This document shows positions 1 through 64,000 of a DNA stretch of 64,000 nt, in pieces. Source of the DNA: Camelus ferus (lineage: Eukaryota); NCBI RefSeq assembly GCF_009834535.1, contig NC_045696.1, positions 49,478,001-49,542,000 on the forward strand, written 5' to 3'. The position numbers were made by a program, and so were the translations under genes. How positions within the stretch are numbered: position 1 is the stretch's first letter; every line of letters starts with the position of its first letter. Under the pieces are notes generated by a model. That model saw only the letters and a list, made by a program, of their open reading frames with translations, was not told the DNA's origin and did not search any database.

Positions 1-2694
1 TTGTTCTTAACAAATGTGATACAAGGTGGGTCTTAGAAAATACAAGTGGAGATGATCTCAAGAAGGCAGAAACCTGCTATACTAAACATTACTGTAATGG
101 AAATGCACTGTTTATACCTTGTTTTTATTATTAATATTTTCCATCAATGGCCACAATGTTTCTACCCTAATTATCACAAATTTGCTATCAATGCGAGTGG
201 TAAGTTTAATAATAATAAATAAGACTAAAGTTTAATAAAGCTTTACTGTAGAGATTTTTGCTGGCTTGCAAGTTGATCTGTAGGGGTCTTATCTGGAGGG
301 TGTCTCACTAGTTTTTCCAAGCAATTAAAGTTTTCAGGCAGTTTGTGCCTTTTCTATGACCCTGAGCTCCTCCAGGACAAGAAAGCTGCATCACTCATTT
401 CAAAAATCCCTGTCATCTAGTATAGTGAGTGTCTAGAACATAGGCACTCAATAAAGATTTAGTAACTAATTGAATGGATCTGTTTCTCTTCATCTCCTTT
501 CTTCATAGTCCTATTCACTCGCCTGGTATTAAATTGGTAGTCACTAAACCTCATGCTGTCTGGCTGATTGGTTAATGAGCAGCTCATTAAGTGTCAGTGA
601 CTAGATAACTGATACAGTGTCCTCTACCTGATGGGTGATAAGATACCTGATAAGAAGGCACATGGACATTATCTCTGAATCCTGCCAGCACATTTAGGAT
701 AAATGAGGAGCAGAGAGATCGTACCTGAGCTCACATAGTGAGAGAGGGTCCCCTAAACGTCTGCTGGAACGTGGAGCCATGCTCTGATTTTAAAGAGTGC
801 ATCATGATGGAGACAACTTGGGGAATCTTTTTGAAAGAAACCCCTCTTCAAAGGGAACATTGTATTGGCAAATGTACTGATTGAATTCCTACTGTGCATT
901 ACCTTTTTAAATGTCAAAATCTATTTGCTCCTCTGATTTACATCCGCACGCCACGCTGTTGGCGAGGTGGGATTCAGCAAGCCTGAGATGAAATCATCAA
1001 ATCTCCCATTATTAAGGAATAAACTGTGCAGCTCTTTATGTCATGACTGTTATAGGTCTGCAGAGGGCATAAATATCCCCTCAACTCATATTTTAGTTCT
1101 TTAGTCTCCCGTTAAGCTGGCAGTAATCATCATAATGATAACCAATTGTTCTTACAGACATGATATAATGTGGCTTTTAGAAAAAGGTTAAAAAGTAGCA
1201 CTGGTGAAGATGAGCTCAGGAGGGGAGAAACTGCTATACTGAACTCAGTAACTCCGGGGAGCTGCAGAGTGCACCCGCTTCAGGTGCTGAGTCAAACCCT
1301 GGAAACAATTTGATGAACTAGAATCATTTAAATCGAGGTCACTGGAAAGCAAAAGCCATGCATATCCTGTATGTGAAATTTTATAAATTAATTCAGTTAT
1401 GACCCTCATGGGAAGGGTTATTACTGGGATTCTCAGTTATCATAAAAATATTATTTGCTGTGTGTACCTGATCCCATGCTGAGGCTGTGTTAAATGTGTT
1501 CACGGAGCAGATCTTTTGCATTTGGGGAAGTAACATTTCAGGATCACAATTACACTGAAGTAGAAAAGGCATCTGGTGCAAATAGTGTATCCACCATTTA
1601 TCTAGCATGAGAAGTGACTAAGTAAACACAAAGGGTTACCCTTCAGTGGACACTGAGGGTCCATGAGCATGGTGGGATGATGTGTAAGAAGTTGTACAAT
1701 GTGTGTATTTAGATGGAATGCAGTTGATAGAGAAAGGACAAGTTAAATTTTTTTCCCAGTTTATGTCCTGGGGCACAAGATATAATCATCAGGGAAATTC
1801 TTCATGCTTACACTGGGAGCTTCTAAATACAGTCTCATATTCTGTGTTCATTCCAAACTATCATCCTGATTTCCTACAGCATAAATTTCCATTCAATCTA
1901 ACAAACATATGTGAATCTGTTTTAAGTGCTAGGTCCTGCAGGGACACAAAACTGTATTGGACATATTTCCTACTATGAAATACAACTTGAATAAAAATGT
2001 AAAAAATGAGAGCATAGAGGGAAAATAGTTTGATTCTGACTAAATGGACCTGGAAAACCACTGAGGTTATATGTGAGCTGGATAATTCAAACCAGCAAAC
2101 AATAGGCATGTACTACACCAAGACCCAGGACCTGTGAGCACAAGTTGGTAGTAGGGGTGAGAGAGGTGTTTAGGGAATGTTTGTTCTCAAAGGTGGTGGA
2201 TAAAGAGAAAGCCATGATGTTTCTCTTTAAAGTCGTGAAAATAAAGTAAGAAAAAAATCAGATTCAGACAGCTCAATATTAGTAATAAAGACACATAACT
2301 TAAACCTAGATGCTTATATTTTTTTCAATTTTTTATCTATAAATGTATCTTTTCAATATAGTCTTCTTCAGTACTTGTAATGTTTTGTATGTAAACAAAA
2401 CCTGAAGTGATTCTATAAACAGTGTTGGTTTACCATGCCTGTGGGAAACCTAGCTATTCAGAAAACAGAGCTGTCACCGTCCACCTGATGGTAGCTGACC
2501 CTAATTGTCTTCACCATAATCAAAAATAAAGTGCTGGCCAGCTTACAAAGTGTTGACAACCAATTGTAATGACTGGGAACATATTGCTTTGGATTTTTTT
2601 AAAATGGACGTAGGGAGCTTTGCAAGCAGCTATTTTATAGCACCGACTGGATAGAGAATAAATGGAGAAAAGTAAAGGTAAGAAGCAGTTTGAA

Positions 2695-2835
2695 GGGAGG
2701 GTATAGCTCAGTGGTAGAGTGCATGCTTAGCATGTAGAAGGTCCTGGGTTCAAACCCCAGTGCTCCCTCTAAAAATAAATAAGCCTAATTACTCCCACCC
2801 ACCACCAAAAAAAAAAAAAAAGAAAAAAGAAAAGA
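2695..2835 (+). mobile_element. tRNA-Ala-derived SINE (camelid Vic-1-like)
   Basis: Head gggagggtatagctcagtggtagagtgcatgcttagcatgtagaaggtcctgggttcaaaccccag has Pol III A box (tagctcagtgg) and B box (ggttcaaacc), then an AT-rich linker and an A-rich tail. Confidence 0.8.
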
Positions 2836-3369
2836 AATTGTTTAGAGATAAAGAAGTAGCAATGGATGCAGTTAACAGAGTGTGTTGAAAGGGCTCTCTA
2901 CCTCAGTACCAGTGTCGTGGCCACCGTTGCCAGCTCTGACGAGGAGCTCAGGACAGCCTCAAGATGAGGTAACCTCACTAAATCAAATGGCACCATGGCC
3001 TCTTTTCTGCACTGAAAATTCTGGGTCTAGGACTAAAATAAGAAAACTTCTACAAATTATTTTAGGGCTTGTCAGGTCTTTATAGGACATTGAGGAGGAG
3101 TTCTCTGTGATCCCACCCAGCCCTCATCATGTTAATTATTTTATCCAATTCCTGGACATAAGTTAATTATGCATTTATTTTTCTTCTTTGGGTCCTGATT
3201 TTCTGTTTTTCTTGTGAGTTTGTTCTTCTCCTCAGACTGTCAGCAGAGAAGTCAAGGACTGTCCATTCTACTACTTTTGTGAGGCTGTATGTAGCAAAGT
3301 CATTAACAGCATGGCTTTTAGAGGGAAATTATTGTTTTCAAACCCTGGCTCTGCTAGCTTTGTGGTCTA

Positions 3370-3835
3370 GGAGCTAGGATTGGGGTGAGGTGAGCAGGAC
3401 CCTCACCTTGGTGCAAAATTTAAGGGAGTGCCCCCAAAATTAGTAGCCAAGGTATATATCTCAATAAAATATTTGTAAAAATCAAAATTAAGGGGAAATC
3501 CATAATGAACAAAATGTTAAGTTTTGAAATAAATGCAGGCTGTTGTTTGTTTTGAGACTCTGCTATGCTGCTCCAAGAACAGAATTTCCCAGTCCGCCTG
3601 TGGCTCCTGGGCCTTCATGGCATCGTGCCCCCAACGAGTGTGTGTATGTCGGTTGACAACGGCAGGAGAAAGGACTGAGGAATGCATGGCTTTAAGTAGT
3701 CGTTCTCCAAAAATTTTAATTGTAGAATTTTTATTAACTTTTTCCACTGAGTCAAAATATGGGAGGATATTTTGATAAGTGCATAAAAGGGCACACATTC
3801 TCCTTTTGTCTCAGAATTCAGTGTAACCTTGGATA
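3370..3835. mobile_element. MER96B-like hAT DNA transposon remnant
   Basis: End motif ggggtgaggtgagc...gcaaaatttaaggg shared with the element at 6.4 kb; AT-rich interior. Family name from recall. Confidence 0.5.
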
Positions 3836-5275
3836 CGTTGCCTGGCCTCAGGTTTCATTCCATCCTGCATAGTCAGCCTCCTGTTTCCATGAGGTGCTGA
3901 ATAGCAGCATGGCACCTGTAGTCAGTCTGTATTAAAAAACGCATCTTTAAAGGTTTAGTTTTAGGACTCTACATAATTCTTCAGTTTAGCCAGGCAGATA
4001 GTGAACACTCATGAATTCACAGCAGGTTAACCAGTTGAGGCTGAAGGACAGTAAGTAGTAATCAAATATCTGTTAAATGTTATGACTTATGGAGATGTAT
4101 TATATACATTAACTAGTTCAATCTACATTCCTCATTAAATCATAAAGGTCCAAGTTGAAAATCCTGAAGTTTTAGAAATATTTATTAATATTTTAAAAGT
4201 CGTCAAAATAATTTCTTTGAAGAATAAGGAAAGAAAAGAAAAACTGGCAAGAATAAAGACTCTATAATAAGACCCCCTACCAGTCTATTTCCTGCAGAAC
4301 AGGTTACCTGAGATCATTATTATCAGGTGGGAGTTGAGGTATATTCTCTGACCCCTATCACCAAAGGTAGGTCAGTATAACATAAAAAGGCTCCTTTCAG
4401 TCAGCAAACTGTTCACACCTCTGTAATCTCCCATCTGTATAAGGGCCTGAAATTTCTTTTAAATTTTTCATTCCCAAATCCAGAAAAAAATTTATATGTT
4501 TCTTGGTTTGGTTTTATTAATACATCTTGATTCTTATTTGTCCTTTATTTGATGCTGTGACTTAAGGGCCTTCGTTGTGTGACCTTTGAGCAAGTTACCT
4601 AACCTCAGTTTATTCCAGATTGTTGTAAGGAGTAAATAAGGTAAGGCTTAAAAGAACTTGGCACAGTGCCTAAAACACAGGAGTAAATTTAAGCTGTGAA
4701 TAATAAGAATATAAAAATTCAGTAGTGGTCATAAGCATAATATTAGAATTGTCTCTCCCTCTCCCAGCTCTAGACATTTCTTTGTTTGCCTGCAATGCTG
4801 TTTTTCACTTTTCCTCCCATTTGCTCCGTAAAAGTAGCCACTCATGTGCAGTTTCCCACCTCAGCCCCTTTATATCTGGGGACTCTAGGATCTCTTGGCA
4901 TCTCCAGCTACAGGTTACAGGGCACACTTTGCAACTAATCCGTCTTTCCCAACAAAGGAACAAAGCCCTCCTCTACAGCAGTCAAATGCCCAGAAAACAA
5001 ACAAAAAACCCAGTGCATAATTTAAAAAAAAATATTTTCTCCATCAATTAAACCACCCTGGCCAGTCACCCCCAGCTACACAATAAAGGAAAAAGCAGTT
5101 TTCACACCAGTCTCTTAGCCTCTGACTGCCCTTGCTCCCCCAACAAAGTGACAGATGAAAATGTTCCAAATATCGTCATTTACCGCAAGACCAAGAAACA
5201 TTTGAGCTCCAAGATTCTCACAAAAACAGTCTCTGTGCATAAAATAAGAGCTATAAAACTTAGCTTGTGCTGAAG

Positions 5276-5293
5276 GACCAGCAGGGGGAGCCT
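5276..5293 (+). promoter_or_regulatory. candidate CTCF site (forward)
   Basis: gaCCAGCAGGGGGAGCct is close to the consensus CCASYAGRKGGCRS. Motif match only. Confidence 0.45.
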
Positions 5294-5451
5294 GCTTCCT
5301 TAATCACTGGCCCAAGATCTGCAGAAGCTGACTAAAATGCCTTCCTCTTTCTTCTGCTGCTACCACCCAATACTTCTGCTCCTTTAGGGGCCCCTTATGT
5401 CTCCAGAACATAAGTGCTCTCCCTTTAATTTTCTGTGCCCTTCCTCATTAG

Positions 5452-5496
5452 GAAGACAGCATCACAGACTCTTAGATCCTTTATGTGGGTATAAAG
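5452..5496 (+). other. CD96: CD96 alternative exon 4 homologue with in-frame stop (pseudo-exon or poison exon)
   Basis: Polypyrimidine tract and AG at 5450-5451; reads EDSITDS*ILYVGIK (TAG at 5473-5475); donor AAG|GTATGT. Aligns to the human variant-1 insert ENSSTDSWVLLSKGIK and lies 1.5 kb upstream of exon 5. Confidence 0.8.
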
Positions 5497-6392
5497 GTAT
5501 GTACTTTGCTTCAGGAGTGAGTCTGAAGCAGGGTGTGATTCTCTGCAGATGGTACCGTCTGTACGTCCGTAGATAAAGCTGATACCAGTCCTTGCCATAC
5601 TCTTTGAAGAGTTGTGTCTTACACAAGAGTTCCTACTCAGTAGATCCTGGGGGCATTTATAGAAACTGTTTAAAAAGTCTGCCTTCCTGTTTCTGCCAGT
5701 TCTGCTCCTGGCCCGTACTTGAATTCCCTCCCTCACCTGGCTTCCCTTCTTTTGCTCTGAATCTGACTCACTTTTTAAACTACAGATTTCAAATCACAGG
5801 CCTTTGTTTTTCTTATTTCATGACTTCTTCCACATCCAGTGCATTCCTGTTCACCCTCCTCCTTGTCAGTTCCCTCGTTTCCCCTGACCCCTGTGCACAA
5901 TGATTCATCCATTGTTTAGAGTCAGACCAGTGGTTCTCAGCCCTGGCTCCTCTGAGGACCCTTGATAAAAACAAGCGTGCCGTGGGATGAGAGTCATCCC
6001 AGAACGACTGCATTAGAATCTCCACAGCAGAAGCTCGTGTATCAGGATGTGTTCAGAGCAACTCAGTTGAAAACACTGAGTTATACTGAAGGACTATGAG
6101 GACATCACCCTTCCTCCATCCCTGTGCCCCTCGGAGTCCCCTCCTCACTAGGCCCTTAGTCAGCACTTCTACTGACATTGACCAACACTGTGACACCCCT
6201 GGACCTTGTCCATGACTTTCAGGGAAAGGCAAGAATAATGAGGGCTCTTCTTCACAGACCCAGAAAGACATGGACTAGAGGAACAAAGAACTCCAGTCAA
6301 ACTCTGATCTCCAAAATTCAGATGAGCATTTAACAGCCCACTATGAGTCCTCTTTGAAGGTCACAAACACAGAAATAAGGGGAGAAGGGTGA

Positions 6393-6553
6393 GGACCACG
6401 ACCAGGCTGAGGGAAGGAGGTACCAAGGATGCAAAATTTAAGGAGGCACTCACTCTCACGTGCCCACCCTGTACTACCAGGACGCTGAGAGTCAGTGCCT
6501 CTTTAAATTTTGCACCCAAGCAGTCTCTCTTTACCCCCTTCTAGTCCTGGCTT
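6393..6553. mobile_element. MER96-like palindromic hAT MITE
   Basis: 29-bp inverted arms tgcaaaatttaaggaggcactcactctca (6430-6458) and tgagagtcagtgcctctttaaattttgca (6486-6514). Confidence 0.7.
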
Positions 6554-7009
6554 CTGAGGGGAGCTAAAATAAAGGCATGCTAGGAAGAGAGGATGACTGT
6601 AATCATCCAGTTCAGTGAAGATTTGATAAGGAAAACTGATACAGCCTTGTGAGCACGTCTTAGCATTGAGATGTCAGAACTTGAAATAAGAATTACGATC
6701 TGACGTTAACTCGCCGTCCTGTGCCCCCCAAATCCCAACCCTGTTGTACAGCATATGAGTGGTTATGAAGGAGAAGATTTAGTCAGAAGAGCAGCAAGTT
6801 TCTATGTGTGTGGGAGAGAATGACAGCAATTTTTAATTGAAAGTCAAGTGTAATGGTATTTTCTCCAGTAACATGCTCAATATTTCTTAATTTCAGTTCT
6901 TCATCATCTCTGTTGTTACAAAATGTAAATGAATTAATGCATGTGGAACACCTAGTTCAGAGCTGGCACGACTGAGCACTCAAAGCTGGTAACCGTTTTG
7001 TCTCATCAG

Positions 7010-7217
7010 GAGGACAGTGGAACTCAGGAAACACTTATTACCCAAGATCACCCCATCAGCAATTCCACGCTATTTAAAGACAGAGTCAAGCTAGGTACAG
7101 ACTACGCACTCTACCTCTCTCCAGTCCAGATCCACGATGATGACCGGAAGTTCTCTTGCCACGTTGAAGTCAGGCCTGGCAGAATCTTGAGGAGCTTCAC
7201 CACGGTCAAGGTTTTCG
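7010..7217 (+). CDS. CD96: CD96 exon 5 (C-terminal part of Ig domain 2)
   Basis: cag| EDSGTQETLITQDHPISNSTLFKDRVKLGTDYALYLSPVQIHDDDRKFSCHVEVRPGRILRSFTTVKVF |gtaaga; 208 bp, phase 0-1; matches human EDNGTQETLISQNHLISNSTLLKDRVKLGTDY... Confidence 0.97.
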
Positions 7218-9376
7218 GTAAGAGTTTTCGTTCTCTGGACTCCCTGCTGTGTTTCTGTCAATGCCTCCTGCTTTCTTCCCCTAGGGAGGAAGCAGCCTGT
7301 TAGCTGGAGAGCCGGCACACAAGGCTTGCTATTCTGGAGTTCTGTTTGCCTTGACACTTGTCATTCACGTTGGGTGGGGATGAAGGTAGAATGCTAAAGA
7401 ATGATGTTTCACTTAATAGAATAAAATCCTATAGAAAGCCAGAGGTCAGTCAGTGTCCTGGTACCTTATGTGCAATTTTGATGTCTCCTAAGAATCCTGG
7501 AAGTCTCCTTAATTATAACTGCCAAAGTCTAATTCCTTAGCTATCTAATTGTCTTAGTTGCTTGCTGGGGCAACATGGAATAAGGCCACTGTGAGAATAG
7601 GACGAAGATAAACACAGCTCCAGAGAAACTCTGCATGAGTGCCCTCACCCCCACCAGGGCCAGCTGGGGTGAGAGACTGTCCAGCTCCTCCAGCAAAGGA
7701 ACCTGCAGGGATGGCCCTCTGACCCTGCATTCGCGGGAGAGTGGAGCTTAGCTGAACTCCCCACTGTGGCTGCAATCAAATTGCAGAGGCTCTGCACGGT
7801 GCAAATTTAAGGGAAATGTGAGAATTCTATTTTGCTCAGTGATGCAAGGAAATATTAATAAACAGAAACCCCTGGATTTGGGTATTTTTTATCTTTGTGA
7901 CCAAGAATTGTGTTTTTTTTAAAACATCATTTTTAAATAAAGGCAGAGAGAAAAACAGTGATGTGGGTGAACAATTAATTGTTTTTGAAAATGAGATAAA
8001 GAGAAGATAATTCACAAAACCTAAGAGCAGGGGCTGCTAGATTTCTTTCCTCAGTTCTCTGAATGACAGGATAAGTGAAAAATCTTTGCTTTTACTTAGA
8101 ATCTTATTGCATTTTTATTAGAGGTCACACAATTCAGTATCTTGAAGGAAACACAAACCCTTTAGTTCATAAAGATGGGAATAATACAGCCAACGTTTAT
8201 TTAGTTGGAAGTCTTGCTGATAGCATTTCCTATCTCTCTCTCCTGGCTCTCACTCTCTTCCTCCTGCCCTCCCTCCCTTTCTCCTTCCTTCCCTCCCTCT
8301 TTCTCCATCTCTCCTCGGGCGTGGGCTAGGAAATAATTGATTGCCCCTGATGTCAGTTTCCTTATGGAGACTAAACAACTGTCCTTTGAAGAGTCGGAAA
8401 GACTGTTCCCCTCTTTTATTGATACCACCATTCGCTCACTTATAGGGTGTGACTGTCTCAGCACAAACATGAAACTGACTCATCTGGCCTGACTATTGGC
8501 AAATCGATGAAGGCAGCCATCCAGGATGTGAGAAGAAATAATTCTGTGTTAGGCAAACTGTGCCCCATTTGACCAAGGGTTTTTTACCATAACTCGATCT
8601 AATTGCCTTGTAAACATTTAAACCGTGTCCTGAATCTCTTTGCTGCATGTAAATACCTTCATCTTGGTCTGGAATCCTTTACACTCTCATCCTTATCACC
8701 TTGTCTCTGCATTTTTCTATTTGTTTGCTTCTTCTCTGAACTCCTTTCAGTGGATGTTTGAAAATATGAGACTCTGCCCGCCTGTTCATAGAATTGGATT
8801 CTTCCTGCTTCCTGGCTTTCTCCTTTAGCAGGTGGGCCAGGTTGTGTTTGGGCTGTCTCATCCAGCCTTTACTCTATTTGGGGGTGTCACCCGACTGTAC
8901 ATTATAGCGATCCTGGCACAGCGGTGTAATTCCTATCTTATTTAGGACCTACTCTGTATCCCTGGGTCATTCCTCAAATAGGATAAGCCAAAAATAAAAA
9001 CATGAAAACCTTGAGATAAATACTCAAGTGTATCACAAAGCCATTCTGCATGCCCTACATCCAGTTTACTGCTTCTTCCTGAACGCCTTTATTCTCTGAT
9101 GGACTAGGGACCAGAAGCTTCCCCTCGCCACTTCCTGCATCCCCCTCACATCTCCTTTGACGTTCCTTTCCTTAGTGGGGAGTCGTCTACCATCACAAGT
9201 TTGCTCTACTGCACTCTTGAGCTCTAAACATAGTTGTCCTGAGCCCCCCAAAGAATCTGTCTCTATCACCCCTGCAACTTTTAGTAATTGTTCTTTCTTT
9301 CAGGCCTTTCAAACTACTGGCATTTGTTGCTAATAGGAGATCAGAAACAGCCCTCCTTCTGTTACTGTTTTAGGTT

Positions 9377-9790
9377 GTACCTTGGTTTGGGTTCCCCTGA
9401 AAGAAAACTCTGAGCAAAGATTTGAGTTAAGTTAATTTATTTGAGAGGTAGTCCTAGGAAATATAGAGTGGGAAAGTGTGTCAAGGAAGGGAAGGAAGAT
9501 AATAAAATATACATGATCCAGCCAGTTATCACTGTGGACTTAGGGCTCATTCCCACCAGGGAAGCTCTGGGAGAACACACGTCAGCCTTACCCCAAGGAA
9601 GCTGGGGTGTTATCTCCAACTCCCCATCTGTCATCACCATGTACTCTCTGCAGTTTCCAGTCTGCTTTGCTTGTGGACTGACTGTGTTCCCATAGCCCCA
9701 GTAAATCTTCAGGAGAGCGTCACAGGTATGCCCAGTGAGGCGCCTTAGTAAGCAGAAACCGAGTGGATGTGGTGGACGCTGACTGCACCT
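9377..9790. mobile_element. old ERVL LTR (LTR16-like)
   Basis: Starts tgtaccttggtttgggttcccctgaaagaaaactctgagcaaagatttgag...tttatttgagaggt, typical of LTR16-class elements. Confidence 0.5.
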
Positions 9791-10470
9791 GTGATGGGGG
9801 GTCTCATGTTTTCTCCCCTGGTTCATGGAGGGCTTTGTTTGCTGTGCTCAAGAACTTACTTGAAGCCACTTCAGGTCAACGTGATGTTCTCACTGTCTGT
9901 GCTGGGCACTGCTAAGTGCTAGAGATGGAGAAATGAATAAAGTACTCTGGCTCTGAGGCACTTACAATCTAGCAGGACAAAAAGAAGATCGCTGAAATCT
10001 TCCCTATTTTCTAGTGCCAGGCAGCTAAACAATAATAAAGTGTTCTTCCTGTCCTCTTCAGGGGCCTATAACTTAAGTTCTATTTCTAGACCTTTGGACA
10101 CATAGAATATTTCTCTCTTCTCTCTCTCCCCACTGCCAGCCCCTCCTCTCCTCCACTTCCTCATTTCACCTGACTCTCCATAGTCATCAGTCAAGTTTCA
10201 GTTAGATGCTGCCTCTTTCAAAAGCCTCCTCTTATTCTGCAAGGTTGGGTTTGGAAGCTTCTCCTAAAAGCTTTCTTCAAATACTACGTGTCCTTAGTAA
10301 CGGTACTTACACCCATGCATTCTAATTCCTAGTTGATGCATCTGTATTTTCATGAAAATGTAAGTTTCTTGAGGATGATGAATATGATCTGTTCACCTCT
10401 GTTTCCTAGGCATCTAGTGTATTCTTGGCATGTAGTGGGAGTTTAATAAATATTTGATGAGTTATGAATT

Positions 10471-10473
<3 letters not shown>

Positions 10474-10524
<51 letters not shown>
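10474..10524 (+). repeat. (CA)n microsatellite, about 25 units
   Basis: Seen directly. Confidence 0.97.
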
Positions 10525-10528
<4 letters not shown>

Positions 10529-10586
10529 GACCAGGTAGAGTAGCATTCAGTGCCATATAACTAACTGTGTTTTATTTGCCATTAAG

Positions 10587-10642
10587 CTAAGCCAGAAACC
10601 CCCATGATTGTGGAAAATAATTCCATGGATGTCTTCGGAGAG
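10587..10642 (+). CDS. CD96: CD96 exon 6 (start of Ig domain 3)
   Basis: aag| (A)KPETPMIVENNSMDVFGE |gtaagt; 56 bp, phase 1-0; human AKPEIPVIVENNSTDVLVE. Confidence 0.95.
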
Positions 10643-12229
10643 GTAAGTCACATTAAAGCTTTTGAAAATCTACAGCATAATGTGCCAAGGTATGTCAGTT
10701 TGCATCCTTGCCCAGAATGTTGTCTCAAAGGACTTTACTCCAATTAATGTCTGGAGGGGAATGAAGGAACGCTGAGTTGATTGTAGAATCCCAATAGGAA
10801 TCCTTATTTTCTGACTTAGGGCTCTCAGAACATGTGATCTTGTGATCCTTAGTTCTTAAATTTCCTGGAAAAATTATCTCAGTTGTTTAAATGTCTGTTT
10901 AATAAAAATTGAAGCCTATAGTGTAGGAAAAGTGGGGCAGAAAGCAGTGTGAATCCTGGTGTAAGAATGAGGTTTTTTGCTAAGCTGACATTTAATTTGT
11001 TCTAATTCATTTCCTATACCAGCTTTCCCAATGTTTTTATTTTTAAGTGACAAGAGAAAATGTGCCTTCTGAACTTCTTTAGAACCCTGGCTGTTTCTTA
11101 GGGAGTAGGAGGAAGAGCAGGAGAAAAAGGAAATTAGAATAGGCCCTCTGGCTTCAGTTTCCTGTAGGTAGTTCCCAGCCTCTAGCCTCTGGGATCTGGG
11201 CTCGTGTCCTGGCTCTTCCTCTTGCTGGCTGTGACCTGAGACTACTTACTTCACACCTTTGTAGTCAGTTTTCCCATCTATCTGAAAGGGGTTAAGGAGA
11301 GTAATCTGCAGTTGTTGTTTTTAAGAATGAAACAAAATAATGTATGAAAAGTTCTTAGTATATTGTTTGCTATATATTACGTGCTCAATAAGCATTTTTG
11401 TTGTTATTACTATTATGTGTGTTGTTCAGTTGTCTTGTGACATTGTGACTTCATTCAAACTTTTCAAAACTGCAAGTGGAATAAAGATTCTCATTAATTC
11501 TCAAACATTTCCTATTATGTGGGATGAGAAAAAATTAAACTCATATTCTAGTTTCTTCTAGCCCCAAGAACATTAAATAATTTATGATTTCTGGTCATAT
11601 TTTCACTGAGTATCAGTCATGTAATTTGACGGCTGCATACAAATCACAGCTCAGACTCTGTGGTGTGGTTTTACATGAGTGTATATATGCATTATTCAGG
11701 TCCTTGTATCTTTTGTTGATTTTATGTATTAGTTTCCTGGATTAATTGTTACATCCTGAGTACATAGGAAAGATTTCAGGGTTTTTTCTGGCACAATTAA
11801 TTTTCAAGTTTATTAGTGGACTTCTTTTCAACAGTTTAAATGAAACAAATATTCTAATGATATAATGTTTGGAAGGTACTTTTGTTTCTTGTAAGGATTT
11901 TTGGTAGGTTCTTGGGCCAGTATTTACAGGTCATATGGACTCAGTCCAGATAGAGAACCACAGGATTGGATCCAAGAATTCCAGTTTTTTGGGGTTTTTT
12001 TTTTTTTAAAGGATTTTGTTTTCTGTATCATCAGATTTCCTCTTCTGTACCCATGCTTCCCTAGGCTCTGACTAGTAAAACCAGGGAACTTTCCTTCCTG
12101 GGGAATTAGTGAATAATCTCTCACCAACTCCTCATAACCAGCTACAGGACACAGCTTGTCTGTGGATCTTTTAAGACCTTGCCAAACATTAGTAATTTCT
12201 CACTCTGATAGTCGTATAATCCGCACTGT

Positions 12230-12990
12230 ATTTTGAATAATTTATTAACTCTTCAAAGCACCTTTGCATACTTTTACCATGTAGTATTCCCACAATAAGC
12301 CTCTGAAGTAGGTAGAGCGTTTGTCATTTCACAGATGAGAATCCGGGGCCTGGAAAGTCTAAACCACTGGCCGAGCCACTCACAAAGGGCAGAGCTGGGA
12401 TGAGAACTCAGCACGCCCATATCCCAGCAGGAGGGCATGACGAAAGGACATCATGCTTCAGGGGCAGATGGAACTAAGATCAAATCCCAGTTTAACCACT
12501 TAATAGTTACTTAGCCTCATCAAGTAGTTAAGCTCTATGAGTCCCAACTAACTCATCTCTAAAACTGGGATCATGATAAATAATCCACAGGGCTCTTAGA
12601 TGAATTAAATTTATGCACAGTGGTGGAGTACATAGCTCATCACTGATGTCTCAGAAATGTTTTTTTCCCTCCCCACTATTTATCATTCACTCACTCTGTC
12701 ACTTATTCCTTTCTCTGCATGTATATTCATAAATCTATTATGTGATTGATTCTAGGAAATGGGGTGGGGGTGGATAATGAAAAAACAGAATATAGATTAT
12801 AGAATCTGATAGACCTGGGTCTGAATTCTCCTCCGTCACTATTAACTCTGAGCCCTGGACCTCAGCTTCTTAGCTTCCTCATCAGTGAACAGGGACAGTG
12901 AGCTCAACCTCACAATGGTGACATAAGGATCAAATGAGATACTGTAGGCAAAGTATCTACCATCTGGCAACCATAAGTGTTCAGTAACGG
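12230..12990. mobile_element. cluster of MIR fragments
   Basis: MIR core motifs: catttcacagatgagaat, aaatcccagtttaaccact...ctcatctctaaaactggga, gacctgggtctgaattctcctccgtcact. Confidence 0.55.
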
Positions 12991-13900
12991 TAATCCCTTA
13001 GAATTACCTCCCTTCATCCCTTAGAAATTAACCAAGTCAACATGCACATATTGGATGCCTACTAGGGGCTACATATATATTCACTGCACCAAGCCCTTAG
13101 TGTTAGGACAATAGGGATTTGATCAGCTGGGAACTGTGTCTTCCAACATCATTAATTAAAGTTGCAAAGCTTATGGTTAGTTTCCCCGTAGAATAGAAAA
13201 CCTCCCCAAACCATTCTAACAGTGATGCCTTTCAGGCTTAGACACGCTAGGGATGTCCAAGGAGAGTATCACCCCTTTGGATGTCATGTTGTTGCATGTT
13301 TCCGAGGGTTTGGCTTTGCCGGGGCTCCGACGTGGCGTGCAGCCTCGCTCCCACAGCTCAGTGGAAAGGGAGTCTTTATTTACCCTAAGCCCCAGGCCCC
13401 CATGTGGCAGGTTGTTGCAGTGGAGCAAAGATGCTGGGCCAGAAAGCCCCTCAGTCGCGGCCTCCAGCCGCCGTGCCCCACTCTGATGATACAGCAGAGG
13501 AAGGCACGCGAGACATCCAGGAAAGCGCCACAGCACAGTCCTTCCCAGAGCCACGTGCTTCCTTTCCACTGCCTGTGCTTTCACTCCATCAGCTCCTTGT
13601 CACTCTCTTAACTTTATTATGTTTGACAAAATTTAGAGGAAAAAAGTCCAAAGAAAACTACCTCACATGAAACATAGGAAACAAAAGCAGATGGGGCTGA
13701 AATGTCTAACTAGGATGAGAGGCTCAAATAACAAGAACCATGGAAAACAGATGCCATGACCTAAAACCCCATGTCAGAGTTCAGCAGGACAGCTCCAGTC
13801 GCTATTTACAGAATTTGATTATTTCTGTTTATTTAATTTTGGTTTTGCAAAGTCTGAGTTTTTGTGAATTCCCTAACCTTCTTAAGTTCCATCCCCCCTG

Positions 13901-13902
<2 letters not shown>

Positions 13903-13954
<52 letters not shown>
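13903..13954 (+). repeat. (GT)n microsatellite
   Basis: Seen directly. Confidence 0.97.
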
Positions 13955-13956
<2 letters not shown>

Positions 13957-15285
13957 TAGGTATTGCAGCCTCTTTTTCTGCAGCATATTTTGTGGCGCAA
14001 TAAGGCTCTGAGTCCAAATCTCCAGCCGTGTGAATCCCAGTGGCCTCGTCATTTGCAGTGGTGAGCCCCTGAGCTTTCACACAGATGGAGAGGGCCCTAC
14101 AAGGGGCACCACACCCCTGTGAGGGAACCACAAGGGAAGTGAAATCTTTTCTAGCAGGCATGTTTCCAGAAAAAAGGGGGATCATGGGACTGCAGTGCAG
14201 CCCAGGTTTTTCACAAGCCTGGTGTTTGGACTTGTGTCTGTTCCACAAACAGCTCACAGTGAGGACAGATCTGGCTGTTAGTGCTGCTGATGTGTCTGAG
14301 AACAAGCAATAAAAAGGAGCCACGGAGGTGAGGACCGCACAAGGCACAGCGCCGTTGTTATACCAGGATCCTGTCTGCTTTCAGGGAGATACGTGCCTGA
14401 AAGTACTCGGGCTATCTACAAGATGAGATGCTGTCTTTATCTCCTCTGATCTTCCTCACCCTCCCCTCCTCCCCACTCCCAACCCAGTTTGAAAATAAAT
14501 AAATATTAGGTTCCACGGGAATCATCCAAAACAAGTCAGCTTCAGCACAAAGGCCAGAGCAATTTCCAGTTTGGTTTTATTCTTTTCCCGAGTTAACATT
14601 TTAAGCATGTCCTCAGCAGCCCAGGGAATTTTTCCCTCCATATGGACTACTGAGTCCCTTTCTTCAAAGCATCTCTGAATATTTAAAGATGAACAGCTTT
14701 AAAGAAAAAAAAATCTGAGAACAATGCATTGGCATGCAGTTAGTGTTTTAAAGACAGGAATATAAGCTGAAGCCTACTGCTCAAATGAATGAGCGATTTG
14801 TATGGTCTACAGGGACAAAAACAAAAGCAGCTTAACTCATTAAAATTGACCTCAGAAGCTAAGAAAATGTTCTGTGTCCTTCACTCTCCCAGACAGTCAA
14901 GGTCTCTTACCTTTCCGTGGTGAATTTTTCCTAAGGGGCTGTCCCCTCTTATCTTCACATTTCCTCTCTGCTCCTTTTACTTTTTCACTTTTCTTCCTCT
15001 GTTCTTTATTTCTCCCATTTACCCCATCTCTCCACCTTTTTCTTTTTCTTTCTGAGCTTTTTCATCTCTTCCTCACAAACTCCTTCTTTAACAGAGCTTA
15101 ATAGGGAATCAACTTATGTTTTAAAATATTTATGAACAAATTTTTATATCCTCTGTTCTTAATGTTTAATTCAAGGGAGTTGAAAAGTCTTTAATTCTCC
15201 CTGTGCTGATTCTGCATGAATTACTTACGTGTTTGATTGTTGGCAAGACTTACAAGATTCAAACAGGTTGTACCAATGAAACAGC

Positions 15286-15291
15286 TTTAAT
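15286..15291 (-). terminator. ZBED2: candidate ZBED2 polyadenylation signal (ATTAAA on minus strand)
   Basis: First AWTAAA I found downstream of the ZBED2 stop, about 600 nt away. Confidence 0.4.
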
Positions 15292-15888
15292 GTGAGCACT
15301 GCAGTAATGACAGAAATATACGCACTGGAAGCATCTGGAGATCTTGGGCTCAAGCTCCTTTGTCCCTACAGCGCTGAGCCCCACAGAACAAGCTTTGTAT
15401 CCAGTTCTCAAATCAACACCAGCATGTGTGCAAACACCTCTGTCCTAGAAAGCTTAAGCTCTGCTCATGGTAGGGTCTGAAGAGTGAGCGGGTCACACCG
15501 GCGCATTTTGGCTACCCAACTAACCTCAACCGTCAAAACCGTCAGCTCCCCACAAACGAAGTGCTAGGCACAAATCCTGTTATGTTCACTCATCAGTGCT
15601 GACGGGCCGGTACAATCTGCCCCCAGGCGACTCACAGACCCGTGGTGGCAAAACAACATTTCTCTTTAGTTAGTATATTTTAAAGTTTTGGTCAGTACAG
15701 CTGTAGGAACCGTATAGATAAGCATTTGGCCAGTTCAGACCGGCTGAGATTAACCAATACTATGCTCTCTTTCTCCTAGAAACAAAATCCTTCTAACCCA
15801 CTTTGCTATATACTTAAGCTGGAACTAAAATGGCTCTTTGCTAGGAGTCTAAAGTCAGGCTTTTCGGACTAGATTCCCTCAACCCCAT

Positions 15889-16542
15889 TTAAACGAAATG
15901 GAAGGGGTGCGCTGCTGCAGGCTGCTCTTTGTCCCTCTGGCAGGACTCCTTCTCAGCCCTCATCTTGCGCTTCATCTCCAAGATGGCCCTTTCCACCTCC
16001 TCCAGGGCTCGCTCTCTCCTCTCCACAGCCCTCTCCCGCCACTCCACTGCCCTCTCCCTCCTAAGCACCTCCTTTTCTCTTTGGCTGGCCCATAAAGCCA
16101 GGGTGCCCACCTGCTCCAGGAGCCTGGCCCAGTCCCCCTCAAGGCCCACGGGGAGCTGGGGCCCCTGAAGCCTGGGGTCCTGGCGCTGCCCGGCCTGACC
16201 ATGGCCACTCTTCTCCAGCTCGTCTTTGTGCATGCTTTTCAGATGCTTCCACAGGGCTGTGGTGCCCACGTTAACCCCAGGGCCACGGCTCACCTGCCTG
16301 CCACACAGGCGGCAGGTGGCGTATTGGTTGGGGTGGTGCCCAGCGCGGGCAGGAGCCAGGTGGAAGTACTCCCAGGCCTCAGAAAACCGGGTCCCCTTGT
16401 TGTGGGGCGTTGGGGTGGGCATGGCACTGGCAAAAGGGCCAACCGGTTCTCCCGTCTCACCGACCTCCTCCTCCTCCTTCATTTCTAAGTGCCCTTTTGC
16501 CTTCGTCCTGGCTGCCTCCTCCTCCTCCTCTTCCCGCCTCAT
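15889..16542 (-). CDS. ZBED2: zinc finger BED domain-containing protein 2 (217 aa), nested antisense in a CD96 intron
   Basis: Intact ORF with BED finger SEAWEYF...CRLC...TTALWKHLKSMH, acidic N-terminus, coiled-coil C-terminus ending HPFHFV as in human ZBED2; in-frame TAA five codons upstream of the ATG. Confidence 0.98.
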   Translation of the reverse strand: MRREEEEEEAARTKAKGHLEMKEEEEVGETGEPVGPFASAMPTPTPHNKGTRFSEAWEYFHLAPARAGHHPNQYATCRLCGRQVSRGPGVNVGTTALWKHLKSMHKDELEKSGHGQAGQRQDPRLQGPQLPVGLEGDWARLLEQVGTLALWASQREKEVLRRERAVEWRERAVERRERALEEVERAILEMKRKMRAEKESCQRDKEQPAAAHPFHFV

Positions 16543-17378
16543 CCTGTCTCCTCTTTACAGCTTTCCTGGAGCCAAAAGTCTGAGTTGAACCACAACGAAG
16601 GCTAAATGTGTACTCGGGAAGGGACTGTGGTAACTCCTGAGGATTCACAATAATGGCCAAAGGCTGGCCACACCTGGTAGTGTGATGTTTCCTCCTTTCT
16701 GCTTCAGCGGAGAGTCAGGGTGAGTCAGAGCCAAGCAAAATGGCCTGCGAGGCTCTCCTGCGCTCCCTCCATGACCCAGGGACGCCTGAGCCCGCCTTGG
16801 CTGGGCCAGAGGACGAAACAAACCAGCACAGCAGTCACACGGCTCTTCAGTGAACTCGGTGTTCCCTGCGTCAACCAGAACCACAGGGGCTTTTTGAATA
16901 TTGAAAATTTTAGGCTTTCTCTCGATTCTCCTCCTGGCTGCTCCGGCTCTTCCTCTGCTCACGGAGACCCAGAAAATGCGATTTGGAGGCAGGAGGAGCA
17001 GCCTCAGGACTCAGGCTGTTCAGGACGCCCAGGGCTGGGGCCTCCCTGGGTCTTCCTCAGAGTGGGTAGAAGCCTGGACGGGTGCCGATGTAGGAAAGAC
17101 TCGTGCTTCCTAAGAACGGTTGCAATAGGCCATCCGGAGGCTACAGAGCCTGCCAGGGTCTGGGAGATAAAGTTCTCAGTGTGAGGTCCGTTTGTCTCCA
17201 GGGAGGTCGCTCTGGGGCTGGGATTCTAAGAACTCCAAACAGCAGGCTTAGCTGTTTTCAGCAGGAGGAACTGGCAAGCAGGGAGGAGAGAGGTGGAGCG
17301 CATCCCCATGGACCTGGTCGTGCCCAGTTGTCCTCGGCAAGCAGCTCGCCAGCCCACCGCCTTCCCGGGCACCGTGAC

Positions 17379-17619
17379 CTGCAAAGCCAACAGCTGATGA
17401 GACCTTCCTGACAGCAGCTGACTCCAGATGTTCGGCTTATTTACCCCATTTTAAGGGTAAATAAGTAAGTAGGAAATTATGTTACGGTTTAAAAACAGCC
17501 TGACTTCTTTCTCCTTTCTTGGGCCATTTCTTAAGTGAATGAGAGCCTTATTTGTCAAGCTGTGCAACCCCGAACAGTTAGGAAACAACCCCCCCTGCCA
17601 GCTACAAATGGGTACTTAC
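17379..17619 (-). other. ZBED2: predicted 241-bp ZBED2 5'UTR intron
   Basis: Minus-strand donor CCT|GTAAGT (plus acttac 17614-17619) and acceptor ctttgcag|gt (plus ctg 17379-17381); AT-richer interior between GC-rich flanks. Confidence 0.5.
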
Positions 17620-17900
17620 AGGCGAGCAAGGCTCCGGACTGGTCTCTGGCGGCTCCAGTGCAGGGTGAGAGCTCCTGCCACCTTGGGTAGCTGTTAGCTG
17701 ACTCCGGCCTCCAGGAGGAGGGCCCCTCCAGTTCCTGTTCCCTCCCACTTCCAGGGAAGCCGTGTTTCCAAGTGGGCGTGTTCCTGCCTGTGGGGCTTTT
17801 CTGCAACCTCTAGACACAAATGCAGACCTTTTCTCCGCCCCTCTCCACCGTGGAAAAAAGATGTCCCTGGCAAAAGTCATGCAGTGAAACAGTAAGTCAA
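17620..17900 (-). promoter_or_regulatory. ZBED2: candidate ZBED2 exon 1 and promoter
   Basis: GC-rich segment with ETS cores (cacttcc, ttcctg), a KLF/SP box (gggcgtg) and an NFAT-like tggaaaa, upstream of the predicted donor. Confidence 0.45.
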
Positions 17901-20900
17901 GTGCCTACAAGTCTTAGTTCTGTTTCCAGAGGACTAGATCATCTGGTCTCTCAAGCAAAGAAGGAGATTTAAGAGGGGGAAAGCGTGAAATATGGGCAAA
18001 GAAAGCACATTCCTCAAGGACATCTGTGGTATCAAGTATTTTGTCCAATTGTTAGACCATGAGTTTCATTTTTAGTTGGAAACTATTGATGTTGTAAATA
18101 TAATCAGTAGAAAAGGCAAAGAACTTGAGGAAAAGGGGAAATTAAGTAAAAGAATTTTACCCCCTTAATTTAGAGAAATACAGCAAACTGAGAAACAGAC
18201 TTGGGATTGCTTTTTATTATATTATGTAACTAGAATTGGAAAAGCCAAAATCTGTTGGCTTCTACTCTCATTTGGAGTTAAATAAAGGGGTAATCACAAC
18301 TTAATGTATATACATAGACATTATATGTACATATACATTTTTGATTCATAAATGTATGTGTATACACATTTATACATATATAAATGTTTAGGAAGGAAAA
18401 CCTACCAAGAAGAGACAGGCATTTTTTGAAGAAGGTTATCTATGGAAGAAAAAACCTTGAGTTATAGGAGAAAATATAGAAATGATAGAGTAGAAAGCAT
18501 GTGGAGACTGAAACTTAAATTTCAAATGAAAAATAAGTGTATGGGTGTGGGGAGACTCCAAATAGAAATGAGGAGCTGGGAAACAAACAGGGAAACTCTT
18601 TTTGTTTTTTTTAAAGATTTCTCTTTCTATACTGAAAAGTTAGTATTTTCAAACTGATTCAGTGAAAAGCCCTTTGGAAAAGATTCTGTCCAAACTTGAG
18701 CCAACTTAGAATGAGGTAACTTGCAAATGGTCCCCAGTGCAGTCTTTCACCTACAGAAATAACAAAATGACCAGTCTCACAGCCAGACTTGGGTTCGTTT
18801 TTCCTGACTCACCAACCTCATCGTGCTCCAACCTCTGCTTCCAGGACAACATCGCCCGCTCATAGTTAAGCCCATGAGCCTTTCCATCTGTCCATCTTTG
18901 TGAATCCCCCGCCACTCTCCACCACAGACCACCTGTAGAATCCAGGCCCAGCTCTTCCCTGCCCACGAAGTACAATTCTGTTCTATGCATTATTCCCAGA
19001 TTTCACCCTTCTCTTCTCTCCCACAGAATGTCCAAACTTTTTGACACTTACTGCATAATTCTTTGTGCTACTGCTCACTTATTCCATATGTACTTAGAAT
19101 AATGTGTTAGAGAAACCAATTAATTGGCTTGTCTCATGAATGTAGCAGGTCCACAATGAGTGAGTGGGTGATTTTGACTTCTCAGCAGAGGAACGTGTGT
19201 GCGTGTGCAGTTGTACGCATGTGCACGTAGACTCTTGTGCATATTGACATCATGTTTTTTTCAAATTTAACGTGTTTCTCTTCTTAATCATTTGGGAGTT
19301 CCCAAATAAAGACAGCTCTGCCTGCTCAGCAAAACCGTACTGCCTGACGTTTCATAACATGTTTGACTTCAATGTGAACTACTTTAGTCTGCAGCTTTTC
19401 AAGTTTAGAGACTAGAGGAGTTTCAGGACCAGGACCATATCCCTAAACAAAGCCTTGGAACACTGTCTGGAGATGGTATAGAATATATGACATCTGAGTT
19501 TTTCCATAAAATCTGAATTCAGAAAAATCTACAAGAGTTAAAGCTTTTTAACATTTTTATTAGGGTGACAAGAAATTTCTACAGGGAGCCAATTGCCTTT
19601 ATAAAATAATGGAACCCCTACTTGTTCTTGATATTACCATGTCATCATCTTTTGGTGGGGTGGCTGAGCATGGGGAAAATAAATCATGAGAGCAGTTAAA
19701 GGTAGTGGCATTAATACACACCTTTACAACATTTCAAAAAAATTTTTCCTGTAACTTTTACATCCCTTCATGGACCACCTGAAGATAAACATTGATCTTT
19801 GGCATATTATTGGATAAAATAACTGAATTCTCTTTCCTTTACTTAGTAAGAATATATTTGAGGGGACTTGGTTTCACTTTTGATTTTCTAGGACAGAAAG
19901 TGGCATAATTTCATGAATCTGCATTCCTGTCACATGCCTGTGTTGCCATTGTCAAATGTTGAATGAGTGGGAAAACTGGAGGCTGCAGTGTTTGCTACCT
20001 ACCATTTTGGATATAATAGATAACCTCTTCTGAAAGTCTCATGATTTCCTCTGGGATTTTGCAGTGATGTACTGAGGGATGTTAAATGGCACCTCAGTGG
20101 GCTCTCACCAGGAAAATGTGACTTAGTATCCTTACATTTGGTTTCTCAGTACTGCTCAGGACCAGACCCTGTGGGCAAAGCTTTGTGGGGAAATTGGCAC
20201 CCCAAGCATTAAATATAGTTTATTGTCCTTTACTAGTTAACTAATATATTACTCAATTGTGGAAGATATTTGAGAACTAAGAACTAGGGCTGGTCATATG
20301 TAAGATACACGTCTCTTGATGAGAAAACAAGTAACTATAAATGGGATTATAGTTTTACAGTGTCTCAGATAAAATAACAAAGATCCAATAAATCTTATTG
20401 GATATTTTCACCAGTCTCTTGAAGAAACCACCATCTCACAAGGAACAAACACAATGGTGGAAATAAAATATAGCTACCCCACCTCTGAGCTTTCTGGTTT
20501 TGTAACATAAGCTATCTGTTCTACTTTTTTCTTATTTCTAGAAAATATCTCAGACTGGGATTGAGGTAACACTTCTAACTGATGCCCTCAACAACATTCC
20601 ACTCCCATTTACCATTCTGTGATTCTGTGCCTTGGTTTCCCCATCTGTCAAGTGGCAATAATGAGGAGTGTCTTACGTTCCCTATAGGATTGTCAAGATG
20701 ATAAAATAAAAATTAATTAGGAAGACTCTTTACAAGTCAAAAGAGAGGTTTTTATATTAAATGGTTTCTGCAGTTGTTGCTACAAATAGTACTTTATGTT
20801 ATTTGGAGAATGGAAACAACCGAAGTGTGGCTCTCTTTTACCTTTTGGTGGAACAGAATATTCTTCTCTGCCTGTTACAGCTTCTTCTTTCTATTCTTTG

Positions 20901-21237
20901 GTTTCCATTTATACCATTTTATTCTTTCTGTATGGAGATGTGATTTCCCTTTTCCAGATCCCAGAGTCCAGACTTGCAACATTAGTGTAGTCCTAGATTC
21001 TTCTTAAGTTGACGTAGGATTCTAGCCATTAATTTATAACATCTCTACAGGAGATTGCCTACTTACAGTTCACATTTTACACAACCTCTTAAAGGTGAAC
21101 AAACGCTGCCTTGTTAAAAGAGGAGAACCTCATTTTTGTGCCAGTTTGCCTCATGTGCGGGTTGGTGGAGATGTAAGGGGCACCAGTTCCTTCCGAATTT
21201 GCAAATAATTCTTTCTGCGTTCTGTCTTTGCCCCCAG

Positions 21238-21328
21238 AGAACATTTACCTGCTCACTGAGGAATGTATTTCCCACAGCAAATCTTACATGGTTTATAGAG
21301 AGAAGCCTCCCTCAAGGTGAAAGAGAAG
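21238..21328 (+). CDS. CD96: CD96 exon 7 (Ig domain 3)
   Basis: cag| RTFTCSLRNVFPTANLTWFIERSLPQGERE |gtaagg; 91 bp, phase 0-1. Confidence 0.97.
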
Positions 21329-23073
21329 GTAAGGAAATCAGTCAATGGAAGTGGGTTTGGCAAAGAAAGAAAGAAAACAAAGAACAATAGACGTTACCAC
21401 TGCCCAAGTTGACCTTGGCACGTAAGAACGATTCTCCTTCCAAGAAAAACATCATCTTGCCTCCCATGTCACTTTCTGACACCTCATCTGGCTCCTCCAA
21501 GGAGATGCGAGGTAGCATTTCCCAGAATGTCAGAAATATAGTTGATGTCATCAATTCACATATAAACACTGTTTTCTTTAACTGTTAGTAAAAGCAGATC
21601 TCTTATATGAGGGCAAACACTTTTAAGTCAACACATATGTATTAGTAATTTCATTTTGTTGAATTAACTTAGCATCACTACATTAAATCAATGAACAAAC
21701 AATTTCTACTTTTTCTTACAAGGATCTGGATGGGGTGGGGGTGAGGAGGGGTGGAGGGAGTGTCATAAAGGACTTGGCTTCATGACAAGGAACCTGTTCA
21801 CCAGGAGGATTAAAAGTTCCTGGAGCAGGGACACACATCGAGACAAGCTCAGGTGAGAACATACAAAGCCGTATTTTCCATAGGCGATAAACGCAGCAGC
21901 CTCTGCCGGAACCACCCAACCCCTCCTACCTGGAACAACAGCCCTTCTCCTTTCTCCTGAGTCATTTTTCCTCAAAGCTCATACATTTTCAAGAGGAACT
22001 GAGTCACATAGCTCTTGCTGCCTTGATATTTTTAATTGATGAAATTTAAAGTTTATGTTGATGAATGATCGTCATATTGATCCACTTGATTCATTTTCAG
22101 ACCATTCCTGGTTTTGTTATTAGGTCACTTTTAAAAGAATTCACCCACAATAGTGACAGGAGGCAACCCTGAAAGTATCTATTATGAGTCATTATACACA
22201 TATTGTCTTAAATAAGCCCCGATTCGATGTGCCCATTACCCTTGCAGCTGTGAGGCCAGACAGTGTGCCCAGAAGTTTACTAGCATACAGCTGCATTTAG
22301 TTATCACTTTGGCAAGTAGTAACTTCAGAACTAGCATTTAGAACCTTCAATGTAAAGAAGTTGTGAGAGCTTAGAAAGTTCAGACCTATGGTGACAGAGT
22401 TTTACATTGATTTCCTGCCACCATCTGTGCTACTGGAAGGTGGTCCAAGCAGTGGCAGTTAAACAGGCTTCTATTTCTAAAGAAGGCTTACAGGACCCAC
22501 AGTGACAGTGCTTATAAATCTACAGCTTATTTCAGGAAAAGGATACAGTCTAGCAACAATATCCTTAAAGTAAGGATATGCATCACACTGTACACATTTA
22601 TAGCACCTCAAAGTGGGGGGACCCAAAAGGGATGCTCAGCTGAGGTCGTTTTAAATTTTACTGGTCACTTAGGTATATTCCTGCAACATACCCACATTCA
22701 ACAGCAGAGTCGTCCCAGACTTTCACCCAGGCCAGGGGCCAATCATCAATCTCACCATTATCAATAAACAAAGCTGGTGAGCTGGGAAGGCCTGCTGCAG
22801 ACCCACTGGACCCATGCTCAGAAGTAAAGCAACACTTTTAATCAACATTTTTCATACCTTGACCATGGATCGGTGTCATGCAGGAGCTTGAAAAAACAGT
22901 TCAGGTTAATTCCAGGCCTGCCAAAACAAATGCTCACCACGCAAAAGCTACGGTTTGACCACTTTAAACCCTACATCACCATGAACCAAACTGTCTCCAG
23001 CCATGCCTTGGCATCATTGTATGACTCATATAGAAAATGTTGGTGACCAGCCTTGTTCTTATCTGCCTCATAG

Positions 23074-23262
23074 AAATGCACATTACTAATGAAGAGAGAA
23101 AAGACAGAGGTGGATTTTTGGAACTGAAGTCTGTGTTGACATATGTGTATGATAGTAAACCAGCCCAATTAAACAACTTGACCATCTGGTGTATGGCTCT
23201 GTCTCCAGTCCCCGGAAACAAAGTGTGGAATAACTCATCAGAAAAGATCACGTTTTCCTTGG
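23074..23262 (+). CDS. CD96: CD96 exon 8 (end of Ig domain 3)
   Basis: tag| (E)MHITNEERKDRGGFLELKSVLTYVYDSKPAQLNNLTIWCMALSPVPGNKVWNNSSEKITFSL |gtgagt; 189 bp, phase 1-1. Confidence 0.97.
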
Positions 23263-24221
23263 GTGAGTTGTCTATATAATAAGGTCAACAAGGGGTGGCC
23301 AAGACTGCTGTAAGTTCAGAACATTTCTAATTGAAACAAATAGGATACTGATTATTTCCATGATATACTGAAAACTCTCTCTACACAACTCAAAATTATT
23401 AAATTTCAAAGTAGCAAATATTTTTTTGACTAAAGGGACTCTACTGAAAAGAATTTCTTCAAATAGAAAGTAGCTGATTACTGTTTCCAAGAATTTCCGG
23501 TGAATACAGCAATTTCTTGTTCAAATTCTATTAATAATAACTCTTAATTAACTAGCATTTATGTTACTCTGCCATATGACAAAAATTAACATTAATACAA
23601 GAGAGTTTTTAAAATCTTAAAAATTAATTCTGAGTTACTAAAAGCATTCATTTATATATAGCATATATTATTCTAATACTTAGGAATGGATAATCCATGT
23701 ATGAGATATACTGATTTTAGTATCCCTAAATTTGAAGCACAGAATCTGACACAGAAGATGATTGTGACTTGAAAATTCACATGTGGGGTCATTCTACTTA
23801 TTACAACATTGATTAACCAGAATATTCATTACTCTGAACCGGATCAAATAATAAAAGCTTACTACATAAAAGATATGAGCAAATGCCTCAACAAATATTG
23901 TGACAACAGACTGCCCATAAAAAATAGAAGTGTGTAATGACAACTGTCAAATATGCATATGTACCAGTAAAGTAACACCTATAAAACTTAAACGGATTTT
24001 CAAGTCATTATTACAACTCTGCAGGACCGTTAACATCTTTTACCACCTTCCTATTTTCAGAAATATTATGGTCTATAACTTACTTATCAAAACCAGAATA
24101 ATCTATGAGGGAAAGAGTTTCCTTTGTTTCAGGACTGTAGTCTGTGTATTAGGTCCCTCCCAGCCCTGTCACCAATGCGAGCCTTAGATACCGGGACAGT
24201 AGCATCATCCCTGCAACCCTG

Positions 24222-24224
<3 letters not shown>

Positions 24225-24267
<43 letters not shown>
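24225..24267 (+). repeat. (GT)n microsatellite followed by a GC/AC alternation
   Basis: Seen directly. Confidence 0.95.
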
Positions 24268-24268
<1 letters not shown>

Positions 24269-24594
24269 ACGCACGCGCGTGCATGAACATACCGTTCTGT
24301 GAACTTTATCAGTCGGAAATGGTCATGAAACATCCATACTCAACTTTGCCTAATTCCCTCAGAAATAAGTGCACCTCCTTTCTACAGGACTAGACATGGT
24401 GGGGGCTGCAGTCTTGGAACAGTAGAAAGGTGGCTGGTTCTCACACAGATTTGCCAGTAGCTGTGACAGAATCTAAGGACATGAGCTAAGGACTAAGTAA
24501 CCTCAAATTTCTAAAGAGAATCCTATTCCCATCATAGACGGAACCATGTTTGAAAAAATCAGTATTTTATGATGTTAAAACTGGTTCTTGTTTT

Positions 24595-25592
24595 TCTTTT
24601 TTTTCTTAAAGACTTCTTTAGAGCTGTTTTACATAAACAGCAACATTAAGAGAAAGGTGCAGAGATTTCTCGTTACCTTCTCCCCACAAATGCGTATTGT
24701 CCCTCATTATCAACATCACTCACCAGAACGGTGCATTTGTTGCAGTTGATGAGCCTGCACTGACACACAGTAATCACCCAAAGTCCTTGGGGTTTACTCT
24801 TGATGTTGTACATTCTATGGGTTTTGAACAAATGCATAATGATATGTACTCATCATTATAGTATCATAAAGCCCCAAATTTTCACTGCCCTAAAATTGAG
24901 TTTTTTCACTTAATAATATACATTTAGGGTTCCTCCTTGTCTTTTCATGACTTGATAGCTCGTTTTTTGTTTTTTGTTTTTTTTAGCACTGAATAATACT
25001 CCATTGAGTGCATATACCACAATTTATGTATCTGTTCACCTACTGAAGGACATCTTGGTTGTTTCCAAGTTTTGACAGTTAAAAATAAAGCTGCTATAAA
25101 TATTTATGTGCAGGTTTTTGTGGGACATGAGTTTTTAAGTCCTTTGAGTAAATACCAAGGAGCACAATTGCTAGACTGTATGGTAAGAGTATGTTTAGAT
25201 TTAAAAGAAACCAACAAATTGTCTTCCAAAGTGGCTGTACTATTTTGCATTCCCACCAGTAACGAATGAGAGTTCCTGTTGCTTCACATCCTTGTCAGCA
25301 TTTTATATTGTCAGTATGCTGGATTTTGGCCATTGGAATATGTGTAGCAGAATTTCATTATTGTTTCTGTTTGCATTTCTCTGATCTCATTTGATGCAGA
25401 GCATGTTTTCATGTGCTTATTGGCCAATTCTATATCTTCCTTGGTGAGATAGCTGCCTCTGGCCCATTTTTACATCAGGGTGTTTGTTTTCTTATTATTG
25501 AGTTTTAAGAATTCTCTGTTTATTTTGATAGCAGTTCTTATCAGATATGTCTTTTGCAGATATTTTCTTCCAGGCTTATCTTCTCATTCTCT
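24595..25592 (-). mobile_element. LINE-1 3' fragment (L1MC-like)
   Basis: T-rich start; L1 3' end motifs such as cattcccaccagtaacgaatgagagttcctgttgc and gtttgcatttctctgat; degenerate flanking repeat aaactg..gtt. Confidence 0.8.
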
Positions 25593-27919
25593 TAAACTGT
25601 GTTTGGTTTTAAGATCAGAAAAAAAGTGAATATATTTAAGGCCATAAGAAAGAGCACCGATTCAGATACTCAGAGCACACCGTAATTTCAATTTTACAGG
25701 ACAGCCCTTGATCTAGTATAATTTTAGGCTCTGAGTGGATGGTTAATTTTAAATAGTCAAATAAGTTTTTATCCTTTATGATCAAATATTTAAGACAATA
25801 AATCTTGAAGAGTTCAGTTTCCCAAAATTACAGCTTGTATTCTGGTCACATTCTCACATTTATCTCTGTGAATGATTTAGAAAATGCAGTTGAGGCTCTG
25901 CAAAGCAATGTCATTATCGTATCATATTTTCCCATTTGTTACAAGTTCTTAAACATTTACTTCCAAATGTGCTTTCTGCCTGCAGCAGTACTGCTGGATG
26001 CTTTATGAACTCTGGAGTAAACTTTTGATGCCTTGTATAAGAGTCAGGTTATTACTGTTGACAGATCTTGAGATGAAAATGCAGGAGGAAAACCTGTCTC
26101 TGAGTGCCAACGTGGAGAAATTCTGAGACCCTTACATAACACGAGGGAGATTTGGGGAGAGCAAGGGAGGAGTTTTTGCTCTCTCTTGTTCCCAGAAAAG
26201 AGTAATAATATTGGAAGGCTGAAGATAACAGTCCTCTCAGATGCTTCCTTCCTCACCTACCCACCAGTCTCCCAGGATGTTCAAGTTCTCAGTGATTCTT
26301 AGTCTAAAAACTCAGAAAGGGGAAGAGGTCAAGGTGAAGGTGGCTCATCAGGCAGCTATTTGAGTACCAGGGCCTAAAGAATTCTCATGATTCGACAGCA
26401 ACTTAAAAAAAAAAGAAAAATAAAAAGCTCTTTCTAAAAATATCCTATGATGCCAGCCTGCTCTATCAGAATGTCTAATGTTGCAGCACGACAGAGTCAG
26501 TGTTTTGGCTTATACAAGAGTTATTTTGTTTGGGGTCAGGTGGAGGGGATATTTTCTTTTGTTTCAATTCAAAAGCTGAATGCAAACACTACCTCCTGGG
26601 GTGGGTGATATTCTGATTACCATCAGCCTCATCAGAGATTTGTTTATTAAATAGATTTCCAGCTGTAACTGTTTTGATCAAGACCTTTGGGGTACAAAGA
26701 GAATTAAGGGTTGATGAGTAGTTTAGTGTGTGTGAGAGAGTGTCCATGTGTATTTTGGTATGTGGAGAAAGGATTAAAAAGGGAGAGTTCGAGTGGGATG
26801 AGAGGACCACTGAATCTTAAGGTGAGATATGCCAGACAAATACTTCTGGTTTCATGATCTCCTTCATATCCATAACTGACCCCAGGAATACAGAGAGTGT
26901 CAATAAAGGACTTTCCTATACATATAGATTGCCCGAAGACCTTGTTAAAAAGCAGATTGTGATTCATTTAGTTGAGGGGTTGGGAGAGGCAGGGCCTGAT
27001 ATTCTGCATTTCTAAAAAGATCCTAAGAGATGCTATGGGCCACATTTTGAGAAGTAAGGACCTAGCAAACCCTGAGGTTTGGTTCATTTCTGGGTGGACC
27101 AGCTGATGGCTGATTCAAGCTCTGAGGAGGCTCCAGAAATGACCCGATTGCCCTTGTGGAACAGACACATGGCCACTGCTGCCCATGAGGGTGGCCCTGA
27201 GAGCCCTGCCCAGCCTGTGCAGAACAGACACTCTCAGGAATAGATGATGTGGCTTTAGGCCAGCAACTCAGCCCCTTAAAACGTTATGGTAAATATAATG
27301 TTCTGAAAACTGGCTGACATGTTTCTGCTGAATTCTGCATTTGAGTTTTGGGGAATAATTTTTCCCTATTTGGTTTAACCACTCCTTTTTATACCCCCTG
27401 AGTTTTGTTTTGACCAAGACAGAGTTTCTACTTTCCTTTCCACTGGGGAGCTGTACCATTGTTTCTACTCTTACTGATTAAAACCTTTGTGGGTTTATGG
27501 ATTTGCAAACTGTATGGTTACTTTTCAAATACCTCAAAACATTAGCTGCTATAATTGTTTTACCAGGTCTTGGTTAAATGTTGCTTTCTCTGAGAGGTCA
27601 GCCTTCCCTGACCTCTCACTGTTGGTGGGTGCCTCTCCTGTGCATTCCCATGGTGCCCTGCACTTCGCTGTCAGCACTCAACACGGTGCCTGGCTACCTA
27701 TCTGTTTTCCAGGCTGTGTGCTCCCTGAAGACTGCTCCATGTCTTTGTCATCCACCATTATGCTCCACTGCCTTAGCCATAGCAGGGCAATAATGATGAT
27801 TTTTAATCAATAATACTCTGTTAGATGAATAAATAAAAGTTTGGGGGGGAACTAAGTTAATACTGTATTTTTTTGGAACCATATTTTGTTCATTATCAAT
27901 GTCTGCTTCATCCTTTCAG

Positions 27920-28012
27920 GCCCAGAGAACCCTCCCACAGAGCCTCTGCTCCGTGTTGTGGAATCCACCGTGGGCACCCAGCCTTCTCTAGCCAACAGCA
28001 TATCTCCTACAA
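27920..28012 (+). CDS. CD96: CD96 exon 9 (Ser/Thr/Pro stalk)
   Basis: cag| (G)PENPPTEPLLRVVESTVGTQPSLANSISPT |gtaagg; 93 bp, phase 1-1. Confidence 0.93.
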
Positions 28013-29030
28013 GTAAGGATGTTTCCACACTGCTTTACTTTTCCCGAGGTATTAACCCTTTAACCAAGTAGACTGATGAAGAAAAAGATTTCAGAAGATT
28101 TATAACTCATGCCCTTTTCTTATCTATGGCATTTTAGATAAACATACTGAGTACAGTTCTTGTGGCGTAAAAGAGTTAGCACAACTTCCAAAGTCCTTCA
28201 TTTGAAGGCTTGGCAAAATCAGGGTCAGTAAATATTCAGTGAGAAGTGTACATTCTGTATTTATTGTTAGATAAGTTAATAAATTGACAGTCCTCCTCCA
28301 CAATTGTGTTCTCCATGGGGTGTTAAAGAAATTGGTTGTCAATGGGGATCCTGTGGACCCGAGGTAGATAGATAGTTTTAAATTTAAATTTGTTCTCGTG
28401 CAAATTAATTCTGACAAAGTTGACTATGAGAACTATGAATCCAGCCTCCCAGTGGCATTATTAATAATGGAGGTCAGGCTGGGTCAGTGTTACTATGGCA
28501 GAGGGCTAGCAGTGACTTTCAGAAGTTGGCATTGATGCAAACAAATCATAAATCCCCATGTCCATGGCCTTTGTGTCTAACAAAGAACCAAAGTGACTTT
28601 CACTAACACACAGAAAAAGTATGTTCTAGAGTAGAAGTGTGGCTTTCATTTCTTATTTAATTAAAACTATCCATTTTAGCTCAAAATGAGAACTGAAAAT
28701 GGAATAAAACAAAGCAGTCAGGAGGAATGAACAATTCCTTTAGCCTGTAGCCTTTGGCACGTAGCCTGCAGCCACTGTCACAGGTTGATACCTCTCAGAA
28801 AATGAGGCATGTGGCAGGGTGAGAAATGCCTGCAAATCACCCAGCAGAAGTTTTACATCCATCTGGTTTCTCCTGATTCTTAAGGCTTTGTCATTTTCTT
28901 CTTTATAAGCTGCTTTTTCTTCTACTTCTAACTCATCATTCAGCAATAAACCATAGTAGATTATGGTATCGTTCATTCAACAAATATTGGTATATTCAAC
29001 AATGGTACCTTAAATCTCTTTAGTGTTCTA

Positions 29031-29544
29031 TGTATTTGTTATCCATTGCTGTATAGCAAATTTACCCCAGAACTTAACAACTTATGAAATACATATTGGC
29101 TCACGTGGTTTCCAGGGGTCACAAATCCAGGAGCAGCTTAGCTGAGTGGTGTGAATCAGGTTCTTCCATGTGGTTGTAGTGAAGCTGTTGGTTGGGACAC
29201 TAGTCATCTGAAGGCTTGACTGGAAATGACGGCTCTGCTTCCAAGCTGAGCATGTTGTTGGCAGGAGACTCAGTTCCTCACCACTTGGGATCTCTCCTCA
29301 GGGCTGCTCACAATATGGCAACCTTTTGCTAAACCAAGTAATTCAAGAAATAGAGTCACCAAGACAAAAGCCACAGTGCCTTTTTATGACACAGCTTCCA
29401 GACTTGCACACCATTACTTCTGCTATATTCTATCTGTTAGAAGTAAGGCACCAAGTCCAACTCATACTCAAGAGGGAGAAAATTGGGCTCCAGTTCTTGA
29501 AAGAAAGGGTGTCAAAGCATTTGTGGACAAATTAAAACAACCAC
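29031..29544. mobile_element. MLT1-type (ERVL-MaLR) solo LTR
   Basis: tgtatttgttatccattgctgtatagcaaatttacccc...gtcatctgaaggcttgactgga...aaccaca, with TG..CA ends. Confidence 0.75.
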
Positions 29545-30942
29545 ATCCTGTAACTTTTAGAAAATGTTTGCACATAAAATTCAATGTGGTTTTATCTTTT
29601 TTATTGTGAGAGGTAGACAGAACAAACATTATTATTTCCATTTTCCAGATGGGGACACTGAGTTGCTGAGAGCTTAAATGATCACATGACTAGTAAGTGG
29701 CAAAGTTAGTATTCACACCAAAGTCTTCTGACTCTAAATCTAGTTCTCAGTGCATTAGGTAGCATGTTTTCTCCAGCTGGGCTAAATACTTCATGAGGAC
29801 AGGGATGGTATTTGTTTTGCTTCCTTACACGTGCCTAGCAGAGAGTAGGCAGTGCAAAAAATAGTTGAATAAATGAATAAAAAATAATGAATGAGAATAA
29901 TGTTTCTTCACTATGTAAATATCAGTTAATAGACTCAAAAACATTGTCAAAAAAAGATAATTTGTTTTGCTGCTTTCAAAAAGGTTGCAGTGCACTTGGA
30001 GAGAGATGATACGCACATAGGAAAAGTATCAGTCTAAACAGTAGCATACAAGGTGCCATGTTTTATAGAATTAAAATGCTCAGGGAGAGGAACAGACCAA
30101 GAAGTCTTAGGCTTTGAGTATGGAAAGGTCCCTATGAGTTTTTGGAGTCAGGAAGTGTTACTTAAGACAGATGAAATAAGCTGACCCTTGAATTACATAT
30201 TGTGTTTATTTGACTAAGTTGAGAGCTGGAAAAAACATTTTAAACAAAGAAAACAAAGTGAGCCTTTGTGCACTGGTAAAAATATTCATGGGAATTTGAC
30301 AATATTAGTAGATAAGTTTGGGTCAGAGAAGTGGGATTGTGCAGCAGAGAAGCAAGGATGAAGATTGGAAAATGCAGACTAAAGAGAGCCTTAAGCCCCA
30401 GTCTAAGGATTCTAAATGTTATCCCTTAGGAAATGGGAGGGACCCCATTAGACCTTTTTTTAGAAGGGAAGTGACATAATTCATTCACCAAATACTTATT
30501 GAGCACTTACTATGCACCAGGTACTCTTCTAGGTGTTGGAAATATAACAGTAAACAAAAGAGAAAAAAACACTCACACTGTCATGGCATGTACATTCTGC
30601 CAATTGAACACAGAAATGAATTACTTCTAGCTGAGTTTTCTGTGGGGTTAGTTGACATACACTAAATTCTTTCATCAGATCAAATACCATTCTTATTTCT
30701 GTGAAGAAATTCAAGGAAAAGAAAAGGATACTTGTTACCCTAAAAAATCTACAATCTAATATAGCTCTAGTATTAGAGAGGTTGAAAGGGCACAGTCAAA
30801 TAAACATATTTGTTAAAAAGCAGAAAGCATGCTACCTGATCTACTATCATACTAAGCTGATACAGTTGGGAAATTTCTGAAGAATCAAAAGACCTCCTTA
30901 TTATAAACACCCACCACATTGGACCTCAGAACTATTAAAGAT

Positions 30943-31160
30943 CAATGATTCTCACCAGAGTAATTTTGCCTCCACCCCCCCCACCTCAGGGACATGTACA
31001 GTATCTTGGGACATTTTTGGCTGCCACAGTTAGGGGGTTGATGGTGCTACTAGCATCTCTCGGGCAGAGGCCAAAGATGCTACAACACGAACAGGACAAC
31101 CTCCACAGCAAAGAATTATCCCGTCTGCAAAGTCAGTAGGGCTGAGATTGAGAAGCCCTG
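30943..31160. mobile_element. MER20 hAT-Charlie element
   Basis: caatgattctcacc...gggacatttttggctgccaca...gctgagattgagaagccctg. Confidence 0.75.
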
Positions 31161-34100
31161 TTTTAAATTCAGGCTCCAATATAATAAAAGTAGCTATTTC
31201 TCACTTTACAAAATCTGCACCTCTGTCAAGGTAGTAACAAGATTGTATTTGGAACAATTTTCAGTCCGATTTTTATATGTCAAAAAACATGTTAAATCAA
31301 TGGCTGGTTATATCTAAATAAAACTTATCTACTTAGAATAAACATTGAATTACAACTGAAAAATCTAAATTTTTTTGGCAACCTGGAGGGTAACTTGTGA
31401 AGTCACATGATGACCGACTGCCTCAGAAGCTGGTAGGATTCGCCCTTGTGTGTTCTTTCAAGAAAGGAAGCGAGATGAAACATGTCATGGAAACCAACTT
31501 CAAAAGGCTTTGGTTTCATTCCAGACTCTAAGATATAGTGAACTGTATAATTCAGTCTGAATTTTTAAGCCACAGATCTTGCTGCAAACATATAATTCAT
31601 ATTTTTTCCTCAATGAAAGGATATTTTTTAAACAACTGTAGAAAATAATGGACACAATGGAACCTTATAACTCATAATCCACTGCAAGGGCTACCCAGGG
31701 AAGCCTAGCTCAATTCAGCCTGAACTAACTGGCGTTCTCAGCACTGTCCTAGGGAAGGACAGGAGGCTGACAGGTGACGTGATGAGATGAGACAAGCCCA
31801 CATGGAACCATCAGAGACCCCTGACAAATCTAGGGAGGAGCAGTACTGGTAACTCCGGGCCTTGCAGGACTCCGAGCAGAGCCCTGTGCCTCCCAGCTCA
31901 CTGGCTATGAATTGCTCCTCAGAGAGCAGGCCTCAGAAACACCAGCCCCAACTATGATCATCATCCAAGACATTTGTTCATTCAACAAGTAAGCCAACTA
32001 TGAGCCAGGAATTTTTGAGTTCTTGGGAGACAGTGACGAATGAAACAGGCAGGCCCCCAGCTGCTCAGAGCTTATGACTGAGCCAGACCCACTTCCTGGC
32101 CTCCCATTTCACTGGCCACTAGGCCAGAGGCCTTTTGGCTCAGCCTTCTATTTATATGTCTGTACACAACTCTTTGACCTGAGGGCATTGATTTTGATAT
32201 TAAACCCTCTCTAAAAACTTAGCAAGTCCTCACAGTCTGGATCCTCCTACTCCTGGAAGCTCTGAGTGCAATACCAGGTCCACTCGGGTTCTAACCATTG
32301 GCCAGCTCTCCAGGTGAGCACACCTGATCCTTGGAGAGCAGGGGGTCAGACCTGAGGCGTACAGACGGAAGGAAGCAGTTACCCAGGGTATGCAGTGAAG
32401 GAGTCAGGACACCTCTGCTGCTGTCCCATAGTTTCTGCCTCTATCATATGTATCCAAACACCAAAAATTAAGAAAAATAAATGCGTTCTGAGGCAGAGAG
32501 TGGAATCAAGGAAGTTACACAGCAGGTCTGGAAAGAAATATAGTCTCAAATGGAAGATAGATGAGAGACAGATCCTCAGACAAAGACATAAAATGAAATG
32601 AGCGTAGGACATGGAAAGACAAGCAGGGTGAGTTCTACAGTGCTTGTTAGGGAGGGGCTGCAAGTTGCTCAGGTGAGGTAGAACCAGGTGAAGGTTAAGA
32701 TAATGGGCTGTGGATTTGGGCTGTGATCTGGACAACAAAAAGCAGCCACTGTGGCTTTCTGAGTATATGAAAAATGTAAGTAAAATAGAAGACCAAATGA
32801 TGTAGATGTAAAGTGATAATGTTCTGAACTAGAATGGGCAGATATAAAAGTGGAGAGTACTGTGTGTGACAGAAGACTCAGCAGAGTTGTCTGCCTCAAT
32901 ATGGGGGATAAATAAAAGCTGCTTAGAAAACTATCATCAAAGGCCTTCCAGGTTTTTTTTTTTTTTTCACTAGTAATTACCTAAAATTTTTCACCAACTG
33001 GCATGGTTGTATTGTAGGACTAAGCAATAATTGTAACAATCCTTGTTAGTGTTTGAGTGCCTCTGTGTGTGTGGCACCATTCTCAACTAGTAAATGTATT
33101 CTCTTATTTAAGCTTCCTCAAAACACAGTAATATATGTACTATTATTATCCGTCCCCATTTTATAGATGAAGATACAAAGGCATAAAAAGGTTACAAAAC
33201 TCACCCAAAGTCATGCAGAAAGTGAAACAGACAGAAAGGAGTCCAGACAGCAACTTCAAACTGCCTCTGAGAGTGCATGTTGGGTGCTCAGTATAAGTCT
33301 TTAGACGTTGAATACCCCTTCCAGTGTGAAGCTGGCATGGCTGCCCTGAAAAGGTCAATATGGCGGCTATGCTTTCATTAATCTTTCCCTTCTCTGGGCC
33401 AGTGCTTTCCGAGAAATGCAGCCTCTGGAAGTGGGCTAACAGGTCCTCAGTTGGAAATAAATTGGAGGAAAAGGCCCTCCTCCATCCATTACCCTTTCTC
33501 TTCTCGGCATAATTATACTATAATCCTTACTTCGCAGAGATGCGTACAGAATCCGTACAAACTCCAGTGCTCTCCCTTGAATCCTGGGAATTCTAGATTT
33601 TGCATCTCTCACAACCTTTTATCTGGGGCACACATTACAGATTGTTAAAGAATTTCCCAATTTTTTCTATACCTGTCACCTGTAAGTCAAGGGTAGTTTC
33701 CTCAATGACTGATTTACTCTGGGTATTTGTTTACTCAGTTCCCCCCTTTGAAGTGAGGTACCTCCAGGGAAAATCTATTAGACATCCCATTCTTCCATTC
33801 GTTTCATAGTTATTGAGTGTTGATGAATGTACCACATGGTGTATGATGAGCTCTGTCCTGCTTATTGTCATCTTCCCCCCAAGGGAGCTCTAAAAATCCT
33901 TCCTAGATGGTTAATCCAGCAGTACACATTGCCTTTAGCCATTCAGTGAGCACATGTTCACCAAACAATCTGCATCCCACAGGAAAACAGTTGTATGCAG
34001 AAATTAAGGTTTCACAACACACGCCTCCTTTATGCTGACTGAGGGTCGTTATCCACTTTATCCTGACAGCGGGAGTTGACGGGGCTGACTCACGTGTGTT

Positions 34101-35699
34101 TAGATGTAGGTGATGACTTATGTTCTTTTCAGTGCAGTTGTCTAGTTGATGCCATTATGGGTTTAAAGGCTCTTTGTGCTGCAGGTGAATTGATGGAATA
34201 CAATTACACATTTGTCAAGGAGACTCTGGGTAGCTGTGTCAATAAATGTGATGTCAACAGAGTGGAAGGTCAAGTGAAAAATATTACTATTTGAGAAAAT
34301 AAGTTAAACTTTTAGGTTTAATTTTACATGAGCATAGGTAAAGTCTTGGACATTGAGCTTGATGAACCAGATCCCTATGACAACAGCAACCTGAACTTAC
34401 AAATAACTTTTACCTTTGTGTTTAGTTGAACAAATAAGTTGAACTCTGTAGGTTAGCAAAAAATAATTTTCTTTTTGTGCATCATTTCCTGTCCAAGCAA
34501 GCTCTATTGAGTTTCTTCCTAGCCTTTGAAAGAAATTTTAGGTGATTTTTTCTTTGACTTTATTGGTGATTTTCACATAATAAATATTGTCTGATCCCTT
34601 TTAGCCACAAGAACAGATTTGTGTCAGTAATTTTAAAAAGCTTGTGAGTGTCATGTCAAAATTTGCAAAACTTAATTCACTCCGGGACTTCCCCACCTCC
34701 TCTCCAAGTGTGGTCTCACTCAGCTCTGAAAGTCTGGGACGTGAGGCTGTCTTTTCCGTCTGTGGGGGTCAAGGAGAGACAAGGGAGATATCTTTGAGAT
34801 TTCCTGGCCCCATCTTCTCCTCCATTACTAGTTGTTGGCTTGGAACTCTCTTTGGCAGCCACAGCGTGGGGAAAACAGGGGCGAAGTAAGTAAGGAAAGA
34901 CCTTCCTTGCCAGGCTGACTATTATCTGACCTAGGTACCCTAAGGATGGAAAGAATAAAAATTGATACTTTAATGTCATGGGGCACTTTGGCAGATTTCT
35001 CAGAAATCTGTGACTGGCCTGTAGATTCTGTCCCCCTGCTGTGGGCCGTGCCTCTCTTTCGGTCTCCTCCTTACCCCATCCCTGCAGCCTGTAAGCATCT
35101 GGAGGCTTGTCTGCTTGGGAGCTTTTTGTTCCTCTCAGTATTTTGGGGAGTAAAGATTTCTTTTCGTAGCATCCTGTTTTGTCTGGGAAAACGTGTTCCT
35201 TGGCCGCCTGTTTGGGGGAGGTGCTCCTCTTCCCAGGGGGGCTGTACCTCTCCTCTCTATGCCCATTTAACACAGCTGCCCAAGCAGGGCTCCCAGTGTA
35301 GTCTCTTTAGCCTGAGTCAGTCACCAGCCTCCTTTGTTCCAGACTCCAGCACACAGAGGCCAAGAGCTCTGAGGGGTCTCTTGAAATGACACTTCACTTG
35401 GACTAAGGTGAGGCGGCATCCCTTTCTTTCCCTACTCCATGAAAAGGGACTTAACTCACAGCACCCTGACAGCTCTCTCTAAAGAAATCCTCACCAGGGC
35501 TGCTTCTCTCCCTGTTCATAGCCTTGAGGTTGTTGATGGACCTGAACTGACAGAACCCATTCTACTCTATCTTCACATGTCCTTCATAGGTGGTCTAGAA
35601 CTCTGCTCCAGAAGTGAGAATGACTTGCCTATAATTTCATTCTTAGCCTCTGGGACCTCACCTAAAAGGGATGTACGAAGAGTTCCATTTGAAAATTCT

Positions 35700-37640
35700 G
35701 TTCTGCATTAACCATTGCAATTAAAAGAAATTCAGTGACACCAACAACAACAACAAAAAAAAGAAACCAAGAAAACAATCCATTTACAATAGCATCAAAA
35801 AAGGATAAAACACTAGGAAATTTAATCAAGAAAATGAAAGATCCGTACACTGAAAACTATAAAACATTGATGAAAGACATTGGAGACATGCAAACAAGTG
35901 GAAAGACATCCAGTGTTCATGGATTGGAATAATTAATATTGTTAAATTGTCTACACTACTCAAAGCAATATACAGATTCAGTGCAGTTCCCTATCAAAAT
36001 TCCAATGAATTTTTCACAGAAATAGAAAAACAATCTTAAAATGCATATCTACAAAAGACACCAAATAACCAGTGCAATCTTGAGAAAGGACAGAGTTGGA
36101 GGCACCACACTTCCTAATTTCTCACTATACTACAAAGGGGTAGTAATCAAAACAGTATGATACTTGCATAAGACAGGCACGTAGGCCAAGGAAACAGAAT
36201 AGAGAGCCCAGAAATAAACCCAAGCAAATACGGTCAACTAATTTTTAACAAAATTACCAAGAATACACACTGGGAAAGGAAAGGCTCTTCAATAAATGGT
36301 GCTCGGGAAACTGGATATGTTTCCACATGCAAAAGAATGAAATTGGACCCTTTTCTTACACAATACACAAAAATCACCTCAAAATATATTAAAGACAAAC
36401 ATAAGATCTGAAACTATAAAACTTCTAGAAGAAAACATAGGGAAAAACTTGACATCAGTTGGCCTTGGCAATGATTTTTTTGATGTGACACCAAAAGTTC
36501 AGGCAGCAAAAGCAAAAATAAACAAGTGTACTACATCAAACCAAAAAAACCCTGCACAACAAAGAAAACAACCAACAAAATTCAAAAGCAACCTATGGAC
36601 TGGAAGAAAGTATTTGCAAATTATAAATCTGATAAAGGGTTAATATCCAAAATATATAAGGAACTTAGTTCAATAGCAAAGCAAGAAACAAACTGTTAAA
36701 AAAAGAGACAATAGATCTGAATAGATATTTTTTTAAGGAAGACATACAAATGGCCAAAAGGTATATGAAAAGGTGCTCAACATTGCTAATCATTAAAGAA
36801 ATTCAAATCAAACCACAGTGAAATATCACCTCACACTTGTGACAATGTGTCACAATGCAACAAAAGTAAAGATAAACAAGTGTTGGTGAGGATATGGAGT
36901 AAAGAGAACCCTTGTACACTGTTGGTGAGAATGTAAATTGATGCAGCCATTAATGGAAACCAGTCTTTGAAGTTCCTAAAAAATTTAAAAATAGAACTAC
37001 TATTTGATCCAGCAATCTCTCTTTTTGGTATATACAGAAAGGAAATGAAATCAGCCACCTCTATGAGATAATCTGTGTGCCCATGTTCAAATAGATATGG
37101 AAATAGCCTAAGTTCCAATTGATGGGACCAAAAAAATTTATATATATATATATATATATATAATTTGACCTTAAAAAAGGAAATCCTACCATATGCAGTG
37201 GATGAACATAGAGGACATAATGCTTCAGTGAAATAAGCCAGACACAAAAAGAAAAAAAACTGCATATATGTGGAATCTAAAAAGAGTCAATTACATGGAA
37301 GCAAAGAGTAGAACAGTAGTTACCAGGGCCAGGGAGCTAGGAGAGACGGGATGACGTTCGTCAAAGTGTACAAAGTTGGAGTTAAGTAGGACTAGTAAGT
37401 CTAGAGAGCTAATGTATAGCATAATGACTATAGTTAATACTACTGGATTGTATATTGGAAATTTGCTAAGAGTAGATTTCACGTGTTCTTGGCACACTAG
37501 AAAGTATGCGAAAGGAGATGGTGTGTTAACTGACTATAGTAATCATTCTACTATGTATATGTATATCAAATCATCATGTGTACACAGTAATATATTCAAT
37601 TTTATTTAAAAATTTTTAAAATGAGTAAGTAAAATAAAAT
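35700..37640 (+). mobile_element. LINE-1 5'-truncated copy (ORF2 3' part and 3'UTR, L1MA-like)
   Basis: Degenerate ORF2 peptides (NPFTIASKK, LIKKMKDPYTENYKTLMKDI, gagagcccagaaataaaccc), then 3'UTR and an A-rich end; many stops and frameshifts. Confidence 0.9.
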
Positions 37641-38249
37641 AAATGTAATGAAAATGAAGCAAACATGATGAGGTGATTGATGGTTTACCTACTGAGACGG
37701 TCCACTGAAAGCTATAGGTTTGGGCACAGTGTGATGGATTGAAAAGTAATAGACAGAGTTCTAAAAGTGAGGCCAAGGTGAGGATGCTTGAAGAAAATGG
37801 GGAAAGACAAGAGAAAGAAGGAAAGGAAGAGTATTAGCATGGATAGTGCCTTCCTCATGGGTTATTAAAAGCAGCAGAAGAGGCAGACCTGCAAAACACC
37901 TAATATAGTACCTGGTTCATAGTAAGTGTCAGAAAGCTGCATTTTATTATTAGTTCCCTTAAATCCCTTTGGGAACATAGTAGGAACCCAAGTTAGGAAA
38001 TAGAGTGGTTGATTAATTAACCAGTCTGTTTTTGTCTAAATTGTGTGTTTTAATAAAAACAAAAAGTCTAGAATTATGTGTCCTACTTCTACTTGAAATA
38101 GATTCAGATGTAAATAAAACCCGCCAGGATCTAGGTCACATGAGTGGAGGAGAGGCGGGGGCAGTGAGCTAGGGCAGATATCTGTCAATGGCCTGAAAGG
38201 CCACAGGTTACATCCAGTTTACTACATTCCCACTACTCTAGCCACCGCT

Positions 38250-38670
38250 CACTCACTGTTCTTCACCTGAAGTGGTCTCCTTGCTGATCTTCCAACGTGC
38301 CTCAGCTGCCCCCACCTCAGGGCCGTTTTACTTGTTTCCTCTGCCTGGAAATTCTTCCCTCTAAATCCACATGGCTCACGCCCTCGTCTTCTCCCACTCT
38401 TTGTTCACACGTCACCTTCTCAGTGTGGCTTTCCATGACCAACTCATTTAAAACTACAACACCCCCATCCTACCCCCGTCCCCTTTTCCTGTTTTATTTT
38501 TCTCCGTAGCATCTTTTAGCATCTTGTGTAATTTATTTTTCTGGCTCCTCCCTACAAGAAACTAAATCCCATGAGGCAGGGTTTTTTGTCTGATTTGTCT
38601 ACCGATGTATCTCGATCACCTAGAAGAGTGATAACACATGGTTATCAATAAGTATTGATAACTCAGTAAA
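38250..38670. mobile_element. L2 fragment
   Basis: cctcagggccgttttacttgtttcctctgcctggaa...catgaggcagggtttttt...aataagtattg. Confidence 0.6.
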
Positions 38671-41600
38671 TATTTGAGGGGTTAAGAATATTTTCTAAAG
38701 TATGAAGGAGAATGTGACTAACAATGGAAGAGTTTTGGAAAGAGCAGAAGAAAGCTCCCTAAAGAAAAAGGCACCTGGTCAGGGCCCGCAGTTGGCGTAG
38801 TCTCATCACAGGAAACTGAGAGGTGATGTTGGGCGAGAGGAGACAGGCAGAGGCTGTAAATGCCTTCAACTCTGGGCGGATGCATGTTAGGGACCAGGAC
38901 TGAGCCCTTCCGTGGCTAAGCCCTGGTTCTGATGACGCGTCCTGTAACAAGGCTGCCTGTACTTTAAGGCTACCAGACTGGAAAGAATATAATCTTTGGT
39001 GTTAGACAGGCTTGAGTTCAATTCTTACCTCTGCCACCTACTAGCTCTGTAACCCAGGGCAAGTTTTTTCACCTTTCTAATACTGTTTCTTTATCTTAAA
39101 AAACAGAAGTAATATCATCTAGCTCATATAGTTATTATGACTAGGAAATGTGAAAATGCATAAAGAGCAATGATAAAGCAAAGGCTCACACAGTCCAGTC
39201 CGAGAAGGATGTCGTGATCAAAAGAAGGGTCCAGCGAGCAAAATTCATCTTAAAATAAATCAGTACCTTTACTTATATTTTTCAATTCTTTGAGGGAGTA
39301 AGCAATGATCAAATCAATATTTCTTTTTTGTTGTTGTTGTTACCATTTTATTCCTTACCCTTCTCTTTAGTCCTTACCCTATCACCACTTCTCATCTGTC
39401 TCTTTTATTTGGTACATAGTAATCCTTATTATATAATTAACTTAAATTGTTTGGAAACTATTTCAATATTTCCCCCCAATTAATCTGCTGTGGGGCCTCT
39501 AGCGTTTCCCTGCCTTTCCCTTCTCCGGCCGTGAGAGGGGCAGTCACTGGGCAGATGGCAGGAGTCCAGGTTAAGAGATTTGGCTCTGCTTCACAATGTC
39601 ACAAGGAGGCGACCAGAATTAGCTCTTAGAGAACAAGTTTCTGTCTCCTCCATTCGACTCAGAACTGCCTAGAGCTGTCTTCTGACTTAATGGAACTTCC
39701 AGGGATAACATAGAGGGAAATTTTTCATCTTAGTGAAAAAAATTTTAAGTTGAAATAGACATGGGCTAGGAAGGTTTCAGATCTCATCTAACCTCTTGGT
39801 AGTTTGTGAATTAATACAGCAAGACATCTTGTACAAAGTGGTGTTTTCTTCTAAAACCCTTCTTCTTTCCTGGAAACAAAGGATCATTATTATGTATCTC
39901 TGGACACGTACAAGGTTTAGTAACAATAAACACCCAAACTGAAGAAGAAATAAACAACCATCAAACAACTGTCTGTTGCTGGGTTTGGCATTCTACTTGC
40001 CAACATGATATGTCATAATGTAGAACCAACTCTGGAATGTTGAAGAGATTTTGCTCTCGTAAGTGTAAACATAACCTTGAAACAGAAAAGACAAGAGCTA
40101 ACATGGCTTATTCACATGCTGAAGTATCTAACATGAATCTATTAAAGACGTGACTGAAAATAATATGAATACAATTATTTTAACATGCTGTACTTGATGT
40201 GCAGAGATTGTCAGATGCATATGTCCTCTTATAGTTACAGAATCTCCAGGTCAGGCTCTAGGAAGGGATAGCTTTTAAAACAGAAGCAAAACAAAACCAA
40301 ACAACCCTGAGAAACCAGCAGCGCTGGCTGCTGCTGGCATGCCACAGTTCGATCACTGTCCTGCCACTGCTGAGGCCATGGCGTGCACTGTGACAGCTCT
40401 CAGTTCAGTTCAACATGCAGAACAAATGCTCCCTGGATGCTTGTAATGGCCCAGCCCTGGAATAGACAGGTACCACATTGCTACTACTAAACCACAGTGT
40501 GTGAGACCACGTGCAGGGCCTTTGAACTTGCTGTGGCCTCTGCCTGAAAGCTCCCACGGCCCCCTTTCTGCCTCCATTCTCCTTCTATATTTCTCAGGGC
40601 AGCATTCCTGGGACTCTGACTTGGTCTTCCCTCCTTCATGTGTTCTCATACTTGGATTGGTTTGTGTGGTTCTCCGGTTAATGTCCATGTCCTCCATGAA
40701 CTTAAACTCCAGGGGAGCTCGTCATTGTGTCCCCAGTGGCAGACATGATGCCTGGAAGATAGAGGCTCCCAAATGCTGGGTGAATAAATGAAAGAATATA
40801 GGCAGGGAGTAGCAAGAGATAACAGTGTGGAGATTGTTAACAATTAGGTCATGTAATACCCAGGGGCCTTTACCTTGAACCATGGTGTAAAGCCAAGGGG
40901 AATGGGAGGATTTAATCTGTCTAGGGAAATAGTTCTCTAGCAGGCTTCAGCTCTGACTTCTGCATGATGGCAAGGTCTCATAGTAAAGGGATCATTCTTC
41001 CACTAACCTATGCAGCCTGGAACAAACCCTCAGGCCAAGACCGAAACAAAATTCAGCTAGAGTCCAATAAGACTGAAATGACCTTGGGCTCCCTCGAGAT
41101 AGTGATGGGTCTCACTGATCCTTTTGTGCCCAGAAGCTTATTGGCACATATTCAGCCCTCAGCAAATTCCATAAGCCTACCTGTGAGGGGAGGCTTAGAG
41201 CAGCCCTGATATCTACGCCAGGCAGGAGACCCAGTGACTCAAGGATCGAGGCAGGATGCATGCCCGGGGCAGTATTCCTCTTCCCATGAACAACACTCTT
41301 AGATGGAATCAAATGAATGAGTTCTCCTTACCCTGCAGTAATTCAGCAGTAAGCAAGGATTTATGTCACATTACTTTCTGACCTCCAGAAAAGAACATTT
41401 AATCAGTCATTTCAATACAAATGAAATTCTCAGTTATCACACTTCATCAGGATTCCAGTGAATCCTGCCAGAATTAAATCATGAATTACTAATCAGTGCC
41501 ATCACCCAGTGTGGGCAATCAGAACCTGTCTGATGCTTGTAAGTAAGAAGTATTTTAAAAGGTGTCTGGCAGTTGCTTATTAGATTTCTCTGTAATGGTG

Positions 41601-42564
41601 GTACAGCTCATAAGTAAATACTAATTCTCTGATTATTGCCTCGGTCTTTTTCTTCACAATTATCACCATTGTTATGATCGTATCACCACTGTTGAAACCA
41701 TCCCCTTCTGCTTTCACTTACTAAGTCATTTGGTGACTACTGTGAAGGTCAGTTCTAGGCATGAGAGGGAGGGGGTGGGGGAGAGGAAGGATGAATGAAT
41801 GAATGAACGAAGACTTGTTGCTGGCCCGCTGGCCCGCGGGAGGGGAGATAAGAGACTGCTGACTGGCAATGAAAGCCGCACGTTCTCCCGCACAAGGAAT
41901 GGACTCCCAGAGAAAAGGGATCTTTCTTTTCTAATCCTTCTGAGAATTGTTCAAAATGTGGATAGTCTTTCTTCTTTTTACCTCCCTGCTCCACTTCCTC
42001 TTTCACCTGTTTTCTCTAGTAATTAGGAGGAGCACATCACCTCTCTCAGGATCTCACAGTATCCAGTGATTACTTATGGCTAGTTGTGTTCTGTGCATTT
42101 TTCTTGTATAGATATGAGATAACTTTAAAAATATGTAACAATACAAAATTTTAAAAATAGGTAACTGAAGGAATTACTGCCAAGAGGGACAAAGATAAAG
42201 CCATCTCGATGAAAGCGATAAATTCAGATTCACTCGGTGATCTATAGGTTCACAAAATCATAGTGAGCCAGTTGCAGAGAAGCATAGCTGCTCCTGATGC
42301 AGAGACTGCCCGGACCCTCCTCTGGAGGGCGCGGTGGAGCACAGCCCGCAACAGACTCACAGAGTGACGATGGCTGACCTCTGCCAGCAGCCCTGCTCTT
42401 AGGCAGCCCGCCAGCGTCTAATGCCAGTGCTCACTTCCCAAGTGCAGTTCTGCAGTGACTACGAACGTGATCCCAGTCAGTTTGAGGCAATCTGAGCTTT
42501 CTCTGCAAATACTTCATATATCCTGAAGGCAGTCTTTTTGTGCATTATTTCGTATTACCTACCT

Positions 42565-44050
42565 TTTTTTTTTAATTGTCTCATGGATATTATTTTTTTA
42601 ATTATTTTTATTGAAGTATAGTTGATTTATAGTACTGTGATAGTTTCTGGTGTGCAGCAAAGTGATTTGGTTATACATATGTCTATATCTATATATATTC
42701 TTTTTCATGTTCTTTTCCATTATGGTTTGTTTCAGGATATCAAATATAGTTCCCTGTGCAACACAGTAGGACTTTGTTGTTTATCTATTCTGTATATAGA
42801 AGTTTGTATCTACCAATCCCAAACACCTAATTTATCCCTCCTCCCATGCCCTTTCTCCTTTGGTAACCATAAGTTTGTTTTCTATGTCTGTGGAGTTGTT
42901 TTCTGTTTTGTAAATAAGTTCATTTGTCTTTTTTTTTAGATTCCACATGTAAGTGATATCATGTGATATTCATCTTTCTCTGATTTACTTACTATGATAA
43001 TCTCTAAGTCCATCCATGTTGCTGCAAATGATATTATTTCATTCTTTTTTATGGCTGAGTAATACTCCATTGTATATACATACCACATCCTTTTTATCCA
43101 CTTATCTGTCGATGGACATTTAGGTTGCTTCCATGTCTTGGCTGTTGTGAAATAGTGTTGCTATGAACATTAAGGTGCATGTATCTTTTCAAGTTAGAGT
43201 TCCCTCCAGTTATATGCCCAGGAGTGGGATTGCTGGATCATATGTCTATTTTTAGTTTTTTAAGGCACCTCCATACTGTTTTCCATAGTGGCTGCACCAA
43301 TTTACATTCCCACCAACAGTGTAGGAGGAGTCCCTTTTCTCCACACCCTCTTTAGCATTTATCGTTTGTGAACTTTTTAATGATGGTCATTCTTACCAAT
43401 GTGAGGTGACACCTTATTGTAGTTTTGATTTGCATTTCTCCAATAATTAGCGATGTTGAGCATCTTTTCATATGCTTGCTGGTCATCTGTATGTCTTCTT
43501 TGGAGAAATATCTGTTTAGGTCTTCTTCCCATTTTGTAATTGAATTATTTGTTTTTGTTGTTGTTGTTATTGAGTTGTATGAGCTGTTTGTTTATTTTGG
43601 AAATTAAGCCCTTGTCGGTTGCATCATTTGCAAATTTCTTTTCTAGTCTGTAGTTTGTCTTTTCATTTTTTATGGTTTCCTTTGCTGTGCAAAAGCTTAT
43701 AAGTTTGACTAGGTTCCATTTATTTTTGCTTTTATTTCCATTGCCTTGGGAGACTGACCTAAGAACATTGCTGTGATTTATGTCAAAGAATGTTTTGCCT
43801 ATGTTCTCTTCTAGGAGTTTTATGGTGTCATGTCTTATATTTAAGTCTTTAAGCCAGTTTCAGTTTATTTTTGTGTATGGTATGAGGGAGTGTTCCTACT
43901 TCATTGATTTACATGCAGCTGTCCAGCTTTCCCAACACTGCTTGCTAAAGAGATGATCTTATCTCTACTGTATATTCTTGCCTCCTTTGCCAAAGATAAT
44001 TGACCATAAGTTTGTGGGTATATTTATGGGCTCTCTACTCTGTTCCACTG
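42565..44050 (-). mobile_element. LINE-1 3' fragment of cetartiodactyl type
   Basis: Poly-T start, ttattgaagtatagttgattta...cagcaaagtgatt 3'UTR motif, antisense ORF2 end; truncated near ctgttccactga. Confidence 0.9.
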
Positions 44051-44849
44051 AACCTTTCTTAATGAGTGGTGGGAGGCAGTGAGCCAGAAGTTACAGTGAC
44101 CACACAAGAATGTGAACCACTGGTGGCTCAGTAAGGTGAAAGAGGATGGTTGTAGGTGACTCTGCCAATAGAAATTACAATCTCTTCACAGAGCTGATGC
44201 CTGTCAAGCAGCTGCTCTCTTGCTCTCTTCACCCCAGACAGGTAGCCCTTTCTGATGCAGGCTTTGGAATGTAGTTCTTGACTTGGGCTAGCCTGAGGAA
44301 GGAGGGGTTGGTTACCTCAAATCAGCCTCCTTCTAGAAAGACCAAGGGAAATGGGGCAATGGTAGAACTCAAGAGGTTCAAGTCAACTATTGCTATAATA
44401 CCCTTGTATTTTCAACACCTGAACTAAACTGCAGATGACATATTATATAGCTTTCAGCACTCACCTCATGCCAGGCACTCTTCTAAGTACTTTATATGTG
44501 TGACAATTTCTCAGTTGTCACAATCATCCTACTAGAAAAGTACTGTTATTTTACAAGTGGGGAATGTGAGAAAGAGAGAAAGGTCAATAGACTTTACCAA
44601 GATCATACATCTAACCTAGAACAAAGCCAGGATTCAACCCCAAGAGTCTTGCTCTGGCACTCATGCTTTTAATAGCTAAGGTATACCACTTTTGCAAATC
44701 TTCAAATGGTTTGCAAATGTTTCCTAGCATGTATGCAAGTTGATAGGTCTAACGCGGTGGCTTCCTAGTAGTTGACAGCTACATGGAAATCTGTCTTCTT
44801 AGGAGCATTTGACTCCACTGACCCAGCATCTGGTACACAGTGTTCACCA

Positions 44850-45900
44850 ACCAACATTTGCTGAATTGGACTGACTGGTCCTGCGTCTGAAAACCCTCAG
44901 TCACCTTGGTTTCTCTAACATCATACCCCCTGGCTTTCTTTCTGTCCCTGTCTCCCCCTTTTCAATCTCCTTTTCTTCTGCTGGTACCTTACATGGAAGT
45001 GTTCCCCATTGATCCATCCTAGGCCCACATCTCTTCTCCCTGGACCCATCCTCCTTGGAGCTCTCAGTTACTCCAATTATTGTCTACATGCTGATGTCAC
45101 AAATAATTCATTTGCAGCCTGGTTTCACTCTAAGATTCAGACTCACATGATCAACCCTTTGCTGCAACTGAATGTCTCATATGCCCTCAAAATCAATCTG
45201 TCTAAAATTTACTTCATCTTCATGCCTCTGGCCCTTCTTAAATTTATTTTCCTCTGTTTATTTTCTCAGCTAATGACACCTTGATCCAAAAAGCTGCCCA
45301 AGCTGGAAAACTGGGATTATTTTGACCTCTCTCTTCCTTATTGCCTACATTCAGCCATTCACTAAGCCCTGCTGAGTCCACATTTGAAACCTGTCCACGT
45401 CCCTTCTCCCCCACAGCCTTAAACGTATAGTCCAAGCCACCCTTCATTTACCTGGAGATCGGAGCATCTTGTAAGGACTAGTTGGATATTACTTCCTCCA
45501 TGGGATCTTGGGATATAGCTTCTTCTTCCTTCTCTTTCATCATCCCTTTACTTCATGCTGAGTGCCTCCAACATTCTGATCAGACTTCAGTCCTCTCCCA
45601 CCTCGTCTGCCCACACTGCTTGGAACACTCTTCTCCTTACCACTTCTCCTTCTCCAACTTGTCTTGCTAATTCCTGTCATCCTTCAAGCCTAGCTGATAA
45701 GTCACTTGCTTCAAAAAGCCTCCCCTGAGCTCCTATGTCCTGGTTGTGTGTTCCTCCTCTGGAATCCCACAGCACAGTGTATTTTCTCTGCCATAATATG
45801 TAACATCTCATACTGCAATTCTGTTTTGATTGTTTGTAAGTGAAAGGAGACTGCAGTAACAACAAATTCCAAAATTTCATTTTGTTCATTTATACTTGAT
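44850..45900. mobile_element. L2 fragment
   Basis: Pyrimidine-rich L2 body motifs (atgctgatgtcacaaat, cctcaaaatcaatctgtctaaa, aagccttcccctga). Confidence 0.55.
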
Positions 45901-47613
45901 ATGATATAAATTTGTTTATCCTAACAAAGAGCCAACAAAGGGCCAAGCTAGTAGCTGGGTTCTCTGCTCCATAGTCATTCAAGAACCCAGGCTGTGGCAG
46001 CTCTGTCACCCTGCATCATAATATCTGGATAGTACATAGAGACAGATCATGGAAGATCACACAGGGGGCGTTTTGTAGTCAGGCCTTGATGACAACCATC
46101 ACTCTTACTCACAGTCCAATGCTTGGGATTTGGTTCCCGGCCACCACACCTAACTGCTCAGGAGGCTCAGAAGTGCAGTCTCTCTGTGGTGAGGAGAAGA
46201 GGACTAGGTTTGGTGATCACCCCGTAATCCACCACCCTGAACTTTAGTCTCATTAAACTGTCTACTCCATGGGATAGGGGCGAAATTCCTCTTTCTCTTC
46301 ACTTCATCCCCCATTCTGGTACATGCTGGGAACTGGCTGTTTGTTGGACAAATGAAGCTGTGCATATCCCATCTTGAGAACATTTTTCTGCCCACCCCAA
46401 TGCTGGCTGCCCATTTTTGTTCCTCATACAGCATCATGTGGGGCAGCCTCTAACACATCTCCCCATATCTGACTGGGTTCATGGAGCTAGGGTGTAGTGT
46501 GTCTTTGGTGTTGATTGCATTCATGGGTGTATTGCAAAATGATTGTTGTTGATTAGCTCTTGTGTAGACTACTTATAAAGCATGTTACCAGTTTACCTAT
46601 TTATCTTACATATACTTCTTTTAGAAATGTGATTACCCATGGTTTCTACTGAAGGCATACCCTTTCCCAGAATTGAGGTACCCGGCAAGTTGCCATGCTC
46701 TTCACTAACTAAAGTGTGAGGGTGAGTGAGCATCATGGCTGACACACTGTAAGGATATTGTTGAGAGTGTTGTACACATTATACAGTATCCTGTTTATAA
46801 AGACTGGGGGGAGGGGAATTCTTTTTAATCACAATAGAACAAATAATTGTGCTTCTTTTAAAAATTGACTGTTTTTCTCTAATAGTGTTCATCAATGGCA
46901 TAACATATGTTTTATTTCTTAGCATTGTCACTAGAAAGTTCTGGCCAAATGTGCAGCCCGTATCTACTAGGAGAAAACCACATCAAGAAACGCATTTAAT
47001 GTAATATCACCACTCAGGTTTCAACGAAACTCAGCTTGCTTTTTCTAATAATTTTTTCTTTGACCTATTTTCCCTTTCTATCCACTTCTTTTATCTTCCG
47101 GCACTGCATATTTATGGAAACCACCATAAATGTGTTTGGGAACAAGGGAGAAACACATATAAATAAAATCTATTAAAGATTTGTCTTCCCAAGAGACATA
47201 AACATGTTTCAGTGGGCTGTGGCTGGGTATTTTTCTTCTTCAGTCTACTTTGCTTTATCTCTAGAGATATTTTCAAATGAATATGAATTAGTCTTTCATT
47301 TTGAGGGGAAGAGAGGGAAGTGGAAAATGGGAAATGATGGCTTGTGAAGATGGAGATGATTCTGAAAGCTAAAAATTGAAGTACTTATTAAACCATATTT
47401 AGCATGTGAAAATGTTACGGGTAATTGGGAAAATCCACTGCAATGTAAGTTCCACGAGGTTGAGGGCTTAGTCTTCCTTACGCACTGCAGGCGGAGTAGA
47501 GCCTGGCACATAGCAGATACTAGAACAGTGTATTTTTAAAGTGTGAATGTAGTATACTCGGAGTTAGGGGAACTGGGTTAATATCAAAGAAATGATATTG
47601 AATAACTGGTATC

Positions 47614-48234
47614 TGTGGGTCCGTCACCAGTTGTGGGTTCTGGCCAGCAGAAGTCCCACCGAGACGGAACGAATTACTCAAGACTCTGTGGAAAAGTCAA
47701 GAGAGTGAGAGGGAGTCCAGAGCCAACTCCACGAGCCTCTGAAATCTCCCGTATTTATTGAGTACAGTCAAAGGAGGAATGCAGGAATTTAGGGAAGGAC
47801 AGGGTGGGATCACGATGAGTACAATGGCTTTGTTTATTGTTGGTGTTTGGCTCAAGGTCAGAAGACCCTTTTTGGTGAATCATGTTCATGTTGAGCCTTT
47901 CAGCTTATCAGGGCAGAACTATGAGAATCAGCTGCTTAACAACTTGGACTCAGGCTGTGCCTGTCTTAAGTTGCCCCTCTCAGAGGATCTTACCGGTCAT
48001 TGGCTAACCAGCCTTCTCACCTCTGAGTCTGCAGCTTTTTATAAGTTGTATACCATTCCAGCCGAAGGCTGTTTTGGGGATAGAAGACTATCTAACAGCA
48101 GGCACGCCCAGCGTTTATAGCCGGGGGCCTGGGTCGTTGCTAAAACCTCAAGGCAGTTACTAAGCACATCTTCTTTAAGGAGATAAGCAGCTGGGATCTG
48201 TTACAATTTGTTAACCCAATCATGGGCTCCCACA
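47614..48234 (-). mobile_element. young solo ERV LTR (probably class II / ERVK-like), 621 bp
   Basis: Perfect 6-bp TSD GGTATC at 47608-47613 and 48235-48240; inverted ends TGTGGG...CCCACA; minus-strand CCAAT (47999-48003) and AATAAA motifs (47833-47838, 47754-47759); CpGs retained. Confidence 0.9.
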
Positions 48235-48434
48235 GGTATCTAACCACAAGCATAGACCTTTTGAACTCAGTTTCATAATTCGTAACATGAAGCCATTGCA
48301 TTATGTATTCACCAAGATCCTTTCCAACTCTAATATTCCATGTTCTACATGCCACTCCTGTTAAGTATAGTGGCATATTTAAACATGTGCATGTAAATAC
48401 CTATGACAGTTTGGGAATTTTGTTTTCAGAATAG

Positions 48435-48503
48435 GATATCCAGCTCCATCTTCAACAGCCCTTGTGGATGTGAGTGCATCGACTCCAACTGTCACCCCTC
48501 AAA
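48435..48503 (+). CDS. CD96: CD96 exon 10 (stalk)
   Basis: tag| (R)YPAPSSTALVDVSASTPTVTPQ |gtgctc; 69 bp, phase 1-1; human RYPATSSVTLVDVSALRPNTTPQ. Donor is weak. Confidence 0.85.
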
Positions 48504-49026
48504 GTGCTCAAAGAGCAGGGCTTTCCTCATGTGGCTGAAAAGAGACAACATACGCACAAATTTCACCACAGCTGTGATAATACTGAGATTTGGGCAAAAC
48601 GCTTAGTGTTTTCATTTGATGTTGTTATTTTGGTTTTGAGTTACTCTGTGGCAAATTGTAATCTGATGACTATATATTGATATGACAGTCACTATAATCT
48701 TAAAAATATAGGTTGATGATTTGTTATTATTTTGTACCTTTCATTTGTTGTGGGATTTTAAGGTACTATTAAAGTAATCTTGACAATACTCCCAGTATCT
48801 GACTTGGTGACAGGAACAGAAAAAGAAAGAAAATCAGAGACAAGTTGGCATTAAACATAAACTACAGACTTTGGCTTAATATGCTAGCCAGTGTTCATGC
48901 ATAAAGAAGCATATTTTCAATTTCAGATTTCCCCCAAAATCATATAGATTAAAAATTCAGCACATCAAAGTAAAGTTAAATAATAGCTTTATAAGAAGGT
49001 TGGGTTCTAAAATTTTTGTCTTTCAG

Positions 49027-49098
49027 CCAGCAATTCCGATGTGACTACCCGAGGCTTCAGCTACTCTGAGACCTCCAGTGGGAAAGATGTCAAGTACT
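49027..49098 (+). CDS. CD96: CD96 exon 11 (stalk)
   Basis: cag| (T)SNSDVTTRGFSYSETSSGKDVKY |gtaagt; 72 bp, phase 1-1. Confidence 0.93.
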
Positions 49099-49662
49099 GT
49101 AAGTATAACTATGAGCCCCTTGGCGTCCTCTGGGTCTCATTCATTCATCCAACATATATATTGAACAACTACTCTGTGCCTTGTTTACGATCATATTAAC
49201 AAATATTTACAAGGCATCTGTCATGTTTAAAGGATTGTTGTAGTTGCTGGGGGATACACCTGCAAACAAAACGGGTCTAAGTACCAAATTCTGGTGGGGG
49301 AGAGACTGACAAATAGTGATAAGTGATATGGAAAAAATAAAGCAGAGAAGGGAGACAGTGAGGGTCAGGGGTGAGGGGGCCCTGCCATTTTAAACAGGGT
49401 TACTTACCGAGGAAGGGGACATCTGTGTTAGGAGTTACAACTAGTGGAAATTTTTAAAAGCAAACTGAGTAGATCTGGGGAAAGAGGAAATTAGCTAGAC
49501 TATGCCTATTACTAACAAAACTGAAAAGAGGGAGGTCAGTAGGAGGGACAGAAATGGTTTGTTACTTGTAATCTGACCACGTATCAGCAGCGTCTGCGGA
49601 TGCTGCTTTAGCAGGTATTAGCAGGGTCTGGAAAGGAAGTACACTGTGTCTCAGTGGTGTTA

Positions 49663-49719
49663 GACAAAGATCAGTGTGGTAAGAAGTGACAAAGATCAGT
49701 GTGGTAAGAAGTGACAAAG
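49663..49719 (+). repeat. perfect 25-bp tandem duplication (about 2.3 copies)
   Basis: gacaaagatcagtgtggtaagaagt twice, plus gacaaag. Confidence 0.95.
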
Positions 49720-50279
49720 GATGTGGCTGAAGCCAAGAGAACGAAGATCCTGGACCTCATGGGTGCAGAACTCTGAATTTAACTCCCAGGCTCTTTGCTA
49801 CAGAATACATGTGTGTGCCCCTTTTGAAAAGCATTTAAGTTGTACATTGAAAACCTCTGAAAGTCTTCTATACCCGCTGGCTCAGTCATCTCACTGCTGG
49901 GAACTTGTCCTTAGGAAATAAATCAAAGAGAGAAAAGGAACCTGCTGTAAAATCGCTCTTTGAGCATAATTTATTTATTGCATCTCTTTTATGGGCCTCA
50001 GTTTCACAGATTTACATTCATCGTAACCTTTAATTCATGACACACCTTCATCATTAGTCTGGGTACCACCGTCTATAATTTAATGCAACATATTTCTCTC
50101 AACAAATATGTTGCTATTATAATAGACACCTATGAACTCAGTACCCAAATACAAGACCTGAGAAGGCATTGTCTGGAGAGTCAGGAGAGCGAGGACATGA
50201 GGAGGATCCATCAGGCAGCAGAATCTAGATCTATGCCAGAGGTGGCTGTGAAAAGGGGAGACTAAACGGTAAATGGACA

Positions 50280-51430
50280 TGGGAACACTGATTATTTATA
50301 AGAAAAAAGCATTAAAAAGCACTTCCACCATGCACATTACACAAAAATAAACTCCATATAGTTTAAGATATTTATGTCAAAAGCTAAATATTAAAACATG
50401 TCATAAAATAAGGGTGAATTTCTTCCTGGCTTTGGCATAGGGAAAGGCTTAAAGAAGAGACATAAAGCACTAGCCATAAAAACGATTTAAAAATTAGAAT
50501 ACAATAAAATTAAGAAAATTCAAAAGAAAGTTGTTGGTTTTTTTTTTTTTTTAAAAAAGCAAGCCATAATCTGGGGGAAGATATTTGCCACACAAGTTTA
50601 GAAAATGATCAAGAATATATAGCTGACAAAGGATCAAAACGTTACATCAAGAATGCTTACAAATCAATTTTTAAAAAGACAGAGCAATAGGAAATGAGCA
50701 AACAGGCACATCACAGAAGATGAAACGCAAGTAGCTAGAAAACATCTGGAGATGCTCAGCCTCACTAATAATCAGGACATGCCAGGGAAGACTGTCACTG
50801 TGCTTGTCATCCATTTGCAAAAATTAACAAGTCTGGAATTGCTGCGTGGTATATAGGATGTTGATCAATACAATTTCTTATGTGTTGTTGATGAGAGTAT
50901 CAATTGGTACCGTCTCTTTCCATCACTTAAGTATTATGTTTTATAGCTGAATATCGTCATACCATACAATCCAGCAATTCTACTCCTAGGTACACACCGC
51001 CTGAAGACAAAGTATTACATGTATCCAGGAGATATGTACGCAGATGTTGGGGGGAAGACACTACTCATGATAACAAAAAACTGTAAATAATCTAAATGGC
51101 CATAGTTAGAAGAGTAGAAAAATAAATAGTATTGTAGTCATATAATAAAATATTATGGTTCAATGAAAAATGAGTGAAGGTCAGCCCCATACAACAGCAT
51201 GAGTGCATCTTGATAACACTGTCTTGAGGCAAAAAAGTAAACGCCAGGTGACAGTACATGGAATGATATTTTTAAATACAATTTAAAAGCAAGTGCAACC
51301 AAACAGTATATGGCTTAGATGTAATATGTGATAAAAATTTTAAAACTATATAAGTGACTAATACAAAACATTCAGAACAGCATTTGCTTCTGAATGGGCA
51401 TACAAGGGATGGGACAGGGAGTAAACATTT
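50280..51430 (+). mobile_element. old LINE-1 3' fragment (L1ME/MC-like)
   Basis: agatatttgccacac, gatgctcagcctcactaataatcagg, atccagcaattctactcctagg. Confidence 0.7.
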
Positions 51431-54400
51431 ATAAAGTTATTTATAATAATTCCAAAATCCGTACGAGTTGGGGGAGGGGTTCAGAAAAATAGGTCTAATA
51501 ATAAAAGAATGTGGAATAGGCTAAGATCATAACTCAATGGATATTATGAAACCAATCAGAACAATAGCTGTAACATACTAAGCTATACAGAAAAGGGTAT
51601 GAGCTGGAATTTTTTTTACCAATCAGATATTAATTGAGGATAAAAACATTAGACTGGGGATAAAAGTTCATACTTCCTAGATCAACGTTTATCCTATATG
51701 GTGTTAACATAAAATTGAGTTGTTTATAATAAACTGTGCTGAAACTCTACTTTACCTACACTGGTTTGTCACCCTTTATTTTTAATACTGTAATACAAGT
51801 AAGTTCCCTAAGATCTTTTTTTTTGTTTGTTGCCTGAGATAATGGCTGACATAGAGTTAGGGCTCGATGAATATTATTGAATAAATAAGTGAATTAGTAC
51901 TTCTTGGTTACAGGGAGCAAATCATGTGACACTGAGGATAAAAGTTGATTGGACAGGGTTATAGGAAATGCTGAACTCCAGCTTAAATTTATGCTATGAT
52001 GATGTATAGATTATCCTACATTTTAAGTCTCAGCATAACACTTAGCATTTGATGTTTTCCTTTGTTTATTCGAATTATTTGATTGTTTGTCGAAAATATA
52101 TTAAAATCTAGGATACACAAGAACAGAGACCTCACCCTTTTTCTGTCTTTTCACTGTAGTGTTCCAGTGTCTGTAACAGTGGCAGGAATGCCGTAGATGC
52201 TTAGCAAGTATTTGCTGAATGATTGAAAAGATACCGGTACATATGGGCAAGGAAGAAAACACGCACAGTGAAAAGAAATTATCTGCTTAATTGAAAGTTT
52301 TGAACTTTTTACTTGTTTTCTTTATTTAAATTGTTATTATACTGGCATGTGCGCCCAGGATAAATTCCTTTTCATCCCATGCATCACATCAATACGAAGC
52401 ACAGAGGCCACCCAAGGTGCTTTTTGCCCCAGAAACTAGAAAACTGAAAGGGTCTTGCTTGAAAGTTCTTCATAATTTACACAAGTATATTCTTGGTCTT
52501 TTAAATAGATTTCATAATGAACTGTTATAATCCTTCACTTTTTCTGTCCTTCCCCACTTGACAACTTCAGTTATCCTCAGACATCTCTTTATTATTCTTA
52601 CCATAAAAATAGAAATTGTGAAATCTAGGAAGCGCCTCTAAAACCCAAGAAGCAATTTTTTCTGGCAGTGAAAACCCACATTCTTATTTATACAGGAATA
52701 AAAAGATCTTGTTAACCACTTGCCATTTTTTATCTATAAGCTGAGAGAGAAAATTCCCTACAGTGAGTTGCTCTATTTATAATCATTCACAAGAACACGT
52801 TAAGATCCAACAAGTTAATATTGATTGCTCACTCCCAAACTGTTTTTGAAACATGTTTCTGCTCGTTGGATTGGACTGTAATGTGACATCCAATATGAGA
52901 TGATACATTTGGCAAGATTCGCAAATAGGCATTGGTAATGGGATTTTTTTTCCCAGTATGTTTAGTTCAGTAGATTTATGAAATATTCAGAGGCAGAAAA
53001 AGAATGATAATGGATGGATTTCTGGTGAAATAAACCTACTTGCAGTGTTTCTAGGGCCCTTGCTATTTGTGAACACATTCTATGGGATATTTGCTTATAC
53101 GTGCATTTTGTGTAGCTCGTATATATTTGGATGTCACTAGAAGGTTCTGAGTACATTGCCTTTACACTAAATTTATAAGTGTATATTTTAATATATTCTT
53201 TTGTCATTTTTTTTTATTTATTGACTTGACGAGGTCTAGGCTGGGATTGAAGAATATTGGAATCTTATCCTAGTTCAGCTTCCAAATTTCCTTCAGTCTA
53301 GAACAGGAATGCATATTTTACTTTAACCACCTATGAAATGAGGGTACCAAATCTGGTCATCTAAATACTCAGAATGTATAAGGTTAATAATCCTGGGGCA
53401 CATTTTCATCCTGACCCTCAGATGATCAGGCTATGGAGCAGAAAATTGAAGCTTAATTACTTTTTTCTTTCTGGTTTTTCCTGTCATCCACCTGACCCAG
53501 TGGAGCCTAAAGCCACATTGAAATCAGTCAGTCTGTCTAAGTTAGACAAGCAGAAGAATGGTACAAGTCCCCATGGGTCCCTAAGCCTCCAATTTATCCC
53601 ATTACCAAAATCAAGTTCACTGTCACCACACATGCACGTGCGTGCTCACACAAACACACACACACACACACACAGGCCTCAGAGTACATCTTCTTGATCT
53701 CACATGACGTCTTTATTCTGTTCTTTGACCTTGCATCCCATATTCCTCAAAATCTACGTACTCTTCTTAAATCTTACAAATGCATTGCTTATCCTGCCCC
53801 TGGTCCTGGCTGGTTCTTCTTAGGCTCCAGGTAGTAGTGCCTAATAATTTCATAGCAGCGCCTTCTACTTTCCGTGGGCAGAAGGTGAGGGAGAGGCTAC
53901 AGTTGAGGAGCTGAGGGTCAGTGGGAGGGACATAGCAATGCCAGGACCTACAACGAGGCTGGGCGCTATTTCAGGCTGCACCATAATCCCTGCGGCCCCT
54001 CTGTTCCTTGTTGGCCGGGATGCTGATTCTTTGAACTCACCCCTCTTGTCTTCACATTCTAAAATCTTCTGTGTCCCAGGTTACATTTCATTCCATTTTC
54101 CTCTTCTCTAAAACACTATTCTGCTCCCATTTTGTCACCTAGTTCCTGTCTAGATCAAATTAAAGATTTATTCCTCTGACTTAAAATTCAGTCTTCTGTT
54201 AAAGTACCAATTTCTGGGGGCTTCTCCACAGCTAGCACACATGCCCCATCCTTTCAAAGTTCCTGGGTGTCATCTCCTTTTTGTGGTCAGGAAGAGCATG
54301 TGGGTCCCATTTATGGATTAGATGGTCATGGCAAGAGGGGACACCATAGCTAGTGCAGCATTTGCATCTTGGTGGAAGGAGTGGTGCTGACCCAGTACAT

Positions 54401-54564
54401 ATCCACCTTGAAGAGAAAGAAAGATGGGGCAGAAGACCGAGATCATTGAGATCTCTGTCCCCAAGCACTGCATCTGTGGTTATTGCTTGCTGCCTATGCC
54501 TTTGTTCCAGGACAAAATTCAGGACAGAAGAACTTGGAGTGCCTTAAGAAAGATTCGTTACCCA

Positions 54565-55835
54565 AAATAAAGTCTCTACACATAAAGTAATGCCAGAATT
54601 TTCAAAAAATTCAGTTTGCCTCAAGAACCCTGTGAGTCAAAAATTATCTGTGATTTTGTCGAAAGAGAAGCTGCCAAACCAGATAATCTTGGACTTTGAT
54701 ATGACATTAAATAGATTTTCCTACAAAGGGAAGGATGCTTAACATGTCATAATATTATTGAGAACCATGAGCTGATTACAGATGAGTGTCAAAAAATGTT
54801 ATTGCAACTCAAGGAAAAATACAGTGTTATTGAAGTTGATCTTGTGTTTACCATAGAAGAGAAATGCCCTTTTATGGTAGTGTGCTAAGTCACATAGTCT
54901 CCTTGTTGAACAATCTTTATCAAAAGCTAACTTTAAAGGAATTGTGGGAGAAACTGATGTTATGCTAAAGGAGGGATATAAGAATTTATTTGAGAAATTC
55001 CAACCACACAGTATCATCCTATGTTCATATTTTCTGCTGATAATGGTACCATAGAGGAAGTTATCCGTCACTCTGGTGTTTATCATCCACGTGTCAAAGT
55101 AGTGTTCATTCATGGATTTTAATGAAACTGTGTTCTCAAAAGATTTAAAGGAGAACTAACTCATGTATTTAACCAACATGATGATACTTTGAAGATCACA
55201 GAATATTTCAGTCAATTAAAGGCCAATAGCAATGTAACTCTGCTGAGAGACTCACAGGGAGACTTAAGAAGAGCAGATGGAGTAGCCAGTGTGTAACAAA
55301 TTCTAAAAACTGGATCTCTGAATGATGGAGTGGATGAGCTTTTAGAAAAGTATTGTTTTATGGAAAGATAAATCATTGGAGATAGCTAATCCTACCTTAC
55401 TGAAGATTTGTAAACTAGCATTCCTCAAGAAGCCCCGTCTCCTATGGGAGAAGTGGTACAAGAACTCCTCATCTCTTCATCTTGCTGAAAGACTCATAAT
55501 ATAATATATGCTTGCTTTTGAAGTTGTTCCTTTACATTACTGAACTATTTTCACACACATTGATTCCATCAACTGTAAGCTCCTTTTTCTTTCCCTCTCT
55601 CAACACATTCTCCACTGTATTTTTTTAACAGATGGATCATGCTGAGGGTATTACCATCTTCTGACATTGTGTTATGTATGTAGGGTTATTTTTTTTGGAG
55701 AAAATCAATATTAAACAGAATAGACTACTCTGTATTTGGTGAAAAAACTATTGGTGTCCATATGTAACTTATCATTATAAATGTTTTATATCGACTTGGT
55801 GATAATGAACATAAAGTAGAAAATCTTTTTTTAAT
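54565..55835 (+). pseudogene. NT5C3A: processed pseudogene of cytosolic 5'-nucleotidase IIIA
   Basis: Intronless and frameshifted. Readable blocks: MPEFSKNSV (ATG 54590), [18 protein letters not shown] (HAD motif I, DFDMT at 54692-54706), [72 protein letters not shown], terminal TAA about 55411-55413. Sequence resembling the NT5C3A 3'UTR follows. Confidence 0.93.
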
Positions 55836-57346
55836 ACCCATTTTGCTCAAAGTGATAGCACTTGTTGAAACATTTATATCTTAGCATAAATTAATTTATC
55901 ACATCCTTTCTTGCAAGCCTTTGAAGAGGTAAGAAATAAAGGCATCAAGCCTTAAAAGTAGGAAGTAAACGAGACACCATATTGGGCCAAAAAAACTGTA
56001 GGATTCTCCAGAACAAACTGCCTTCTTCATAATTTCACCTAAATCCAGGCCTGGTTCCAGTTTCTTTTTAGTTGCTTCTTGCTCTATGTCAATCAAACTC
56101 CTGGCCTAATGGCCTAAACATTAAAAATTAGCATTAAAAAGTGCTTAGTCCATCATCACCTGCAGAGCTTGACATTCTGTCTAGAATGAGAAGTAGTCAA
56201 GGTCACATGAGCAGGATCATAGAATTATGTTGAAAATAAGAGCATCTCCCTGACCTAGACAAACTCAAAATAGCTATATGCAAAATCAGCCTACCCTTGA
56301 GGGGGACCCCAAGTGGAAGCAGCTGTGACAGACTTGCGGGCGAGCAGTCCTGTAAAGCACTGACTTGCACCTCTTCTAAAGGCCTGATTACATGCCTTTG
56401 TCTGCAGCTGTATTGCCATTGGCATCTCGAGAGAAACCAAAAAAGGGTCAGGCTAAGGAAGTTTTTGATGTTTGTTTTGTTTTATTTTGGTTTTGCTTTC
56501 TTGTGGTCTTGACACAAAAGAAAGAATTTAACTGGGAAAATTGTGTATACCAGTGTTTTAATTAAATGAAGGTAATATCCTTCTACTGATTGTAACCATG
56601 TACTACTGTAATTATCTTACTTTACATCACATTATAGGCTTGTTATCAAACACAGATATGTGGAGCCTGCCAGGAAGTGGAACTTTCTTGCCAGCGATGG
56701 AGAACTAAACAAAATGAGTTGATAAATCTATTTCAAAAGCCATATGTGCTGCTGGAATTTTCTGCCATCCACTCAAGGGGAGTTTGCCTCTGAATGTTTC
56801 AAAAGGATTCACCTAGCAGCTAACAAAGCCTGTGACCGCAGGGTCTGATAATTCGCAATCAACACAGTTCAGTTTTCATAGTCAAACAAGAATGTCAGCT
56901 TACCCACAAGGACAAACTGCTCTGTTCCCTTGTGTGTGTTCTAGGTCGTCAAAGTGCTGATGGCATCTTTTCTTGACCAAAGGCCACTGTGACACACCTG
57001 GGCTTTCCTTCTCTCCCATTCTTTCAGCTCATCTATGAGATGGACAGGAGAACAGTCACAACACACTCTCTGTAGATGGAGAAGCCCCTCCTGGTGTTTT
57101 CCTTCCATTTCTTCTTCCTGCTTTTAAATGGCTGTGATCAAAACCTTCCTTATTGGTAACATCTGGACACCCAATTTACATTGGGACATTCTAATGTGTG
57201 TTGCAGAATAGTTTGGTGATCTTGCTTTAAATGTTCACTAATATCCCTTTTTCATAATTATTAAATTCAATTGAAGATCAAGAAGAGACAATACAATCAT
57301 CAGTCTTATACAGATTAACTTTTCCAATATCTTCTTCCTTTAATAG

Positions 57347-57409
57347 CTTCATGGATGCCCAGTGAAACGTACAGTTCATCCACCTCAAGTGCAGGTTCGA
57401 CACTTCATG
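57347..57409 (+). CDS. CD96: CD96 exon 12 (stalk)
   Basis: tag| (S)SWMPSETYSSSTSSAGSTLH |gtgagt; 63 bp, phase 1-1. Confidence 0.93.
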
Positions 57410-58183
57410 GTGAGTACTTAGGGGAGATTTAGGGTTGGGGAAGGTCATGGTCTGCTTTATTTGGGCAGAGGTGGGAAAACAAGAACTGATATCACCAATG
57501 CCAGATAGGTGTTTAAAAGTTCATCTTGATGAAAATGACAATGATGATGAAAGTGATAATGAATGGAACCAAAATTCTTCCCAGTCACTCAAAAAAGATA
57601 GTCAGAGACCAAGACTTAAATTTTTCTCTATTTTATTTCAAAGTGAAATCTACATAATAGCATTTTTGCAATTAAATCCATTAAGATAAATTTTAAGTTT
57701 TAATTTTCCATTGGAAAATGGAATGATTTGTCAGCATGGATTCATCTACTTGAATGTTACCAATTTTTATTGACCTTATCAAACACATTAGAGTGGGGAG
57801 AATCAGTATTTTGACTGGCTGGACCTCTGATACCCTGGGACACTGTGGATAAGCCTCATCTTTCCATGACCCCAACGTCAGGCATTTTCCCATGACCACT
57901 TTCTCATGGACATGCTTTAGCAGATGTTATTTTGTTGTATATACTGTATTGTTTCTCTTTTTTTCTTTAAGCCAATAAGAATTTCACTCTTTTGGTAGAC
58001 AGATCCTTGGATACTAGCCTTGTGTAAACTGGTCCTTAGTGAACTTTACACATAGTATTTTAAGAGCTTTAGGCCATTCAAACTGAGCTCTTCTAATGGC
58101 AAGTGAAATCCAGTCATGATTTTATACCTCTTGAAGTTGAGATGGCCATTACGATCAGTTCAGATATCCCTTTATATCCCTAG

Positions 58184-58273
58184 GTGATGTCTTCAACAGT
58201 ACAACCAGAGCATTTTCAGAAGTTCCCACAACTGCCAATGGGTCTACTAAAAATAATGACATCCATATCACTG
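58184..58273 (+). CDS. CD96: CD96 exon 13 (stalk)
   Basis: tag| (G)DVFNSTTRAFSEVPTTANGSTKNNDIHIT |gtgagt; 90 bp, phase 1-1. Confidence 0.96.
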
Positions 58274-59739
58274 GTGAGTCATTTATCATTTTTTTTATTT
58301 TATGTTTTATTCATTCAATAAATATTTATTGAATACTTACCATTTGTCAGGCACTGTGCCAGGTGTTAGGTGTACATTGAAAATACCGGCCTCCTGAAGA
58401 TTTTAATTTATTATAAATGACACAGAGTAAATAAATCATCATGCAATTAAATTTATTTGTGACAGATCTTATAATATGGCACAAGGTGTCAGAGTCTAAC
58501 AGAAAGATCTGATTTTAACTGGGGAACAGGAAATGACTCTCAGAATATAATCAAATTAAAATCTGAAAAGTGAATAAGAATTAGCCAGATGAAAAGTAAT
58601 GAGAAACATTTTAGTCCTATGAAATAAAATCTGAAGCAAGAAAGCAATTAATTGTTGGAACAAAGGATTCCTATAATTCAACTAGTAAAATTTTATCCAT
58701 GCTAAATGAAATCTCTTGTTGTGTATCATAAGAGATCAAGGTATTCAGTAAAGTTAGGACCCTCCCAAAGCAGATCTTGATTGTAAATTCAGAGGCATAG
58801 TCGACTATTTCACTTTAGGAAGTATTTCCTTAATTGTGAACTCTCCACCTAGGTACTTAGTCTATTTCATATCAAAAGTCATACAGTCCCCAGATCACTG
58901 TATCACCCTGCACACAACATGGCAATAGAATGGCAAACTGAGGTCCTACCAATGTCTTTAAGATATTGGTGCTTTAAAGAACTACCTAAGTTAGAGATGG
59001 GGCAAGACCACTTCTCCACTGAGACATTCCTGAAGTCAGTGGTCTAATTTTCTATATTTGATTGGGAGAAAATTTGTAAGCATTGATGTAAGACCTATTT
59101 AAAATCTTTTGTTCTTTCATTTCTCTAAAACTTTGGAGGTAAAATGTTACATCCTGCCATATTACTAGCATAGGGCCCGGTCAGTTTTTACTAAGCTGAC
59201 CATCTGCATCATTGCTTCTTTTGTGATCACAATAATCCAGCGCTTCGAACCACTGCGAGGGCTCTAGCCAGCTTTACATACAGTGATACATGGTTATGTA
59301 TTATAGGACTATGTGGGCTTCCAGGGGACCCTCCGTGTCTGCTTTGACAGGGCTGAAGCCGGGAGAGCATGAGGAAGACCTGGAATCCCTGGATATGTGT
59401 TGTAAAAGGGAAAATCTTCAGCACTGATAACCAGTGTTAACGTAACAACATCATGTGGCGGCCGTCCAAACTATGTAAAAAGATAGAAAAGATTTGCTAA
59501 ACTAATACTTTAAATCCAGTTTTTTGGCCTGTATTTTTTGAGACTTTCCTTTAGGAAAAGCAGTGTAATAAATCTGAGGCAAACAAAGAAATTAAAAAAC
59601 TAGTCTCCACCTATGGACAGTTTATAATCTAGCTGAAACAATGAAAGAAAAGCAATCCAGATAATTCTAATACAAAAGTGCACTTTTTGCCCAAATGATC
59701 TATGTAATCTAAAGAGCTAAAGATCTATCTATAATGTAT

Positions 59740-60180
59740 AAGGAATTTCACTGGAGTGTTGTTAGAAAAAACAAAAGCCTTGAAACAATTTGACTATATA
59801 ACATTGAGAAATCAATTAAATAAACTATGACAGATCCATACATTGGGCAACAACCCAGTCATTTAATCGAATGAGGTAAACCTCTGTGCACATCTGTGAA
59901 AAATATTCCAAGAATGTTTCTTAAGAGAAAGAAGCTAGGAACAGAACAGTATGTATAGTATGCCCCCATTTGTAATAAAAGTGATATATGTTCACAATAC
60001 ATACATTTGCTTACATATGCATTAAAAATTTCTGATAGGATACATAATTAACTATTCAAAGTTATTGCTTCCAGTGCAGGTAGCTGGCCCCTGAAGTCGT
60101 AAGGACACTTCTTTTTCGTTGTATTTTATATTTCTGTACTGTTTGAATTTTTAACATGACCATAAAATACTTTTTAAAAA
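59740..60180 (+). mobile_element. L1ME-like 3' end fragment
   Basis: aattaaataaactatgacagatccataca...acagaacagtatgtatagtatg...ctgtactgtttgaatttttaacatg. Confidence 0.6.
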
Positions 60181-61243
60181 GGGAAAAATTAAGTAACCAT
60201 ATAATTATGAACATTCCCTTTTATTCTCTGCCAGGCAGAACCCAACAATCTTATTTCCAAAAAGAATTCTCCCTTTATGGTAGAGAAAACGTGAAACAGT
60301 CTAGAATATTGTATTTATATTGCCTCTGGTCTAGAATCCACAGTATTTGGAAGTCTTTGATTCATACCATTTGACTTGGTGTTCAAACGCCAGAAAGGGA
60401 ATGAATGAGTTGAATATGTGTACAGTCAGCATGGATGAGAAAGATCAGTCTGTTAATCACCCGCCAGTGGAATTTTCGCCAGCCCTCTACTTTCAACTTC
60501 CTCTCTTTTCAGACCATAGAAGGAGGAAGAGCAGCTGGTTTCAGTTTTACCCCTTTTGTCAATTCTCCCCTTTCTATTGCTGAAACAGATAGGAGAGAAA
60601 AAAAGAAAAAGAAGGAAGGCTATAGAAAAGGATTAGAAAATTGCTACCCTGGAGATCATTCCTTGAGTGTCATCCAAATGGAAAGTCTTGGATGATAGGC
60701 TTTTGAGCACAACAGCTCCACAGGTATTAGCCAGGCCTTCTTGACTTTGGACTCTCAGCATTTTCAATGTCATAATGCTTCTTCCTCTTCCTTAACACAC
60801 TAATATTCTATAAAGCATTTAATGACTCCTTAAAGAATAAGAAAATCCAAAGCTAGACCAGTATTTCACATATAAGGTTTTCTTTGCTGAAGTAAACTTG
60901 GAAAACAAATTTGCAGATTGTCAGTTTTCTTTGTTCATTCTTACAAATAACATTGCATTGGACACCATGTGCCAGGAATTGTCCAGATCCTTGGGAAAAG
61001 AAAATCAGTTCTGGAACATTTTAACAAGACAGACATTCATGTTAAAAAAAAAAAAAAGCAACTGTATAAATGCAAAAACAGAAATGAGAACAAGGCATAG
61101 ATGTGATCCCAGAGCATGATTGTGACCAATGAGTACTCCATGGCCTTTCGATACAGCCTATTTCAGGTGAGCAAGATAATTCATCCTACTTTCCAGTTGC
61201 CCAAGTTTGGTCTTAAGGTTCGTCTCTCTTTATGCCCTGTCAG

Positions 61244-61367
61244 GTATTGTGGTTAATAAGCCCAAAGATGGAATGTCTTGGCCGGTGATCGTAGCAGCTT
61301 TGCTCTTTTCCTGCCTGGTGTTGTTTGGTCTTGGAGTGAGGAAATGGTGTCAGTACCAAAAAGAAAT
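61244..61367 (+). CDS. CD96: CD96 exon 14 (transmembrane)
   Basis: cag| (G)IVVNKPKDGMSWPVIVAALLFSCLVLFGLGVRKWCQYQKE |gtgagt; 124 bp, phase 1-2. Confidence 0.98.
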
Positions 61368-62285
61368 GTGAGTACAATACTAAGATATGCAGGAATAGAT
61401 ACATTTTCCGTACAGAATATTCACCCAGCACGTAAGTATCATCTCTATATGGAGTTTCTCTCAGATTTAACTGAGGAAGTAAGGCTCAGGGAAGCTCAGA
61501 AAGGCTGCCTAGCCTCCCCAGCACCACACAGTTGGAATTAGATGTGCAGCTTCTGACTTGGTCCCCCTCTACCTGTTCAGGCTAGAACACTCATTGGATG
61601 GAATAGGTCAGTGGGCATGAAATGAGAACTGAGCCTCACCTCACCTCAAAACTGAAACTGATCTTTTTTTTTTTTTTAATCTTCATTATTTTTTTCATTT
61701 TCATGCACCTCTGAACTGCCAGGGCCCAGCTGGGCCTAGATACTCAAGTGTGAAATTGAGTGACAAAGGTAATTTTAAGAAATTTCCAGCTGCTTTTCAG
61801 CAGAATGGGCTTTTACTGCCCTTTTCCTTTTTTCCCCAGGGGAAAAGAAAGTAAGCAGTAGGTTACCCCATTTTTGTCTTACTGAAATATTTTCCAAAGC
61901 CCTTCTCCCTCCACTCAGCAGTCTGAAATAACATGTAAGGCTAAGCCTCACTTTTCTGACTTGGCTATTTTGGATCAGCCTAGATTAGGCCGTGCTTAGA
62001 AAAGAGCCTCATAATACAGAGAGCTGGTCTTCTGTGCATTTTCCTACTGCTGTCTAAGAGAACACTGACTGTGTGCAATACCTTCTTCTACTTTCTCAGT
62101 GTATCCTCCAAGACCCTACAGCCACACGCAGGAAGGTGTTTTGTGGTGAATAAAGCACCAAATCAGCGGTCATAAATTCTGGATTCCTGTCCAAGTACAA
62201 GTCTCTGACCACCGTGACCTTGAGAAGTTCTTAATTTTCCTGAAAAAATGGAAGTGCAAATTTCTTAAGTTTTATCCACCTTTTG

Positions 62286-62287
<2 letters not shown>

Positions 62288-62321
<34 letters not shown>

Positions 62322-62351
62322 GGATAGATGGATAGATGGATAGATAGATAT
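62288..62351 (+). repeat. (GATA)n/(GATG) tetranucleotide microsatellite
   Basis: Seen directly. Confidence 0.95.
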
Positions 62352-63361
62352 AGTCCCCATTACAGCATTAGAAAATCAGGGAATAGGCATTGTGGATTTT
62401 TATACTAAAATAAGAAAATGGGAATCTGAAAATCTGAATTGATTTTTTGTATTTTTCTCTATTCAAATGTCTGTGGTATATAGAGATGAGAAACAATCTG
62501 TATCTCTCTGGAGAAATTATGGTGATATGGGTTGATAGACAAGGTGTAGAGGTGTTTGAGTCATGGACATAAATCTGTTCACAGACTTCTATTTCCTGAT
62601 ATCAGCACAGCTGGAGCATTTATACAGCTAAGCTCACGCTCGTATGCTTGAATCATTTTAGACAAAGAGATGAGTTGTGCTAACACAGAACAGCACTTTA
62701 AACAATACAAAGGTGACTTCAAGAATGTTCACTGATACAAACAGAAGGGATTGGGCATGATCCATCCAGTGCTAATCAACTCGGGGATTCAGGAGAGCTT
62801 TATCCCCTACTCCATCCTTCCCCCCAGTACACAGTGTGTGTGTGGGTGAGGGCCGGGGGTAGGGTTGGTGAAGGGGCTATTTGAAAAACTTCAGTCTTTG
62901 GTCTGAGAATTATAAAATTTTGTCTCTGGAGGAATGTTTTAACCTACATAACAGAAACACTTCTATTAGGAGGCAGTTGCCATAGAGAGTGTAGGTTCTG
63001 GTTAAAAGCTGAAAGTTAAAAGAATTGCTGGTCTGGTTCTCTTGAGCAAGTTGCTTGAAACTTCTGAGCCTCAGTTTTATCTGTGGGATGGTGACAATAA
63101 TATTCAGTTCCTAAACATAAAATAAATAATGCTATGGTAAAAATGCCTTGCAAACTGTAAAATACCGCACAAATATTAATTAATGGTGTTATCATAACAC
63201 AACTAACAAGGAGGCTATGCCAGGAGAATTTTTGAGGGAACCAAGAAAGCATGCTGTTTTCCCTTTCTCTTCAGTGGAGCATGTTTTCCCTTTCGATGTT
63301 TCCTATTTTTAAAACGTATACATACATATATCACCTTGAATGAGTGATGTTTTGTTCCTAG

Positions 63362-63470
63362 CATGGAAAGACCCCCGCCTTTCAAGCCCCCTCCACCTCC
63401 CATCAAGTACACTTGCATTCAGGAGTCCATCGGAAGTGATCTGCCTTGTCATGAGATGGAGACACTCTAG
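63362..63470 (+). CDS. CD96: CD96 exon 15 coding part (cytoplasmic tail)
   Basis: tag| (I)MERPPPFKPPPPPIKYTCIQESIGSDLPCHEMETL*; proline-rich motif and ITIM IKYTCI (63402-63419); TAG at 63468-63470. Confidence 0.98.
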
Positions 63471-63689
63471 TCCTCTGAGACTTCGCCACGCAGGCCGCAC
63501 TCTGCTGGAATCCTATGGGAAAGGTAGATACCGTGCTTTGTTAGTATAATCGCCCTCCAGCCAAGCCTCTGCTGCAGCTGAAACAGATGTCAGAAGTGAA
63601 TGACTTGTCTTCCCAGCAACTCACCCTCTTTCATCAGCCTGTGCCCGAAATTTAAACAAGAGTGAGCAGTTATGTCCTGCCGACACCCG

Positions 63690-63703
63690 GTGCCACCTGC
63701 AGG
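63690..63703 (-). promoter_or_regulatory. candidate CTCF site (reverse) in the CD96 3'UTR region
   Basis: Minus strand CCTGCAGGTGGCAC, one mismatch to CCASYAGRKGGCRC. Motif match only. Confidence 0.35.
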
Positions 63704-64000
63704 GATTTTCTTGCTTATGTAAGAAGTGTCAATTAGGTTATTGTCGTCAAAAAAATACTTGCAGTGTTTTTTTATTTTTCACTTTAAGTTCTCTGATTGA
63801 GGTGATGACAATGGTTTCCAGCATATGTCCTTACCAGATCCTCCTCTCTTTGGGCATCTGCCAACATTCTGAACAATTTGCCAATACTATGATAATCTCT
63901 GTTTGTCATGTTCCCTAGGAAAATGACAAGAGGAAAATGTGAAAGTTGTAACAAGAGTTCTGAAAAATGGGAATGTGCAATTAGTCTTTGAACTGAAATT

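What the first reader, a model, noticed from the sequence alone, without database searches (positions are those of the whole stretch)
5452..5496. CD96 variant-1 exon homologue has intact splice sites but a premature stop
Seen: a 45-bp, phase 0-0 segment with a good acceptor (ttttctgtgcccttcctcattag) and donor (AAG|GTATGT) encoding EDSITDS*ILYVGIK. Known: in human, alternative exon 4 (ENSSTDSWVLLSKGIK) defines CD96 variant 1, which changes Ig domain 2 and weakens CD155 binding. Here the Trp codon is TAG and one codon is missing. Inference: this species cannot make variant 1. Inclusion would act as an NMD poison exon or give a short secreted product made of domain 1 plus part of domain 2. Either the exon decayed here, or it was ancestrally non-coding and became coding in primates.
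Basis: partly seen in the sequence, partly recalled or inferred. Interest (0 to 1): 0.72.

Follow-up and report, generated by a model that had tools for sequence, protein, structure and literature searches.

The report
Broken optional CD96 exon in camel
This 45-base stretch of the camel CD96 immune-receptor gene is the counterpart of the optional human exon that makes the weaker-binding variant 1, but it carries a real stop codon and is likely a drifting leftover, as the cat and wolverine copies also appear to be, so it is a small evolutionary footnote and probably not a new control switch.

Summary
Observation confirmed. 5452-5496 reads EDSITDS*ILYVGIK between strong splice signals, in the phase-0 slot between CD96 exons 3 and 5 of a camel. 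It is the orthologue of the human variant-1 exon: best of 16,344 intronic windows, score 131 against 89. An RNA-library contig matches across the stop without gaps. Variant-1-type inserts with Trp at that position occur in gene models of apes, tarsier, sea otter and wolverine, so the element predates primates and the camel TAG is likely derived. Its protein sequence drifts at about the neutral rate (mean identity 0.54 against 0.76-0.78 in flanking exons). The wolverine copy is frameshifted and the cat model lacks the Trp codon. All 11 camelid database isoforms seen skip it. No spliced inclusion was seen, in a weak test. Best reading: a weakly constrained old cassette exon, dead as coding sequence in camel, with any leak cleared by NMD. 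A regulated poison exon is not excluded (about 0.17). Human-but-not-mouse variant 1 is already published. Low interest.

The parts
5429..5451 (+). Polypyrimidine tract and TAG acceptor of the variant-1 exon orthologue; a branch-point-like TTAAT lies just upstream at about 5425-5429 (consensus recalled)
   Evidence: pyrimidine fraction 0.85, above all 13 located CD96 acceptors
5452..5496 (+). Orthologue of the human CD96 variant-1 cassette exon, 45 nt, phase 0-0, EDSITDS*ILYVGIK
   Evidence: top of 16,344 windows
5473..5475 (+). In-frame TAG at the position of Trp in ape, tarsier, otter and wolverine models
   Evidence: spanned by a matching contig of run X16
5494..5502 (+). Donor AAG|GTATGT, 8 of 9 consensus matches
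5514..5522 (+). Weaker downstream donor GGA|GTGAGT, used only by gene model P0003 in another frame (likely a prediction artefact that skips exon 3); the stop stays in frame if it is joined to exon 3
7010..7217 (+). CD96 constitutive exon 5 (second half of Ig domain 2), the downstream splice partner
   Evidence: 100% identity to Camelus CD96 proteins; junctions

Best explanation
The segment is the camel orthologue of the human CD96 variant-1 cassette exon and holds an in-frame stop, so it cannot yield variant 1, and it is likely a weakly constrained old exon that has drifted and died as coding sequence. Shown: position, phase, homology, stop and strong splice signals. Inferred: the element was present in the common ancestor of primates and laurasiatherians with an open 16-codon frame and Trp; camel likely changed TGG to TAG and lost one codon; camel cells splice exon 3 to exon 5 and make variant 2; any leaky inclusion would be destroyed by NMD and would have little effect.
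For: Homology: (131 against 89). Trp in models of 5 ape lineages, tarsier, sea otter and wolverine. Mean protein identity over 10 pairs of 5 species is 0.54 against 0.76 (exon 3) and 0.78 (exon 5). Two non-overlapping pairs pooled give 19 of 32 against 178 of 218, Fisher p=0.009, and do not differ from neutral expectations of 0.54-0.66 (the distances of 0.2-0.3 behind these are assumed). Other copies look broken: the wolverine insert ends DKGMYI, matching the camel's shifted frame YKGMYF, so it runs 55 nt to the shared donor; the cat model has 15 residues without Trp. Of 352 proteins with both flanks, 14 carry a homologous insert (10 apes, tarsier, otter, wolverine, cat), 3 fill the gap with intron read-through (yak, deer, ground squirrel) and 335 have none. 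11 of 11 camelid isoforms skip it. Under neutral drift AG and GT both survive a branch with probability 0.47-0.76 and a stop arises with probability 0.12-0.25. Variant 1 is the minor form in human and absent in mouse (PMC5966540, PMC6373967, bioRxiv 10.64898/2026.05.29.727853; passages read).
Against: The splice signals are as strong as or stronger than those of real CD96 exons and only 2 such pairs occur in about 77 kb, which is more than a long-dead exon needs. The donor also reads intact in wolverine. Protein databases cannot show NMD transcripts, so the missing isoforms do not show missing inclusion. Non-ape inserts are gene models that may be guided by human variant 1, so they show an alignable open frame and not expression, and they are a biased sample. 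Three of five single-pair Fisher tests were not significant (p 0.07-0.36). Cluster listings showed at most 15 members each. No non-camel DNA could be obtained. If the cat has TAG at this codon, parsimony no longer favours ancestral Trp. The camel's 3-nt loss keeps the frame. PMC2697156 (abstract and outline) notes that ancient NMD exons tend to be under purifying selection.
Confidence: 0.62

Rival explanations
1. The exon is kept for splicing and not for its peptide: inclusion turns CD96 down in any species, by weak-binding variant 1 in apes and by NMD in camel and wolverine, so it is a regulated poison or attenuator exon.
For: Very strong acceptor and donor. Donor intact in wolverine and implied in otter and cat models. 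Element older than primates. NMD geometry met. Variant 1 binds and takes up CD155 less well in human (bioRxiv 10.64898/2026.05.29.727853, passages read). Ancient NMD exons can be regulatory (PMC2697156, abstract).
Against: The stop is not conserved (Trp in apes, tarsier, otter, wolverine). The protein sequence drifts at about the neutral rate. Splice-site survival on one branch is expected about half the time or more. Mouse makes no variant 1 (PMC5966540). Yak, deer and ground-squirrel models found no open homologue.
Confidence: 0.17
2. The stop is ancestral: the segment was non-coding, and Trp arose separately in primates and in mustelids, with real exon use only in apes.
For: The cat model lacks exactly the Trp codon, which could be a stop removed by the annotation pipeline (recalled practice, not tested). 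No variant-1 isoform was listed for New World monkeys, lemurs, rodents or ungulates. Neutral-like divergence.
Against: It needs two separate gains of Trp. Tarsier, otter and wolverine all have Trp. A 3-nt deletion or TGA in cat would favour ancestral Trp.
Confidence: 0.13
3. Inclusion yields a functional secreted decoy of domain 1 plus part of domain 2.
For: Signal peptide and the ligand-binding domain 1 lie upstream of the stop.
Against: The transcript meets the NMD rule. The 188-residue product would hold half an Ig domain with Cys163 unpaired, likely retained and degraded (inference). No protein ending in this segment was among the 352 examined.
Confidence: 0.04
4. The stop or the missing codon is an assembly error.
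For: This assembly has a one-base frameshift in CD96 exon 2 that another C. ferus model lacks.
Against: A contig of run X16 spans the segment with no gap and no listed difference. P0003 confirms the length.
Confidence: 0.03

Closest known systems
Human CD96 variant-1 cassette exon (Meyer et al. 2009, PMID 19056733: not held, known here only through PMC5966540, PMC6373967 and bioRxiv 10.64898/2026.05.29.727853, passages read)
   Same: Same slot between the two halves of Ig domain 2, phase 0-0, 9 of 16 residues identical.
   Different: Camel copy has 15 codons and a stop at Trp; the human exon is open, spliced in as the minor form, and weakens CD155 binding.
Mouse CD96, which has no variant 1 (PMC5966540, passages and section 15 read)
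   Same: Only the variant-2 type ectodomain is made.
   Different: Camel keeps a recognisable exon with strong splice signals; the mouse DNA state was not seen here.
NMD-specific exons explained by noisy splicing versus regulated AS-NMD (PMC2697156, abstract and outline read)
   Same: An exon with a stop that would send its transcript to NMD.
   Different: Here the exon is old and a multiple of three long, yet shows no sign of purifying selection on protein, and inclusion is not shown.

Membership tests
CD96 variant-1 cassette exon (orthologue) | Lies between exon 3 and exon 5 of CD96, phase 0-0 | tested here: met
CD96 variant-1 cassette exon (orthologue) | Sequence homology to the human insert | tested here: met
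   best of 16,344 windows, 131 against 89
CD96 variant-1 cassette exon (functional) | Open frame adding 16 residues to domain 2 | tested here: not met
   TAG at 5473-5475, 15 codons
CD96 variant-1 cassette exon (functional) | Included in mature mRNA of lymphocytes | tested here: inconclusive
   no joints in 2 RNA runs laid, one with no cover, contigs only, not lymphocyte libraries by their labels
Regulated poison exon (AS-NMD) | Stop more than 50 nt upstream of a downstream junction | tested here: met
   229 nt to the second junction, many more follow
Regulated poison exon (AS-NMD) | Canonical, usable splice sites | tested here: met
   simple consensus scores only
Regulated poison exon (AS-NMD) | Stop-inducing property conserved across species | tested here: not met
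   open in apes, tarsier and otter models; broken in different ways in camel and wolverine
Regulated poison exon (AS-NMD) | High nucleotide conservation of exon and flanks | tested here: inconclusive
   no non-camel DNA obtained; the protein proxy looks neutral
Regulated poison exon (AS-NMD) | Inclusion rises on NMD block and changes with cell state | not testable with these tools
   needs lymphocyte RNA with UPF1 or SMG1 inhibition

The most novel reading that the evidence does not exclude
The CD96 variant-1 exon is an ancient, frame-agnostic dimmer switch: mammals keep its splice sites because inclusion lowers CD96-CD155 binding whatever the exon encodes, through a weak-binding isoform in apes and through NMD in camel and wolverine. 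It may have begun as a short duplication of the exon-5 acceptor. This would answer why human variant 1 exists.
Probability: 0.13. Interest if true: 0.55.

Novelty: new member of a known kind. Interest (0 to 1): 0.2.

Why it matters
CD96 is an immune checkpoint target and the role of human variant 1 is called elusive in PMC5966540. Finding the same exon in camel and carnivores shows it is not a primate invention, and its neutral-looking drift suggests the 16-residue insert is not under old selection. If inclusion were shown and regulated in camel, it would point to a down-tuning role for the exon in all mammals. As it stands it is a lineage-specific loss in a minor exon, a common event.

Tried and rejected
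Read support: 14 of 24 runs listed hold 96-98% of the sampled words of the region, too coarse to tell one base. DNA runs X11 and X9 and RNA run X19 laid no contig, which the tool says can be false. The X16 contig crosses both splice sites unspliced at depth 4.7 with no joints; it may be pre-mRNA or DNA and says nothing on inclusion. The 5496-7010 and exon3-5452 junctions could not be tested, because no stretch laid held both exons. Non-camel DNA: the metagenome scan gave 1 unrelated locus from 452 stretches; the minus-strand frame over the exon gave no word-index candidate and one chance hit, a repeat-rich Ig protein; a tarsier-region search returned only tarsier. PDB search with exon 5 found no CD96 domain-2 entry, best E 0.61. 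The ground squirrel, yak and deer inserts were rejected as homologues: they match intron read-through. Repeat origin: no local copy better than E 0.11 in 114 kb; no repeat library was available. Duplication from the exon-5 acceptor: 14 of 16 bases match, best of 601 acceptor-like sites, but the window was chosen after the fact, wider windows are matched by 1-10 of 601, and gapped alignment is at background; kept as a lead only. Literature: 9 searches listed no paper on this exon outside human and mouse; only titles and abstract starts were seen for most, and for only 20 of 34 and 15 of 61 papers were listed. Meyer 2009 is not held, and its text or supplements may already compare species. No structure was predicted.

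Full report
Setting. The window holds the 3' part of CD96 of a camel. The exon at 7010-7217 is 100% identical to Camelus CD96 proteins, and tblastn of camel and human CD96 places the exons from 14 kb upstream of the window to 63467. The protein matches point to Camelus ferus (P0003, P0152). Exon 3 ends in phase 0 at L002:8790, 1,210 bases before the window.

Observation. The segment, its translation, the stop at 5473-5475 and both splice signals are as reported. Scoring all 16,344 six-frame windows of introns 3-4 against four non-camel inserts puts 5452 first at 131, the next at 89. By simple consensus scores the acceptor beats all 13 CD96 acceptors located and the donor equals the best of 13; only one other such pair exists in about 77 kb of introns. 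These scores are crude, since no trained splice model was available.

Is the stop real? The assembly does have a likely error nearby: exon 2 is 358 nt and shifts frame, whereas another C. ferus model is open there. For the segment, one contig of RNA run X16 covers 5378-5591 with no gap and one differing letter that is not listed, so it lies near a contig end. Three other runs laid nothing. P0003 matches the segment at 22 of 22 residues in another frame, which fixes the length but not TAG against TGG. The stop is likely real, on one contig of depth 4.7 from an unnamed organism.

Other mammals. Of 391 proteins fetched, 352 have both flanks recognisable; 13 more lacked the exon-3 motif and were set aside, and the rest did not match exon 5. 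Seventeen have a longer insert. Ten are apes (human, chimpanzee, bonobo, orangutan, gibbons), all 16 residues with Trp. Tarsier has EHRSTDSWVLLYEAIT with an irregular junction, sea otter EDSSIDTWVPLFGGTK, wolverine EDSSTDTWVPLLGGGGDKGMYI, and cat EDSSTDSVLLIVGSK. The wolverine tail matches the camel's shifted frame across the donor, so its copy would run 55 nt and be frameshifted, likely by a G-run expansion (a homopolymer error is possible). Yak, deer and ground-squirrel inserts are intron read-through and were dropped. All 11 camelid isoforms seen join exon 3 to exon 5. The listings are partial (30 clusters looked up, at most 15 members each), Old World monkeys were barely sampled, and the non-ape inserts are gene models that may be guided by human variant 1.

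Polarity. Trp in haplorhine primates and in mustelids makes Trp the likely ancestral state and the camel TAG a derived single transition. The cat is the caveat: if its missing codon is a TAG removed by annotation, the two histories tie on parsimony. I put ancestral Trp at about 0.8. Either way the element is older than primates.

Constraint. Mean identity of the insert over 10 pairs is 0.54, against 0.76 and 0.78 for exons 3 and 5. Two non-overlapping pairs give 19 of 32 against 178 of 218 (p=0.009), while 3 of 5 single pairs are not significant. Simulated neutral drift gives 0.66-0.54 at assumed distances of 0.2-0.3, a stop on one branch with probability 0.12-0.25, and survival of AG and GT with probability 0.47-0.76. 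So neither the stop nor the intact dinucleotides need selection. The unusual overall strength of the sites remains the best argument for a role.

Mechanism. Shown: the exon cannot encode variant 1. Inferred: camel makes variant 2; if the exon is included, the stop sits 229 nt before the second downstream junction and the mRNA would go to NMD; the 188-residue product would end inside domain 2 with Cys163 unpaired and is unlikely to be a stable decoy. Inclusion was not seen, but no stretch laid held two exons, and the libraries were not lymphocyte RNA by their labels.

Literature. Variant 1 exists in human but not mouse, is the minor form, binds CD155 less well, and its significance is called elusive (PMC5966540, passages and section 15; PMC6373967, passages; bioRxiv 10.64898/2026.05.29.727853, passages). 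PMC2697156 (abstract and outline) argues noise for young NMD exons and possible regulation for old ones. Nine searches listed nothing on this exon in other mammals; the primary paper was not held. Earlier scan notes held nothing on this exon.

Verdict. A real orthologue of a known human alternative exon, dead as coding sequence in camel. Best reading: drifting relic (0.62). Rivals: regulated attenuator (0.17), ancestral stop (0.13), secreted decoy (0.04), assembly error (0.03). New member of a known kind, interest 0.2.

Noticed in passing
window 5444-5459 and 7002-7017: The acceptor context of the segment matches that of exon 5 at 14 of 16 bases, the best of 601 acceptor-like sites, and both begin Glu-Asp; the exon may have begun as a short duplication of the exon-5 acceptor. 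The signal fades in wider windows.
   Followed up: partly
L003, about 7910 (CD96 exon 2, L003:7720-8077): One extra base shifts the frame of exon 2 in this assembly, giving a stop at residue 86; another C. ferus model and other camelids are open, so it is likely an assembly error.
   Followed up: partly
L002:8791-8817 (start of intron 3): The first 27 intronic bases read VSVALFSE then stop in camel, and an unnamed contig protein with human-type CD96 sequence (P0369) ends in the same eight residues: a well conserved intron start, possibly a splicing element or intron-retention product.
   Followed up: no
window 16561-16719: The only other intronic AG-GT pair with equally strong splice scores in CD96, 159 nt long.
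   Followed up: no
exon-5 acceptor, homologous to window 7007-7010: Many carnivore isoforms carry one extra Gln before exon 5, likely from a tandem acceptor.
   Followed up: no
window about 48430-48515: A stalk exon of about 26 residues is present in the 571-residue camelid isoforms and skipped in the 545-residue ones.
   Followed up: no
window about 2690-2830: tRNA-like SINE with a poly-A tail, by eye and from recall of camelid SINEs.
   Followed up: no
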